Origin: Pristiophorus japonicus
Lineage: Eukaryota
Length of the DNA stretch: 64,000 bases
Reading direction: 5' to 3'
Assembly (NCBI RefSeq): GCF_044704955.1
Contig: NC_091993.1
Location: 100,254,001-100,318,000 of the forward strand
Notes under the pieces: model-generated
The model's database searches: none
Seen by the model: only the letters and a program-made list of their open reading frames with translations
What the model was told of the DNA's origin: nothing
Position numbers and translations under genes: made by a program
In this document: positions 1 to 64,000 of the stretch, one piece after another
Position numbering within the stretch: the first letter of the stretch is position 1
How the letters are laid out: the number at the start of each line of letters is the position of its first letter

Positions 1-1295
1 AGGGGACCTACATTTGTCTTTACTAACCTTTTTCTCTTTACATATCTATAGAAGCTTTTGCAGTCCATCTTAATGTTCCCTGCAAGCTTCCTCTCGTACT
101 CTATTTTCCCTGCCCTAATCAAACCCTTTGTCCTCCTCTGCTGAGTTCTAAATTTCTCCTAGTCCCCGGGTTCGCTGCTATTTCTGGCCAATTTGTATGC
201 CACTTCCTTGGCTTTAATACTATCCCTGATTTCTCTTCATAGCCACGGTTGAGCCACCTTTCCTTTTTTATTTTTATGCCAGACAGGGATGTACAATTGT
301 TGTAGTTCATCCATGTGGTCTCTAAATGTCTGCCATTGCCCATCCACTGTCAACCCCTTAAGTATCATTCGCCAATCTATCCTAGCCAATTCACGCCTTA
401 TACCTTCAAAGTTACCCTTCTTTAAGTTCTGGACCATGGTCTCTGAATTAACTGTTTCATTCTCCATCCTAATATAGAATTCCATCATATTATGGTCACT
501 CTTCCCCAAGGGGCCTCGCACAACAAGATTGTTAATTAATCCTCTCTCATTACACAACACCCAGTCTAAGATGGCCTCCCCCCAAGTTGGTTCCTCGACA
601 TATTGGTCTAGAAAACCATCCCTTATGCATTCCAGGAAATCATCCTCCACCATATTGCTTCCAGTTTGGTTAGCCCAATCTATATGCATATTAAAGTCAC
701 CCATGATAACTGCTGCACCTTTATTGTATGCACCCCTAATTTCCTGTTTAATGCCCTTCCCAACATCACTACTACTGTTTGGAGGTCTGTACGCAACTCC
801 CACTAACGTTTTTTGCCCTTTGGTGTTCTGCAGCTCTACCCATATAGATTCCACATCATCCAAGCTAATGTCCTTCCTAACTATTGCATTAATCTCCTCT
901 TTAACCAGCAATGCTACCCCACCTCCTTTTCCTTTTATTCTATCCTTCCTGAATGTTGAATATCCTTGGATGTTGAGTTCCCAGCCCTGATCATCCTGGA
1001 GCCACGTCTCTGTAATCCCAATCACATCATATCTGTTAACATCTATTTGCACAGTTAATTCATCCACCTTATTACGGATCCTCCTTGCATTAAGATACAA
1101 AGCCTTCAGGCTTGTTTTTTTAACACCCTTTGTCCTTTTAGAATTATGATGTAGTGTGGCCCTTTTTGTTTCTTGCCTTTGTTTACTCGGCCTTCCACTA
1201 TTGCTTTTTACCTTTCTACCATCTGTTTCTGACTCCATATTACTTCGCCCTGTCTCACTGCATAGGTTCCCATTGCCCTGCCATATTAGTTTAAA
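1..1295 (-). pseudogene. CR1 ORF2 N-terminus (APE endonuclease) with a premature TGA at 237-239
   Basis: YLNAR, GITETWL, GGGVALLV, YRPP, MGDFN, LDWVL, SDH motifs; WL* where the sister copy reads WLS. Confidence 0.9.
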
Positions 1296-2227
1296 CACTC
1301 CCGAACTGCATTTGCAAATGTTACCCCCAGGACATCAGTTCCAGTCCTGCCCAAGTGCAAACCGTCCCTTTTGTACAGGTCCCACATCCCCCAGAACTGG
1401 TTCCAATGTCCCAGGAATTTGAATTCCTCCCTCTTGCACCACTGCTCAAGCCACATATTTATTCTAACTATCCTGCTCCCTCTACTCTGATTAGCACGTG
1501 GCACTGGTAGCAATCCAGAGATTACTGCCTTTGAGGTCCTACTTTTTAATTTAACTCCTAGCTCCCTAAATTCAGCTTGTAAGACCTCTTCCCACTTCTT
1601 ACCTATATCGTTGATACCTTCATGTACCACGACAACTGGCTGTTCACCCTCCCTCTCCAGAATGCTCTGCAGCCGCTCCGAGACATCCTTGACCCTTGCA
1701 CCAGGGAGGCAACATACCATCCTGGAGTCTCGGTTGCAGCCGCAGAAATTCCTATCTATTCCCCTTACAATAGAGTCCCCTATCACTATAGCTCCCCCAC
1801 TCTTTTTCCCGCCCTTCTGTGCAGCAGAGCCACCCATGGTGCCATGAACCTGGCTGCTGGTGCCTTCCCCTGGTAAGTCATCTCCCCCAACAGTATCCAA
1901 AACGGTATATCTGTGTTGGAGGGAGATGATCGCAGGGGACTCCTGCACTACCTTCCTGCTCTTGCCTTGTCTCTTGGTCACCCATTCACTATCTGTTCTA
2001 ACCCTTACCTGCGGTGTGACCAACTCACTAAATGTGCTATCCACAACATCCTCAGCATCGCGCATGCTCCAGAGTGAGTCCATCCGCAGCTCCAGTGCCA
2101 TCATGCGGTCGGTCAGGAGCTGCAGCTGGACACACTTCCCACACACATAGTAGTCAGGGACACTGGCTTCCTTGACTTCCCACATAGCACAGGAGGAACA
2201 TGACACGGGTCCGAGCTCTCCTGCCAT
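1286..2227 (-). CDS. CR1 ORF1p: N-terminal CxxC..CxxC zinc finger/leucine zipper plus SGNH (GDSL-like) esterase domain
   Basis: 313-aa open frame; CSSC..CGKC, IVIGDSIVR, CLPGARV, VVVHEGIND, DGLHL motifs. Confidence 0.9.
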   Translation of the reverse strand: MAGELGPVSCSSCAMWEVKEASVPDYYVCGKCVQLQLLTDRMMALELRMDSLWSMRDAEDVVDSTFSELVTPQVRVRTDSEWVTKRQGKSRKVVQESPAIISLQHRYTVLDTVGGDDLPGEGTSSQVHGTMGGSAAQKGGKKSGGAIVIGDSIVRGIDRNFCGCNRDSRMVCCLPGARVKDVSERLQSILEREGEQPVVVVHEGINDIGKKWEEVLQAEFRELGVKLKSRTSKAVISGLLPVPRANQSRGSRIVRINMWLEQWCKREEFKFLGHWNQFWGMWDLYKRDGLHLGRTGTDVLGVTFANAVRECLN

Positions 2228-2400
2228 GACTGAACCCTTAAGTTAATTTACTTACTAAAATGTACTTAAACACCAAACAGCTGCTTAGTAGTTCGCTGCC
2301 AATTAAACCAATCTAAAAGTCAGTCTAAAAGAGAGTTATACTTACCAGTTGAACAGCCAACCACTTACCAGCTTGGCTGTGACGTCACCTGTGACGTTAC

Positions 2401-4505
2401 ATGCTAAGCAGCAGAAGCAGCATGCTATAAACAGAGTTAAGCAATCCCACAATCAACAGATCAGATCAAAGATCTGCAGTCCTGCTACATCCAGCCATGA
2501 ATGATGGTGAACAATTAAACAACTAACAGGAGGAGGAGGCTTCATGAATATTCCCATCCTCAATAATGGTAAAGCCCAGCATGCGAGTGCAAAGGACAAG
2601 GTTGAACCGTTTGCAACCATCTTCAGCCAGAAGTGCTGAGTGAATGATCCATATTGGCCTCCTCCTGACGTCCCCACTATTACAGAAGCCAGTCTTCAGC
2701 CAACTCGATTCACTCCATGTGATATCAAGAAATGGCTGAGCGCACTGGTTAGAGCAAAGGCTATGGGCCCCGACAAAATCCCAGCTGTCATGCTGAAGAC
2801 TTGTGCTCCAGAACTAGCCGTGCCTCAAGCCAAGCTGTTCCAGTACAGTTACAACACAGGAAGCTACCCGACAATAAGAACATAAGAACGTAAGAAATAA
2901 CAGCAAGAGTAGGCCATTTGGCCCCTTGCGCCTGCTCCGCTATTCAATAAGATCATGGCTGATTTGATCCTGGCCTCAACTCCACTTCCCTGCCTATTCC
3001 CCATAATCCTTGACTCCCTTATCTTTCAAAAATCTGTCTATCTCCACCTTATTCAAAAACCCATCCTCCACTGGTCTCTGGGGTAGAGAATTCCATAGAT
3101 TCACGACCCTCTGAGAGAAGAAATTCCTCCTCATCTCCACTTTAAATGGACGACCCCTTATCATGAAACTACGCCCCCTAGTTCTAGATTTCCCCACGGG
3201 GGGAAACATCCTCTCTGCATCTACCCTGTCAGCCCCCTCGGAATTTTATAGGTTTCAATAAGATCACCTCTCATTCTTCTAAACTCCAATGAGTGTAGGC
3301 CCAACCCGCTCAAACTTTCTTCATAAGACAACCCCTTCATCTCAGGAATCAACCTCGTGAAACTTCTTTGAACTGCCTCCAATGCAAGTATATCCCTCCT
3401 TAAATAAGGAGACCAAAACTATATACAGTAATCCAGGTGTGGTCTCACCAATACCCTGCACCATTGTAGCAGGACCTCCCTACTTTTATACTCCATCTCC
3501 CTTGCAATGAAGGTCTTCCTAATTATTGCTGTGTCTGTATGCTAACCTTTTGTGATTCATGTACAAGGACCCTCAGATCTCTTTGTACCGCAACATTTTG
3601 TAATCTCTCCCCATTTAAATAATAATTTGCTTTTTTATTTTTCCCATCAAAGTGGATAACCTCATATTTTCTCACATTATACTCCATTTGCCAAAGTTTT
3701 GCCCACTCACTTAGGCTATCTATATATTTGCGTCCTCCTCACAACTTGCTTTCCCACCTATCTTTGTATCATCAGCAAATATGGTTACATTACACTCGGC
3801 CCCATCATCCAAGTCATTAATATAGATTGTAAATAGTTGAGGCTTCAGCACTGATCCCTGTGGCACCTCACTAGTTACTGTTTGCCAACCTGAAAAATAA
3901 CCCATTTATCCACAAAAGCAGGACAAATCCAATCCGACCAATTACTGCCCCATCAGTCTACTCTCAATCATCAGCAAAGTGATGGAAGGTGTCGTCGACA
4001 GTGCTATCATCCAGCACTTACTCACCAATGATCTGTCACCGAAGCTCAATTTGATTCCGCCTGGATCACTTGGCTCCAGACCTCATTACAGCCTTGGTCC
4101 AAACATGGACAAGAGAGCTGAATTCCAGAGGTGAGGTGAAAATGACTGCCTTTGACATTAAGTCAGCATTTGACCGAGTGTGGCGTCAAGGAGCCCTAGT
4201 AAAACTGAAGTCAATGGGAATCACGGGGAAAACTCTCCACTGGCTGGAGTCATACCTAGCACAAAGGAAGATGTTTGTGGTTGTTGGACGTCATTCATCC
4301 CAGCTCTAGGACATCACTGCTGGAGTTACTCTGGGTAGTGTTCTAGGCCTAACCATCTTCAGCTGCTTCATCAATGACCTACCCTCCATCATAAGGTCGG
4401 AAATGAAGATATTTGCTGCTGATTACAGAGTGTTCAGTTCCATTCGCAACTCCTCAGAAAATGAAGCAGCAAGACCTGGATGACATTCAGGTTTGAGCTG
4501 ATAAA
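2401..4505 (+). mobile_element. Decayed RT fragment of a second CR1-group LINE family, split by the insertion at 2875-3908
   Basis: KAMGPDKIP..LKTCAPEL before the insert; PISLLSI, DIKSAFDRVW, GSVLG, degenerate FADD after it. Confidence 0.75.
2875..3908 (-). mobile_element. 5'-truncated CR1 3' fragment
   Basis: PQGSVL, FADDTK on the minus strand; (ttcttatg)n-type tail at 2875-2895. Confidence 0.88.
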
Positions 4506-4559
4506 CTAGGCTGGCATTTCAGTGCAGTACCAAGGAAGTCCTGCACTGCTGGAGATGCC

Positions 4560-5182
4560 GGACCCGAAATTGATGGCCTTTACCGCCCACTGCCGTTGAC
4601 ATTCCTCCTTGAGTTGCACCCAGTGCCACTTTCGATTTGGGCTGGAGTGGGCTAGAGGGGAGAACCATCTCACTGGGCGGGGGTCCACTTATGCCACTCA
4701 GCGAATGGCCGAGTGGCGTAAGTGGACCCCCGCCCAGTAAGATGCCATATTGGTGCGGGCGGGGGTCGGTGAGAGTCGGTGCCAGAACAGGGGTGGACCG
4801 CTGGCTGGAGGCTGGTCTGTCCCCGACAGTAGGTATGAAGAGCTGAAAAACAGATGAGTAAACATTTCATAATTTTTTTCTTTACAGGGACTTACTTGGA
4901 TGTTTTCTTTTGATGCTTTTCCTTTTCAGGTCTTCGACCCTCCGTGGGCCCGACTCCATCCTTGGTGGCACTTGGGCAGCAAGCGCATTTGCCGCCGAGA
5001 TTGGGAGCTCCCGCCGGCTACTGCCCAGATTAGCAGCCCAAGTCCCTCTTTTGCCGCCCGCTGTCCTTTGAAGGACCTTTCCGATGAAAACCCTGCCCAA
5101 AGTACCGTCAGGTACCTCGGCGGGCCATTGGTGGTCCTTTGGGCTGCACTTGGGCGGGCGGGGGCCTTCACCAATTTCGGCC
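4560..5182. mobile_element. GC-rich non-autonomous TIR element (MITE-like) inserted in a SINE remnant
   Basis: Termini gacccgaaattg / caatttcggcc are inverted; SINE-like sequence on both sides (4505-4559, 5183-5217). Confidence 0.6.
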
Positions 5183-5257
5183 ACGCTAATTTCATTGTTG
5201 TTTGTGGGAGCTTGCTGAAGAACTGAAGGAATCTGTCAGCCTTTCAAAAAGTGCTTA

Positions 5258-6378
5258 AATCAAATAGGCTTGTTAGCAAAATTAAAGCCCATGGGATAAA
5301 AGCAGCCGCATGGCTAGAAATTGGCTAAGGGATCGAAAACAGAGAGTTGTGGTGAAAGGCTGCTCTTCGGACTGGAAGGAGGTTTACAGTGGAGTTCCCC
5401 AAGGTTCAGTATTAGGACCACTGCTGTTTTTGATATACATTAATGACTTGGACTTGGGGGTACAGGGCACAATTTCAAAATTTTCAAGTCTAATAAACAA
5501 TGCGGAAGCTAGTAATAGACTTCAAGAAGACATAGACAGGCTGGAGGAATGGGCGGACACGTGGTCGATGAAATTCAACGCAGAGAAGTGTGAAATGATA
5601 CATTTTGGTAGGAATAATGAGGAGGGACCAAACATACTAAATGGTACAATTTTAAAGGGGTACAAGAACAGAGAGACCTGGGGGTGCTTGTGCACAAAGG
5701 TTTGAAGATGGCAGGGCAGATAAACAAAGCAGTTAATAAAGCAGATGGGGTCTTGGGCTTTATAAATAGAGGCTTGCATACAAAAGCCAGGAAGCTACGC
5801 TAAACCTATATAAAACACTAGTTCAGCCACAGCTGGAGTATTGTGTCGAATTCTGGGCACCACACTTTAGGAAGGACGTGAAGGCTTTGGAGAAGGTACA
5901 GAAGAGATTTACTAGAATGGTTCCAGGGATGAGGGATTACAGTTACGTGGATAGACTGGAGAAGCTGGGGTTGTTCTCCTCAGAGCAGAGAAGGCGAGAG
6001 GAGATTTGATAGAAGTGTTTAAAATCATAAAGGGTTTAGACAGAGTAAATAAAGTGAAACTTTCTTCAATGACTGAATGGTTGATAATGGGAGGGCACGG
6101 ATTTAAGGTGATTGCTAAAAGAACCAGAGGTAACATGAGGGAAAACTTTTTTAGACAACGAGTTGTTAGAATTTGGAATGTTTTGCCCGATAGGACAGTG
6201 GATACAGATTCAATAGTAGCCTTCAAAAGGGAATTGGATAAATACTTGAAAGAGAAAAAATTGCTCGGATATGGGGAAAGAACAGGGGAGTGGGATTAAC
6301 CGGTTTGCTCTACAAAAGAGCTGGCACAGACTCGACAGGCCGAATGGCCTCCTTCTGTGCTGTTATTCTATGATTATA
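5258..6378 (+). mobile_element. CR1 ORF2 3' fragment (older subfamily)
   Basis: [36 protein letters not shown]; tail gccgaatggcctcc..ttctatg. Confidence 0.88.
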
Positions 6379-6388
6379 TCATTCTATT

Positions 6389-6941
6389 GGCTGGATTTTC
6401 ACGTGGTTTGTGACCGGGTTTTTGCCACGTTTTGACCCTCCATGGTGAAAACCCGATCGCTAAACCTGGTGGTGATCCTTGGTTCCTAGTTTGCGGTGGT
6501 GCTTGGAAGCACCGCTGGGGGGAGCTGCACCGGGGGTGGTACGACTCGGATTGCGACAATGTCCGAGTTTCGAGACTCACACGACCCGTACGCCGCGCCC
6601 TGAAGATCGCCAGCCCCGGTAATTTGGAAAACCTGAAAAAAAGGTAAATGAAATGTTTTCTTTTCTTTGCAGCGATTTGTTAGGTAAGGGTCTTGGTCAT
6701 GTTTTTGGAATTAAAATTTTTTTTTTCCCCCTCTCCAAAGGCCTCTCTCGCAGTGCTTCCGGCCCCACAATAAAGTTGGCGAGGATCGCGTTTTTGTGCC
6801 GCGAATAATTGTGCAACGCCTCCCTTTGTGATGCCCCAAAGGCCGAAAGTTAGGCCTTAAATCAATAACGAAGGGAAAACGGTAATTTTCTGCACCGCCT
6901 CCGTTTTCGCCCCGAAATGGAGAAACCCAAAAATCTAGCCC
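6389..6941. mobile_element. GC-rich TIR element, same family as 13956-14491
   Basis: ggctggatttt / aaaatctagcc inverted termini; internal similarity to 13956-14491. Confidence 0.75.
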
Positions 6942-9134
6942 CCTTGCATCAACTTGCCGAGTTCCACTGTCCTGTCCATGTGGGACCTCATTTAAAACAA
7001 CATTTGGCAGCCCAAAAGTTAAATTATGCCTTTAACAGTGTCTGACTAGGTTCGATCATGGCCTGAAATATTGACTTAATTGCCATTCAATTAACTAATA
7101 AACACAGGTGTGCAAGCAGACTGCTGCAGTTTGGTCCTGAATTTAATCTTTTGTTTGTCAAGTGTGTGTCAATCTCCCTGAACACTGTTCTTTCATTTTG
7201 AGTCTATATTTTAAAAAAAAGAGTGGTCAGGGAGAATTTTTAGAGCAAGTAATTTTTTTGTGGCCTATATATAGTCTCCTTCCTTCCTATATTCGTCTAG
7301 GTAGTTTCTATTCTTCCTCAGACTACAAAACGACCGTTGAAACAGGATAAACAATAACAGTCTGTTAAGTACATCAGTGCCAATGAAACCTGTCTCAAAT
7401 GTGATTTATAGCACTGGCATTGTAACATTTTTAAAATAAAAGAAGTATGGCACAAATTGCAGTTTTATACAGATAGTAAAATTACTCACAGTCTAAAAAT
7501 CTGCCTGCATCAAAAGAAACTTTGGAGCTTCTACATATTTTTCTCATGTACTCCCGAACTGTCGGATATAGGAAATATATTAATACAGAAAGTTCGGTAG
7601 AGTTAGAATGTAAACTCAGTGAAGGCAGGAAGATAAGTGAGGAATTTTAAGTGTTTTCCCCGAGGCCCCATCCTGGAAGCAAAGGTAGGTAAGGAGCTTG
7701 AAAAACATGGCCAGGAAATCCAGATGAAACAAAATAAAAGCTGTACTAATTAGACATCGATAGGGCTGATTTCTGTGTTTACTATAACCTGCTTTGACTG
7801 TTTTGCTTTAACAAGATAAGTCAAGACATAGAATTGAAGAGAAAATACCACGTAAATGTGATTGTTAGTATAAAGTGTGAACAGAACAGCTCAACAAAGG
7901 ATGACACTTGTCTCTAAAATACTGAAGTCGACATTTTAACACTCTGAAGAATAGTTCTGGACAAGAATGCGCACAGCGAAGTAAAGATTATAATCTTGGA
8001 ATTTATTTTTCGGAATTCAACAGGATGTCAGTGTACTATACAGGTAAATGTTTGGAATTTTTGAATTCTCTAGGGTACAGAGAAGGTCGCTGACCCAATG
8101 ACCATAAAATAAATTCTACTCGGCCACCTCAAAGCAACAGTGTGTGGGAAAAACTCCTACTTTGTTGGGAGGTCAGGAGGTCACTCGAAAGGCATCCTAT
8201 TTGTCATTCAAAATCTCTTTAAGGATTATCCTTTCTTCATGACCAGGTCTGCAAATACCCAGTTTGTAAATATGAGAAGGAAGTGAATGGTTAGCCTGAC
8301 TGTGATGCTCTTTGAACTACATGGCAGTCCTTATCAAAATACCTAGTTAAATGTGTGTGGAAAAATCTCATGGCCTTGTTAATGAAGTCCTATTGGAGAG
8401 CTGTCAGCTATAAACAAAGGAATTTATATGGGATGATTCTGTATTTGTTTTACATGCTAACTCCTCAACAATTATATATTGTTTTGGTGCATGCAAAAGC
8501 TCTCCTAACCTTATTTTCCATATTATTTCCCAGTCTGTAGTGTATCCTTTATACAATATACAGATGTTGTACCTTTTTAAAATATATTTTTTCAGTGACT
8601 GGGATTACAGTGAACTATAATTATTTTCAATTTAGTGTGGATTGATTTTGAATGGAGTGAAAGATTAGATTCATGACACTATTATCTATTAACTATCAGA
8701 GTGTATCCTGCTTTAAAAAATGTATTAACATTATACCGGAGTAGAGTTTGTCTAGTGTAAATACTATAGATTGGCTAGTGTTCCTCTTAAATCACTATTA
8801 GTGGTGTTTCAGTGAAGCATCAAGAGTGGTGTAAATGCCTCCCAGAGTCATGCTGATTTCCCTCTCCTATTAATCACAAACAAAATGGCTGTGTTTGCAG
8901 GTCTGACCTCAGCAATTACAGTTTGCGCAGTCAGCTGGATTTCAATTTTGTGAATGAATTGGCTCTATGATGTTCAATACTAGACTAATGTGTTACACAA
9001 TTTCACTGCCATTTTAACTCTGTCCTGAGCTGTGACTTTCCTGCTAAACTGAATAAAGTCGAGACCTGCCGGGAAGATGAAAAGGCCCAAGCAGGTACAG
9101 GTTATTTTATTTCCAGAGTATGATCACCATTCCA

Positions 9135-9222
9135 TTGGACTGTTCAGCCACCTAAGGACTCATTTTAAGAGTGGAAGCAAGTCTTCCTTAATTCCGAGGG
9201 ACTGCCTATGATGATTATGATT
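9135..9222 (+). mobile_element. RTE LINE 3' tail
   Basis: gagtggaagcaagtcttc..gagggactgcctatgatgat terminus shared with the RTE copies in this window. Confidence 0.8.
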
Positions 9223-10112
9223 AAAAAGTGCATGTACGCATGTGGAGGAGTGTGGGAGCGAGGTGAGTTCTGAAACTCATTATAGGTGGGCATTATTGTA
9301 TGTTCATTATTGTATGTTCTTAAATATAAGTTGAAAGAAAGTGAGAATATAGGCTTGGATGTGTCTCAAGTGTGTTGCCCAAGGGAAACAGCTAATAGCA
9401 ATCAAGTCCAACCCCACAGTGAGGGAGAGAAAATCAGAAAGAGAATCACCCTAGGCAGCCACCACGCACCCACCTAGCGGTTTACCATAGAGTGGTGTCG
9501 GTGTAGGCTAGGAACAGCTCTTCAGCTTGTCCAATTGGCTGTGGAAGGTTCAGAAAGTGGCACACGCCCAAATAGGCTGAATGGCCTCCTTCTGCATGGC
9601 ATCGTTCTATGATTCTATGAAGTGCAGAGGCTACAGGAAGGGACATTGGAGAGAAAAATAAATCAAATCATTCAATACAAAATACTGAAAGTAGAGCTAT
9701 CAGAATTAAAGTGAAATGTAATCAGTTTGCTATAACTCACAAATGATAATAAAACCATACAATAACATTCATTCACTTATCCTTTATATTTCTCTTAATC
9801 TCTTCTCCATCTCCTCATTCCTCCTTCCCCCACATCGCCCCACCTCCATGCAGTTCAACATATATTCACTGATAGATGGTATTCACTGTTCTTTCCTTCA
9901 AGCTGTTAATAGAATTCTCATTAGAGTTATCCTGTTCCAAATTAGTTACTCTCCCAGAATGTGTATATTTAGACTGATAGACCTCAGTCGGATATACCAG
10001 GCCATTCCTCTTTATGAAGGTAAAGCTCTGCTCAAATCTTGGAGATATTGTGGCCAGACCTAACTTTAGAACATCTGTCAGGGTTAGACCCTAAAATGTT
10101 GATGAACACTCT

Positions 10113-10398
10113 GGCCTTAAAGGAAACATTATCAGGAATTACTGACTCAGAAGATAGAAATTCCTGCATGTAAACTATGGCTAATTCAAGAGTATTGAGA
10201 ATAAAGTGCATCACGAGTTATTTTGAACAGCTTTTAAAGTTGCAGTGGACATTGTTCAAAAATATAATTAGTGCAAAATATATAGTAACCTGGCATGGCC
10301 ATCAGCATCAGCAATATTCACAGATTGGCCACTGTTTAGATGCAGGAATTTCTGATTTGTAAACCAGGAATTCCTGAAGACAATGCTTCTTTAATGCC
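10113..10398. repeat. Imperfect ~285-bp palindrome (old MITE-like hairpin)
   Basis: 10156-10185 matches the reverse complement of 10324-10353 at 26/30; an outer arm pair also matches loosely. Confidence 0.6.
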
Positions 10399-11021
10399 CT
10401 TGACTGGTTAGTGAAAAAGTACAAAGCCGTTTGGGGGATGTTGGTCACTATGCTCAAAAGATGGATTAGATCTGCTTGGGGCGGAAGGGATTAAAGGACA
10501 GGAACAAAATAGTTTCTTAAGCCATTTTTACACGACAAGGTTGCATTCATTTAGGATCAGGATGAGCATTTTAAAGTGTTCTTTGCTCTTGCCCAGTTCA
10601 TGCACTCAGTGGTATTGAATTACCATTCCCAGCACACGGACTGTTAATTTTTTTTAATAGAAGATGACAGGAGATCCCGTGTGGCCATTACACTGGCCTA
10701 ATGCAAATATTTTGATTTCCAACCGATTCTGAATCTGGTACAGTTACTCAGATTTTACTCAAAATTAAGCGTGGAGTAAATATATATTGTTTATATTAGG
10801 ATAGTCCTGCAAATGTAAACTGAAAATTTCTCTGCTATCTAATGATATCAGAGAGACAGATATGCTAATCATTTATCTTTACAAATCTTAAGTATTTAAG
10901 TATGTTCTCAGGTAAAGTTTTGATTTCAAGTTGATACTTTTCCAGGTAGGTATAGTGTTGTATAGTACACTGAACTCAATGTTGTTTGATAATGCTTATG
11001 TTGAGGTTTCACAATGTTAAA

Positions 11022-11480
11022 GTGTCAGCTGTGGCTCAGTGGGTAGCGCTCTCGCCTCTGAGTCTGAAGGTTGTAGGCTCAAGTCCCACTCCAAGGACTT
11101 GAGCATAAAAATAGAGGCTGACACTCCAATGCAATGCCAAGGGAGTGCTGCACTGTCGGAGGTGCCATCTTTCAGGTGAGACGTTAAACTGAATCAGCTC
11201 TCTGAAGTCGACGTAAAAGATCCCATGGCACTATTTCGAAGAAGAGCAGGGGAGTTATTCCTGGTGTCATTCCTATTCATCCCTCAATCAACAACAAAAA
11301 CAGATTATCTGGTAATTATCACATTGCTGTTTGTGGGAGCTTGCTTGTGTGCAAATTGGCTGCCATGTTTCCTACATTACAACAGTGACTGCACTCCAAA
11401 AATACTCCATTGGCTGTAAAGTACTTTGAGACATCCAGTGGTCATGAAAGGTGCTATATAAATGCAAGTCTTTTTTTTCT
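11022..11480 (+). mobile_element. Full-length tRNA-headed Deu-domain SINE (SacSINE1/AmnSINE1-like) with L2-type tail
   Basis: A box tggctcagtggg, degenerate B box ggctcaagtccc, Deu-like core gtgctgcactgtcggaggtgcc..aaagatcccatggcac, tail ggtgctatataaatgcaagtc. Confidence 0.8.
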
Positions 11481-13249
11481 TTAAAGGTGCTATATTAATG
11501 CAAGTAGTTGTTATTTTATGCCAAATTGGTATAAGAAAGAAAGACTTGAATTTATATAACGCCTTTCACAACCATCGAACGTCTCAAAGCACTTTACAGC
11601 CCATGTGCTAGACAATTAGAAACAATTGAATCAATGAAAAAAACAGTTTGCAAATATACTTTGCCGATATAAACGAACTTTCATTATAAAACTGTTTGTA
11701 GTTCATTAGTTTTAGATCTGTGACTGTTGGAATAGCTGTACAAAACAACAGAAGATGATGCGTTGAGACTGGAAAATATTTTTTTGAGGTTGACACTCGG
11801 GTTTATACACAATGCTGGAGTGCCTGGGATTGTTCATTTGTTTTGGTGCTGAGGAGCAGGTATCTGGAAGTCCTGCCAGATTCTGAGTAAAACAATCTGT
11901 TCTACTGCTCTCAGAAGCCACACATTACTCAGTGCCAGAACTGCAGGAACTTTGTAATAAAGCAAATAACATATTTTAGATAAACAATCTGAATGATAAT
12001 TCATCCACTACCTAAAGTCTTCTTGTTACAAGTATACGGTCAAAATAACTCCCAGTTGCTAGGCTTTTCATTCTTTCCATGGAAGCTGATCTGTTATCAA
12101 CAACGGAATAACACATTGCTGGAACAGACAGCGATTCCACAAATTAGACAAAGGAGGAACAGGAAAAACAGTTTTTAGACTACAGCTATGCGAATGCCTC
12201 AGCTGTTACCAGTCGTAATCTGTTAGTGTCCAAGATGACAATGGGCTGCAAGATCACTGGAATGTTTAAGATAAACATTGGCATCCAACATTGGCAGATG
12301 AGTGTTGGTGGAACTATAGCCATAGGGGCTCATCCCTGCTTGCATTCTGGTCATGTCCACCCTCCAGCCCATCTTCACAGCCACTGGGGACGACTGAAGA
12401 TATGAGAGGCGTAGCTATCCCCTGGACCTAAAGCCATGCATATGCTGCCTGCTGCTGGAAAGGAAATCTCAACTACTCACAATGTCCCACAGATATCACT
12501 TCTGGCTGCAATGAGATGCATTCTCCTGGTGTAGAGTTAACCATAACGCTCTCTACAACAAACATGTGGTCTAAACATATGTGTGACATTTGCAAGTCAG
12601 AGCGGATGATGTATGGGGTGGCGATGGAGCTGGGAAAACATTATGAGATATGGCGCTCCTTCCTATGAGCCAACCTTCCACCCACCCCAAGCCCCCATAA
12701 ATCAGACTGACTCCAGAGGAGACATGGCATAACTCCTTCCGCAATACAGATAGGAATCTGCTGCACATCCCCCTCTGAAAGCCCTCAGTGCTGCTGCGCC
12801 CCAGACAGAGATGACTCTGACTCTGTCACTCAGCAACCTTCATCCTAATGTATAAAATAGAATAATTATCTGTGGCCCTTACCGCGTAGTATTGTGAAGT
12901 GTACTTGTATGCTGCATCAGACAATAGTCTGAGAACATTTGCAAAAGTTATTAAAAAAAATTAACTGTAAATAAATTAAATAACTCAATTTAAAATAAAC
13001 AGACAAACATTGGTAGCAACCGAAAAGCTGCTCTTAAGCATATCCTCATTACTAATGGTAAGATTAATGGGGAGATTTTACCCTTCAGCACTCCCAGTGT
13101 ATGGTAGGAGTACATATTGGGAAATTTTGTATCCTCGGCCAGTGATATTCTAGCCATTAAAATCCCTGAAAGGAAAATCATGAGCTGGGAGTGCAAAATG
13201 TCCTGATAAATACTCCAAAGCAGAATTTTCTAACTTATGTCCTTCTGTT

Positions 13250-13482
13250 GCCTAGGACATAAGCTCTGGAATTCCTTCCCTAAACCGTCTCTGCCTCTCT
13301 ATCTCTCTTTCCTTCTTTAAGGCGCTCCTTAAAACCTATCTCTTTGCCCAAGCTTTTGGTCACCTGCCCTAATTTCTCTTTCTGTGGCTCGGTGTTATAT
13401 TTTTTATCTTATAATACTCCCGTGGAGTGCCTTGGGATGTTTTACTACATTAAAGACACAATACAAGTTGTTGTTGTTGTTA
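13250..13482 (+). mobile_element. L2-clade LINE 3' end
   Basis: ctctggaattccttccctaaa..cttaaaacctatctctttg (LWNSLP..LKTYLF) and (gtt)n tail. Confidence 0.75.
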
Positions 13483-13544
13483 TAATTCCCAGATTGTTTC
13501 AATTACATTCATTTTTTGTGAAATCTGAAAGGACTGAAATGCTT

Positions 13545-13850
13545 TTTTATTCATTCCCGGGATGTGGATGTTGCTGCCAAAGCCAGCATTATTTGCCAAT
13601 CCCTCATTGCTCCCGAGAAGGCAGTGGTGAGCTGCCATTTCAGAGGGCAGTTAAGAGTCAACTACATTGCTTTGGGTCTGGAGTCACATGTCGGCCAGAC
13701 CGGGTAAAGGCGGCAGATTTCCTTCCCTAAAGGACATTAGTGAACCAGATGGGTTTTTAGGACAATCTGGTGGTTCATGGGCACCAATACTGATACAACT
13801 TTTATTACAGATTTATTTAATTGAATTTGAACTCCCTGGATTATTAGCCT
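13545..13850 (-). mobile_element. Elasmobranch SINE-like repeat (non-Deu family), decayed
   Basis: Recognised repeat body tccttccctaaaggacattagtgaaccagatggg and CR1-group-like tail cacatcccgggaatgaataa on the minus strand. Confidence 0.55.
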
Positions 13851-13955
13851 GTACCCGTGACCATGTTTCAACTAACTTATTGAAAAGGAAAGAACTGGAT
13901 TGAAAACTTTCCAGTGGTACTGAACCATATAGACGAGAAAGAATGTAGGTCTTTA

Positions 13956-14491
13956 GGGCCAGATTTTTGAGGTTTGCGACCGGGTTTTCGCCGCGATTTG
14001 ACCCTCTGCGGCAAAAACACGGTCGCAAAGCCTGGGCAGGATCCTCGGGTACCTGTTTGCAGCGGCGCTTCCAAGTACCGCAGGGCAGAGATGCGCCGAC
14101 ATGCAACGACGCGGATTGCTTTCACGACCGACTTTCGGCACTCTCCCGACCCGTACGCCGCGCCCAGAATAGCGACAGGTCAAAACCTGTCAGTGCAGTC
14201 CTGCCAGCAGCGGTAAGTATGAAAACCTGCAAAAAAGGGAAGTTAAAGTTTTTATTTGTGACTTTTTTTTTCAGCGATTCAATAAATAAGGGTCTTGTAA
14301 ATGTTTTTCCCCCCCTCCCAAAGTCTCTCTCGCAGCACTCCCTGCCCTGGACTAAATTTGGCGAAACTTGCGTTTTTGTGCCCCTTACTGCAGACATAAA
14401 GGCCAAAGGTTCAGCCTAAAAATGGTAGTGCAGCGAAACGGTAAGTTTCATGTATCGTTATTGTTTTCGCCAAAAGCCAAAAATCCAGCCC
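13956..14491. mobile_element. GC-rich TIR element, same family as 6389-6941
   Basis: gggccagattttt / aaaaatccagccc termini; colinear similarity with 6389-6941. Confidence 0.78.
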
Positions 14492-14534
14492 ATACTGTTA
14501 GCAGATTTCACTGGAAACTGGCCTGAGCTAGGTA

Positions 14535-16058
14535 CATAGAAACATAGAAACATAAAAATTAGGTGCAGGAGCAGGCCATTCGGCCCTTCGAGCCGGCACC
14601 GCCATTCAATAAGATCATGGCTGATCATTCAACCTCAGTACCCCTTTCCTGCTTTCTCTCCATAATCCCTTGATCCCTTTGACCATAAGGGCCATATCTA
14701 ACTCCCTTTTGAATTCATCTAACGATCTGGCCTCAACAACTTTCTGCGGTAGAGAATTCCACAGGTTAACTCCTCATCTCGATCCTAAATGGCTTACCCC
14801 TTATTCTTAGACTGTGACCCCTGGTTCTGGAACTCCCCAGCAACAGGAACATTCTTCCTGCCTCTAACCTGTCCAATCCCGTCAGAACTTTATATGTTTC
14901 TATGAGATCCCCTCTCATTCTTCTAAACTCCAGTGGATACAAGCCCAGTTGATCCAGTCTTTCCTCATATGTCAGTCCTGCCATTCCAGAAATCAATCTG
15001 GTGAACCTTCGCTGTACTCCCTCAACAGCAAGAACATCCTTCCTCAGATTAGGAGAACAAAACTGAACACAATATTCCAGGTGTGGCCTCACCAAGGCTC
15101 TGTACAACTGCAGTAAGACCTCCCTGCTCCAATACTCAAATTCTCTAGCTATGAAGGCCAACATGCCATTTGCCTTCTTCACTGCCTGCTGTACCTGCAT
15201 GCCAAACTCAATGCCTGATGTACCATGACACCCAGGTCTCATTGCACCTCCCCTTTTCCTAATCTGTCACCATTCAGATAATATTCTGTCTTCCCGTATT
15301 TGCCACCAAAGTGGATAACCTCACATTTATCCACATTATACTGCACCTGCCATTCATTTGCCCATTCACCTAACCTGTCTAAGTCACCCTGCAGCCTCTT
15401 AGCATCCTCCTCACTGCTCACACTGCCACCCAGTTTAGTGTCATCTGCAAACTTGGAGATATTACATTCAATTCATTCATCTAAATCATTGATGTATATT
15501 GTAAATAGCTGGGGTCCCAGCACTGAACCCTGCGGCACCCCACTGGTCACTGCCTGCCATTCTGAAAAGGACCCGTTTATTCCGACTCTCTGCTTCCTAT
15601 CTGCCAACCAGTTCTCTATCCACGTCAATACATTACCCCCAATACCATGTGCTTTAATTTTGCACACTAATCTCTTGTGTGGGACCTTGTCAAAAGCCTT
15701 TTGAAAGTCCAAATACACCACATCCACTGGTTCTCCCTTGTCCACTCTACTAGTTACATTACATCCTCAAAAAATTCTAGAAGATTTGTCAAGCATGATT
15801 TCCCTTTCATAAATCCATGCTGACTTGGACCGATCCTGTCACTGCTTTCCAAATGCGCTGCTATTTCATCTTTAATAATTGATTCCAACATTTTCCCCAC
15901 CACCGATGTCAGGCTAACCCAGGCTATAATTACCCATTTTCTCTCTCCCTCCTTTTTTAAAAAGTGGTGTTACATTAGCTGCCCTCCAGTCCATAGGAAC
16001 TGATCCAGAGTCAATAGAATGTTGGAAAATGATCATCAATGCATCCACTATTTCTAGG
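14535..16058 (-). mobile_element. 5'-truncated CR1 ORF2 (RT and C-terminus) with small internal deletions
   Basis: [29 protein letters not shown]; (tttctatg)n tail at 14535. Confidence 0.92.
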
Positions 16059-16059
16059 T

Positions 16060-16225
16060 TAATGGAAAATCAGCGAGTGTACACTTTTCCGATTGCTGTC
16101 CAGGCAAGGTGTGCAGACAGGGATGAGCTTGGCTTTGGTACTTTTATCGATAACATCTACTGTTAAGACTGTCACATGGAGAATGGTCATTCAGGTGAAG
16201 CACTAGATGGCTACCTGCATTTCTG
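16060..16225 (+). mobile_element. AmnSINE2-like relic
   Basis: ggaaaatcagc...cacatggagaatggtcatt resembles 52915-53200 and the recalled AmnSINE2 consensus. Confidence 0.4.
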
Positions 16226-16229
16226 GTAA

Positions 16230-16686
16230 GAAAGACTTGGATGTATATAGCGCCTTTCATGACCACCGGACGTCTCAAAGTGCTTTTTGCAGCCAATGAA
16301 CTACAGGAGTGTAGTCACTGTTGTAATGTAGGGAACGAGGCAGCCAATTTGCGCACAAGCAAGCACCCACACACAGCAATATGATAATGACTAAATAATC
16401 TGTTTTTTTGTTATGTTAATTGAGGGATAAATATTGGCCAGGTCATGGGGGATAACGCCCTTGCGCTTCTTCGAAATAGTGCCATGGGATCTTTTACATC
16501 CACTTGAGAGAGCAGACGGGGCCTCGGTTTAATCTCTCATCCAATGACAGTGCAGCACTCCCTCAGCACTGCACTGGAGTGTCAGCCTAGGTTTTTCTTG
16601 TGCTCAAGTCTCTGGAGTGGAACTTGAACCCACAAACTTCTGACTCAGAGTCGAGAGTGCTACCCATTGAGCCACAGCTGACACTG
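16230..16686 (-). mobile_element. Full-length Deu-domain SINE
   Basis: Reverse complement of the 11022-11480 family, head at 16686. Confidence 0.82.
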
Positions 16687-16769
16687 TACAGACTCCAATA
16701 ACTGCAGTAAAACGATGAAGAAAATTGGAAAGAAAAGAAAACTTGTCAGAGAGGATAATACAGAAGTGG

Positions 16770-17342
16770 AAAGATGCAGGAAATCTTAAATAAAAACAAA
16801 AATGCTGGAAGTCCTCAGCAGGTCAGGCAGCATCTGTGGAGAGAGGAACTGTTCATCATAGGTGGTCCCTCGTATCGAGGATGACTTGCTTCCACACCAA
16901 AAATGGAAAATGGAGAGTTCACAGGTGTTTCAATGAAGGACCTAATATTCCAGGTCCCGAACTACATCCTGAAGGGTGGACGATGCCGGTGCGTGGATTT
17001 TATTAACGTGTGGTGGCTGTTGCACACCAGCCACCACATGGGCTTGACAGAGCTAGGTGTTGGTCCAGGGGCAAGGATTACCCAAGACGACTGGAGACCA
17101 GTCTGCTGCATGGGTCTAGTGTGCACACATATCACAGTGTGGGCTGGCCCCTGTTGCCCCTGGACCTTCGCCACTTCTGGCCCCAAACCCACGCCTCTCC
17201 TGGGCCCCGATCGCGTCACTCCACGATCACTCGCCGCTCCTGCGCCCCAACCTCGTCGCTCCTGCTGTACCTGCCCACCCTCCAATCACTGACCTAAACC
17301 TTGAACAGTGTTCAGGTTCCAGGTGATCGACCTTTCGTTAGT
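16770..17342 (-). mobile_element. Penelope-like pLTR remnant interrupted by an RTE-derived element
   Basis: aatgctggaagtcctcagcaggtcaggcagcatctgtggagaga before the insert; decayed hammerhead core at 17310-17342. Confidence 0.6.
16854..17300 (-). mobile_element. Non-autonomous bipartite RTE derivative (RTE 5'UTR joined to RTE 3' tail)
   Basis: Homologous to 45060-45250 (RTE 5' region) and to RTE tails; sister copies at 25978, 36090, 55960. Confidence 0.8.
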
Positions 17343-17463
17343 TATGCGTGACTATTGTGTAGCAGCTATGGCTTATCCAGAAATACAGGTCCTTACAAAA
17401 CAAGCATAAACAACACGGTGGATAAGCAATAGGATGATTACCTTGTGAATGTCAAATACAATG

Positions 17464-18168
17464 TCAGTCATTGAAGGTTGGCATGCAGGTGCAGCAGGCG
17501 GTTAAGAAAGCAAATGGCATGTTGGCCTTCATAGCAAGGGGATTTGAGTACAGGGGCAGGGAGGTGTTGCTACAGTTGTACAGGGCATTGGTGAGGCCAC
17601 ACCTGGAGTATTGTGTACAGTTTTGGTCTCCTAACCTGAGGAAGGACATTCTTGCTATTGAGGGAGTGCAGCGAAGGTTCACCAGACTGATTCCCGGGAT
17701 GGCGGGACTGACCTATCAAGAAAGACTGGATCAACTGGGCTTGTATTCACTGGAGTTCAGAAGAATGAGAGGGGACCTCATAGAAACATTTAAAATTCTG
17801 ACTGGGTTAGACAGGTTAGATGCAGGAAGAATGTTCCCAATGTTGGGGAAGTCCAGAACCAGAGGTCACAGTCTAAGGATAAGGGGTAAGCCATTTAGGA
17901 CCGAGATGCGGAGGAACTTCTTCACCCAGAGAGTGGTGAACCTGTAGAATTCTCTACCACAGAAAGTTGTTGAGGCCAATTCACTAAATATATTCAAAAA
18001 GGAGTTAGATGAGGTCCTTACTACTAGGGGGATCAACGGCTATGGCGAGAAAGCAGGAATGGGGTACTGAAGTTGAATGTTCAGCCATGAACTCATTGAA
18101 TGGCGGTGCAGGCTAGAAGGGCCGAATGGCCTACTCCTGCACCTATTTTCTATGTTTCTATGTTTCTA
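17464..18168 (+). mobile_element. Young CR1 3' fragment
   Basis: Near-identical to 24830-25527; (tttctatg)3 tail. Confidence 0.93.
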
Positions 18169-18424
18169 TACCTCCCTGATATGATGAGTTGGAGGTTGTT
18201 GTGTGTATTATGTGCCAACTCACGGAGCAGAAGGTCAGCAGGTTGTTCACATCCAACTGCTTTACATCTGGGTGTCATATTAAGAAATATAATTTTATAT
18301 TTACTCCAAAATAATAACAGAACAAGTAGATTTAATAGTTTGAACTGAGTATTTTTATTTAAAACAGCTGTGCAAACTAAGGCGTGGAGGATCTAATCAA
18401 GTTCAGAGCAAATGATCCAAACTA

Positions 18425-19295
18425 GCACAAAATATAAAAAAAGACAGTAAGAGTTTCTACAGATACATAAAAAGGAAAAGAGTGGCTAAAGTAAATGTTG
18501 GTCCCCTGGAGGATGAGGCTGGGAAATATATATTTTTCTGTTTTTTTTCAAAGTTTTGTAATTAGGGTTAAAACTAAACTTACCTTAGGGGAGGGTTCTT
18601 AACAATAAAATGTGTTTTTAAAATGTAATTTAATTATATTTTTGTATGTTTTAAAACACTTACACCTATAAAAGTAGGCTATGCACGTGCTTTTATCAGG
18701 TGCAAGAGTTTTGAGGACATTTGCTGGGCAAGATATGGGTAAATATCGCAATCCTGTCCTTTGCAAATGTCCTCGCTCCTGATATGTGTTGGATCTGTCA
18801 AGCTCCAGCTTGACAAATTGGAAAAGCTGGTTTTAGCACATGCGCATTGTGTGCTGAAAACTGGCTTTTGCGATGCCTTCCCGGGTTGGTAGACATTCAG
18901 TACGGACCCGGAGAGGCCGGGATTTCCAGGATAGTGAGGAGCTTGACAAGGTGGATGCAGAGAGGATATTTCCGCTCATAGGGGAAACTAAAACTAGGGA
19001 CATAGTCTCAGAACAAGGGGCCGCCCATTTAAAACTGAGATGAGGAGGACTTTCTTCTCTCAGGGTTGTAAATCTATGGAATTCTCTGCCCCAGAGATTT
19101 GTGGAGGCTGGGTCATTGAATATATTTAAGACGTAGATTGACAGATTTTTGAGCGATAAGGCAGTAAAGGGTTGTGGAGGACGGGCGGGGAAGTGAAGCT
19201 GAGTCCATGATCAGATCAGCCATGATCTTATTAAATGGCAGAGCAGGCTTGAGGAGCAAAATGGCCTACTCCTGCTCCTATTTATTACGTTCTTA
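18425..19295 (+). mobile_element. CR1 fragments flanking a partial TIR-type repeat (about 18525-18930)
   Basis: CR1-like sequence at 18425-18522 and 18932-19295; the middle resembles 46760-46950. Confidence 0.6.
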
Positions 19296-19540
19296 TTTTC
19301 TTAAACTATCTAACTTTAATTTGCTTTCCACCCTGTTTGCATTGAAACTAGTGTTGATGAGTCAATCTAATTAGTCATTGAGAATAGGCAGTCGTGCGAG
19401 TACAGTGCAGACAATACACCTTGGGTGCTATGTTATGCATATTTCGGGATGGGTATTATTACTGTACACCTGTTTGTAATGTTGAATAGTTTATTTTGAA
19501 AGCATGAATGTTTACATCAAATCTGGAGCACCATTCTCTT

Positions 19541-19657
19541 ATTCTTTCATTGGTGAAGGTGATTTGACCGAGATTCAACTCACATAATGGACCACAAAGC
19601 GGTGATAATGACATACAGAGCACAAGCCATCAAATCACCTTCACTGATTATAAGAAT
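19541..19657. repeat. Short inverted repeat (hairpin)
   Basis: gtgaaggtgatttga / tcaaatcaccttcac perfect 15 bp, extendable to about 27 bp. Confidence 0.65.
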
Positions 19658-20363
19658 ACCAACATCGGGGCAATAGATGTTTGGATAATGGACTTTTGGA
19701 TGAAGAAAGATGCTAATGGTAACAAGGAAGAACATGGCAGAGAGCAGAAAAATTGAAAGGAAATGAGGAATGAGATAGAAACAGATGGTTAAACCAGAGG
19801 TAGAGGAACAGCAAAAAAAAAAGTGTCACACTTACTTTCTGTCACATTTTAACCATATCACATTTCAGACATCACACTTTGGCATATCTCCTACCACAAT
19901 GAAAGCAATGCCATGGGAGATCTGCTAGTAATATATTATGGCTCCCCATATTCCACAGCCCAGAGAAAATGTGCTCGGATTTGGTGGAGCATACTTGAAA
20001 TGCGCTTCACCAGAAAGTAATAAGCAGTGCCCGTAATTTGAGTCACTTGCTATTTGAATCAGAAGGATGTGTACCAGGAGTAGATGTACCTCTGGTTGGG
20101 TGCAGACCCAATGTGCAGATTAGGGTTGTCAGCTCGAGTTGGATGTATACCTGGAGGCTTCATCACATGACCTCCCACCTCCAATCAACCGTGCCAATCA
20201 AACAGCCCTGTCTCCCCTTCACTAATGTTTTAATATCTAAGAAACAAAAGTTTTCAAAGAAAATGAAAAAAATTCTCTTTCTCAATCTATTTATAAAAAT
20301 GTTTATTGTTAGACTTGAAATCCCAGCAACATTTTTTTTCATATTTCCTCTTAATAGTTTCTC

Positions 20364-22064
20364 GGGGCCCAAGTTTCGGGCCGCACCTAGAACGGCGCAG
20401 TCCCGACCTGGACGCCCGTTTTTCGTGCCACAAAGTGTGCCTAAAAAAAACTTCCAGATTCTCCAGCTCCCTGCAGGTCGTTTGCAGCTTGGCGCAGCGC
20501 AGCAGAAGCTGTAGGGGGCGGAGCCAGGTCCCTGCGCTGAAAACAGTGCCGGGACCTCTGCACATGCACGCTACAGTGGGCGCACATGTGCAGTAGCTCC
20601 AGGCGCCCAAAACTGTGTGGGAGGGGCCGAAGCACGCAGCCCCTAGCCCTGGCCCAATGGCCTCACTGGGGCTGCGTGAATAAGGCTCCTCCCACGGCCA
20701 GCTCCTGCTTCCACCCAACCCGACTCAACACCCGCTTCCCGCCCCCCGCCTCCGGACCGGACCCGACAACGACACCGACACCCGCTTCCCCCCCCCCACC
20801 CCCCCGGACCGGACCCGACCCCGACCCCGACACCGACCCGACTCCTGCTCCCCCCCCCGGCCCCAGGACCCAACCCGACCCCCCGGACTGGACCTGACCC
20901 GACTCCCGCTTCCCCCCCCTCCGCCCTCCGCTTCCGGACCCGACACCGACACCAACCCGACTCCCGCTTCCCCCCGCCCCCCCCCGACTGGACCCGACCT
21001 GACATCCCTCTCCCTCCCTCACCCCGACCCGAATCGAACCGACCTCCCTCCCACCACCTCCCCAACCCGCGCTCCCCCCGACCCGACCCGACCCGACCCA
21101 ATGCCACCTACCTGTAAATCTGGTGCTGGGGACGGGCCCTGCCCGAAGTCTCGGGCCCGACCGGGCCCGGCCTGTTCAGCCTCCCTCCCCCTTCTCCTTC
21201 CCCCCCACCCAATCTCCTTTCCCCCCCATCTCCTTTCCCCCATCTCCTTTCCCCCACCCCCTCCCTCCCTACTCCTCCTCCCCCTCCCCCCTTCTCCTCC
21301 TCCCCTTCCCCCTTCTCCCCCCCTCCCCCTTCTCCCCCCTCCCCTTCTCCCCCTCCCCCTTCTCCCCATCCCTCCCCCTTCCCTCCCTCTGCTCCCCGCT
21401 CTCTCCCTCTACCCCCCTCCTCCCCCTCCCCTCGCTGTCAGAAACACAGACACTGACAGACAGAGAATGAGAGACACACACACACAGACAGACAGAGAGA
21501 TAGAGACACTGACAGAGACACACTGGGGGGGGGGGGGGGGCATCCCAGCATGCTGTTGGAGGGCTCCCGGTGCTGCAGTCGGTAAGTAGAAAATGTTTTT
21601 ATTGATTTAAAAAAATATATTTCTTATTAATTTTTTTTGACTGATTTATTGGTTGATTTATTGATGTTTTTATCATTTATTATTGATGATGGCTCTTTAT
21701 TTGTAAAACTGAAGTGTTTAATGTTTGTAAACTTCCCTTTAAACCCCCCCCCCCCCCACCATTCCCTACGCCTGATTTATAACCTACGCCTGATTTTCTA
21801 AAGTGTAGACAAGGTTTTTTCGAGCATACAAAAATCTTCACTTACTCCATTCCGAGTTAGTTTGGAGTAAGTTTTCACTGACGAAACTTTGAAAACAGGC
21901 GTAAGTGGCCGAACACGCCCCCTTTTGAAAAAAAAATTCTGTTCCAAAGTGAAACTTTTCTAACTGGAGCAAACTAAATGGCGAGAATTCCGATTTCTAA
22001 GATACTCCGTTCTACACCAGTTGCTCCTAAAAATCAGGAGCAAATCATGTCGAAACTTGGGGCC
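20364..22064. mobile_element. 1.7-kb non-autonomous TIR element with internal (ccgac)n, polypyrimidine and GA/CA microsatellites
   Basis: ggggcccaagtttcg / cgaaacttggggcc termini; CpG-rich; no transposase ORF. Confidence 0.75.
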
Positions 22065-22245
22065 TATGTATCCATTTGTTGCATTTTATAGCTCTCTTAG
22101 TCCTCTGGGTTTTGACGTGGTACGATATCCTATCTCATTTGTTGTCCAGTAATATAACTTCCTTATTGGCGCAGATAGCTGATCATCTGGTCCAAATGAG
22201 CAGAAAAGATGTTCAGTGGCTTCCCAGATGACATTGTTACCATTG

Positions 22246-22339
22246 TTTGCAATGCCAGCCATTAGGAAGAAGTCTAATGCTCATACCTCCTGATCCTTGT
22301 GGTCCATGGAGAGGGTGATGAATTCCCTAGCTCTGCCAT
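22246..22339 (+). repeat. 94-bp direct repeat, copy 1 (copy 2 at 25761-25854)
   Basis: tttgcaatgccagc..ctagctctgccat; 2 mismatches between copies. Confidence 0.9.
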
Positions 22340-22399
22340 TGTCTGTGAACTCACTAGTCCCGATGCACAGGAGTATGGAGGCTAGATTTTGGTCCAGAT

Positions 22400-25300
22400 C
22401 CAATCTCCTAGGGGGAGTGTTTGCTAGTGCTGTTGGGGAGGAGTTAAACTAATATGGCAGGGGGATGGGAACCAATGTAGGGAGACAGAGGGAAACAAAA
22501 AGGAGGCAAAAGCAAAAGACAGAAAGGTGATGAGGAAAAGTGGAGGGCAGAGAAACCCAGGGCAAAGAACAAAAAGGACCATTGTACAGCAAAATTCTAA
22601 AAGGACAAAGGTGTTAAAAAAACAAGCCTGAAGGCTTTGTGTCTTAATGCAAGGAGTATCCGCAATAAGGTGGATGAATTAACTATGCAAATAGATGTTA
22701 ACAAATATGATGTGATTGGGATTACGGAGACGTGGCTCCAGGATGATCAGGGCTGGGAACTCAACATCCAGGGGTATTCAACATTCAGGAAAGATAGAAT
22801 AAAAGGAAAGGGAGGTGGGGTAGCATTGCTGGTTAGGGAGGAAATTGAGGCAATGGTTCAGAAGGACATTAGCTTGGATGATGTGGAATCTATATGGGTA
22901 GAGCTGTAGAACACCAAAGGGCAAAAAACGTTAGTGGGAGTTGTGTACAGACCTCCAAACAGTAGTAGTGATGTTGGGGAGGGCAACAAACAGGAAATTA
23001 GGGGTGCATGCAATAAAGGTGCAGCAGTTATAATGGGTGACTTTAATATGCACATAGATTGGGCTAACCAAACTGGAAGCAATACGGTGGAGGAGGATTT
23101 CCTGGAGTGCATAAGGGATGGTTTTTTAGACCAATATGTCGAGGAACCAACTAGGGGGGAGGCCATCTTAGACTGGGTGTTGTGTAATGAGAGAGGATTA
23201 ATTAGCAATCTCGTTGTGCGAGGCCCCTTGGGGAAGAGTGACCATAATATGGTGGAATTCTGCATTAGGATGGAGAATGAAACAGTTAATTCAGAGACCA
23301 TGGTACAGAACTTAAAAAAGGGTAACTTTGAAGGTATGAGGTGTGAATTGGCTAGGATAGATTGGCGAATGATACTGAATGGGTTGACTGTGTATGGGCA
23401 ATGGCAGACATTTAGAGACTGCATGGATGAACTACAATAATTGTACATTCCTGTCTGGTGTAAAAATAAAAAAGGGAAGGTGGCTCAACCATGGCTATCA
23501 AGGGGAATCAGGGATAGTATTAAAGCCAAGGAAGTGGCATACAAATTGGCCAGAAATAGCAGCGAACCCAGGGACAAGGAGAAATTTAGAACTCAGCAGA
23601 GGAGGACAAAGGGTTTGATTAGGGCAGGGAAAATGGAGTACGAGAAGAAGCTTGCAGGGAACATTAAGACGGATTGCAAAAGTTTCCATAGATATGTAAA
23701 GAGAAAAAGGTTAGTAAAGACAAACGTAGGTCCCCTGCAGTCAGAATCAGGGGAAGTCATAACGGGGAACAAAGAAATGGCGGACCAATTGAACAAGTAC
23801 TTTGGTTCGGTATTCACTAAGGAGGACACAAACAACCTTCCGGATATAAAAGGGGTCGGAGGGTCTAGTAAAGAGGAGGAACGGAGGGAAATCTTTATTA
23901 GTCAGGAAATTGTGTTGGGGAAATTGATGGGATTGAAGGCCGATAAATCCCCAGGGCCTGATGGACTGCATCCCAGAGTACTTAAGGAGGTGGCCTTGGA
24001 AATAGTGGATGCATTGACAGTCATTTTCCAACATTCCATTGACTCTGGATCAGTTCCTATGGAGTGGAGGGTAGCCAATGTAACCCCACTTTTTAAAAAA
24101 GGAGGGAGAGAGAAAACAGGGAATTCTAGACCGGTCAGCCTGACATCGGTAGTGGGTAAAATGATGGAATCAATTATTAAGGATGTCATAGCAGTGCATT
24201 TGGAAAGAGGTGATATGATAGGTTCAAGTCAGCATGGATTTGTGAAAGGGAAATCATGCTTGACAAATCTTCTGGAATTTTTTGAGGATGTTTCCAGTAG
24301 AGTGGACAAGGTAGAACCAGTTGACGTGATATATTTGGACTTTCAGAAGGCTTTCGACAAGGTCCCACACAAGAGATTAATGTGCAAAGTTAAAGCACAT
24401 GGGATTGGGGGTAGTGTGCTGACATGGATTGAGAACTGGTTGTCAGACAGGAAGCAAAGAGTAGGAGTAAATGGGGACTTTTCAGAATGGCAGGCAGTGA
24501 CTAGTGGGGTACCGCAAGGTTCTGTGCTGGGGCCCCAGCTGTTTACACTGTACATTAATGATTTAGACGAGGGGATTAAATATAGTATCTCCAAATTTGC
24601 GGATGACACTAAGTTGGGTGGCAGTGTGAGCTGCGAGGAGGATGCTATGAGGCTGCAGAGCGACTTGGGTAGGTTAGGTGAGTGGGCAAATGCATGGCAG
24701 ATGAAGTATAATGTGGATAAATGTGAGATTATCCACTTTGGTGGTAAAAACAGAGAGACAGACTATTATCTGAATGGTGACAGATTAGGAAAAGGGGAGA
24801 TGCAACGAGACCTGGGTGTCATGGTACATCAGTCATTGAAGGTTGGCATGCAGGTACAGCAGGCGGTTAAGAAAGCAAATGGCATGTTGGCCTTCATAGC
24901 GAGGGGATTTGAGTACAGGGGCAGGAAAGTGTTGCTACAGTTGTACAGGGCCTTGGTGAAGCCACACATGGAGTATTGTGTACAGTTTTGGTCTTCTAAC
25001 TTGAGGAAGGACATTCTTGCTGTAGAGGGAGTGCAGCGAAGATTCACCAGACTGATTCCCGGGATGGTGGGACTGACCTATCAAGAAAGACTGGATCAAC
25101 TGGGCTTGTATTCACTGGAGTTCAGAAGAATGAGAGGGGACCTCATAGAAACATTTAAAATTCTGACGGGGTTAGACAGGTTAGATGCAGGAAGAATGTT
25201 CCCAATGTTGGGGAAGTCCAGAACCAGGGGACACAGTCTAAGGATAAGGGGTAAGCCATTTAGGACCGAGATGAGGAGGAATTTCTTCACTCAGAGAGTG

Positions 25301-25527
25301 GTGAACCTGTGGAATTCTCTACCACAGAAAGTTGTTGAGGCCAATTCACTAAATATATTCAAAAAGGAGTTAGATGAAGTCCTTACTACTAGGGGGATCA
25401 AGGGGTATGGTGAGAAAGCAGGAATGGGGTACTGAAGTTGCATGTTCAGCCATGAACTCATTGAATGGCGTTGCAGGCTAGAAGGGCCGAATGGCCTACT
25501 CCTGCACCTATTTTCTATGTTTCTATG
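22400..25527 (+). mobile_element. CR1/HER1-type LINE truncated at the end of ORF1, containing all of ORF2
   Basis: ORF1 end, APE (frameshift near 22610, stops at 22907 and 23438), RT, (tttctatg)n tail. Confidence 0.95.
23441..25435 (+). pseudogene. CR1 ORF2 reverse transcriptase and C-terminal region (open for 664 codons; upstream APE disrupted)
   Basis: [47 protein letters not shown]. Confidence 0.92.
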
Positions 25528-25690
25528 TGATATTGCTGTATTTTCAGATGGCAACACATTCACACCAATTCCCCACCCCCACTTCGATGACCACACACAA
25601 ACCTGAAAGCATCTAGGGCCAGACATTAACAGAATAAAAGCCTTTCCTATTCATATAAGTGACCCTCCTCTGCAAGCAAACTTGAATGCC

Positions 25691-25691
<1 letters not shown>

Positions 25692-25740
<49 letters not shown>
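25692..25740 (+). repeat. (TG)n microsatellite
   Basis: Directly visible. Confidence 0.95.
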
Positions 25741-25741
<1 letters not shown>

Positions 25742-25760
25742 CAAACAGACTACCTGAGCC

Positions 25761-25854
25761 TTTGCAATGCCAGCTATTAGGAAGAAGTCTAATGCTCATG
25801 CCTCCTGATCCTTGTGGTCCATGGAGAGGGTGATGAATTCCCTAGCTCTGCCAT
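25761..25854 (+). repeat. 94-bp direct repeat, copy 2
   Basis: Matches 22246-22339. Confidence 0.9.
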
Positions 25855-25977
25855 ACAGTCTTTTTGTGGCATGGTGAACACACCTATGGACTGCAGACTC
25901 AGTAAAGTTGTAAATGTTGCCTGTGGTCCCCTGGACCAGCTCACATCCCACCCCCTGAGACAATGAAATTCAAGGTT

Positions 25978-26165
25978 CATCATAGGCAGTCCCTCGAATG
26001 AGGATGACTTGCTTCCACATGAGTTCACAGATGTTTCAATGAAGGACCCGATATTCCAGCTCTGAGCTCCAGTTGAAAGGGTGGAAGATGCCTGTGCGTG
26101 GATTTTTTTAATGTGTGGTGACCGTTGCACAACAGCCACCACACAGGCTTGACAGAGCTAGGCTC
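25978..26165 (-). mobile_element. Bipartite RTE-derived element, 5'-truncated
   Basis: Same body as 16854-17300 and 36090-36550. Confidence 0.8.
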
Positions 26166-26714
26166 AAGGTTATCTTCATATTGACTAGACAATGTTATAG
26201 CAGCCTTGAACTGTGGCTCCAATTCAGCATGCAGCGAGTCTCATAATTCCCACACAATCTCCCTGGTGAATTTTAGCCTCTGCATAGACTGTTTCTGGAT
26301 AAGATCCAGAAAATGCCTACAGGAACATTAAATGTGGCCAGCGAGAGTTCAGGGTGAAAAGGTTCCTTTTTCTCTCTGTGGTGACCACCCTCCTTGTCAT
26401 CAAGCTAGGCTTTCACCATGTTTCCATTGACTTCCTCATTGTAAGCAAATTGTAATGGGATGCCAAATATCACACCCATTCTGGCGTCAGTTGGAAAAGA
26501 ACACACCTGCACCCAAAGCAAAAAGTTTCAAAAAGTCCAACTTTAATAACACAGCACTTAAACTCAGTCATACTGTTATCAAGACCAACTTCAAAAGTTA
26601 GAAATCTCTGTTTTTATTTCAGATTCCAGCATCCGCAGTATTTTGCTTTTACATTTAAAAGTTAGAAACTCAATTGTGAAATGCTTTTTGATTACAAATA
26701 GTGATCTCAGAATT

Positions 26715-27030
26715 TGCTGTGCGCAAATTGGCTGCCGTGTTTCCTACATTACAACAGTGACTACACTCCAAAAGTACAAAAGGAACCTGTTACATCTCTA
26801 ACTTTTTCCCAGTTCTGACGAAGGGTCATCGACCTGAAACATTAACTCTGCTTCTCTCTCCACAGATGCTGCCTGACCTGCTGAGTATTTCTAGCATTTT
26901 CTACTTTTATTTCAGATTCCAGCATTTGCAATATTTTGCTTTTGTGTCAAAGGTGCTTCATTGGCTGTAAAGCGCTTTGGGACATCTGGTGGTCGTGAAA
27001 GGTGCTATATAAACACAAGTCTTACTTTCT
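26715..27030 (+). mobile_element. Deu-SINE 3' half interrupted by a Penelope-like pLTR (about 26785-26945)
   Basis: SINE text stops at ctccaaaagtac and resumes at caaaggtgcttcattggctg; the insert matches 52755-52910. Confidence 0.75.
26811..26849 (+). ncRNA. Minimal type I hammerhead ribozyme motif in Penelope pLTR (stem III CpG-decayed)
   Basis: agtt-CTGACGA-a-gggtc-atc-gacct-GAAAC-att-aact. Confidence 0.6.
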
Positions 27031-27697
27031 TTCTCAGAAATGCAGTCTCAGTCGCTATCTCTCTCTCTTGTCCTTACTTTCATCGGGGCAATCTGCATAG
27101 GGCTTGCATATGACCTGCACCTAGCGGTAGTAGAGGAAATCTAGACTTAGGTGCTAATGAGGTCATCAAAAGGGGAATTGAATTTCATTTGCATGGAAAT
27201 GCCAAGTATAGACGCAGTGCAATTTTGAGGCCTCAGGAAACAGTAGGGCAAATGGATATCATGGCTCTGTGTTCAATTTTCCTCTCAATTGCATCCAAAG
27301 ATATGGAATGGGGAAAATGAAAGGATATTGTGAGTGGCCAAAAAGTCTTGCATCGAACAATTCACTTCCTTTAAGAGTTCCTGTAATACGTTCCCCACCA
27401 CACTTTATTCCATCACAGTCTTCTAACTCACTATGAGCAAGGCCATGATGGATCTGCTGGTATGTTACAATTTTGACTCATTAAATTTTTTAGTACACAC
27501 ATGACAACATGCAAAATGCTGCATTCAAATCTAATATGCAGAAAAATATATGAAAATTGGTATTCTAATAGGAAAGTATAAGCACAACAGAGACAATGGC
27601 AAAAAAGGAACAAACTGCAAATGCTGGAAAGAAGGAATGCAACTTTGGGGCCTAAACATTTTGTGCACTTCTTAGCAATATAGTTGGAGTGGGGATT

Positions 27698-28866
27698 CAG
27701 AGGATGGGACGACCTTGTATCTGGACTGGAGGGGAAGGAGGTTGAACAGTTTCCCGTTTGCTCTGTAGATTAGCTCCACTCCAGCGGGGAGCTTGCTGAA
27801 GGTGAGATGGAGCATTGCAGCAAGGAAGATCGAGAAGAGCATTGGTGCGATGACACAGCCATGCTTGCGTCTGCGCACACTTGTAGGCCGAACTTCAAAC
27901 CATCGTCAGCACCTTCACAGAAGCATACGAGAGCATGAGCCTTACACTAAACATCCATAAGACAAAGGTCCTCTACTAACCTGCACCTGCCACACAATGC
28001 TGCCCCCCGATGATCAAAATCTACGACGAGGCCTTGGACAACGTGGACCATTTTCCATACCACGGGAGCCTACTGTCAACAAGGGCAGACATCAATGGCG
28101 AAGTTGAACACTGCCTTCAGTGTGCCAGTGCAGCCTTCGGTTGCTTGAGGAAGAGAGTGTTTGAAGATCAGGACCGCAATCTCGGCACCAAGCTCATGGT
28201 CGACAGAGAAGTAGTGATACCCGTCCTCCTATATGCTTCAGAGACATGGACTATATACAGCAGGCACCTCAAAACACTGCAGAAGTACCACTAACCTTGC
28301 CTCCACTAGATCCTGCGAATCCACTGGCAGGATAGGCGCACCAACATCAGTGTTTTCGCTCAGGCCAACATCCCCAGCATCGAAGCATTGACCACGCTCG
28401 ATCAGCTCCAATGGATGGGCCACATCATCCACATGCCCGATACGAGACTCCCAAAACAAGTGCTCCACTCAGAGCTCTGACAGGACAAGCGAGCCACAGT
28501 TGGGCAGTGGAAACGATGGAAGGAACCCTCAAAGCCTCCTTGAAAAAGTGCAACATCTCCAATGACACGCTGGGAATCCCTGGCCCAAGACCACTCAAAG
28601 TGGAGGAGAAGCATCCGGGAAGGCGGCAAACACCTCGAGTCTCTTCACCGGGAGCAAGCGAAGGACAAGCGCAAGCAACGGAAGAAGCGCACGACAACTC
28701 AAGCACTCAGCCTACCCATCCTTTCAACCAACGTCCCTTCAAACCACCGTCTGCCCAACCTGTGACAGAGACATTAGGTTCCGCGTCGGACTCATCAGTC
28801 ACCTGAGGACTCATTTTTAGTGTGGAAGCAAGTCATCCTCGACTCTGAGGAACTGCCTAAGAGAGA
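27698..28866 (+). mobile_element. RTE-clade LINE 3' fragment with inverted 5' segment; 12-bp TSD
   Basis: Minus-strand HGCVIAPMLFSIF (27698-27868), then plus-strand RT C-terminus; ggagtggggatt at 27686-27697 and 28867-28878. Confidence 0.9.
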
Positions 28867-29729
28867 GGAGTGGGGATTGGCAGGAGATTAGAATGGACTG
28901 CCATGAACGGTGTATGTGTCCTTCGAGGGGACGAGGAGAAAAACGTAAAATGGCATTAAAATAAATTAAGTAACGGAAAGAAATGATCACTTGTTTTTGA
29001 CAGTGACTATTATTGGCAGTGTAAAATGTAAAATCTGTTCATGACCCCACACAAAGTGACTGCCAAACTTGCTCCATTTAGCTTTTTGTGGAACCTCTTT
29101 TCAGTTGATTTACTTCAGCCGATGGACATCTCCAGAATTTATTTGAAAAAAAAATACAACTTTGAAATGACAAACTGCTACCTGATTTGAAATCCACAGG
29201 ATACTTATGCAACAAAAGTATCGGGTTTGACAAAACATCTTTACATTTCTACAAAACAATGCCAATTTTCCCTGGCTTGCTGGAGCAGCCAATATATCAG
29301 CAGACCTCTTCACTTTAAATTGACTGACAATTCCCTACAGTTTGTCAATAGTTAACTAGACAAAGGCCTGGACTATTATCTACTTGTTTTAGTCCAAAAA
29401 TGGCAACACACTGGCATTCCCCAAACAAAACCTTATTTGCTTTAATGATCCTGGGAGTGGGTTAGTGAAGTGTGTTTGCAAAGCTCCATTCTGTGTCTGG
29501 AGATTACCTTCGAGACTCATTGTAATGTGGCCTGCTTCTCAGTTTTACTGAGTGTTATGTCGAAGGTGTGTTTGCATACTGACAAAGTGAATTGTTTTAC
29601 AGAGCGCATTCCTTGGAGTAGTTGGGGATACTTAACACAGATTAGCATCGGTGCCTGGAGTGGAGTGGAGTACAGGAGTCTAATGCAGGCCATCTCACAA
29701 GCACTGCTGGGATCCAACATCATTTTATT

Positions 29730-29895
29730 ATAATAAAAACAGAAAACGCTGGAAATACTCAGCAGGTCAGGCAGCATCTGTGGAGAGAAAAACAGAGTTA
29801 ATATTTCAGGTCAATGATCTTTTGTCAGTTCTGAGTATTTCCAGCATTTTCTATTTTTATTGCAGATTTCCAGCATCCGCAGTATTTTACTTTTA
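29730..29895. mobile_element. Penelope-like pLTR fragments in inverted (palindromic) arrangement
   Basis: aataaaaacagaaaacgctggaaatactcag...ctgagtatttccagcattttctatttttatt. Confidence 0.7.
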
Positions 29896-30047
29896 TATTA
29901 TTTTATTAAACAAGCTTTTATATTAATCGTGTACCATTAATGGCTGGAGGGCAATACTGCCTCAACCATTGGCACTTAATGCAAAGATTATAAACTCCAT
30001 GCCTCCTTGGAGTGTCAGCTGTGGCTCAGTGGGTAGCACACTCGCCT

Positions 30048-30979
30048 GTGATCTAGGCCCTCAAATCCATCACCAAGTTTATGGTCTACAGGACTGTACT
30101 GTTACCTGCGCTCCTATATGGCTCAGAGACGTGGACCGCATACAGTAGACACCTCAAATCACTGGAGAAATACCACCAACGATGTCTCCGCAAGATCCTG
30201 CAAATCCCTCGGGAGGATAGACTCACCAACGTCAGTGTTCTCGACCAGGCCAACATCCCCAGCATCGAAGCATTCGACCAGCTCCGTTGGGCGGGCCACA
30301 TTGTCCGCATGCCCGGCACAAGACTCCCAAGCAAGTACTCTACTCGGAAGTCCTACATGGCAAGCAAACCCCAGGTGGGCAGAGGAAACGTTTCAAGAAC
30401 ACCCTCAAAGCCTCCTTGATAAAGTGCAACATCTCCACCGATACCTGGGAATCCCTGGCCAAAGATCGCCCTAAGTGGAGGAAGAGCATCCGGGAGGGCG
30501 CTGAGTGTCATGTATTCAACTGTCACTGTAACCCATGTACAAACTGATCTAAGTTGTACACTGAGAACATTGACCACTAGGTGGTGAACTTGTGGGAGAC
30601 ACTCCGAACCTGGACTTTCAGGTATAAAAGGAAAGCTCCACCCAATTTTTATCACTTCAGTGTCTGCTAATAAAGGTTACTGATCACAGAGTGACCTTCT
30701 CTCAAGTATGGGCCTCGTGTGCATTTATACTGTATAGTAAGGACATATTACTGAACACCTCGAGTCTCGTCGCCGAGAGCATGCAGAAAACAAGCGCAGG
30801 CAACAGTAGGAGCGTGCGACAAACCAGATTCCCCATCTACCCTTTCCTTCAACAACTGTCTGTCCCACCTGTGACAGAGACTGTAATTCCCATATTGGAC
30901 TGTACAGTCACCTGAGAACACACTTTTAGAGTGGAAGCAAGTCTTGCTCAATTTCGAGGGACTGCCTATGATGATGATG
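30048..30979 (+). mobile_element. RTE LINE 3' fragment nested in the SINE head (TSD acactcgcct)
   Basis: LLYGSETW, QLRWAGHIVRM, GGQRKRFK motifs; (gat)n tail. Confidence 0.9.
30506..30750 (+). mobile_element. Solo LTR (Gypsy-like) nested in the RTE
   Basis: 245 bp interrupting RTE at EGAE|HLES; TSD ctgag/ctgaa; starts TG; TATAAAA and AATAAA inside. Confidence 0.75.
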
Positions 30980-31164
30980 ACACTCGCCTCTGAGTCAGAA
31001 GGTTGTGGGTTCAAGTCCCAGTCCAGGGACTTGAGCACATAAATCTAAGCTCACAGTCAGTGCAGTGCTGAGGGACGCTGCACTGTCAGAGATGCCGTCT
31101 TTCGAATGAGACGCTGAACCAAGACCCCGTCTGCTCTCTCAAGTGGACGTAAAAGATCCAATAG

Positions 31165-31282
31165 CCTGCTCAAGAACACTGACATTGGTGAGTCTATCCT
31201 CCCAGGGGATTTGCAGGATCTTGTGGAGACATCGTTGGTGGTATTTCTCCAGTGATTTGAGGTGTCTACTGTATGCGGTCCA
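31165..31282 (-). repeat. Inverted copy of RTE segment 30132-30249 inside the SINE body
   Basis: Shares accgcatac, aaatcactgg and gatagactcacc with the neighbouring copy only. Confidence 0.8.
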
Positions 31283-31436
31283 TTGAAGAAGAGTAAAGGA
31301 GTTATCCCCGGTGTCCTGGCCAATATTCATCCCTCAATTAACGTAACAAAAACAGATTATCTGTTCAGTCACCAAAGAACTCACTTCAGGTGTGGAAGCA
31401 AGTCTTCCTCGATTCTGAGGGACTGACTATGATGAT

Positions 31437-31620
31437 CTAAGTACATCTCTCCCCCAGCCGAAGTCCCATACCCCAGCGCAAGTGCGTGCCTCCTCCAGTC
31501 AAAGTGCCTTACCCCAGTCCAAGTACATCCCTACCCAACCAAAGTGCTTTACCCCAGTCCAAGTGCATGTCTCCCCCAGCCGAAGTGCCTTACCCTAGTC
31601 CAAGTGCATATCTCCCCGTC
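31437..31620 (+). repeat. About 41-bp minisatellite, roughly 4.5 units
   Basis: caagtgcatgtctcccccagccgaagtgccttaccc(c/t)agtc repeated. Confidence 0.85.
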
Positions 31621-31779
31621 CCTCACCCCACTATAGATGGGGCACTGTGTACGGATTGTGAACAGGTTTATTGGGTATGAAGTGAATAGTGACAGTGTCG
31701 TGACTTCTGGATATCATTCACTCCAATGATGTCCCTTGTAAGGGGTTAGAAGAACATGATCCGTCTTCCCTGAGTTCCC

Positions 31780-32440
31780 TCACTCCTCTCCGAACCCCCA
31801 CCACCTGTGTCGCTCCCCCCCAACCCTTGTCTCTTCCCCCTCCCCCCACCCGTGTCTCTCCTTACCTAGTCTCGCTCCCTCAGTCTCTCTCACTCTCCCC
31901 TCAGTCTCTCTCACTCTCCCCCAAGCCTCTCCCTCTTTCCCCCCAGCCTCTCTCTCAGTCTCTCTCTTTCCCAATCCTCCCAGCCTCTCTCTCTCTCCCC
32001 CCCAGTCTCTCTCGCTCTCTCTCCCCCATTCTCTCTCTCTTCCCCCCCAGTCTCTCTCTCCCCCCCCAGCCTCTCTCTCAGCCTGCTGCTGCTTCTCTGC
32101 TCGCTGCCGCCGCATGGCCATTGCTCTTGGCCGCACGCGGCAGTCTCGGCCCCCCAAGAGGGGTAGGAGCAGGGGAGAGTTGGGGGGGAGGGGGGGCAGA
32201 GATTTGGGGAAGGAGAGAGTCGGGGGGGGGAAAGAGAGTCGTGGGAGAGAGTCGGCGGGGGTGAGAGTCGCGGGGGGAGAGAGTCGGGGGGGAAGAGAGT
32301 CGGTGGGGGGGAGAGAGTCGGGGGGGGGAGAGAGTCGGGGTGGGGAGAGAGAGATTCGGGGCCTCAGGTCCTGCTTCTCGACATCACATGGAGGAAATGA
32401 TTCAGGGACAGGAGGAGGGGGGGGAGCTCGACTGGGGACG
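31780..32440. repeat. Low-complexity CT-rich arm / CpG core / GA-rich arm
   Basis: (cagtctctctctcccc)n then (gagagtcgggggg)n. Confidence 0.8.
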
Positions 32441-32585
32441 GGGCTTGACAGATTCATGTCTGTCAAAAAAATTGCGGTACAAATAGTTACAGTGTTTTTA
32501 TACCAAAGTGGATAACCACACTTCCCCACATTGTATTGCATTTGCCATGTTCTTACGGACTCAGTCAAGCTGTCTATATCTCTGC

Positions 32586-33200
32586 ATGGTTCAGAGACCT
32601 GGACCATGTACAGTAGATACCTCAAGTCGCTGGAGAAATAACACCAAAGATGTCTCCACAAGTTCCTACAAATCCCCTGCAAGGACAGACACACCAACAT
32701 TAGGGTCCTTGACCAGGTCAACATCCTCAGTATTGAAGCAATGACCACACTTGATCAGCTTCGCTGGCCAAGCCACATTGTCCGCATGCCAGACACGAGA
32801 CTCCCAAAGCAAGCGCTCTACTCGGAACTCCTTCACCGCAAATGAGCCAAAGGTTGGCATAGGAAACGTTACAAGGACACCCTCAAAGCCTCCCTGATGA
32901 AGTGCAACATCCCCACTGACACTTGCCCCTGGCGAAAGACCGCCCTAAGTGGAGGAAGTGCATCCGGGAGGGCGCTGAGCACCTCGAGTCTCATCGCCGA
33001 GAGCATGCAGAAATCAAGCACAGGCAGCAGAAAGAGCATGCAGCAAACCAGTCCCAACCTCCCTTATCCTCAATGACTACCTGACCTACCTGTGACAGGG
33101 ACTGTGGTTCTCGTATTGTTCAACCACCTAAGGACTCATAGTAAGAGTGGAAACAAGTCTTCCTCGATTCCGAGGGACTGCCGATGATGATGACGTTGAT
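32586..33200 (+). mobile_element. RTE LINE 3' fragment inserted in a minus-strand CR1 remnant (32495-33255)
   Basis: RTE C-terminal motifs and tail; ctatatctct..gcat duplicated at both ends. Confidence 0.85.
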
Positions 33201-33354
33201 GACTATATCTCTCTGCATATCCTCTTTGCGTCCTCCTCACAGCTTACTTTCCCTAGTATCATATCTTAGCAGGTTATTCCAAAGGCTATGATTCTTTGTG
33301 ACAATAAATATTTCCATGTTTCTAACTTAATTCTTTACCTATAGATTTTGTAGC

Positions 33355-35254
33355 CATAGAAACATAGAAAATAGGTGCAGGAGCAGGCCATTTGGCTCTT
33401 TGAGCCTGCACCACCATTCAATATGATCATGGTTGATCATGCAACTTCAGTACCCCACTCCCGCCTTCTCTCCATACCCCTTCATCCCTTTAGCCATAAG
33501 GGCCACATCTAACTCCCTTTTGAATATATCCAACGAACTGGACTCAACAACTTTTTATGTTAGAGAATGCCATAGGTTCACAATTCTCTGGATGAAAAAG
33601 TTTCTCCTCATCTCGGTCCTATATGGCTTACCCCTTATTCTTAGACTGTGATCCCTGGTTCTGGACTTCCCCAACACCGGGAACATTCTTCCTGCATCTA
33701 ACCTGTCCAATCCCGTCAGAATTTTATATGCTTCTATGAGATCCCCTCTCATTCTTCTAAATTCCAGTGAATATAAGCCTAGTCGATCCAATCTTTCTTC
33801 ATATGTCAGTCCTGCCATCCCGGGAATCAGTATGGTGAGCCTTCACTGCACTCCCTCAATAGCAAGAATGTCCTTCCTCAGAATAGGAGACCAAAACTGC
33901 ACACAATACTCAAGGTGTGGGCTCACCAAGGCCCTGTACAACTGCAACAAGACCTCCCTGCTCCTATACTGAAGTCCTCTCGCTATGAAGGCCAACATGC
34001 CATTTGCTTTCTTAACTGCCTGCTGTACCTGCATGACAACTTTCAATGATTGATGTACCATGACACGCAGGTCTCATTGCACCTTCCCTTTTACAATCTA
34101 TCACCATTCAGATAATAATCTGCCTTCCTGTTTTTGCCACCAAAGTGGATAACCTCACACTTATCCACATCATACTGCATCTGTCATGCATTTGCCCACT
34201 CACCTAACCTGTCAAGTCACCCTGCAGCCTCTTAGCATTCTCCTCACAGCTTACACTGCCACCCAGCTTAGTGTCATCTGCAAACTTGGAGATATTACAT
34301 TCAATTCCTTCATCTAAATCATTAATATATATTGTAAATAGCTGGGGTCCCAGCACTGAACCTTGCGGTACCCCACTAGTCAATGCCTGCCATTCTGAAA
34401 AGGACCTGTTTATTCCCACTCTTTGCTTCCTGTCTGCCAACCAGTTCTCTATCCATGTCAATACATTACCCCCAATCCCATGTGCCTTAATTTTGCACAT
34501 TAATCTCTTGCGTGAGACCTTGTCAAAAGCCTTTTAAAAGTCCAAATACACCACACCCACTGGTTCTCCCTTGTCCACTCTACTCGTTACATCCTCAAAA
34601 AATTCGAGAAGATTTGTCAAGCATGATTTCCCTTTCATAAATCCTTGCTGACTTGGATCGATCCGGTCACTGCTTTCCAAATGCGCTGCTATTACATCTT
34701 TAATAATTGATTCCAGCATTTTCCGCACTACCGATGTCAGGCTAACCGGTCTATAATTCCCTGTTTTCTCTCTCCCTCCTTTTTTAAAAAGTGGGGTTAA
34801 ATTATCTACCCTCTAATCCATATGAACTGAACCAAAGTCCATGGAATTTTGGAAAATGACCACCAATGTATCTACTATTTCTAGGGCCACTTCCTTAAGT
34901 ACTCTGGGATGCAGACTATCAGGCCCTAGGGATTTATCGGCCTTCAATCCCATCAATTTCCCTAACACCATTTCCTGACTAATAAGGATTTCCCTCAGTT
35001 CCCTCAGTTCCTCCTTCTCGCTAGACCCTCGGTCCCCTAGTATTTTCGGGAGGTTATTTGTGTGTTCCTTAGTGAAGACAGAACCAAAATATTTGTTCAA
35101 TTGGTCTGCCATTTCCTTTTTCCCCATTATGAATTCACCTGATTCTCACTGCAAGGGACCTACATTAGTCTTCACTAATCTTTTTCTCTTCACATATCTA
35201 TAGAAGCTTTTGCAGTCAGTTTTTATGTTCCCTGCAAGCTTACTCTCATACTCT
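33355..35254 (-). mobile_element. 5'-truncated CR1 ORF2 with TSD attttgtagc
   Basis: RT motifs in several frames; TSD at 33345-33354 and 35255-35264. Confidence 0.92.
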
Positions 35255-35409
35255 ATTTTGTAGCTATTTCCTTTACATGACCAGTAGTCCTACCATCCCG
35301 CTCCATCTCAAATAACCTATTGATGCAGACCATATCCATCTTCATTATTTAAAAGCCTCTACCATATCTCCTCCAAGCATTTGTTTCTTCAAAGTAAAAA
35401 AAAAATGAG

Positions 35410-35990
35410 CCCATCGTCATATCTAAAAGCTCTAAGATTTGGTAGCATCCTCATCACTCTCCTGTGCACCTTTTTCAGAGCCTTGACATCCTTCATCATG
35501 TGCAGAGACCAAAACTGGACATAATATTTCAAGTACAGGCATACCAAAGCCTTATATAGCCTACATGTAATACTTTTTGTTGTGTAGCCAATGATCCTAG
35601 CAATACAACATCAGCAACAATATCTATCTATCTACCACTTTTAACATGGAAAAACAAAGACATAATCAGAATAAAACACAACCTAAAACTCTAAAAGTTT
35701 TGCCTGTAGCCACCTCACACTGTTTGTGTATGTTTAACAAGCAATCAGCCATTACCCTGAGGTCTGTTTCTTGATCCATTACCTTTAATGGACAGCCCTG
35801 CATGGTATAAACATGCCTGTGTTTCCTAATCTCAAGTGCATCACACTGCACTTGTACACATTAAATGCCATCTGCCACACACAGGCCATTTGCCTAATTT
35901 ATCTAGATTAGTTTGCCACCCATTGCTTTGGTCTGAAGTGCTAATCCCAGTGCATAGTTTTGCATCTATGAATTTAAGAATTATTCCATT
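35410..35990 (-). mobile_element. Highly diverged CR1-group RT remnant
   Basis: Minus-strand remnants of LEYYVQFWS, ETDLRV, LYKALV. Confidence 0.6.
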
Positions 35991-36089
35991 TAAGATCTGC
36001 TTTAGATCAAATGAACAGCAATTATCCCATTAAAGTTCGTTAGTTACGACACAAGCCAATCTTATGGCTGCTCTGTTCAATAGTCAATT

Positions 36090-36550
36090 TCATCATAGGC
36101 GGTCCCTCGAACGAGGATGACTTGCTTCCACATGAGTTCACAGATGTTTCAATGAAGGACCCGATGTTCCAGTCCTGAACTCCAATTGAGGGGGTGGAAG
36201 ATGCATGTGCATTGATTTTTTTTAATGTGTGGTGACCGTTGTACATCACACGGGCATGACAGAGCTCGACGTTTATCCAGTGGCAAAGGTTAACCAGGAC
36301 GACTGGAGACCCGCCCTGCTGCACGGACCTAGTGCGCACACATATCGCAGTGTGGGCTGGCCTGTGCAACCTCTGGGCCCTCAGCTCTTCTGGGCCCTGT
36401 ACCCTCATTCACCACACCTCTGCCACGATCTCTTACCGTTCCTCCATCACAAACATTCGCCGCACCTCCGCCACAATCCCTCACCGCTCCTCCGCCACAA
36501 AAACACTCGCCGCACCTCCGCCACAATCTCCCGCCGCACCTTCGTCACAA
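36090..36550 (-). mobile_element. Bipartite RTE-derived element with short 5' tandem repeats
   Basis: Same body as 55960-56455; (cgccgcacctccgccacaat)n at 36410-36550. Confidence 0.8.
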
Positions 36551-36599
36551 TCTGTAATCTACAGCCATGATGGCAACAGTCTCAGCACTTAGAAATTGG

Positions 36600-38235
36600 G
36601 TGGCTGCTGCTTGTACTACAATGAAGTTGCGACATCAGCCAGCAGACGCTGCATCATGGTTGGATCCACAAGCGTGCAAAGTGAGTTGGCTCCCATTTCC
36701 ACTTTGAAAAGGGTGGGCTCCAAGCTCTCTACAAAGCCCTGTGCCAAGTTGGTGCTGGGCTCCTCCATGCTCCTTGACATTGAATTCAGGCATTCTTACA
36801 GGTTTCCTAATACACCAAGTAAGTCATTGAGTATACCCGTAAGTGTTCTTCTGTAGGCTGCCTCATCAGAATCCTTATCTGAGTACTCTGAGCAGAATCC
36901 AGGTGTGACCTCGCTCTCTGGTGAGCTGGCACCTGTGCTATCCTTGGCCTTGCCTTGGCTGCAGCACCACGTGCAGATCCTGCCTGTAATCTACCCTCTA
37001 CGATAAGCGCAGTATCAGTAACCATGGTGGCTGTGAGTGTTAAATCAAGCAACACTGCTTGTCTTCATCATCACTCTCTTTGTTGCATCTTTGGGTAACT
37101 GAAAGGAAAAAGGCACAAGGGTAAGGTTGTGGTGAGGGGAGGGGGTGGCAAAGTAGGTGCAGATGCTTACACCATCTGCAGCTTGTAAATAAGAAGACAT
37201 TATGTGATGAAGGGGAAGTGGGATGTGAGGAGGAGGATTAGTTATGAGGATACTGTCATCTTCGATGGTTTCAGCACCCTACTGCCCATGGCCTCAGCAA
37301 TTGTCATTCCAATAAAAGTCAGCACCATCTCCTCCATGTGGGTGAGGGCATGCAGGTGTGCCTGTCTCCCTCTGGTTAGCTCCTGCTGCCTCTGGTTGTG
37401 TGCCACCTTATCCTGTGAGAGAGAAAGAAGTGTGTCAGTGAATGTTGTGCAATCTGTTTGGGTGATGTGGCTGTCATGGTTGGCAGTGTGTGCAAGCTGT
37501 GAGTTGTGGGTGTGAGGTTTGCAGCAATGTTAAGTGTGTGAGGTTGAGATGAAGCATATGAATGTGAGATATGAGTCCTAATTGATAGAGATTGTTGCTG
37601 GTGACTGATGGTGGCATATTGAGCAGTGGCTGAGGTTAGTGGTGCATTTGGTAGGATATGGCATTTGAAGATGCATTCATTGACCTTGATCATTCGTATG
37701 AGGTCATTGAACTTCTTGTGGCACTCCATCTAAGTCCTAGGGGCTTGATTCCTGGCATTGAGCTCCATGGCTATCTTCTCCCCCTGCCTTTTGATTGTGG
37801 GTGTGGATGCCCCCCTCCCCTGCGGATACAGGAAACCGCTCCTCCTTTCCACTTCACCCACCTCCAATGCAGAGTCCGAAAACCTTGGAGACTACTCTCT
37901 CCCATGTTGTGCCATTCCTGACTGTTTCTGAAGACAGATTTACTTCCTGCATAACTCCTAGCTCCTGCTCCAACCACAATGCACTTCCCCTTTAAGAGGT
38001 GCAGGCTAGCATTAAGCAGTTCAGGCTAGCTTTAAGTGGGACTAGGAAATTATGATTTTGGCTCCCCTGCTGATGCGTGCAGCCAATGAACTTCGCGATT
38101 AGCGCTGGCTGCATGCAGAAATCATTATAATGACCAGACAGCACAAAGATGGCGTGCTGCCTGCATTTCAATTAATGGGTGCGTGCTAATTGTGCATTGT
38201 GATCCCCATGCTAGTTTTCGGAGGCTATCCAATCT
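36600..38235 (-). pseudogene. Decayed PIF/Harbinger transposon Myb/SANT-like DNA-binding protein gene, with introns
   Basis: PRFSDSALEV..EVERR..ECHKKFNDLIRMIK|gt (donor 37684), cag|DKVAHNQRQQELTRG..LTHMEE (from 37412), further acceptor near 37100. Confidence 0.7.
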
Positions 38236-38244
38236 AAGTGTCTA

Positions 38245-38520
38245 AACTGGGTAGAGGAACAGAGGGACCTGAGGGTACAGATACACAGATCACTCAAAGT
38301 AGCAACATAGGTTAATAAGGCCATAAAAAATTGCAAACAAAGCACTGGGATTCATTTCTAGAGAGATCGAATTGAAAAGCAGAGAAGTTATGTTAAATTT
38401 GTATAGAACCACGGTTAGACCACACTGAGTACTGTGAACAGTTCTGATCTTCATATTCTGAAAAGGATATAGAGGCACTGGAGAAGGGGAAAAAAATATT
38501 TACTAGAATGATACCAGAAC
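38245..38520 (+). mobile_element. CR1 RT C-terminal fragment
   Basis: EEQRDL, LYRTTVRPH remnants. Confidence 0.7.
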
Positions 38521-39509
38521 TTAATAGTCAATTTAATCCCTTTGTGCTATGGACAAGTGTATACTCAGGTCTATGTCGAGACTGATCAGGTTCATTTTAC
38601 TTCTCAATGGGACCAATGTTATTCATGTGTGCTCCCAATGGGTGAGGCTCCACACTGGGAACACACATTCATAAAATCAGCCCGATATAACCATCAAAAA
38701 GAGAGGAGATTTTCATTCTATTGGACTTGACTAGTGAAAGGACACTGTACCGCAGCAGTAAGTCCTACTACTCAAATAATACTCGTAGGGCACTTCCTTA
38801 ATTGTTCTTCAGTCCGCTACAGGTTAAAGGTCTTGACACTGACAATTTTTCTCTGACAAAGAAATCAATAAGCTAAAATGGTCCCTGCTAAAACGGTCAT
38901 TATTGCCATTCAGATGTTGCTCTCCAAGCAGCACATAGTGTAATGTCTTGAAATGTATGCGTTGGTGTTATACAGACATCACATTGATATACAGGTCAAC
39001 CAGCCACCTGCCAGGGCCATTGGTTAACTGCTGTATTTCATTAAGTACATTAAGACAAAGTAAATGCCACGAGTGTGATCCAGGGTAAAGCTCACGCTAC
39101 CTTTGGACTGAGCACTGCCACTCCTGGCCTCGGGAAATCATTACACCAATTATGAGTCATGTACAGGATGTAACTCTGGGATTGAAAGTAAATTGCACCA
39201 TTTGATTAATCAAAGTGTTTGAGTCATGCCCAAGTACTGAGTCACTAAACCCTCATCACTTTCTTCAGGGAGCAGATTTGTATCTTTTGTTCATTAAATT
39301 CCACTTCAGCCACAAGAAAAGCCTTAAAGAAGGAGTTATATGAGTAAAAGAGATAATATGTTCTTTAACATTCTCCCTGCAAGTCATTCTTCACTAACAA
39401 GTCCCATCAGTGCTTTGTTGATGACACATAAATAATAGTGGTTAATGAAAAATGTTAAGAACTAGTCTGAGAAAACTGATGATTCAGCTCTGTTTGATTT
39501 CCCACATTA

Positions 39510-40040
39510 AGGGATCAATTTTCCCAGGTCATTTGTGCCGTTTTTTTGACATGCGCCGTTTTTTCTGGTGTAATTAGTTAATTCAAAGTTTCTCCCTGGA
39601 ATCTGTGCAGCGTAACTGCTTCAGTTACAATTTTTCTACGTTAGGTTCTTTTGAAGTCATCATGTCTGCGTCAGTTTTCAGCATTTTTCACAGTTTGCCC
39701 AAAAATATTTAATCCTAGGTCGGCATATCTGGCCACTCCCGAAAAACCTTCTGGTGAGTTAACAGAAAGCAGCGCACATTGAGAAATCGGTGCTGAAAGA
39801 CGCCATTGTTTTTCATCAAAGTTTTTGGAGGGAGTCTCTAACACTTGAAATATCCATAATAAAGTTCAACTTTTTTTACCTTTCAACAGAGTACATGGAA
39901 GTTTCTTGGATTTCTGAAGTTTTCATTTCTCACTCGCCACCATCGAACGTCTTCAAACAGGGCTGGAGGGTCGTGGTATCGGCCGTTAGAATCGGCTTCG
40001 CGCCCGGACACAGGGGCTCGGGGCTCAGCTGGAAAACAAA
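39510..40040. mobile_element. Partial GC/CpG-rich TIR-type repeat
   Basis: Starts gggatcaattttccc like the other TIR elements; ggccact..aaaacctt text resembles the reverse of 21800-22064. Confidence 0.45.
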
Positions 40041-40149
40041 CCCGTAGAACTACATCGAATTTATAGCACGGAAATAGGCCGTTCAGCCCAATTGGTCAAT
40101 GTTGACGTTTATGCTCCACATAAGCCTCCTCGCACCCCATTTCATCCAA

Positions 40150-40345
40150 CACAAAAGCAAAATGCAGATGCTGGAATCTGAAATAAAAGCAGAGAATGCT
40201 GGAAATCTCAGCAGGCCAGGCAGCATCTGTGGAGAGAAAAGCAAAGTTAATGTTTTGAGTCGCCGAATCTTCGTCAGATCTGCCGAAGGTTCGAAAAGAA
40301 CACATTCTTAAGCACTGAAAGGGGGAGGGGAAGAAAGAACAAAAG
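40150..40345 (-). mobile_element. Penelope-like pLTR remnant
   Basis: Reverse complement of the 52690-52910 family. Confidence 0.7.
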
Positions 40346-40840
40346 GGAACCCTGAATAGTCTTAACCCAACACCGAGCTGCCATAACTCTGCCCCATTTA
40401 GAGCTGAACTCTTCAGACAGGACAAAAGTCCATCTCCTTGCAGAGGGAGCACCTGATCTCCAGCTGATGGTTCCAACCCCCAGCATGAGCAGGCAATCTT
40501 TCTCCCAGACATTGTGCATCATTTTTCATCCTTCAATCATCGTTGCTACCCACAAGGATTTTAAGTCAACCCCAAATTGAAGAGAATGAGCTTCTCGTTC
40601 CCTTATTGAGATAGAATATATACAAAAACATTATTGGGATTTAGTGTTAGAAAAACCTGCCAGAAGGAATACTTTGTGTATAATATGCAAAAGTGCACCC
40701 TAATTGATTTTGTGTGTGGATTTATAATAGTGCAAACAACAATGGAATTGATTGCATTTAACTCTACAATTGATCACAATGATTGCTTTGTGCAATGTAT
40801 TTAAGAAGTTTCCCTTTAGTTCCATTCATGAAAATCCTTC

Positions 40841-42818
40841 AACTGGGAGAAATGTTCCGGACTCCTGGTGGGTCAGTGGCGGGTGGACTCCCTGCCGGAG
40901 GAGCTCAGGCCTTTTGCCTGGAGCACGACCCATCTCCTCTATCTGGGAGTCTACCTTAGCCCCGACGAGGGAGCCTGGCCGGCGAACTGGCAGGAGCTGG
41001 AGGCCAAGGTCGCCGCTCGCCTAGGGCGCTGGACAGGACTGCTCCGAGTGCTGTCCTACAGGGGTCGAGCGCTAGTCATAAACCAGCTGGTGGCCGCAAT
41101 GCTGTGGTACCGGCTGGTCACTTTGACCCCTCCCCCTGCGTTTGTCGCCAAGATACAGAAGAAGCTGGTGGACTTCTTCTGGAACAACAGGAAGCACTGG
41201 GTCTCTGCTGCGGTCTTGAGTCTCCCGCTTGAGGAGGGCGGTCAGTCGTTGGTGTGCGTCAGCGCCCAGCTCGCGACTTTCCGTCTTCAGACCCTGCAGA
41301 GATACCTTTACGTCGAGCCCCCTCCTAGGTGGTGTGCTCTGGCGAGGTATTTCTTCTGCCAGCAGCGCGACCTCAATTATGACACGCAGCTCCTGTTTGT
41401 GAACTTGGGGGGTGCCAGGACCGCCCTCCGGGAGCTGCCTGTCTTTTACAGGGAACTCATCAGGGTCTGGAACAAAGTCTCCACCAAGCGCAGCTCTCCG
41501 CCGGCTGGAGTGGCGGCCGTCCTGCAGGAACCGCTGCTCGGGAATCCGTACCTCCACGGCCGAGGCTTTATGTGGCGGTCGGAAGAGAGGGCTGTGGCTG
41601 GTGAGGTGACCAGGGTCAGGGACCTGCTCGATGGCAGAGGAGCGGGCTGGATGGCGCCAGACACGCTGGCGCGGCGCCTAAATTCTGCCAACGTCCGCCA
41701 CGCGGCCGATGCCATCGAGTCGCTAAAAACAGCTCTGGGCCCTGACTCCGTTAGATGCATCGAGGAGGCTCAAGTACGTGGGGAGATCCCGTCCGAACTG
41801 ACCCCCGTCCGGACGGAATTCCTCATCGGCGCCAAACCCCGGAACCTCCCTCGGGGGCCGGCGCCTCACAACTTGAGCCGCCTCGGGGAAATCCCCTCCG
41901 TGCCTTTCAGTTCCGCGCGGAGGGGTTTCCTGTACGGGCTGCTCCTGCACACCCTCAACTTTGCCATCCTCGCCGGCCGTCCGGACACGCCATGGCGTAC
42001 CATCTTGCCGTCCGGAGGAGGCGGGGGTCCCCGATGGAGGGCACTCTACGCAGGGGTCCTCCCACTATTCATCGGGGACTTGGCCTGGAGGGTGGTGCAC
42101 GGAGCAGTGCCGTGCAATAAATTTTTAAGCCGGTTCACGGACTCCCAGGCCGCCTGCAATTTCTGCGGTCTGGAGGAGTCCGTGTTCCATGTTTTTATTG
42201 AATGCACAAGGTTGCAGCCCCTGTTCCACTATTTGAAGGGGCTGCTCCTGAAATTCTGGCTGCACTTCAGTCCCACTCTCCTGATCTTTGGGCACCCTGT
42301 GCGGAGGGGAGCGGGTAGGTCCGAAGGCCTCCTCGTAGGACTGCTCCTGGGCACGGCCAAGGGTGCCATCAGCCGGTCCAGGCAGCAGGCGGTCGAGGGG
42401 GTCGTTCAACCTGACTGCCTGCCTCTCTTCCGCTCTTACATCCGGTCCAGGGTGTCCTTGGAGATGGAGCACGCGGTGTCCACCGGTACGCTCGCGGCCT
42501 TCCGCGAGAGGTGGGCACCGGAGGGACTGGAGTGCATCATCACGCCCGGCAACCAAATTTTAATTTGATTTTACGTTTTTTAAGTTTAATTTGTTTTAAT
42601 TGCCGGTGCTTTTAGTGTCCCCCTTCCCTTTTATAGGGGGCACTGGGGAAAATTGTGATTTTAGTGCCCAAAAAAAAACCAAAAAAGAAAAACACAAAAA
42701 AAAAAACAAAAAAAAAAAGGGGGGGGAAAAAAAAGGGCCTTGTAAATGTCTGGAGTGTCACCCAGGTCGGGTGGCACCGTTTAATGTTTTTATGTTTTGC
42801 AGGTAAACTCAAAAGAGT
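40841..42818 (+). mobile_element. Young 5'-truncated Tx1-clade (L1 group) LINE with 16-bp TSD
   Basis: ttcatgaaaatccttc at 40825-40840 and 42819-42834; CpG-rich uninterrupted ORF. Confidence 0.9.
40868..42568 (+). CDS. Tx1-like ORF2 C-terminal half (RT thumb, zf-RVT-type Cys/His motif); N-terminally truncated
   Basis: YLGVYL, LSYRGRALVINQL, LPLEEGG, CNFCGLEESVFHVFIEC; no stops in 566 codons. Confidence 0.85.
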   Translation: MGQWRVDSLPEELRPFAWSTTHLLYLGVYLSPDEGAWPANWQELEAKVAARLGRWTGLLRVLSYRGRALVINQLVAAMLWYRLVTLTPPPAFVAKIQKKLVDFFWNNRKHWVSAAVLSLPLEEGGQSLVCVSAQLATFRLQTLQRYLYVEPPPRWCALARYFFCQQRDLNYDTQLLFVNLGGARTALRELPVFYRELIRVWNKVSTKRSSPPAGVAAVLQEPLLGNPYLHGRGFMWRSEERAVAGEVTRVRDLLDGRGAGWMAPDTLARRLNSANVRHAADAIESLKTALGPDSVRCIEEAQVRGEIPSELTPVRTEFLIGAKPRNLPRGPAPHNLSRLGEIPSVPFSSARRGFLYGLLLHTLNFAILAGRPDTPWRTILPSGGGGGPRWRALYAGVLPLFIGDLAWRVVHGAVPCNKFLSRFTDSQAACNFCGLEESVFHVFIECTRLQPLFHYLKGLLLKFWLHFSPTLLIFGHPVRRGAGRSEGLLVGLLLGTAKGAISRSRQQAVEGVVQPDCLPLFRSYIRSRVSLEMEHAVSTGTLAAFRERWAPEGLECIITPGNQILI

Positions 42819-42857
42819 TTCATGAAAATCCTTCTTAGTGTGTTAGGTTGTGAGAAT

Positions 42858-43090
42858 ACATAAGAACATAAGAATTAGGAGCAAGAGTAGGCCATTCGGC
42901 CCCTTGAACCTTCATTAAGATCATGGCTTATCTTCTACCTCAACTCCACTTTCCTGCCCTGTCCCCATATCCCTTGATTCCCTTAATATCCAAAAATCTA
43001 TCGATCTCTGTCTTTGAATATACTCCACAGCCCTCTGGGGTAGAGAATTCCAAAGATTCACTACCCTCTGAGTGAAGCTGCTTCTCCTCA
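42858..43090 (-). mobile_element. CR1 3' end
   Basis: QRVVNLWNSLPQ; (ttcttatg)n tail. Confidence 0.85.
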
Positions 43091-44409
43091 TTATGTTGAT
43101 TTTGTTTTGATGCCACATGCCTTCGCCAAAAAAACTCTTATGTTGACATCAATGCACATGAAACAATAAAGGTACATAACATTTGCATTTGTCTGAATCA
43201 ATATTCTAACATAGAATTACATAGAATTTACAGCACAGAAATAGGCCATTTGGCCCAATTGGTCAAAGCTGTTGTTTATGTTCAACATGAGCCTCCTCCC
43301 ACCCCTTATTCTGAGACTGTGACCCCTGGTTCTAGACTCCCCAGCCAGGGGAAACATCCTCCCTGCATCTACCCTGTCAAGCCCTGTAAGAATTGTGTCT
43401 GTTTCAATGAGAATACTGCGGAGGTGAAGAGGTAATAATGTCAGCATGAAGAATAATTATTCTGGAGACCGTGAGATTTGTTGTATGCGTTTAGCTTTAG
43501 GCTTGCAACTATAGGGCTGACAGACGGGATCACAGGCTTTAGTCTGCCAGTAACTTGTATCCTCAGTTATAACCAGATGGCTACATGAAGTTTTGTATTA
43601 TAGAAGGGCAATAACAGTTATATTGCTATAACTTAGTAATTGGAGTGAACTGGAGGTTGATTCATTTTTACAAGCTAGATGCAAAATAAAAATTGATTGG
43701 AGATTGACATTAATGTGAGACTAATTAAAAAAAAATCAAATGTCATAAGAATGCTTGAATATTAAAATGCTTTTAACTGAGAAACATATTCATTTTATTT
43801 GGGGGAAATAATGCTTTAGGTAGTATTGTGTAACAGGATACAGACATTTTTTTATAGGAAAATGATCACGTTATCTTCTGGTTTTTCATTTTAATGTGCA
43901 TAATACGTTGTGAGGTTTTATTTTTGGAGTCTCATGAAGGTGCAGCAGAAGCATAAAAATAAGCACGTTGACGAGCCATGGAAACAAGCCTGTGAAGCTT
44001 CAAAATCTTCGGGGAATGCTATTCAGTAAACATAACAGTTCTGTGGAGGTATAACTGAAACATTTTAATTGGACACCCTGGTGGAAATTAAATGTGCTTT
44101 ATTTGATCAGACCATGCTTATTAAAATCTTTCAATGTGATTTAAATGCATTGGGATTTAATAAGCCATCCTTGCTGATACGAATCAATCCAACTGTCCAA
44201 GTATTGGCTGCAGACAAAAGAGCCATTTACATTTCCCATTTGCCTATGAAGAACTCTTCTGCAGGTGTGTTGACCTTTTTCCTAAGGGACTGGATCTCAA
44301 GCTATGATTGGGTGTGTTGACACTAGACATGATTGGTTCATTGAAATGCCAATCAGTCTCCATTTCATCCCAACTTAAATATGGATTTTTATAATTGAAC
44401 AGATGAATC

Positions 44410-45490
44410 ATACAAAAGCAAAATGCTGCGGATGCTGGAAATGTGAAATAAAAACAGAAAATTCTGGAAATTCTCAACAGGTCAGGCAGCATCTGTGGAG
44501 AGAGAAACAGAGTTAACTTAGAAACATGGAAACATAGAGAATAGGTGTAGGAGTAGGCCATTCAGCCCTTCGAGCCTGCACCACCATTCAATAAGATCAT
44601 GGCTGATCATTCACCTCAGTACTCCTTTCCTGCTTTCTCTCCATATCCCTTGATCCCTATAACCGTAAGGACCATATCTAATTGAACACCTCCAGCGGCG
44701 GTGGATGGGCCTCTCCTCCATGACACAGTCTGGGCCTCCTCGACGACGGCTGGACCTCCTGTGGCGACAGACGACCTCCTCCTCAAAGACGACCGGGTCC
44801 CCCTCTCCCGCATCGGCGACTGGCCTTCCCTCCTCCTTCAGCGACGACTGGAGCTCTCCTTCCCCACTGGTGACCTGGCCTCTTCTCCTCCTCCAACACG
44901 TGGTGAGTTCCATGACTGTGACCCCCCTGCCCTCCCACCCTGAACCCCGGTGGGCCACTGACCCTCCCAATGCCTGTCCCCAACCAAGCCTTGGATCACC
45001 TACCACCAAGGGCGCTATCCAGCACCGAGCCTGCGGCCAACATCGCGCCGCAGGCAACTAGGCCCATATAGCAGTGCCTGGTCTCCATTCGTCTTGGACC
45101 CCCTTGCCACTGGATCAAGACCTCGCTCAGCTAAGCCCGTGTGGTAGCCGGTGTGCAACGACCACCCCACATTAAAGAACTCACGCACAGGCATCTTCCA
45201 CTCCGTTAACGTGAAGTTCGGGACCTGGAACTTCAGGACTCTCATGGACAACCGCAATAGCGACAGGCAGGAACGCCGCACCGCCATAGTTGCCCGGGAA
45301 ATTAGACGCTTCGATATCGACATCGCCACCCTAAGCGAGACCCGGCGGGCAAGGGAAGGCCAGCTCAAGGAACAAGGTGGAGGTTACACCTTCTTCTGGA
45401 AAGGGAAACCAGAAGAAGAACGCTGCCTCCACAGAGTCGGCTTCGCCATCAAAAACGAGCTGTTTCAGATCGATGACTCTTCGTCAGAAC
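44410..45490. mobile_element. Penelope pLTR (minus) split by a composite insert: CR1 3' tail (44519-44682, minus) plus RTE 5' end (44685-45460, plus)
   Basis: pLTR stops at gagttaac (44517) and resumes at gtttcagatcgatg (45462). Confidence 0.8.
45205..45460 (+). pseudogene. RTE ORF N-terminus (APE endonuclease), 3'-truncated
   Basis: KFGTWNFRTL, ERRTAIVARE, DIATLSETR, GYTFFWKG, VGFAIK. Confidence 0.85.
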
Positions 45491-45804
45491 GAAGAAAGAT
45501 GAACCATTTGTTGAGTTTAATCAACATGTTAGTTTAACCAAGTGCTGACCATTTTTTCAAAGCACTTATTTGAATGTAATTTATTGCTTGAAGAGAAAAT
45601 TTAGAAATTAAACTGTATGCTTTGGATTATCCCATCGATAGATTGTGACAGATATCCAGTCGTGACAAATCCTCCTGCTTACTGTGCAGTCTATTCTACA
45701 TTACTGATGGTAACTGTCAGGTTAAATTAATTAAAAAATGTGCATTTATTAGCACTGTATCATGTTGAAATGCCACAACTCTTCACAAAATGAATTACTT
45801 TTGA

Positions 45805-45940
45805 AATACAAAAGCAAAATACTGCAGATGCAGGAAATTGGAAATAAGAACAAAAAATGCTGGAATTACTCAGCAGGTCAGGCAGCATCTGTGGAGAGAG
45901 AAACAGAGTTAACGTTTCAGGTCGATGACCCTTCGTCAAA
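45805..45940 (-). mobile_element. Penelope-like pLTR remnant with mutated hammerhead core
   Basis: Reverse complement reads gttTTGACGAagggtcatcgacctGAAACgttaactctg. Confidence 0.75.
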
Positions 45941-46566
45941 ACTTTTGAAATAAATTGGCTGTTATGGAAGTAAGCTTAGCAGCAACACTGCGCCAGTAAC
46001 TATATAAATAAAAGTTGTTGTTGTTGTTGTTGTAACATCCCACAAAGGCAATGAGATGAATGACCAGCTAATCTATATTTTTTCGTTTGAGGGAAGAATG
46101 TTGGCTAGGGGACTAGGAGAACTCGCTTGTAAAAGTGCCATGGGATCTTTAACGTCTATCTGGACAACCAGGACAGGCAGATAACACTTTAGTTTATCAG
46201 TTCATCTGAGTAATTATCAAGTAATCCCAATGGATCAGTTGGAAATGAGTGGTTAGTGTGGAACTGAGCCATAACATAGAATCTACAGCATTGAAATAGG
46301 CCATTTGGCCCAACTAATTTATGCCGGTGTTTATACTCCCTACAAGCCTGCCACCCTAATTACCTTTTCCCATCCTGCTCTCGTAGCCCTCGATTTTCTT
46401 CTGCCTCATGTATGTATCAAGCCTCTCCTTAAATGTGTCAATGCGATTTGGTTCATCCATGCATGAATGTGAATTCCACATTCTCATTACGCTCTGTGTA
46501 AAGAAGTTAATTCCAAATCCTTTATTTGATCTGGTAGTGGCTATATAGTATTTATACCCACTTGTT

Positions 46567-46755
46567 CACACTCGCCTCTGAGTCAGAAGGTTGTGGGTTC
46601 AAGTCCCACTCCAGGGACTTGAGCACATAAATCTAGGCTGACACTCCCAGTGCAGTACTGAGGGAGTGCTGCACTGTCGGAGGTGGCGTCTTTTAGATGA
46701 GACGACAAACTGAGGCCCCATCTGCTATCTCAGGTGGATGTTAAAGATCCCATGC
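46567..46755 (+). mobile_element. Deu-SINE 5' part
   Basis: B box ggttcaagtccc and Deu-like core. Confidence 0.8.
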
Positions 46756-49545
46756 TTATGGGGATTCCGTATGTTACCTGGCATAAGAACTTCAAGGGCA
46801 TTCGCTGGGCAGAAGTTGGGCAAATAGCCCAACTCTCTGCCCGCAGATGCCCTTTTCCTGAGGATGTGTTGGATTTGCCAAGAAAATTCTTGGCAGATCG
46901 CAAGTTCCGAGTTTTCTCGCATGCGCACCCATAAGGGACGCAAGTTACAAGCCAATGTCATCTCTAAGTTTTTTTCCCCCTCAATGTAAATATCCGTAGT
47001 TCCCTTAGATTTTCTTCATAGTTTAAATACACAAATCTATGAATCAACTTAATTGTCCTTCTTTGTACCCCCTCCATGTTCCAGAATGTTCCCTCTATAC
47101 TATGGTATTAGAAGTGAAGGTTGGCTTTATAAAACCATACCCAATCTTTCAGTGAAACCCATCTGTCCCAAACTTCCCATATTTGAAAGAGCTAAATCTC
47201 AGTCAGGTTTGCTTGGCGTTCAAGTGATTTATAGTTTGCCATTGAAAATGATTTGCAGACTGAATTATTGAAGTCTTACAGTTTTAGACATGTTCCTGGG
47301 TCAATGAATTAAAAGTTCCGCCCTCTATAAATGCTAAAATACTAATGTCAAAATGGAATAAACATTGAGCCGCATTGTTTAAAGATTCATATTATATATT
47401 TGTGATGCCTGCTCATCTTGAAAAAATATATAATTGTAGTTTAAAATATGGATTAACTTTTAGCAGTATTGAATTTCTCAGGCAGTTTTATAAAACCTGC
47501 CTTCATTTCTAATACTAAGATTGATATTTGCTTTTTAATCTTCTATAGTAATATTGAGGTTATCTTTGGAGCACCCTGTTCTTTAAGCATGTAGTATAAA
47601 TCACATTGATTTTATTGTTGTTATTATTTACTCTCCAATACTGCGCTCAGAGAGCTTAAAAATAAGAATCATCGACAGAACTATAAGCTATTAATGATGT
47701 TGACCTGTGAATATTTAATAATTTATTGTTCTGTTTTATTTTTAATACAAGATGAGGGAGGCTGTGGATGTTCAGTCGTTGAACATATTGAAGACTGAAA
47801 TCGATAGATTTTTGGGCACTAAGGGAATCAAGGGATAAGGAGTTGAGGTAAAAGATCAGCCATGATCTTATTGAATGGCAGAGCAGGCTCGAGGGTATAG
47901 CCTACTCCTGCTCTTATTTCATAAGTTTTTATGTTTGGTCTATCTCAGCTCATCCCTCCAGAAAGACCCTCCAGTCCCTCATCACAGTATCCAACTGTTC
48001 TTTTTAAATGATTCAAGGGCTTTGCCTCATTTCCCACATTACAACCGTGACTTCACTCCAAAAGTACTACATTTGATGTAAAGTGCTTTGAGGCCTCTGG
48101 TGGTCGTGAAAGGCGCTATATAAATGCAAGTCTTTCTTTCTTCTTGCAATATCTTAAAACCACGATTCATGATGCTGCCATGATGTTCTTTTTCTTTCCT
48201 CACCATTTTTCTTCCATTTCCTCCTGTCCTACAGGCTCTGCCTGCTCACTGGCGTGTAGATCTATGGCCACCACGTGCACTCTGGTACCTCACCTATGTG
48301 CTCATTATTCATGTTGCATCTTGCCAGAGAGTGTCAGTGGACTATCTGACTATGCATCATCACAGCTGAGCCCATTGCTGTCCTCAGCTGGGGAGAACGT
48401 TCCTCTGTACACCTTGTGTAACAGAACTGTATATCCATTTAAAATAAATATTGTTACACATCAGGCACAGAAACAAATCTTCCCCAATGATATCCACTCG
48501 TGCTCTTCCAGCAATGGTCTCCGAACACCAATCAGGAATGGGAACCTTAGACTACTTTTCCCCTTCCAGGATTTTTGAAGCCAATTGTAGGACCGTTTCT
48601 GCCAACTCATTTTTGGCTAATACATTTAAGCATTTGCTAATGCTGGAGATCAGATTTAGAATTTTATTTAAATGTTTTCTCCCTGCTGGTGTTGCTGCAA
48701 CTTCCCCGTCGCCCTGCCTTGTTCAAATTAGAACAGCATACTTGGCAGGCATCAATACAGCTCCCTAATTAGTCACCGGCAGAGCAAACTGAACAAGATG
48801 AGCAAAATTTCAGTTTCCTCTTTTCGTCAGATGTAACACCTCACTGCCAACCGGGCAGTCCAGCGAGTTGTTCTGAAGTGGAATGCACTGCCTGAAAAGA
48901 TGGTGGGAGCTGATTCAATAATAACATCCAACTAGAAGTGGAAACATTTGCAGGGCTACGGGAGAAGAGCAGGAGAGTGGGACTAATTGGATAGCTCTTT
49001 CAAAGAGCCGGCACTGGCACGATGGTCTGAATGGCCTCCTTCTGTGCTGTATCATTCTGTGATTCTATCAGTACTAGCAAAGTTTATTCAATTAAAACAA
49101 GCATGTTCTAATAACAAGCAGCCATAAGACTCAACGATATCAGCTTTAGGTCGGCGGCCAAGAGATAGCTGGTTCAATTACTGAGCTGTCCCCTGGCGCC
49201 ACTACACAATAATCTAGTTTATTACACTTATGTAGTGTCCAACATGTGGAATAAATTTTTATATGTACTCATTCCCTTGGATTAATGTCAGAACGATGAA
49301 AACCTCTGCAATTGTTTGTACATGTGGCCCAATCCTATGCACTTTACTTGCTGTCGAGTTTAGTATTCATAATTTTATAGATGTTAAACCGAGACCGCGT
49401 TTTACACACTCAGTAGTACACGCTCATGTACTATCTGGATAATCAAGGACTAAGCATTGGATTTGTTCAATGTAAGTCATGTTTGACAAATGTAATTGTT
49501 TTCTGAAGAAGTGACTGACTGGATAAAGTGAATGTAATAGATGTA

Positions 49546-50345
49546 GGGACCGAGATTCAGGCCCGCCAGAAACCTGCCGCATTTACCATTTTTTAAGTGT
49601 TTTCAGCACCAGGTAGGATGAGGTCGACACTTGATTGATATTCAGCTCTTTGTCGTTTTTTTTAAGTCGGCCAGGAAGTCGGGGGTGGAAGTGTGGCGGT
49701 AAGTGCTGGTGAGGAGCAGAAGTGTGACGGGACAGATTCTCCGCCGCTGCCACTCAGCAGCGGAGCGGTAGTGACATCATTGCGCGTCTGTGTCACCATG
49801 TATATCCCCTCCTTTAAAGGGGAGAGAATCGACGATTATTTTGGATTGGCCACTGGGCCACCAGGGAGGGTTTTGGCTGGGCCAGCGGCCTGGCACCCAA
49901 GAGGGGGTGCCAGATTGCCTGTTGGCGGCCCTGCCGAATCCGGGGACATATTTGTCCGGCCGACATGGAAGTGGGCCAGCAAAAAAAATTAAATGGCGGC
50001 AGCGGCATTGGGCACTTGCCTTTAATGGCTGTCACACAGCCAGGGCTCACAGAGAGAATACAAGGTGCACTGACAGAGAAAGCTGTCGGGGGCACCGCTC
50101 GGCGGGCATTCGATTTTTCGGGCTGAATTTCGACGGAGGTGAGTAGTTTTGGTGGTGCACGTAGTGATGATGCACTCATGGCCGCTCGACAGCGGCGGGG
50201 TAGAAGTGGGGACCGCCAGAAAAATCCACCGCTGAATTTGGCTGGCGGCGGCCATTCAATCAGAAATCGGCGGCCATTGGATTCGGCGCCTGGCTTCTGC
50301 ATTCTGGCAGTAACGGACCTTATCAGGACCCTGTATTTTGGCCCC
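49546..50345. mobile_element. GC-rich TIR element inserted in an old plus-strand CR1 (about 49420-50960)
   Basis: gggaccgagattcagg / cctgtattttggcccc termini; CR1 DV|..KA..KV text resumes after it. Confidence 0.7.
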
Positions 50346-52189
50346 ATAATGTCTATGGTTTTGTAGAAGGCATACGAAAAGGTGTTCTCAGGAGGCTTGC
50401 TACAAAAAAAATGAGGTACATGTATAACTGGAAATGTAGCAGCATGGATAGAAAGTGTTGTTTCGATTGAAGAAGGATTGGGACTGTTTTACTCTATGGA
50501 TCAGTGCTGGGTACACTTTTGTTCTTGAGATATAAAGATGATTGGGATTTGGGGCACAAGGAACACAATATTGACATTCACTCATGACAAAAGTAGAGGG
50601 TTAGGCAAAGAGTGATGAAGGCTATGAGAGACTTTTATAGGACACAGGTTAGCTGAATGGGCAGATCGAAGGCAGAGAAGTGGGAAGTGATGCATTTTGG
50701 AAGGAATCGAAGTAAAAACAATGAAAAGATGCGGAAGGATGTGGATGATTACGGAAACTCAAAGTTGTTAGAACGTGAAATGCTTTGCCACAGGGGATAA
50801 TTGAGACAAAAATCACTGCATCTTTTAAGCAAAGAGTAGATAAACACTCGAAGCAGAGGAAGATACAAGGCTGTGGGAAAGGAGCAAGGCAGTTTTGAAT
50901 TCCTCCAGCAAAAGCTGGTATAGACATGATGGGACAAATGTCCTCCTTCTGTGCTGCAAACCTCTCTGGTATGGTTCAATGTATTAACCGTCATTGTTAT
51001 TTATTTGTCATATAAATTTCCAGACAATATTTTCAGTTTAAATGGGCAGTACACCAATAAGCTACTGCTGCAGAAAGCAAGTAGCTTACTTTATCGAGAC
51101 TCTGATATAAAATGTTTCTATGAAACAAAACGGGACATACTGAAATCTTGCTATGCCACTTTATGGTTATTGTCTTATTAATGACTTACAAATTAAAAGT
51201 GACAATTGTACTATTTCACCTTGGCAGTTCTAACATTAACACTGCTGTTTTAATTGACATACTTACTCAGTGAGTAACAGTGAACTGAAACATTACACTG
51301 TTTAATTCTACCAATAATTTCAGTGTTCAATTAAAAAAAAAAGTTGTCTTTATGTTATGCAATTCTTACTTTATTTTCTTAAAATCCCTGTCCTCTAAGG
51401 AGTACTCACATGTTCTACTTCTGCAGTAACTAAGGGATAGCACAAGGGACAATGACTGTAATTAGACAGGTATCGCAGTCCCTGATCCCCTCTGAGCCTT
51501 TTCCTGACAAGCAGTGATCAAATTAATACGCAGATGAAATTTATTATTCCACCAAGTGACATCTCAGCATCATATTATGTTCGCTTTTTGTTTCAGTCAA
51601 AGAAAGATTGCTGGTGTAAAATGTACTGAGCTATGTGTGTTCAAAATGTACACAATTGAATTAGCTGCTTAAAATGTTAAGCACTATAATTGTTTCCTAT
51701 CGAAACCTATTAGGTATGGTCCTGTTAAATCTGTACCATTAAAGAGTACAGTCCTTTCAGGTGTCTCATTGTTTTGCACACCATATGCTGCATTAGGAGA
51801 CATCTGCAGCATGCCATTATGTTGCTTACCTTTGCACTGGGGCCTGTTCATTGTAGGATGTTTCAGTTACAATACTTGATTTTGAATGTAGAATTGGACG
51901 CTGGCCATTGTTGTTCTGTCATATTGCAGCATACACTGAGAAAGGGTTTCAATTTTAGCCAATATTACAAACCCTGCTTTTACACCATGCTGGATTCATT
52001 GTTTGTTAGTTGTTGCGATCAGAAATTGTCCACAAAAAGTTATCAGAGCAACCATTGGTAGACATCTAGAAAGGCTTTTCTGTTGAGGTCTTCCCGAATA
52101 AGGGACAAGCCTATTTTTAGACTACAAAGCGGAGAAACAGAGAAAAAAATAAAAACAAAATGGTGGGGAAGGGGTGGGGGCGTTTGCAA

Positions 52190-52910
52190 ACACATTTGCT
52201 GCTCACGATCTGGTCTCCTCTACATTGGGGAGATCAAACGCAGATTGGGTGACCGCTTTGCGGAACACCTCCGTTCAGTCCGTATGCATGACCCCGAGCT
52301 TCCAGTCGCCTGTCACTTTAATTCTCCGCTCCACTCCCACTCTGACCTCTCAATCCTCAGCCTCCCTACACCGTTCCAATGAAGCTCAAGGCAAGATTGA
52401 GGAGTAGCACCTCAATCTGTCGTTTCGGCACTTTACAGCCTTCTGGACTTAACATCGAGTTCAACAATTTCAGACTATAACCTTTGCCCGTATTTTGTTC
52501 CCTTTCCTTCCTTTCATTTTACAAACCTACCTTTTTATTTTTTCTCTGTTTCTCATGGCAGCTGGTAATTATTCTGCCATTCACACCCTATCTAGACTCA
52601 TCTTTTGTTTCCTAACTTGACCCATTATCATCTCAATTTGGCCCATTGTCCCTTTTGTCGCTCAAATCTCTCCTGCCTTCCACCCTATCACAGACCTTCC
52701 CTTTTGTTCTTTCCTCCCCTCCCCCTCTCAGGGCCCCAGCACTTCCTTAAGAATCTGTTACATTTCAAACTTTTTCCAGTTCTGACGAAGGTTCATCGAC
52801 CCGAAACGTTAACTCTGTTTCTCTTCGCAGATGCTGCCTGACCCACTGAGATTTCCAGCATTTTCTGTTTTTATTTCAAATTCCAGCAACCGCAGTATTT
52901 TGCTTTTGTA
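52190..52910 (+). mobile_element. Penelope-like element 3' end: GIY-YIG endonuclease remnant plus pLTR
   Basis: CSRSGLLYIGEIKRRLGDRFAEHLRSV..PVACHFN and GTLQPSGLNIEFNNF. Confidence 0.88.
52778..52814 (+). ncRNA. Minimal type I hammerhead ribozyme motif in Penelope pLTR
   Basis: agtt-CTGACGA-aggttcatcgaccc-GAAACGTT-aact: conserved core, palindromic stem III, 4-bp stem I. Confidence 0.68.
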
Positions 52911-52914
52911 TCAG

Positions 52915-53200
52915 GCCAGTACGATCTTGGGTTCAATATCTGGTCTGGTGTTTAAGCTGATTTCAATAGGGGCATGATAATTGGTCTCAACATCCCAGTG
53001 CTAGGAAGGGGAGAATAAAATCAGTCAGGGTTCCTATTCCATGATCCACTAAAATGTTCAGTGGGAAGACAGCAGATGAAGATAGCACTAAGCTTGACCG
53101 TGATGCTCAACAATGAGGGACACCCTGCTGGCACACCAGGCTCACACATGAAGAATTACAACTTGGGAAAAGTAATGGAGGGTAATGGCAACTGTGGAAC
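52915..53200 (+). mobile_element. AmnSINE2-like ancient SINE relic
   Basis: ggttcaatatctgg..gctaggaagggg..aaatcagtcagggttcc..ggctcacacatgaagaat, matching the recalled AmnSINE2 consensus. Confidence 0.55.
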
Positions 53201-53429
53201 AGCATTTTCGCACGAACAATTGTCATTAGGAGAGGAGGGGAGAAAACTGCAGGGACATTGATTTTTACTCCAATTTTTTCCTATTATTTCACATCACACA
53301 CCACTTTCCAATTGAGAAGGAAGGACAAGGAAAACAGCTCACAGAACTTTGTCCTGTAAGTGTTCACCTGCCCCCCACCCGCTCCCCATCCTCTCACTCC
53401 CATTGTGGGGAATCTACTAGTCTACACTG

Positions 53430-53848
53430 CATTAAGCAATGCCTCGATTTCAAAATTCGAATTCCTTGTTTTCAAATCCCTCCATGGCCTCGCCCCTCCC
53501 TATCTCTGAAATCTCCTCCAGCACCACACAAACCCCCAAGATATCTGCGCTCCTCTAATTCTGCCCTCTTGAGCATCGCTGATTATAATCGCTCAACCAT
53601 CGATGGCCGTGCATTCTGTCCCCATAGGTGCTAAGCTCTGGGATTCCCTGCCTAAACCTCGCTACCTCTCTTTCCTCCTTTAAGACGCTCCTTAAAACCT
53701 ACCTCTTTGAACAAACATTTGGTCACCTGCCCTAATTTCTCCTTATGTGGCTCGGTGTCACATTTTATGTCTTATAATATTCCTGTGAAGAGCCTTGGGA
53801 CATTTTATTACGTTAAAGGTACTATATAAATACAAATTGTTATTGTTG
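53430..53848 (+). mobile_element. L2-clade LINE 3' fragment
   Basis: FKSLHGLAPPYL, LRSS, LKTYLF; L2/Deu-type tail. Confidence 0.8.
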
Positions 53849-53873
53849 ATTTCTCCTTCTAAAAGTTTGACTG

Positions 53874-54463
53874 AAACATAGAAACATAGAAAATAGGTGC
53901 AGGAGTAGGCCATTCGGCCTTCGAGCCTGCACCACCATTCAATATGACCATGGCTGATCATGCAACTTCAGTATCCCATTCCTGCTTTCTCTCCATACCT
54001 CTTGATCCCTTTAGCCATAAGGGCCACATCTAACTCCCTTTTGAATATATTTAGTGAATTGGCCTCAACAACTTTCTGTAGTAGAGAATTCCACAGTTCA
54101 CAATTCTCTGAGTGAAGAAGTTTCTCCTCATCTCGGTTCTAAATGGCTTACCCCTTATCCTTCGTCTGTGACCCCTGGTTCTGGACTTCCCCAACATTGG
54201 GAACATTCTTCCTGCATCTAACTTGTCCAATCCCGTCAGAATTTTATATGTTTCTATGAGATTCCCTCTCATTTTTCTAAATTCCAATGAATATAAGCCT
54301 AGTCGATCGAGTCTTTCTTCATATGTCAGTCCTGCCATCCCGGGAATCAGTCTGGTGAACCTTCGCTGCACTCCCTCAATAGCAAGAACATCCTTCCTCA
54401 GATTAGGAGACCAAAAATGTATATAATATTCAAGGTGTGGCCTCACCAAGGCCCTGTACAACT
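53874..54463 (-). mobile_element. CR1 3' fragment
   Basis: YRALVRPHLEY..RNFFTQR; (tttctatg)n tail. Confidence 0.92.
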
Positions 54464-55959
54464 GTATTTCTTGGCACAGGTCACCACGGTATCAAGGTGC
54501 TGTGCTGCTGTCCTACATTCCTAGCACATACTTCAGGATGGCAGACATTCAAAGATAGGTATTCTTAAACAAAAAGATAGGGGCTTAGCTGACACACATC
54601 TAACATTGCTGGGTGTTCTTTTGGTTCTGTGATGAGTATCATATATTACATATACATAATTGCGAAAATGTGTGTACGAAGAACATCCTAAATATTTGGC
54701 TCCAAGAGAATTCACAACCATAATCCAGTGAATAGAAAGTTTGACATTTTTAGAAAAAATGTAAATCAACAAAGACAAAATTTATTTGAATTTGAAACAT
54801 TCATCAGGAATATTAAAACATGAGCTTTAATGTTACTTCAATGAGAATATGAACGAAGTTTCAAGCTGCCATTGAGCTGGAGAAGGGAATACAGATTTGA
54901 TTAGTTTATACTTTATTCATATTTGGTCTTGATTTTAAAAGAGATTCTTCTTCCACTTCATTATCATCATGAACAAGAAAAACATCTATTTCACAAAGGG
55001 GTGTGTGGATGATGGATGACAAGCATTCAATGAAAGACCACTTGCTTATCTTGAGCACCATTTCTGCATTAAATGGAGAAAACTCAATTTTCTGACAATA
55101 ATTCTGTTAATTGCGACATGTTTCATGTACTCTGTCCTCGTCGATTTATGTGATATTGTATAATTTCGGAATTTTGCTAGATGGCAGGAGACATTGATGT
55201 TTTGCGAAAGTTTAAAAATCCTTCAATCCTCAGAAAAGTTGGGAGAACACAGCCACAGTGAAGAACCAGTCCCTTTATCTAACTATTCTGATTAAGCAAA
55301 CATTGTCGGTAAGGGGGAAGGAGATAAGTATGTGAAGAAATGCTATCTTTGAACAAGCATTTTTATGACCTTGGTGCTCATTAGCCAAGATGTCAGGTGA
55401 TCACTTTGTAAAAGCAGATGCTCTGATACTTTGATTGTTTAAGAATGGTTTTAATTTTTTCTTGATTAGCTTACATATCTAATCACTGAACATTATGACA
55501 CCGATAAATGTTGAGAAGAAATTTCAGACCACAATACCTGTCAAAGAATTTCTTCAGCAAATTCCATTGCTATCATGTTGCAATATTTAATCAGTGATTA
55601 AATGAATGGTGGTATCTTCCCCTCCCTTTTTTCCTGCCAGTAATGTGCTGATAATGGGTGTGCTTTCAGGGAATGAGTGAAAAACATGTCAGCAGAACAT
55701 TATTTTAAGCATGGTGATGCCTAATATTGAATTTCAAAATATTACAGTCCAGCCAAATTGATTGGCCTGGTAATTATAATTATAGAGCATTGAGTTCTCA
55801 TTCTGAGAACCTACATACGATGGCAGAAGTGTAAATCGGTTACAATTTTTATTCTTAAATTCTTTGTTTCCTCCTGTACCATGTGCCAATGGAGCAGCGA
55901 GGGGGCCTACTTCCAGATTCTGACTATCTTGCTCTGTTACTGCCTGCTACATGGGATCA

Positions 55960-56455
55960 TGTCGCTTGCAACCTCTCGCCGCTCCTTCGCCCCGACCTCG
56001 CCGCTCCTGCTGTACATACCCGTGCTCCAATCAGCGACCTGTACCTTGAAGTGGTATGTTCCACGCAGTTCCCTTGAAGGCCTCGACCTGCTGATGGTCC
56101 TTGCAGGTCAGGGCCGCCTCGCCGAATGCCAGGAGAGGCGTGAGTTCGGGACCCAGAAGAGGCGAGGGCCCAGGGGCAGCACAGGCCAGTCCACAAGTCC
56201 GTGCAGCGGAGCTGGTCTCCAGTCATCTTGGTTAATCCTTGCCACTGGACCAAGACCAAGCTCTGTCAAGCCCGTGTGGTGGCTGGTGTTCAACGGCCAC
56301 CACACGTTAAAAAATTCCACGCACAGGCATCTTCCACCCTTCAATATGTAGTTCTGGACCTGGAATATTAGATCCTTCATTGAAACATCTGTGAAGTCAT
56401 CCCTTTTTGGTGTGGAAGCAAGTTGCTCGATACGAGGGACCGCCTATGATGATGA
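55960..56455 (+). mobile_element. Bipartite RTE-derived non-autonomous element
   Basis: RTE 5'UTR-like body, 13-bp hairpin, RTE tail cctatgatgatga. Confidence 0.82.
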
Positions 56456-56839
56456 CGTGGGAAATCCTCGGTTGGTCTGGCATCCATATCTCTCTCTTCC
56501 CCTGTGAGTAAGCAACAAGGGCCTTATATTTGGCAGCTTAGTGCTGGTTGTTGAGGCCAGTTTTGGGGATAAGATGGTGTCCGCCTCCGTCTGCCTACTT
56601 CCGGCGCGGGCTGCACCGGACGCCATATTGTTGAGGGCAAAAAAAGAGGTGTTATTTACCTTCATCTGAAGCAGGTGTCAGGCCAATAACATATTCAAAT
56701 AAGGGGCCTAATGCTGGCTTCTGCTACCTCTTACAAATTTGGCTTGCATCTGAGGCCGCCAGCATCAGTGATGTTTACTCTCGGGAAAATAAATGCTAAG
56801 CAGTGGCAAGTAAAAAAAAGGTAAGTACTTACTATTCTC

Positions 56840-57200
56840 ATCGATCTCCTGACTCCGACCTCCAGGCCCTTTCCAATCTCCCCCCAATTCTGGCTCCGAC
56901 CTCCGGCTCCGACCTCCAGCTCCCCCTGATGCTGGCCCAGAGTCCTGAACTCCCCTCAATCCTGGTCCCAACCTCCCCCCGATCCTGGCTCCAACCGCCT
57001 CCAGATCCTGGTCCCAACTTCCCTCCGATCCTGGCCCCAACCTTCCTCCGATCCTAGCCCGAACCTCCCCCCGATCCTGGTCCCAACCTCCCTCCAATCC
57101 TGGCCCCAACCTCCCCCCGGGTCCTGAACTCCCCTCAATCCTGGTCCCAACCTCCCCCCGATTCTGGCCTCAACCTCCCTCCGATCCTGGTCTCAACCTG
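56840..57200 (+). repeat. About 22-bp minisatellite (aacctccccccgatcctggtccc)n, probably within a TIR-type repeat
   Basis: More than 10 degenerate units directly visible. Confidence 0.85.
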
Positions 57201-57775
57201 GCACAATTTGACTCCTCTCGATGTAGGTAGGGAGGCATGCTTGAACCTTTTCAAGTTAGCTATATCTATGATTTAGTAGGCTGCTACTTAACAAGAGACT
57301 ACTGTGTAAGAAAAGGACTCAAGAGAGACTCCCCTTCCTGTTTTCTTTTGCATGAAACCCTGTTTACAGTATCCAGTGTAGGTATATATAATAGATGTCA
57401 GTGTCGTGACATCACCACATCCCACAGATATCCCTGCTGTCTGGAATGAACTGATCGCCATCAATTGCTTTGAGTCTGTATGTCTCAGACAGCGGAGGCG
57501 ATGTTCAATCCTAAAATGCAAAGAGCATTCATAAATGGATTTGTGATAGAAACAGTATGGATTTAAGCATCAAGGGGGAATGATTCAGTTAAAGTAGTCT
57601 AGCATTTAACCATGATTCTGGGTATGGGATTCATCATCCTTATCCAGGTATTGGGGGAAGGCTTCATGCATTATCTCTTCACAGAAAACCACTCTATATG
57701 CCTGAATGGTTGGTTCTTCAGGCCATATGGCTGCTGCAATGACCCAAAATGTTGAGTGAAAAGAGTTAATACTCC

Positions 57776-58037
57776 TGTAATGTATGCACCTGTGGGTTTG
57801 TAGAGCTGTTTCATTGTGAATGTTTTAGCCAGTCATGTGATGTTCATCAGACTCAATAAAACCCCAGTCAGTTGGGTCTAGGTCATCCACAATGAGGTAT
57901 GCAATTGCGAGCCTAGTGGATGAACTGGTAATGTGTAGTGTGATTGTTAAACCTTTGTTAATAAACCAACTAGTTCTTAATAGCAATGTGTTGCTATGAA
58001 TTCTTAAGCAAATAACCCATGAAGCAAATACATTACA
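57776..58037 (+). mobile_element. Solo LTR, 262 bp, TG..CA, 5-bp TSD actcc
   Basis: tgtaatgtat / atacattaca inverted termini; actcc on both sides; AATAAA inside. Confidence 0.85.
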
Positions 58038-58436
58038 ACTCCCAAATAGGGCATCACACATTTGAATTTGTCACTTATTTAGAGTAGCAAATGAGAATTA
58101 GATAAACACATCATTCAGAACCAGGATGCCACTCTAAATAGTGCAACCAAAAGGAAAGGCTATAAATATTATAAATGCAGTGCTTCAGCAAGTTGATTGT
58201 TCAGGTTATCTTGCTTGCTAGTGATGGTGCAACCCCATGGTGCAGGTAGGCTACAAGTGTCCTTACAGCAGGTGACACAGCTCTGCAACTGTCTCTCTGC
58301 TGACCCAGAGCCCATGAACACAGTTCCCCACTATTGTTGTCAGGTAGGTCTACCAGTGTCTGTAGATATGATTAGTGACTTCATGGTGGGTATGAGCAGT
58401 TTGGCTCTGGTACCTGCTGATCTCCCTATCCCCCTT

Positions 58437-58772
58437 CCTCAAAGCCTCCTTGATAAAGTGCAACATCCCCATCGACACCTGGGAATCCCTGGCCAAAGAC
58501 CGTCCTAAGTGGAGGAAGAGCATCTGGGAGGGTGCTGAGCACCTTGAGTCTTGTCGCCAAGAGCATGCAGAAAACAAGCTCAGGCAGCGGAAGAAGCGTG
58601 CGACAAATCAGACTCCCCACCCACCCTTTCCTCCAACGACTGTCTGTCCCACCTGCGACAGAGACTGTAATTCCCGAATTGGATTGTTCAGTCACCTGAC
58701 AACTAACTTTTAGAGTGGAAGCAAGACTTCCTCAATTTCGAGGTACTGCCTATGATGATGATGATGATGATC
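58437..58772 (+). mobile_element. RTE LINE 3' fragment
   Basis: WESLAKDRPKWR..CPTCDRDC..GLFSH; (gat)n tail. Confidence 0.88.
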
Positions 58773-60021
58773 ATGTCTTCTTTCATCTAGCACCCTTGAG
58801 CATGAAATGCTGTAATTCTGAGATCCATTAACTGGAAAATCAACCGTATAAGATCCAAATCAATGTTCCCATTAACTAGCATGTTCTCAGGCTGTAGATT
58901 CTAACAGATGTTGATGTTCTGATTTAGGATTTACCTAATAATGAGACAACAGTATGAAGGACAGTCCTTTGCAAGTCTGTAGAATCATGAAGTTCAATGA
59001 GGACAAAGCAACAAGTTAGAAATGTAAGAACAAATAGAATTGAATTGACTAGGTCCCAAGGCCCACTGGCTGTACTTGGCCTGCAGGCCTTAGTTTGCAC
59101 ACACGAGCTGGAATGGCATATGAAGGAGTCCCAACACAGGGGGTAGGAAAAATTGTTGTTTTTATTCCCATTTGTGTCAGGCCACTTACTGGATAACTTC
59201 AGAATAATAATGTCACTTCTGGAACAGTCCACTGTGCAGATTCTCTTACAATCCCAGTTGGAAGAGGACACATGCTAACCTAGGAGGAAAGAGAAAAAAT
59301 ACAGTTAGCGTACTATAAACTATTCTTCATTTGAAGTCTGAACACTAACAATTCCAGTACAAAGTCCAGTATAGGAGGTCTGGTTCGTTTTGACTTCACT
59401 GAATCCTTTGTAGTGATTGTATTATTTACAGACGTTCCGGTATGAATCTGGATAGCTTTCTCTTGGCAACTCCCAATCATGCCGAAATCTTTAAACATTT
59501 GCTGTCAAGTTCGTGCATGCGTATATCTGTGTCTGCGGGGAGGAGGCACAGATGTTTTGTTTTTTCCCCACCTTTATTTCGCTGGAAGTGTTGCTCCTAC
59601 CAGTAATGTGTTTTTAATTGCTGGTAATAGATGGTCTTTGTGGGATGAATGAGAAAGTTGGCAGTCGCGTGTTATTTCTGACTATGCACTGATATTTTCA
59701 CAAAGCTGACAGAAATGAATAACCACAATTATCCTCAATGAGTGTCCAAATATGTCTCATTTCAAATTGGTTTCTGTAATTGCTTTTGCTTAATGCACAT
59801 AAGATTTTTTATTTGCTTTTGGTGACTGTATTAAAAATGTTATTTCTTTCTTGCCAGTTTTTGCCCCCTCCCTTCCTCTCTGGGAAATGTTGAGCCCTAC
59901 TGACGTATGGTTCTATGGATGATATCCAGTACCAAACCCAAGTGGCCATTGTTTTTGTGTTAATCATGAGTGCTGACAGGCTGTTCGACTGTGAGGAGCA
60001 ATGCAGGCAAGCCAATCAGAA

Positions 60022-60305
60022 CAAAAACTTGCATTTATATAATGTGTTTAAAATAGTCAAACGTCTCAAGGCGCTTTACAGGAGCATTATCAAACAAAAT
60101 TTGACACCAAGCCACACAAGGGGATACTAGGACAGATGACAAAAAGCTTGGTTAAAAAGGTAAATTTTAAGGAGCGGCTTAAAGGAGGAAAGAGAGGTCG
60201 AGAGGCAGAGAAATTTAGGGAGGGAATTACAGAGCTTAGGGGCTTGGTAGCTGAAGACATGGCCACCAATGCTGGAGCAATTAAAATTGGAATGCGCAAG
60301 AGGCA
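60022..60305 (-). mobile_element. L2-clade LINE 3' fragment
   Basis: Reverse complement of the 53560-53848 family. Confidence 0.75.
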
Positions 60306-60379
60306 GATTTGGCGGAGCACAAATATCTTGGAGGATTGGAGGGCTGCAGGGCTAGAGGAGGAGATCTTGTCCTCCCCCA

Positions 60380-60540
60380 ATACAAGTGCAAGTGCAATTT
60401 TAGTAAGGGTCACTGAGTAGAGATCAAGAGTGGGACCCTGACCAATTTTACCCTCTCTAACCCTGGGTTACTGAGGACAATTATAGTGCCCTGTCACTGC
60501 CCGAGCTGAGATCAGTTAACTGAGCAAACCTGAGATTTGA
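60380..60540 (-). mobile_element. AmnSINE2-like relic
   Basis: Reverse complement reads ctcagttaactgatctcagctcgggcag..cactataattg..cagggtcccactcttgatc. Confidence 0.5.
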
Positions 60541-61737
60541 AAACTTTAAAGTTTGGCGCAAAGTTTCCTGATACTTGTCCATGCAGTGCAATAGAAATCA
60601 ATTTTGAAGTAATAGCACCCCAATTACTGAAAACTTTTGATTATTTTATATGATTGCCTTGTGTGTGGTGGGGCAATATTTAAGGAACATTTTTTAGGTC
60701 AGTGTACCGATGGCAACAGGCCCTTTTCTATAATGGGCAGGAATATGACAGTTATTTATTTAGCCGCTTTTCACAAGTTAACCCCTGGACCATTCTGTCT
60801 AAGATCTTCTTTATTAAAATATTAACTGAGGTGCATAGAGATGTTGTTAGGTTTCCTATGTTGTGTGTGGAGCAGCTGATGATATTTGATAATTTGGCGT
60901 ATCAGTTGTGACAACGGCGCCAGTTTTATTTTCTTTGGGTTTTCAAGGTCCTTGGTGGGATTGTGGTGCTTATGTCAACTGGTTGTTTTTTTTTCCTGCT
61001 CTTCTTTAGCATTTACACCATTAGCGACGCATCTTGGGCTGTTGCCAGTTGGTGAAGATGGGAAAGGCTGTCCGCTCTATGCAGGGTGCTGAGACCCCAC
61101 AGAACGATTCTGTAAGTATCCCAATCGGCCTATTTTATGAGAGGGGTGAAAAGTGGCCAAAATCATTTGAAACCTTTGGAGAACCAAGCCATGACCCAGA
61201 CTTGGACCCCAGGTGGGCCTCATTTTGGTTGACCAGCAGGCCAATATGCCTGCCTTCGATGGATGTACTGGCCTATCAGGGGATTCCCAGGCTGAGAATG
61301 AGGAAACTCCTGGCCTGAGAGTCTATTCCATCCCCGTTCCCCACTCCCGCTCCCCTGCCATGTCCTCTCAGTTGCAGGGGACCATGGTTTGTGTGGATGG
61401 AATAAGACCCATCAGAAATTGATGGAGAAGGTTTGGACCTAAGGTATCCAGGTCCTGGCATAATTCCCAACCGTTCCAATGCTCTCCTAACAAATTTTCA
61501 AAAGCACCGGAGAGAATGGAGATTTTCGGCTATGAATTGTCTGTTAATTTGTATCTTCTTGAGTACAACATGGCTCCTCTGCTGTTTTATTTACATTGGT
61601 TAATTTGAATTATTAGAAAATGTCATCTTTTTTGAGTAGAATATGATTTTGCATTAACAGGAGTATACTGTCGGAATCTCGAAGAAACAATCCTGAGCTG
61701 AGAAATTTGCAACTAAACAAAAAAGGTACTAATTTTG

Positions 61738-62165
61738 TCATCATCATCATCATAGGCAGTCCCTCGAGATCGAGGAAGACTTGCTTCCACTCCAAAAGTG
61801 AGTTCTCAGGTGACTGAACAGTCCAATATGGGAATTTCAGTCTATGTTTCAGGTGGGACAGACAGTCATTGGAGGAAAGGGTGGGTGGGGAGTCTGGTTT
61901 GCTGCACTTCCGCTGCCTGCGCTTGTTTTCTGCATGTTCTCGGCGACGAGACTTGAGGTGCTCAGCACCCTCCTGGATGCTCTTCCTCCACTTGGGGTGG
62001 TCTTTGGCCAGGGATTCCCAGGTGTCGGTGGGGATGTTGCACTTTATCAAGGAGGCTTTGAGGGTGTCCTTGAAATGTTTCCTCTGCCCACCTGGGGCTC
62101 GCTTGTCACGCAGGAGTTCCGAGTAGAGCGCTTGCTTTGGGAGTCTCGTGTCGGGCATGCGAACA
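61738..62165 (-). mobile_element. RTE LINE 3' fragment
   Basis: RMPDTRLPKQALYSEL..GGQRKHFKDTLK; (gat)n tail at 61738. Confidence 0.9.
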
Positions 62166-62557
62166 ATACTTTCTTGATGTCTCCAGGCTGAGCAGCAATT
62201 GCAGCTGAGAGGGCAGCTGGATTTTGTTAATGCCTTTCCAAAGCAACTGATAGGAGGTGTGCAAGAGTGACCCAGTGACAGCTCTCCCTGAGATATTTCC
62301 CCACTTATGGGCAATATCCAGCATTGGCTTTGTGCTCATTCACAGCAATGTGGCTCTGACTGGAAGCTCTGCAGTGTGTGGGATCCTGGGAGAAAACTCG
62401 AGTCATTCTGATTTGCGGCTGTGCTATCAGACATATCAATTGTGGCAATTTATTCTTATGCAGGGAATGATAGAGGAATTTTCAGGGCACAGCTTTGAAG
62501 AAAAAATAAATCTAACCTACAAAGATGATGAGCTGTAGTTCCAGAAATATTTCCTTT

Positions 62558-63022
62558 TGTCAGCTGCGGCTCAATGGGTAGTACTCTCACCTCTGAGTCA
62601 GAAGGTTGTGGGTTCAAGTTCCACTCCAGGAACTTGTAGCACAATAATCTAAGCTGACACTCCAGTGCAGTGCTGAGGCAGTGCTGCACTGTCAGAGGTG
62701 CCATCTTTCGGATGCGACGTTAAACCGAGGCCCCGTCTGCTCTCTAAAGTGGACATAAAAGATCCCATGGAAATATTTTGAAGAAGAGCAGGGGAGTTAT
62801 CCCCGGTGTCCTGGTTAATATTTATCCCTTAATCAACCTGACAAAAAAACAGATTATCTGGTCATTATCACATTGCTGTTTTTGGGAGCTTGCTGTGCGC
62901 AAATGCCGTGATTCCCACATTACTACAGTGACTACACTCCGAAAGTACTAAATTGGTGGTGAAGCACTTTGAGACGTCGGGTGGTCATGAAAGGCACTAT
63001 ATAAATCCAAGTCTTTCTTTCT
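62558..63022 (+). mobile_element. Full-length Deu-domain SINE
   Basis: tRNA-like head, Deu-like core, tail gcactatataaatccaagtctttc. Confidence 0.85.
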
Positions 63023-63046
63023 TTTCATTTGTAAATTATTTTCTTG
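62938..63046 (+). repeat. 109-bp perfect direct repeat, copy 1 (copy 2 at 63775-63883)
   Basis: tccgaaagtactaaattgg..aattattttcttg identical in both places. Confidence 0.95.
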
Positions 63047-63049
63047 AGA

Positions 63050-63212
63050 CGTTGACCTCTTCCAATGACCCCTGACCCTAGTTTGACGTTGGCCAATCCC
63101 AATGACCTGCGACTCTTGACCCTGGAGTAACGTTGGCCTCTCCCAATGACCTGCGACCCCTGACCCTAGTTTGACATTGGCCAATCCCAATGACCTGCGA
63201 CCCCTGACCCGA
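63050..63212 (+). repeat. About 44-bp minisatellite, 3-4 units
   Basis: ttggccaatcccaatgacctgcgacccctgaccctagtttgac(g/a) repeated. Confidence 0.85.
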
Positions 63213-63228
63213 GTAGGCCGTCACTCAC

Positions 63229-63438
63229 CGAAAATGCCGAAGCCGATGCCGACCAAGACCAGAGCCACCAGGATGCATTTATTCAGCGAGAAGCCCACGT
63301 CCTCCTCCTCATCGGCCAGGACCACCGAGACTCTGGGCACGGCTTTGCCGCCGGGTGCCTCCGACAGCTGCCGCTTGCGCAGTCCGCCTGACTCGTCCTG
63401 CACGCTCAAACTCCCGATCTCCTCGATATCGCTCACCG
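63229..63438 (-). CDS. PBXIP1: Single 210-bp phase 1-1 coding exon of a PBXIP1/CCPG1-family membrane protein (transmembrane exon), apparently orphan
   Basis: cag|CG GTG.. and ..TTC G|gtgagt; translates VSDIEE..GLRKRQ..DEEEDVGFSLNKCILVALVLVGIGFGIF(G); LRKR + acidic + SLNKC + TM is the family signature as I recall it; CCPG1 not excluded. Confidence 0.62.
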
Positions 63439-63452
63439 CTGCCGGACAACAG

Positions 63453-63782
63453 TAAAAGACAGATTTGCATTTATATAGCACCTTTCACCACCTCAGGGCA
63501 TCCAAAGCGCTTTACAGCCAATGAAGCACTTTTGGAGTGTGGTCACTTCAATGTTGTATTGTGGGAAACGCGGCAGCTCAATTTGCGCACAGCAAGCTCC
63601 CACACACAGCGATGTGATAATGACCCGGATCATCTGTTTTAGTGATGTTGGTTGAGGGATAAATATTGGGCCCAGGACACCGGGGAGAACTCCCCCTGCT
63701 CTTCTTCCAATAGTGGCCCCGGGATCTTTTACATCCACCCGAGAGGGCAGACGGGGCCTCGGTTTAACGTCTCATCCGAAAG
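63453..63782 (-). mobile_element. Deu-SINE 3' half, truncated at the direct-repeat junction
   Basis: Reverse complement of the SINE body; ends at ctcatccgaaag. Confidence 0.85.
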
Positions 63783-63883
63783 TACTAAATTGGTGGTGAA
63801 GCACTTTGAGACGTCGGGTGGTCATGAAAGGCACTATATAAATCCAAGTCTTTCTTTCTTTTCATTTGTAAATTATTTTCTTG
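63775..63883 (+). repeat. 109-bp perfect direct repeat, copy 2
   Basis: Identical to 62938-63046. Confidence 0.95.
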
Positions 63884-64000
63884 TCCTTTTGGTTCTCTCA
63901 TTTCTCACATCACCTATTGCCAGGCTTCTGGTTTCACGCCGGTTGATCTAGTTTCTAGACAGTGTAGTTACGCTGTATTTACCTTACAGTGCGGTTGCTG

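Follow-up and report, generated by a model that had tools for sequence, protein, structure and literature searches.

Within the 5.9-Gb genome of Pristiophorus japonicus, an exon of a PBXIP1-like gene on C32 has been copied, together with parts of its introns, onto another chromosome, C17, where it is bracketed by a long, unmutated duplication of host sequence. The copy lies in the window, the stretch of 64,000 nucleotides analysed here (G000:C17:100254001-100318000), whose positions are used throughout. The donor, the junctions, the duplication, the intact state of the donor and the occurrence of the left junction in sequencing reads were established directly. We favour, with moderate confidence, an origin at the DNA level, in one germline copy-and-paste event that followed the pattern of a 'cycle of templated insertion'. 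DNA-repair accidents of this kind are known and already in print, and the event adds a further example.

Structure of the insertion

The insertion is framed by two copies of a host segment, composed of the tail of a resident SINE and a short single-copy flank, whose 109 nt agree at 100% and allow no extension (Table 1). In 519 kb around the window, this pair is the sole perfect repeat of at least 100 nt among 14 near-direct repeat pairs. The inserted DNA contains a stretch of a 44-bp minisatellite together with an exon and the 3' half of a SINE, both on the minus strand.

Table 1. Features of the insertion and of its surroundings, in window coordinates.
Feature	Position	Strand	Remarks
Resident tRNA-derived SINE	62558-63027 (approximate ends)	+	A box; GGTTCAA B-box core at 62611; tail inside duplicated target
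First (original) copy of 109-bp host segment	62938-63046		SINE tail and short flank
Left junction	63046-63047		1-nt microhomology (G)
Insert	63047-63782	-	736 bp including the 8-nt overlap; copied from C32
Part of donor downstream intron	63047-63228	-	182 bp; piece of 44-bp minisatellite, continuing in donor
PBXIP1-like exon	63229-63438	-	210 nt long and symmetrical (phase 1-1); no difference from donor; limits match the X5 contig
3' half of donor intronic SINE	63455-63782	-	Sense to donor gene
Right junction	63775-63782		8-nt microhomology TCCGAAAG, common to donor and target
Second copy of 109-bp host segment	63775-63883
PIM-family kinase gene	~-66400 to -62319 (L043 ~3560-7681)	-

The exon has a CAG acceptor and a GTGAG donor splice site, a GC content of 64% and a CpG observed/expected ratio of 1.04, and it encodes most of the 19-residue stretch of highest hydrophobicity in the protein. 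As the upstream donor intron is in phase 1 and the exon also ends in phase 1, the exon is symmetrical; with its 210 nt, the same phase on both sides and intact splice sites, it has the form that exon shuffling calls for. The 69-aa peptide is unchanged in all members (4/4) of one UniRef cluster, PBX-interacting protein 1-like, the cluster's own name being pre-B-cell leukemia transcription factor-interacting protein 1-like, a label of the source for a predicted function. The exon has no Pfam family, and tblastn, run on 119 kb of C17 and afterwards on 519 kb, recovered none of the other exons of the PBXIP1-like protein on the host, its one match being the captured exon. The preliminary description, made from the sequence of the window, had therefore been right about the identical copies of SINE tail and flank, about an intact GC- and CpG-rich exon with both splice sites and intronic flanks, about its PBXIP1-like nature and symmetry, and about the lack of a further exon of the family nearby.

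Intron is kept on both sides of the exon (182 bp and 344 bp), whereas it would have been removed in a processed retrocopy. Poly(A) is absent from the insert, in which the sole AATAAA stands 237 nt from the sense 3' end. The earlier argument that these features speak against a retrocopy holds for the processed kind, but does not reach intronic, RNA-templated patches without poly(A), which have been described (Onozawa and Aplan, 2016; PMC5110952).

Donor locus and age of the copy

The donor was located on the other chromosome at G000:C32:9650992-9651734, with an identity to the insert of 98-99.3%. A DNA search of the same genome gave 41 matches (40 of 176 candidates scored), and among the matches listed only the window and C32:9650992-9651452 covered the full query; a search with the exon peptide gave two 100% matches, the window exon and the C32 donor. 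A donor inside a complete PBXIP1 locus elsewhere had been predicted, and such a locus is present: the donor gene shows identity to the annotated PBXIP1-like protein (924 aa) across exons, with 10 tblastn pieces on C32 that cover aa 40-924 and include the large downstream exon. The opposite arrangement, a single-copy exon spliced to neighbouring PBXIP1 exons, is contradicted by the two genome copies of the exon and by the lack of a sister exon in 519 kb.

Since the minisatellite and the SINE run on past both breakpoints in the donor, copying went from C32 to C17. The donor locus is still in place in the assembled haplotype, as befits a distant template, and the insert is colinear with it, without permutation. 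Insert and donor differ by five substitutions in 736 nt (63165, 63214, 63627, 63641 and 63670), none of which (0/5) falls in the exon, and by a 7-nt deletion at ~63067-63070, between ACC repeats and ~20 nt from the left junction.

At 63165, 63214 and 63641 the derived state, judged against other SINE copies and minisatellite units, looks to be in the assembled donor, while at 63670 it is in the copy and the remaining substitution is ambiguous. The 0.7% divergence between donor and copy reflects either age or donor polymorphism, and the probability of an unmutated duplication is ~0.5 even at the donor-copy distance. The insertion is young, as had been claimed, with an unmutated duplication and 99.3% identity to the donor.

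Two further observations were made at the donor locus. The PBXIP1-like protein has two matches in the donor gene for its residues 93-123 (C32:9659416-9659646 and 9660634-9660723), perhaps a duplicated or alternative exon. SINE copies on C32 (L002 2243-3366 and the donor region) are greatly enlarged from within by tandem repetition of a ~33-bp unit that belongs to the SINE body.

Junctions and SINEs

Because TCCGAAAG is common to donor and target at the right junction, the copied stretch measures 728-736 bp, with 101-109 bp as the net length duplicated. A match of at least 8 nt at a random join has a probability of 1.4e-4 (2,000,000 random pairs), while the single nucleotide shared at the left junction is at chance level (0.43); the target sequence at the site reads TTCTTG/TCC.

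The resident and donor SINEs, which we take to be SacSINE1 / Deu-SINE elements, are in opposite orientation, with 78.6% identity between the resident and the inserted sequence, so that the 8-mer joins non-homologous positions. The 8-nt SINE microhomology put forward in the preliminary description is thus genuine in its length and rarity, but not as an alignment of corresponding SINE positions. The word was found at the target position in none of the other SINE copies (0/44), a private base of the resident copy creating the match; judged by these sequences, the 8-mer is a chance match without SINE-SINE homology. Homologous recombination between the two SINEs was rejected on account of their opposite orientation. 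The antisense SINE core carries the 8-mer word, so SINEs may be abundant partners for such ends. Rfam returned no relevant match for the SINE, whose size and layout agree with PMC5499810.

A long flanking duplication was seen at none of the SINE copies with a 3' end (0/46), whose longest common words measure 6-10 nt (random, 5-14), in a comparison that is blind to 3' transductions and to old, decayed duplications. The intact SINE predicted at the donor was not borne out: its body is interrupted upstream of the junction by tandem repeats and a LINE piece, and the 1226 nt upstream of the junction hold an A-box-like word and no GGTTCRA. Without a B-box core, the donor SINE would be a poor Pol III source, which argues against a SINE 3' transduction, a process that calls for an intact Pol III promoter.

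Other direct repeats in and near the window

A second direct repeat of 94 bp (window 22246-22339 and 25761-25854, 2 mismatches) has only two copies in the genome. It surrounds a 5'-truncated LINE, presumably CR1-like, and ~230 bp of DNA, 163 bp of which were searched and are single-copy. Tested as a LINE 3' transduction with a long duplication, this repeat gave no source for the 163 bp searched, and it was not counted as support. The reading we prefer is that of a local templated copy made at the LINE 5' junction, and of a second long-duplication scar in the window. At window coordinates 81014-81048 and 83769-83803 (L022), a 35-bp direct repeat brackets 2.7 kb of DNA that includes a gag-like open frame; it may be another long target duplication.

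Read support and zygosity

Read contigs were drawn from 4 of the 24 runs listed, X1 and X3 representing one sample, X5 another sample and X8 another organism. The left junction is contained in an 81-nt contig, with 0 differences, in both X1 and X3 (depth 5.3 and 5.4), which comprises 30 host bases, the junction and the 7-nt deletion; the bridging threshold was 31 bases, and 30 is the number expected at a branch from a graph of 31-letter words. That this junction is free of mismatches in X1 and X3 argues against an assembly error. A 416-nt insert contig carries the copy's own bases, and X8 offers patchy cover of the flanks only. Spanning reads had been proposed as a check on both junctions: the left one is spanned, but the right one is absent from the 32 contig pieces listed. 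The two are phased together in the assembly, and the left stands alone in the listed contigs. Nor was an empty allele seen, in contigs of a kind that would not reveal one at this site.

An artefact of assembly, by a chimeric read or a false duplication, would suit the perfect repeat and the right junction missing from the listed contigs, and X1 and X3 are one sample, maybe the assembled animal. The occurrence of the junction contig in two runs, however, and a copy set apart from its donor by five substitutions and a deletion make such an error very improbable, and we regard the insertion as very probably real. Because the junction contig is unbroken across the 7-nt deletion, no donor allele in that sample would have the deletion, on our own reading of the contig ends.

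Flank contigs have a depth of 10.4-12.6, which gives junction/flank ratios of 0.45 and 0.46. The insert has a depth of 9.6 and 8.8, the expectation being 18 for three copies and 24 for four, and the 109-bp repeat, at ~22 and ~17, falls between the heterozygous and the homozygous model. The insertion is probably heterozygous, a single bias factor of ~0.43 fitting a homozygous insertion as well.

An insert depth near two copies, not three, would also agree with an extrachromosomal circle or excised fragment of C32 caught at a staggered C17 break, or recombined via a chimeric circle with the 109-bp segment, from which the same final layout would be expected. We consider this origin improbable, since insert and donor run colinearly, the donor in the assembly is undamaged, and a GC or locus bias (58% GC in the insert contig, 45% in the flanks) explains the low depth equally.

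Proposed mechanism

In the favoured DNA-level event, DNA synthesis on C17 would have stalled at a fork, or met a break with 3' overhangs ~100 nt apart. Synthesis would then have moved over to C32, taken ~730 bp of the PBXIP1-like gene as its template and come back to C17 through 8-nt pairing, 101-109 bp upstream of its exit point; a return upstream of the exit would leave the host segment present twice. Known pathways point to a template switch by an MMBIR-like polymerase or by polymerase theta, and the copy would be a neutral passenger without a transcript.

Several features argue for this route: intron on both sides without poly(A), the improbable 8-nt microhomology, the absence of long duplications around 46 local SINEs together with a donor SINE ill-suited to Pol III, the 7-nt deletion near the left junction that no donor allele of the sample would share, and a layout equal to the published definition of such cycles (Li et al., 2020; PMC7025897). 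Against it stand an insert that is sense to the donor gene, begins in a SINE and shows the longer microhomology where the 5' end of an RNA would lie, as reverse transcription of pre-mRNA would also leave it, a left match at chance level, an insert depth of ~9-10 below the three- and four-copy expectations, the right junction missing from the listed contigs, and no sight of an empty allele.

The orientation of the insert suits an RNA template as well. Unspliced PBXIP1-like pre-mRNA could have served as template for a LINE reverse transcriptase acting where C17 was nicked or broken, with priming at 63046, the truncated cDNA joined at 63782 via the 8-nt match and a distant second nick yielding the long duplication. 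Polarity and junction asymmetry are consistent with this course, LINE reverse-transcriptase sequence lies within the window, and the donor is inside a gene transcribed in run X5. Class 2 templated insertions can derive from RNA without poly(A), intronic patches of this kind being described in PMC5110952, and the polarity of the insert fits either template, so that DNA and RNA both stand; ZfL2-2, an L2 element, showed 5' microhomology in ~50% of cases, and among 25 wild-type insertions one had a duplication of 1228 bp (PMC2666801). We nonetheless hold the RNA route to be a possible but rather unlikely one, as the priming end has neither poly(A) nor a LINE/SINE tail (the SINE tail lies ~410 nt inside), none of the 46 local SINE copies has a long duplication, within the blind spots of that comparison given above, and the donor SINE has no B-box core. 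The DNA-level templated insertion of the preliminary description is thus upheld in its unspliced content, distant template, target duplication and donor inside a full gene elsewhere, but its argument against RNA is too strong, the polarity fitting both.

Exon use and host surroundings

Exon shuffling in progress had also been proposed, but neither a recipient gene nor a splice was found, in a search of low sensitivity, and X5 showed no second join of the exon. A Pfam scan of 150 of the 235 unmasked open frames in 119 kb gave one match, a reverse transcriptase, the 85 frames outside the scan lying past window position ~71,300. From 519 kb, a crude exon finder retained 101 candidates, 99 of which had references; 98 were scanned, the captured exon being excluded, and yielded one kinase, one weak integrase and one weak SdpI, the last taken as chance. 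The finder recovered the captured exon and two PIM exons and missed other PIM exons, so a gene of few small exons can escape it. The nearest recognised gene, for a PIM-family kinase, is compact and has its own start codon and a first intron in phase 1; it lies on the same strand, 126 kb downstream.

In X5, a 2724-nt contig lies exactly on the exon and continues unbroken, like the spliced mRNA of the donor; X5 was treated as RNA on the evidence of a contig that stops at the splice sites. A role for selection on the exon was considered and rejected (0/5 substitutions in the exon, P 0.19).

The intact splice sites, the identity to the donor, the 1-1 phase and the same-strand kinase gene with its phase-1 first intron would all suit an exon that is already spliced into a C17 transcript, with shuffling under way. 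The lack of substitutions in the exon is within chance, however, no host exon was recognised nearby, the X5 contig crosses both exon ends in one piece and comes from an animal that may not carry the insertion, and same strand with phase 1 would be a coincidence of about 1 in 6; this use of the exon is highly improbable. Equally far-fetched is a scenario in three parts: a segregating germline cycle would have brought a symmetrical membrane-anchor exon to a place 126 kb upstream of the PIM-family kinase, on the same strand and in frame with PIM exon 2; in carriers, an upstream promoter would drive transcripts for a membrane-anchored kinase; and captures with ~100-bp duplications would commonly disperse exons in the large genomes of sharks.

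To the right of the insert, single-copy DNA has an X5 depth of 51 in one 92-nt bin (L001 2448-2539; window 63994-64085). This is probably a short chance match that fits no splice pattern found, a small exon being the alternative.

Comparison with known systems and significance

Cycles of templated insertions were defined by Li et al. (2020; PMC7025897), who reported inserted exons of other genes. The present event agrees with such cycles in that a distant template is copied, the path returns, a host segment is rereplicated (here as 109-bp identical copies with a single-copy flank), two junctions result, the donor is kept and microhomology is used; it departs from these somatic rearrangements of human cancers in being probably germline, in a cartilaginous fish, small, defined by the assembly and represented by one junction in reads.

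In Onozawa and Aplan (2016; PMC5110952), class 1 TSIPs (templated sequence insertion polymorphisms) combine a duplication with poly(A) and a TTTT/A site, and class 2 TSIPs show microhomology without a duplication. Our insertion resembles TSIPs in its sub-kilobase size, distant template, intact donor and intronic sequence, and may be polymorphic as they are. It has the duplication of at least 5 bp of class 1 without its TTTT/A site or its poly(A) with a signal 10-30 nt upstream, and the microhomology without poly(A) of class 2 together with 101-109 bp duplicated, so that neither class fully fits. The germline interchromosomal insertions attributed to FoSTeS/MMBIR by Gu et al. (2016; PMC5120786) differ in measuring tens of kilobases to megabases and in being clinically ascertained. 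L2-clade LINE integration (Suzuki et al., 2009; PMC2666801) shares the 5' microhomology and the rare long duplication, whereas the inserted 3' end is here not a LINE/SINE tail.

A literature search found no shark report of a templated insertion as a structural variant, which is weak evidence of absence. The locus offers a natural snapshot of a rearrangement class defined in tumours, with its donor, both junctions and a long unmutated duplication, probably in the germline of a shark. One likely neutral event leaves existing models unchanged; it illustrates how exon shuffling can be supplied with raw material when no transposon is involved.
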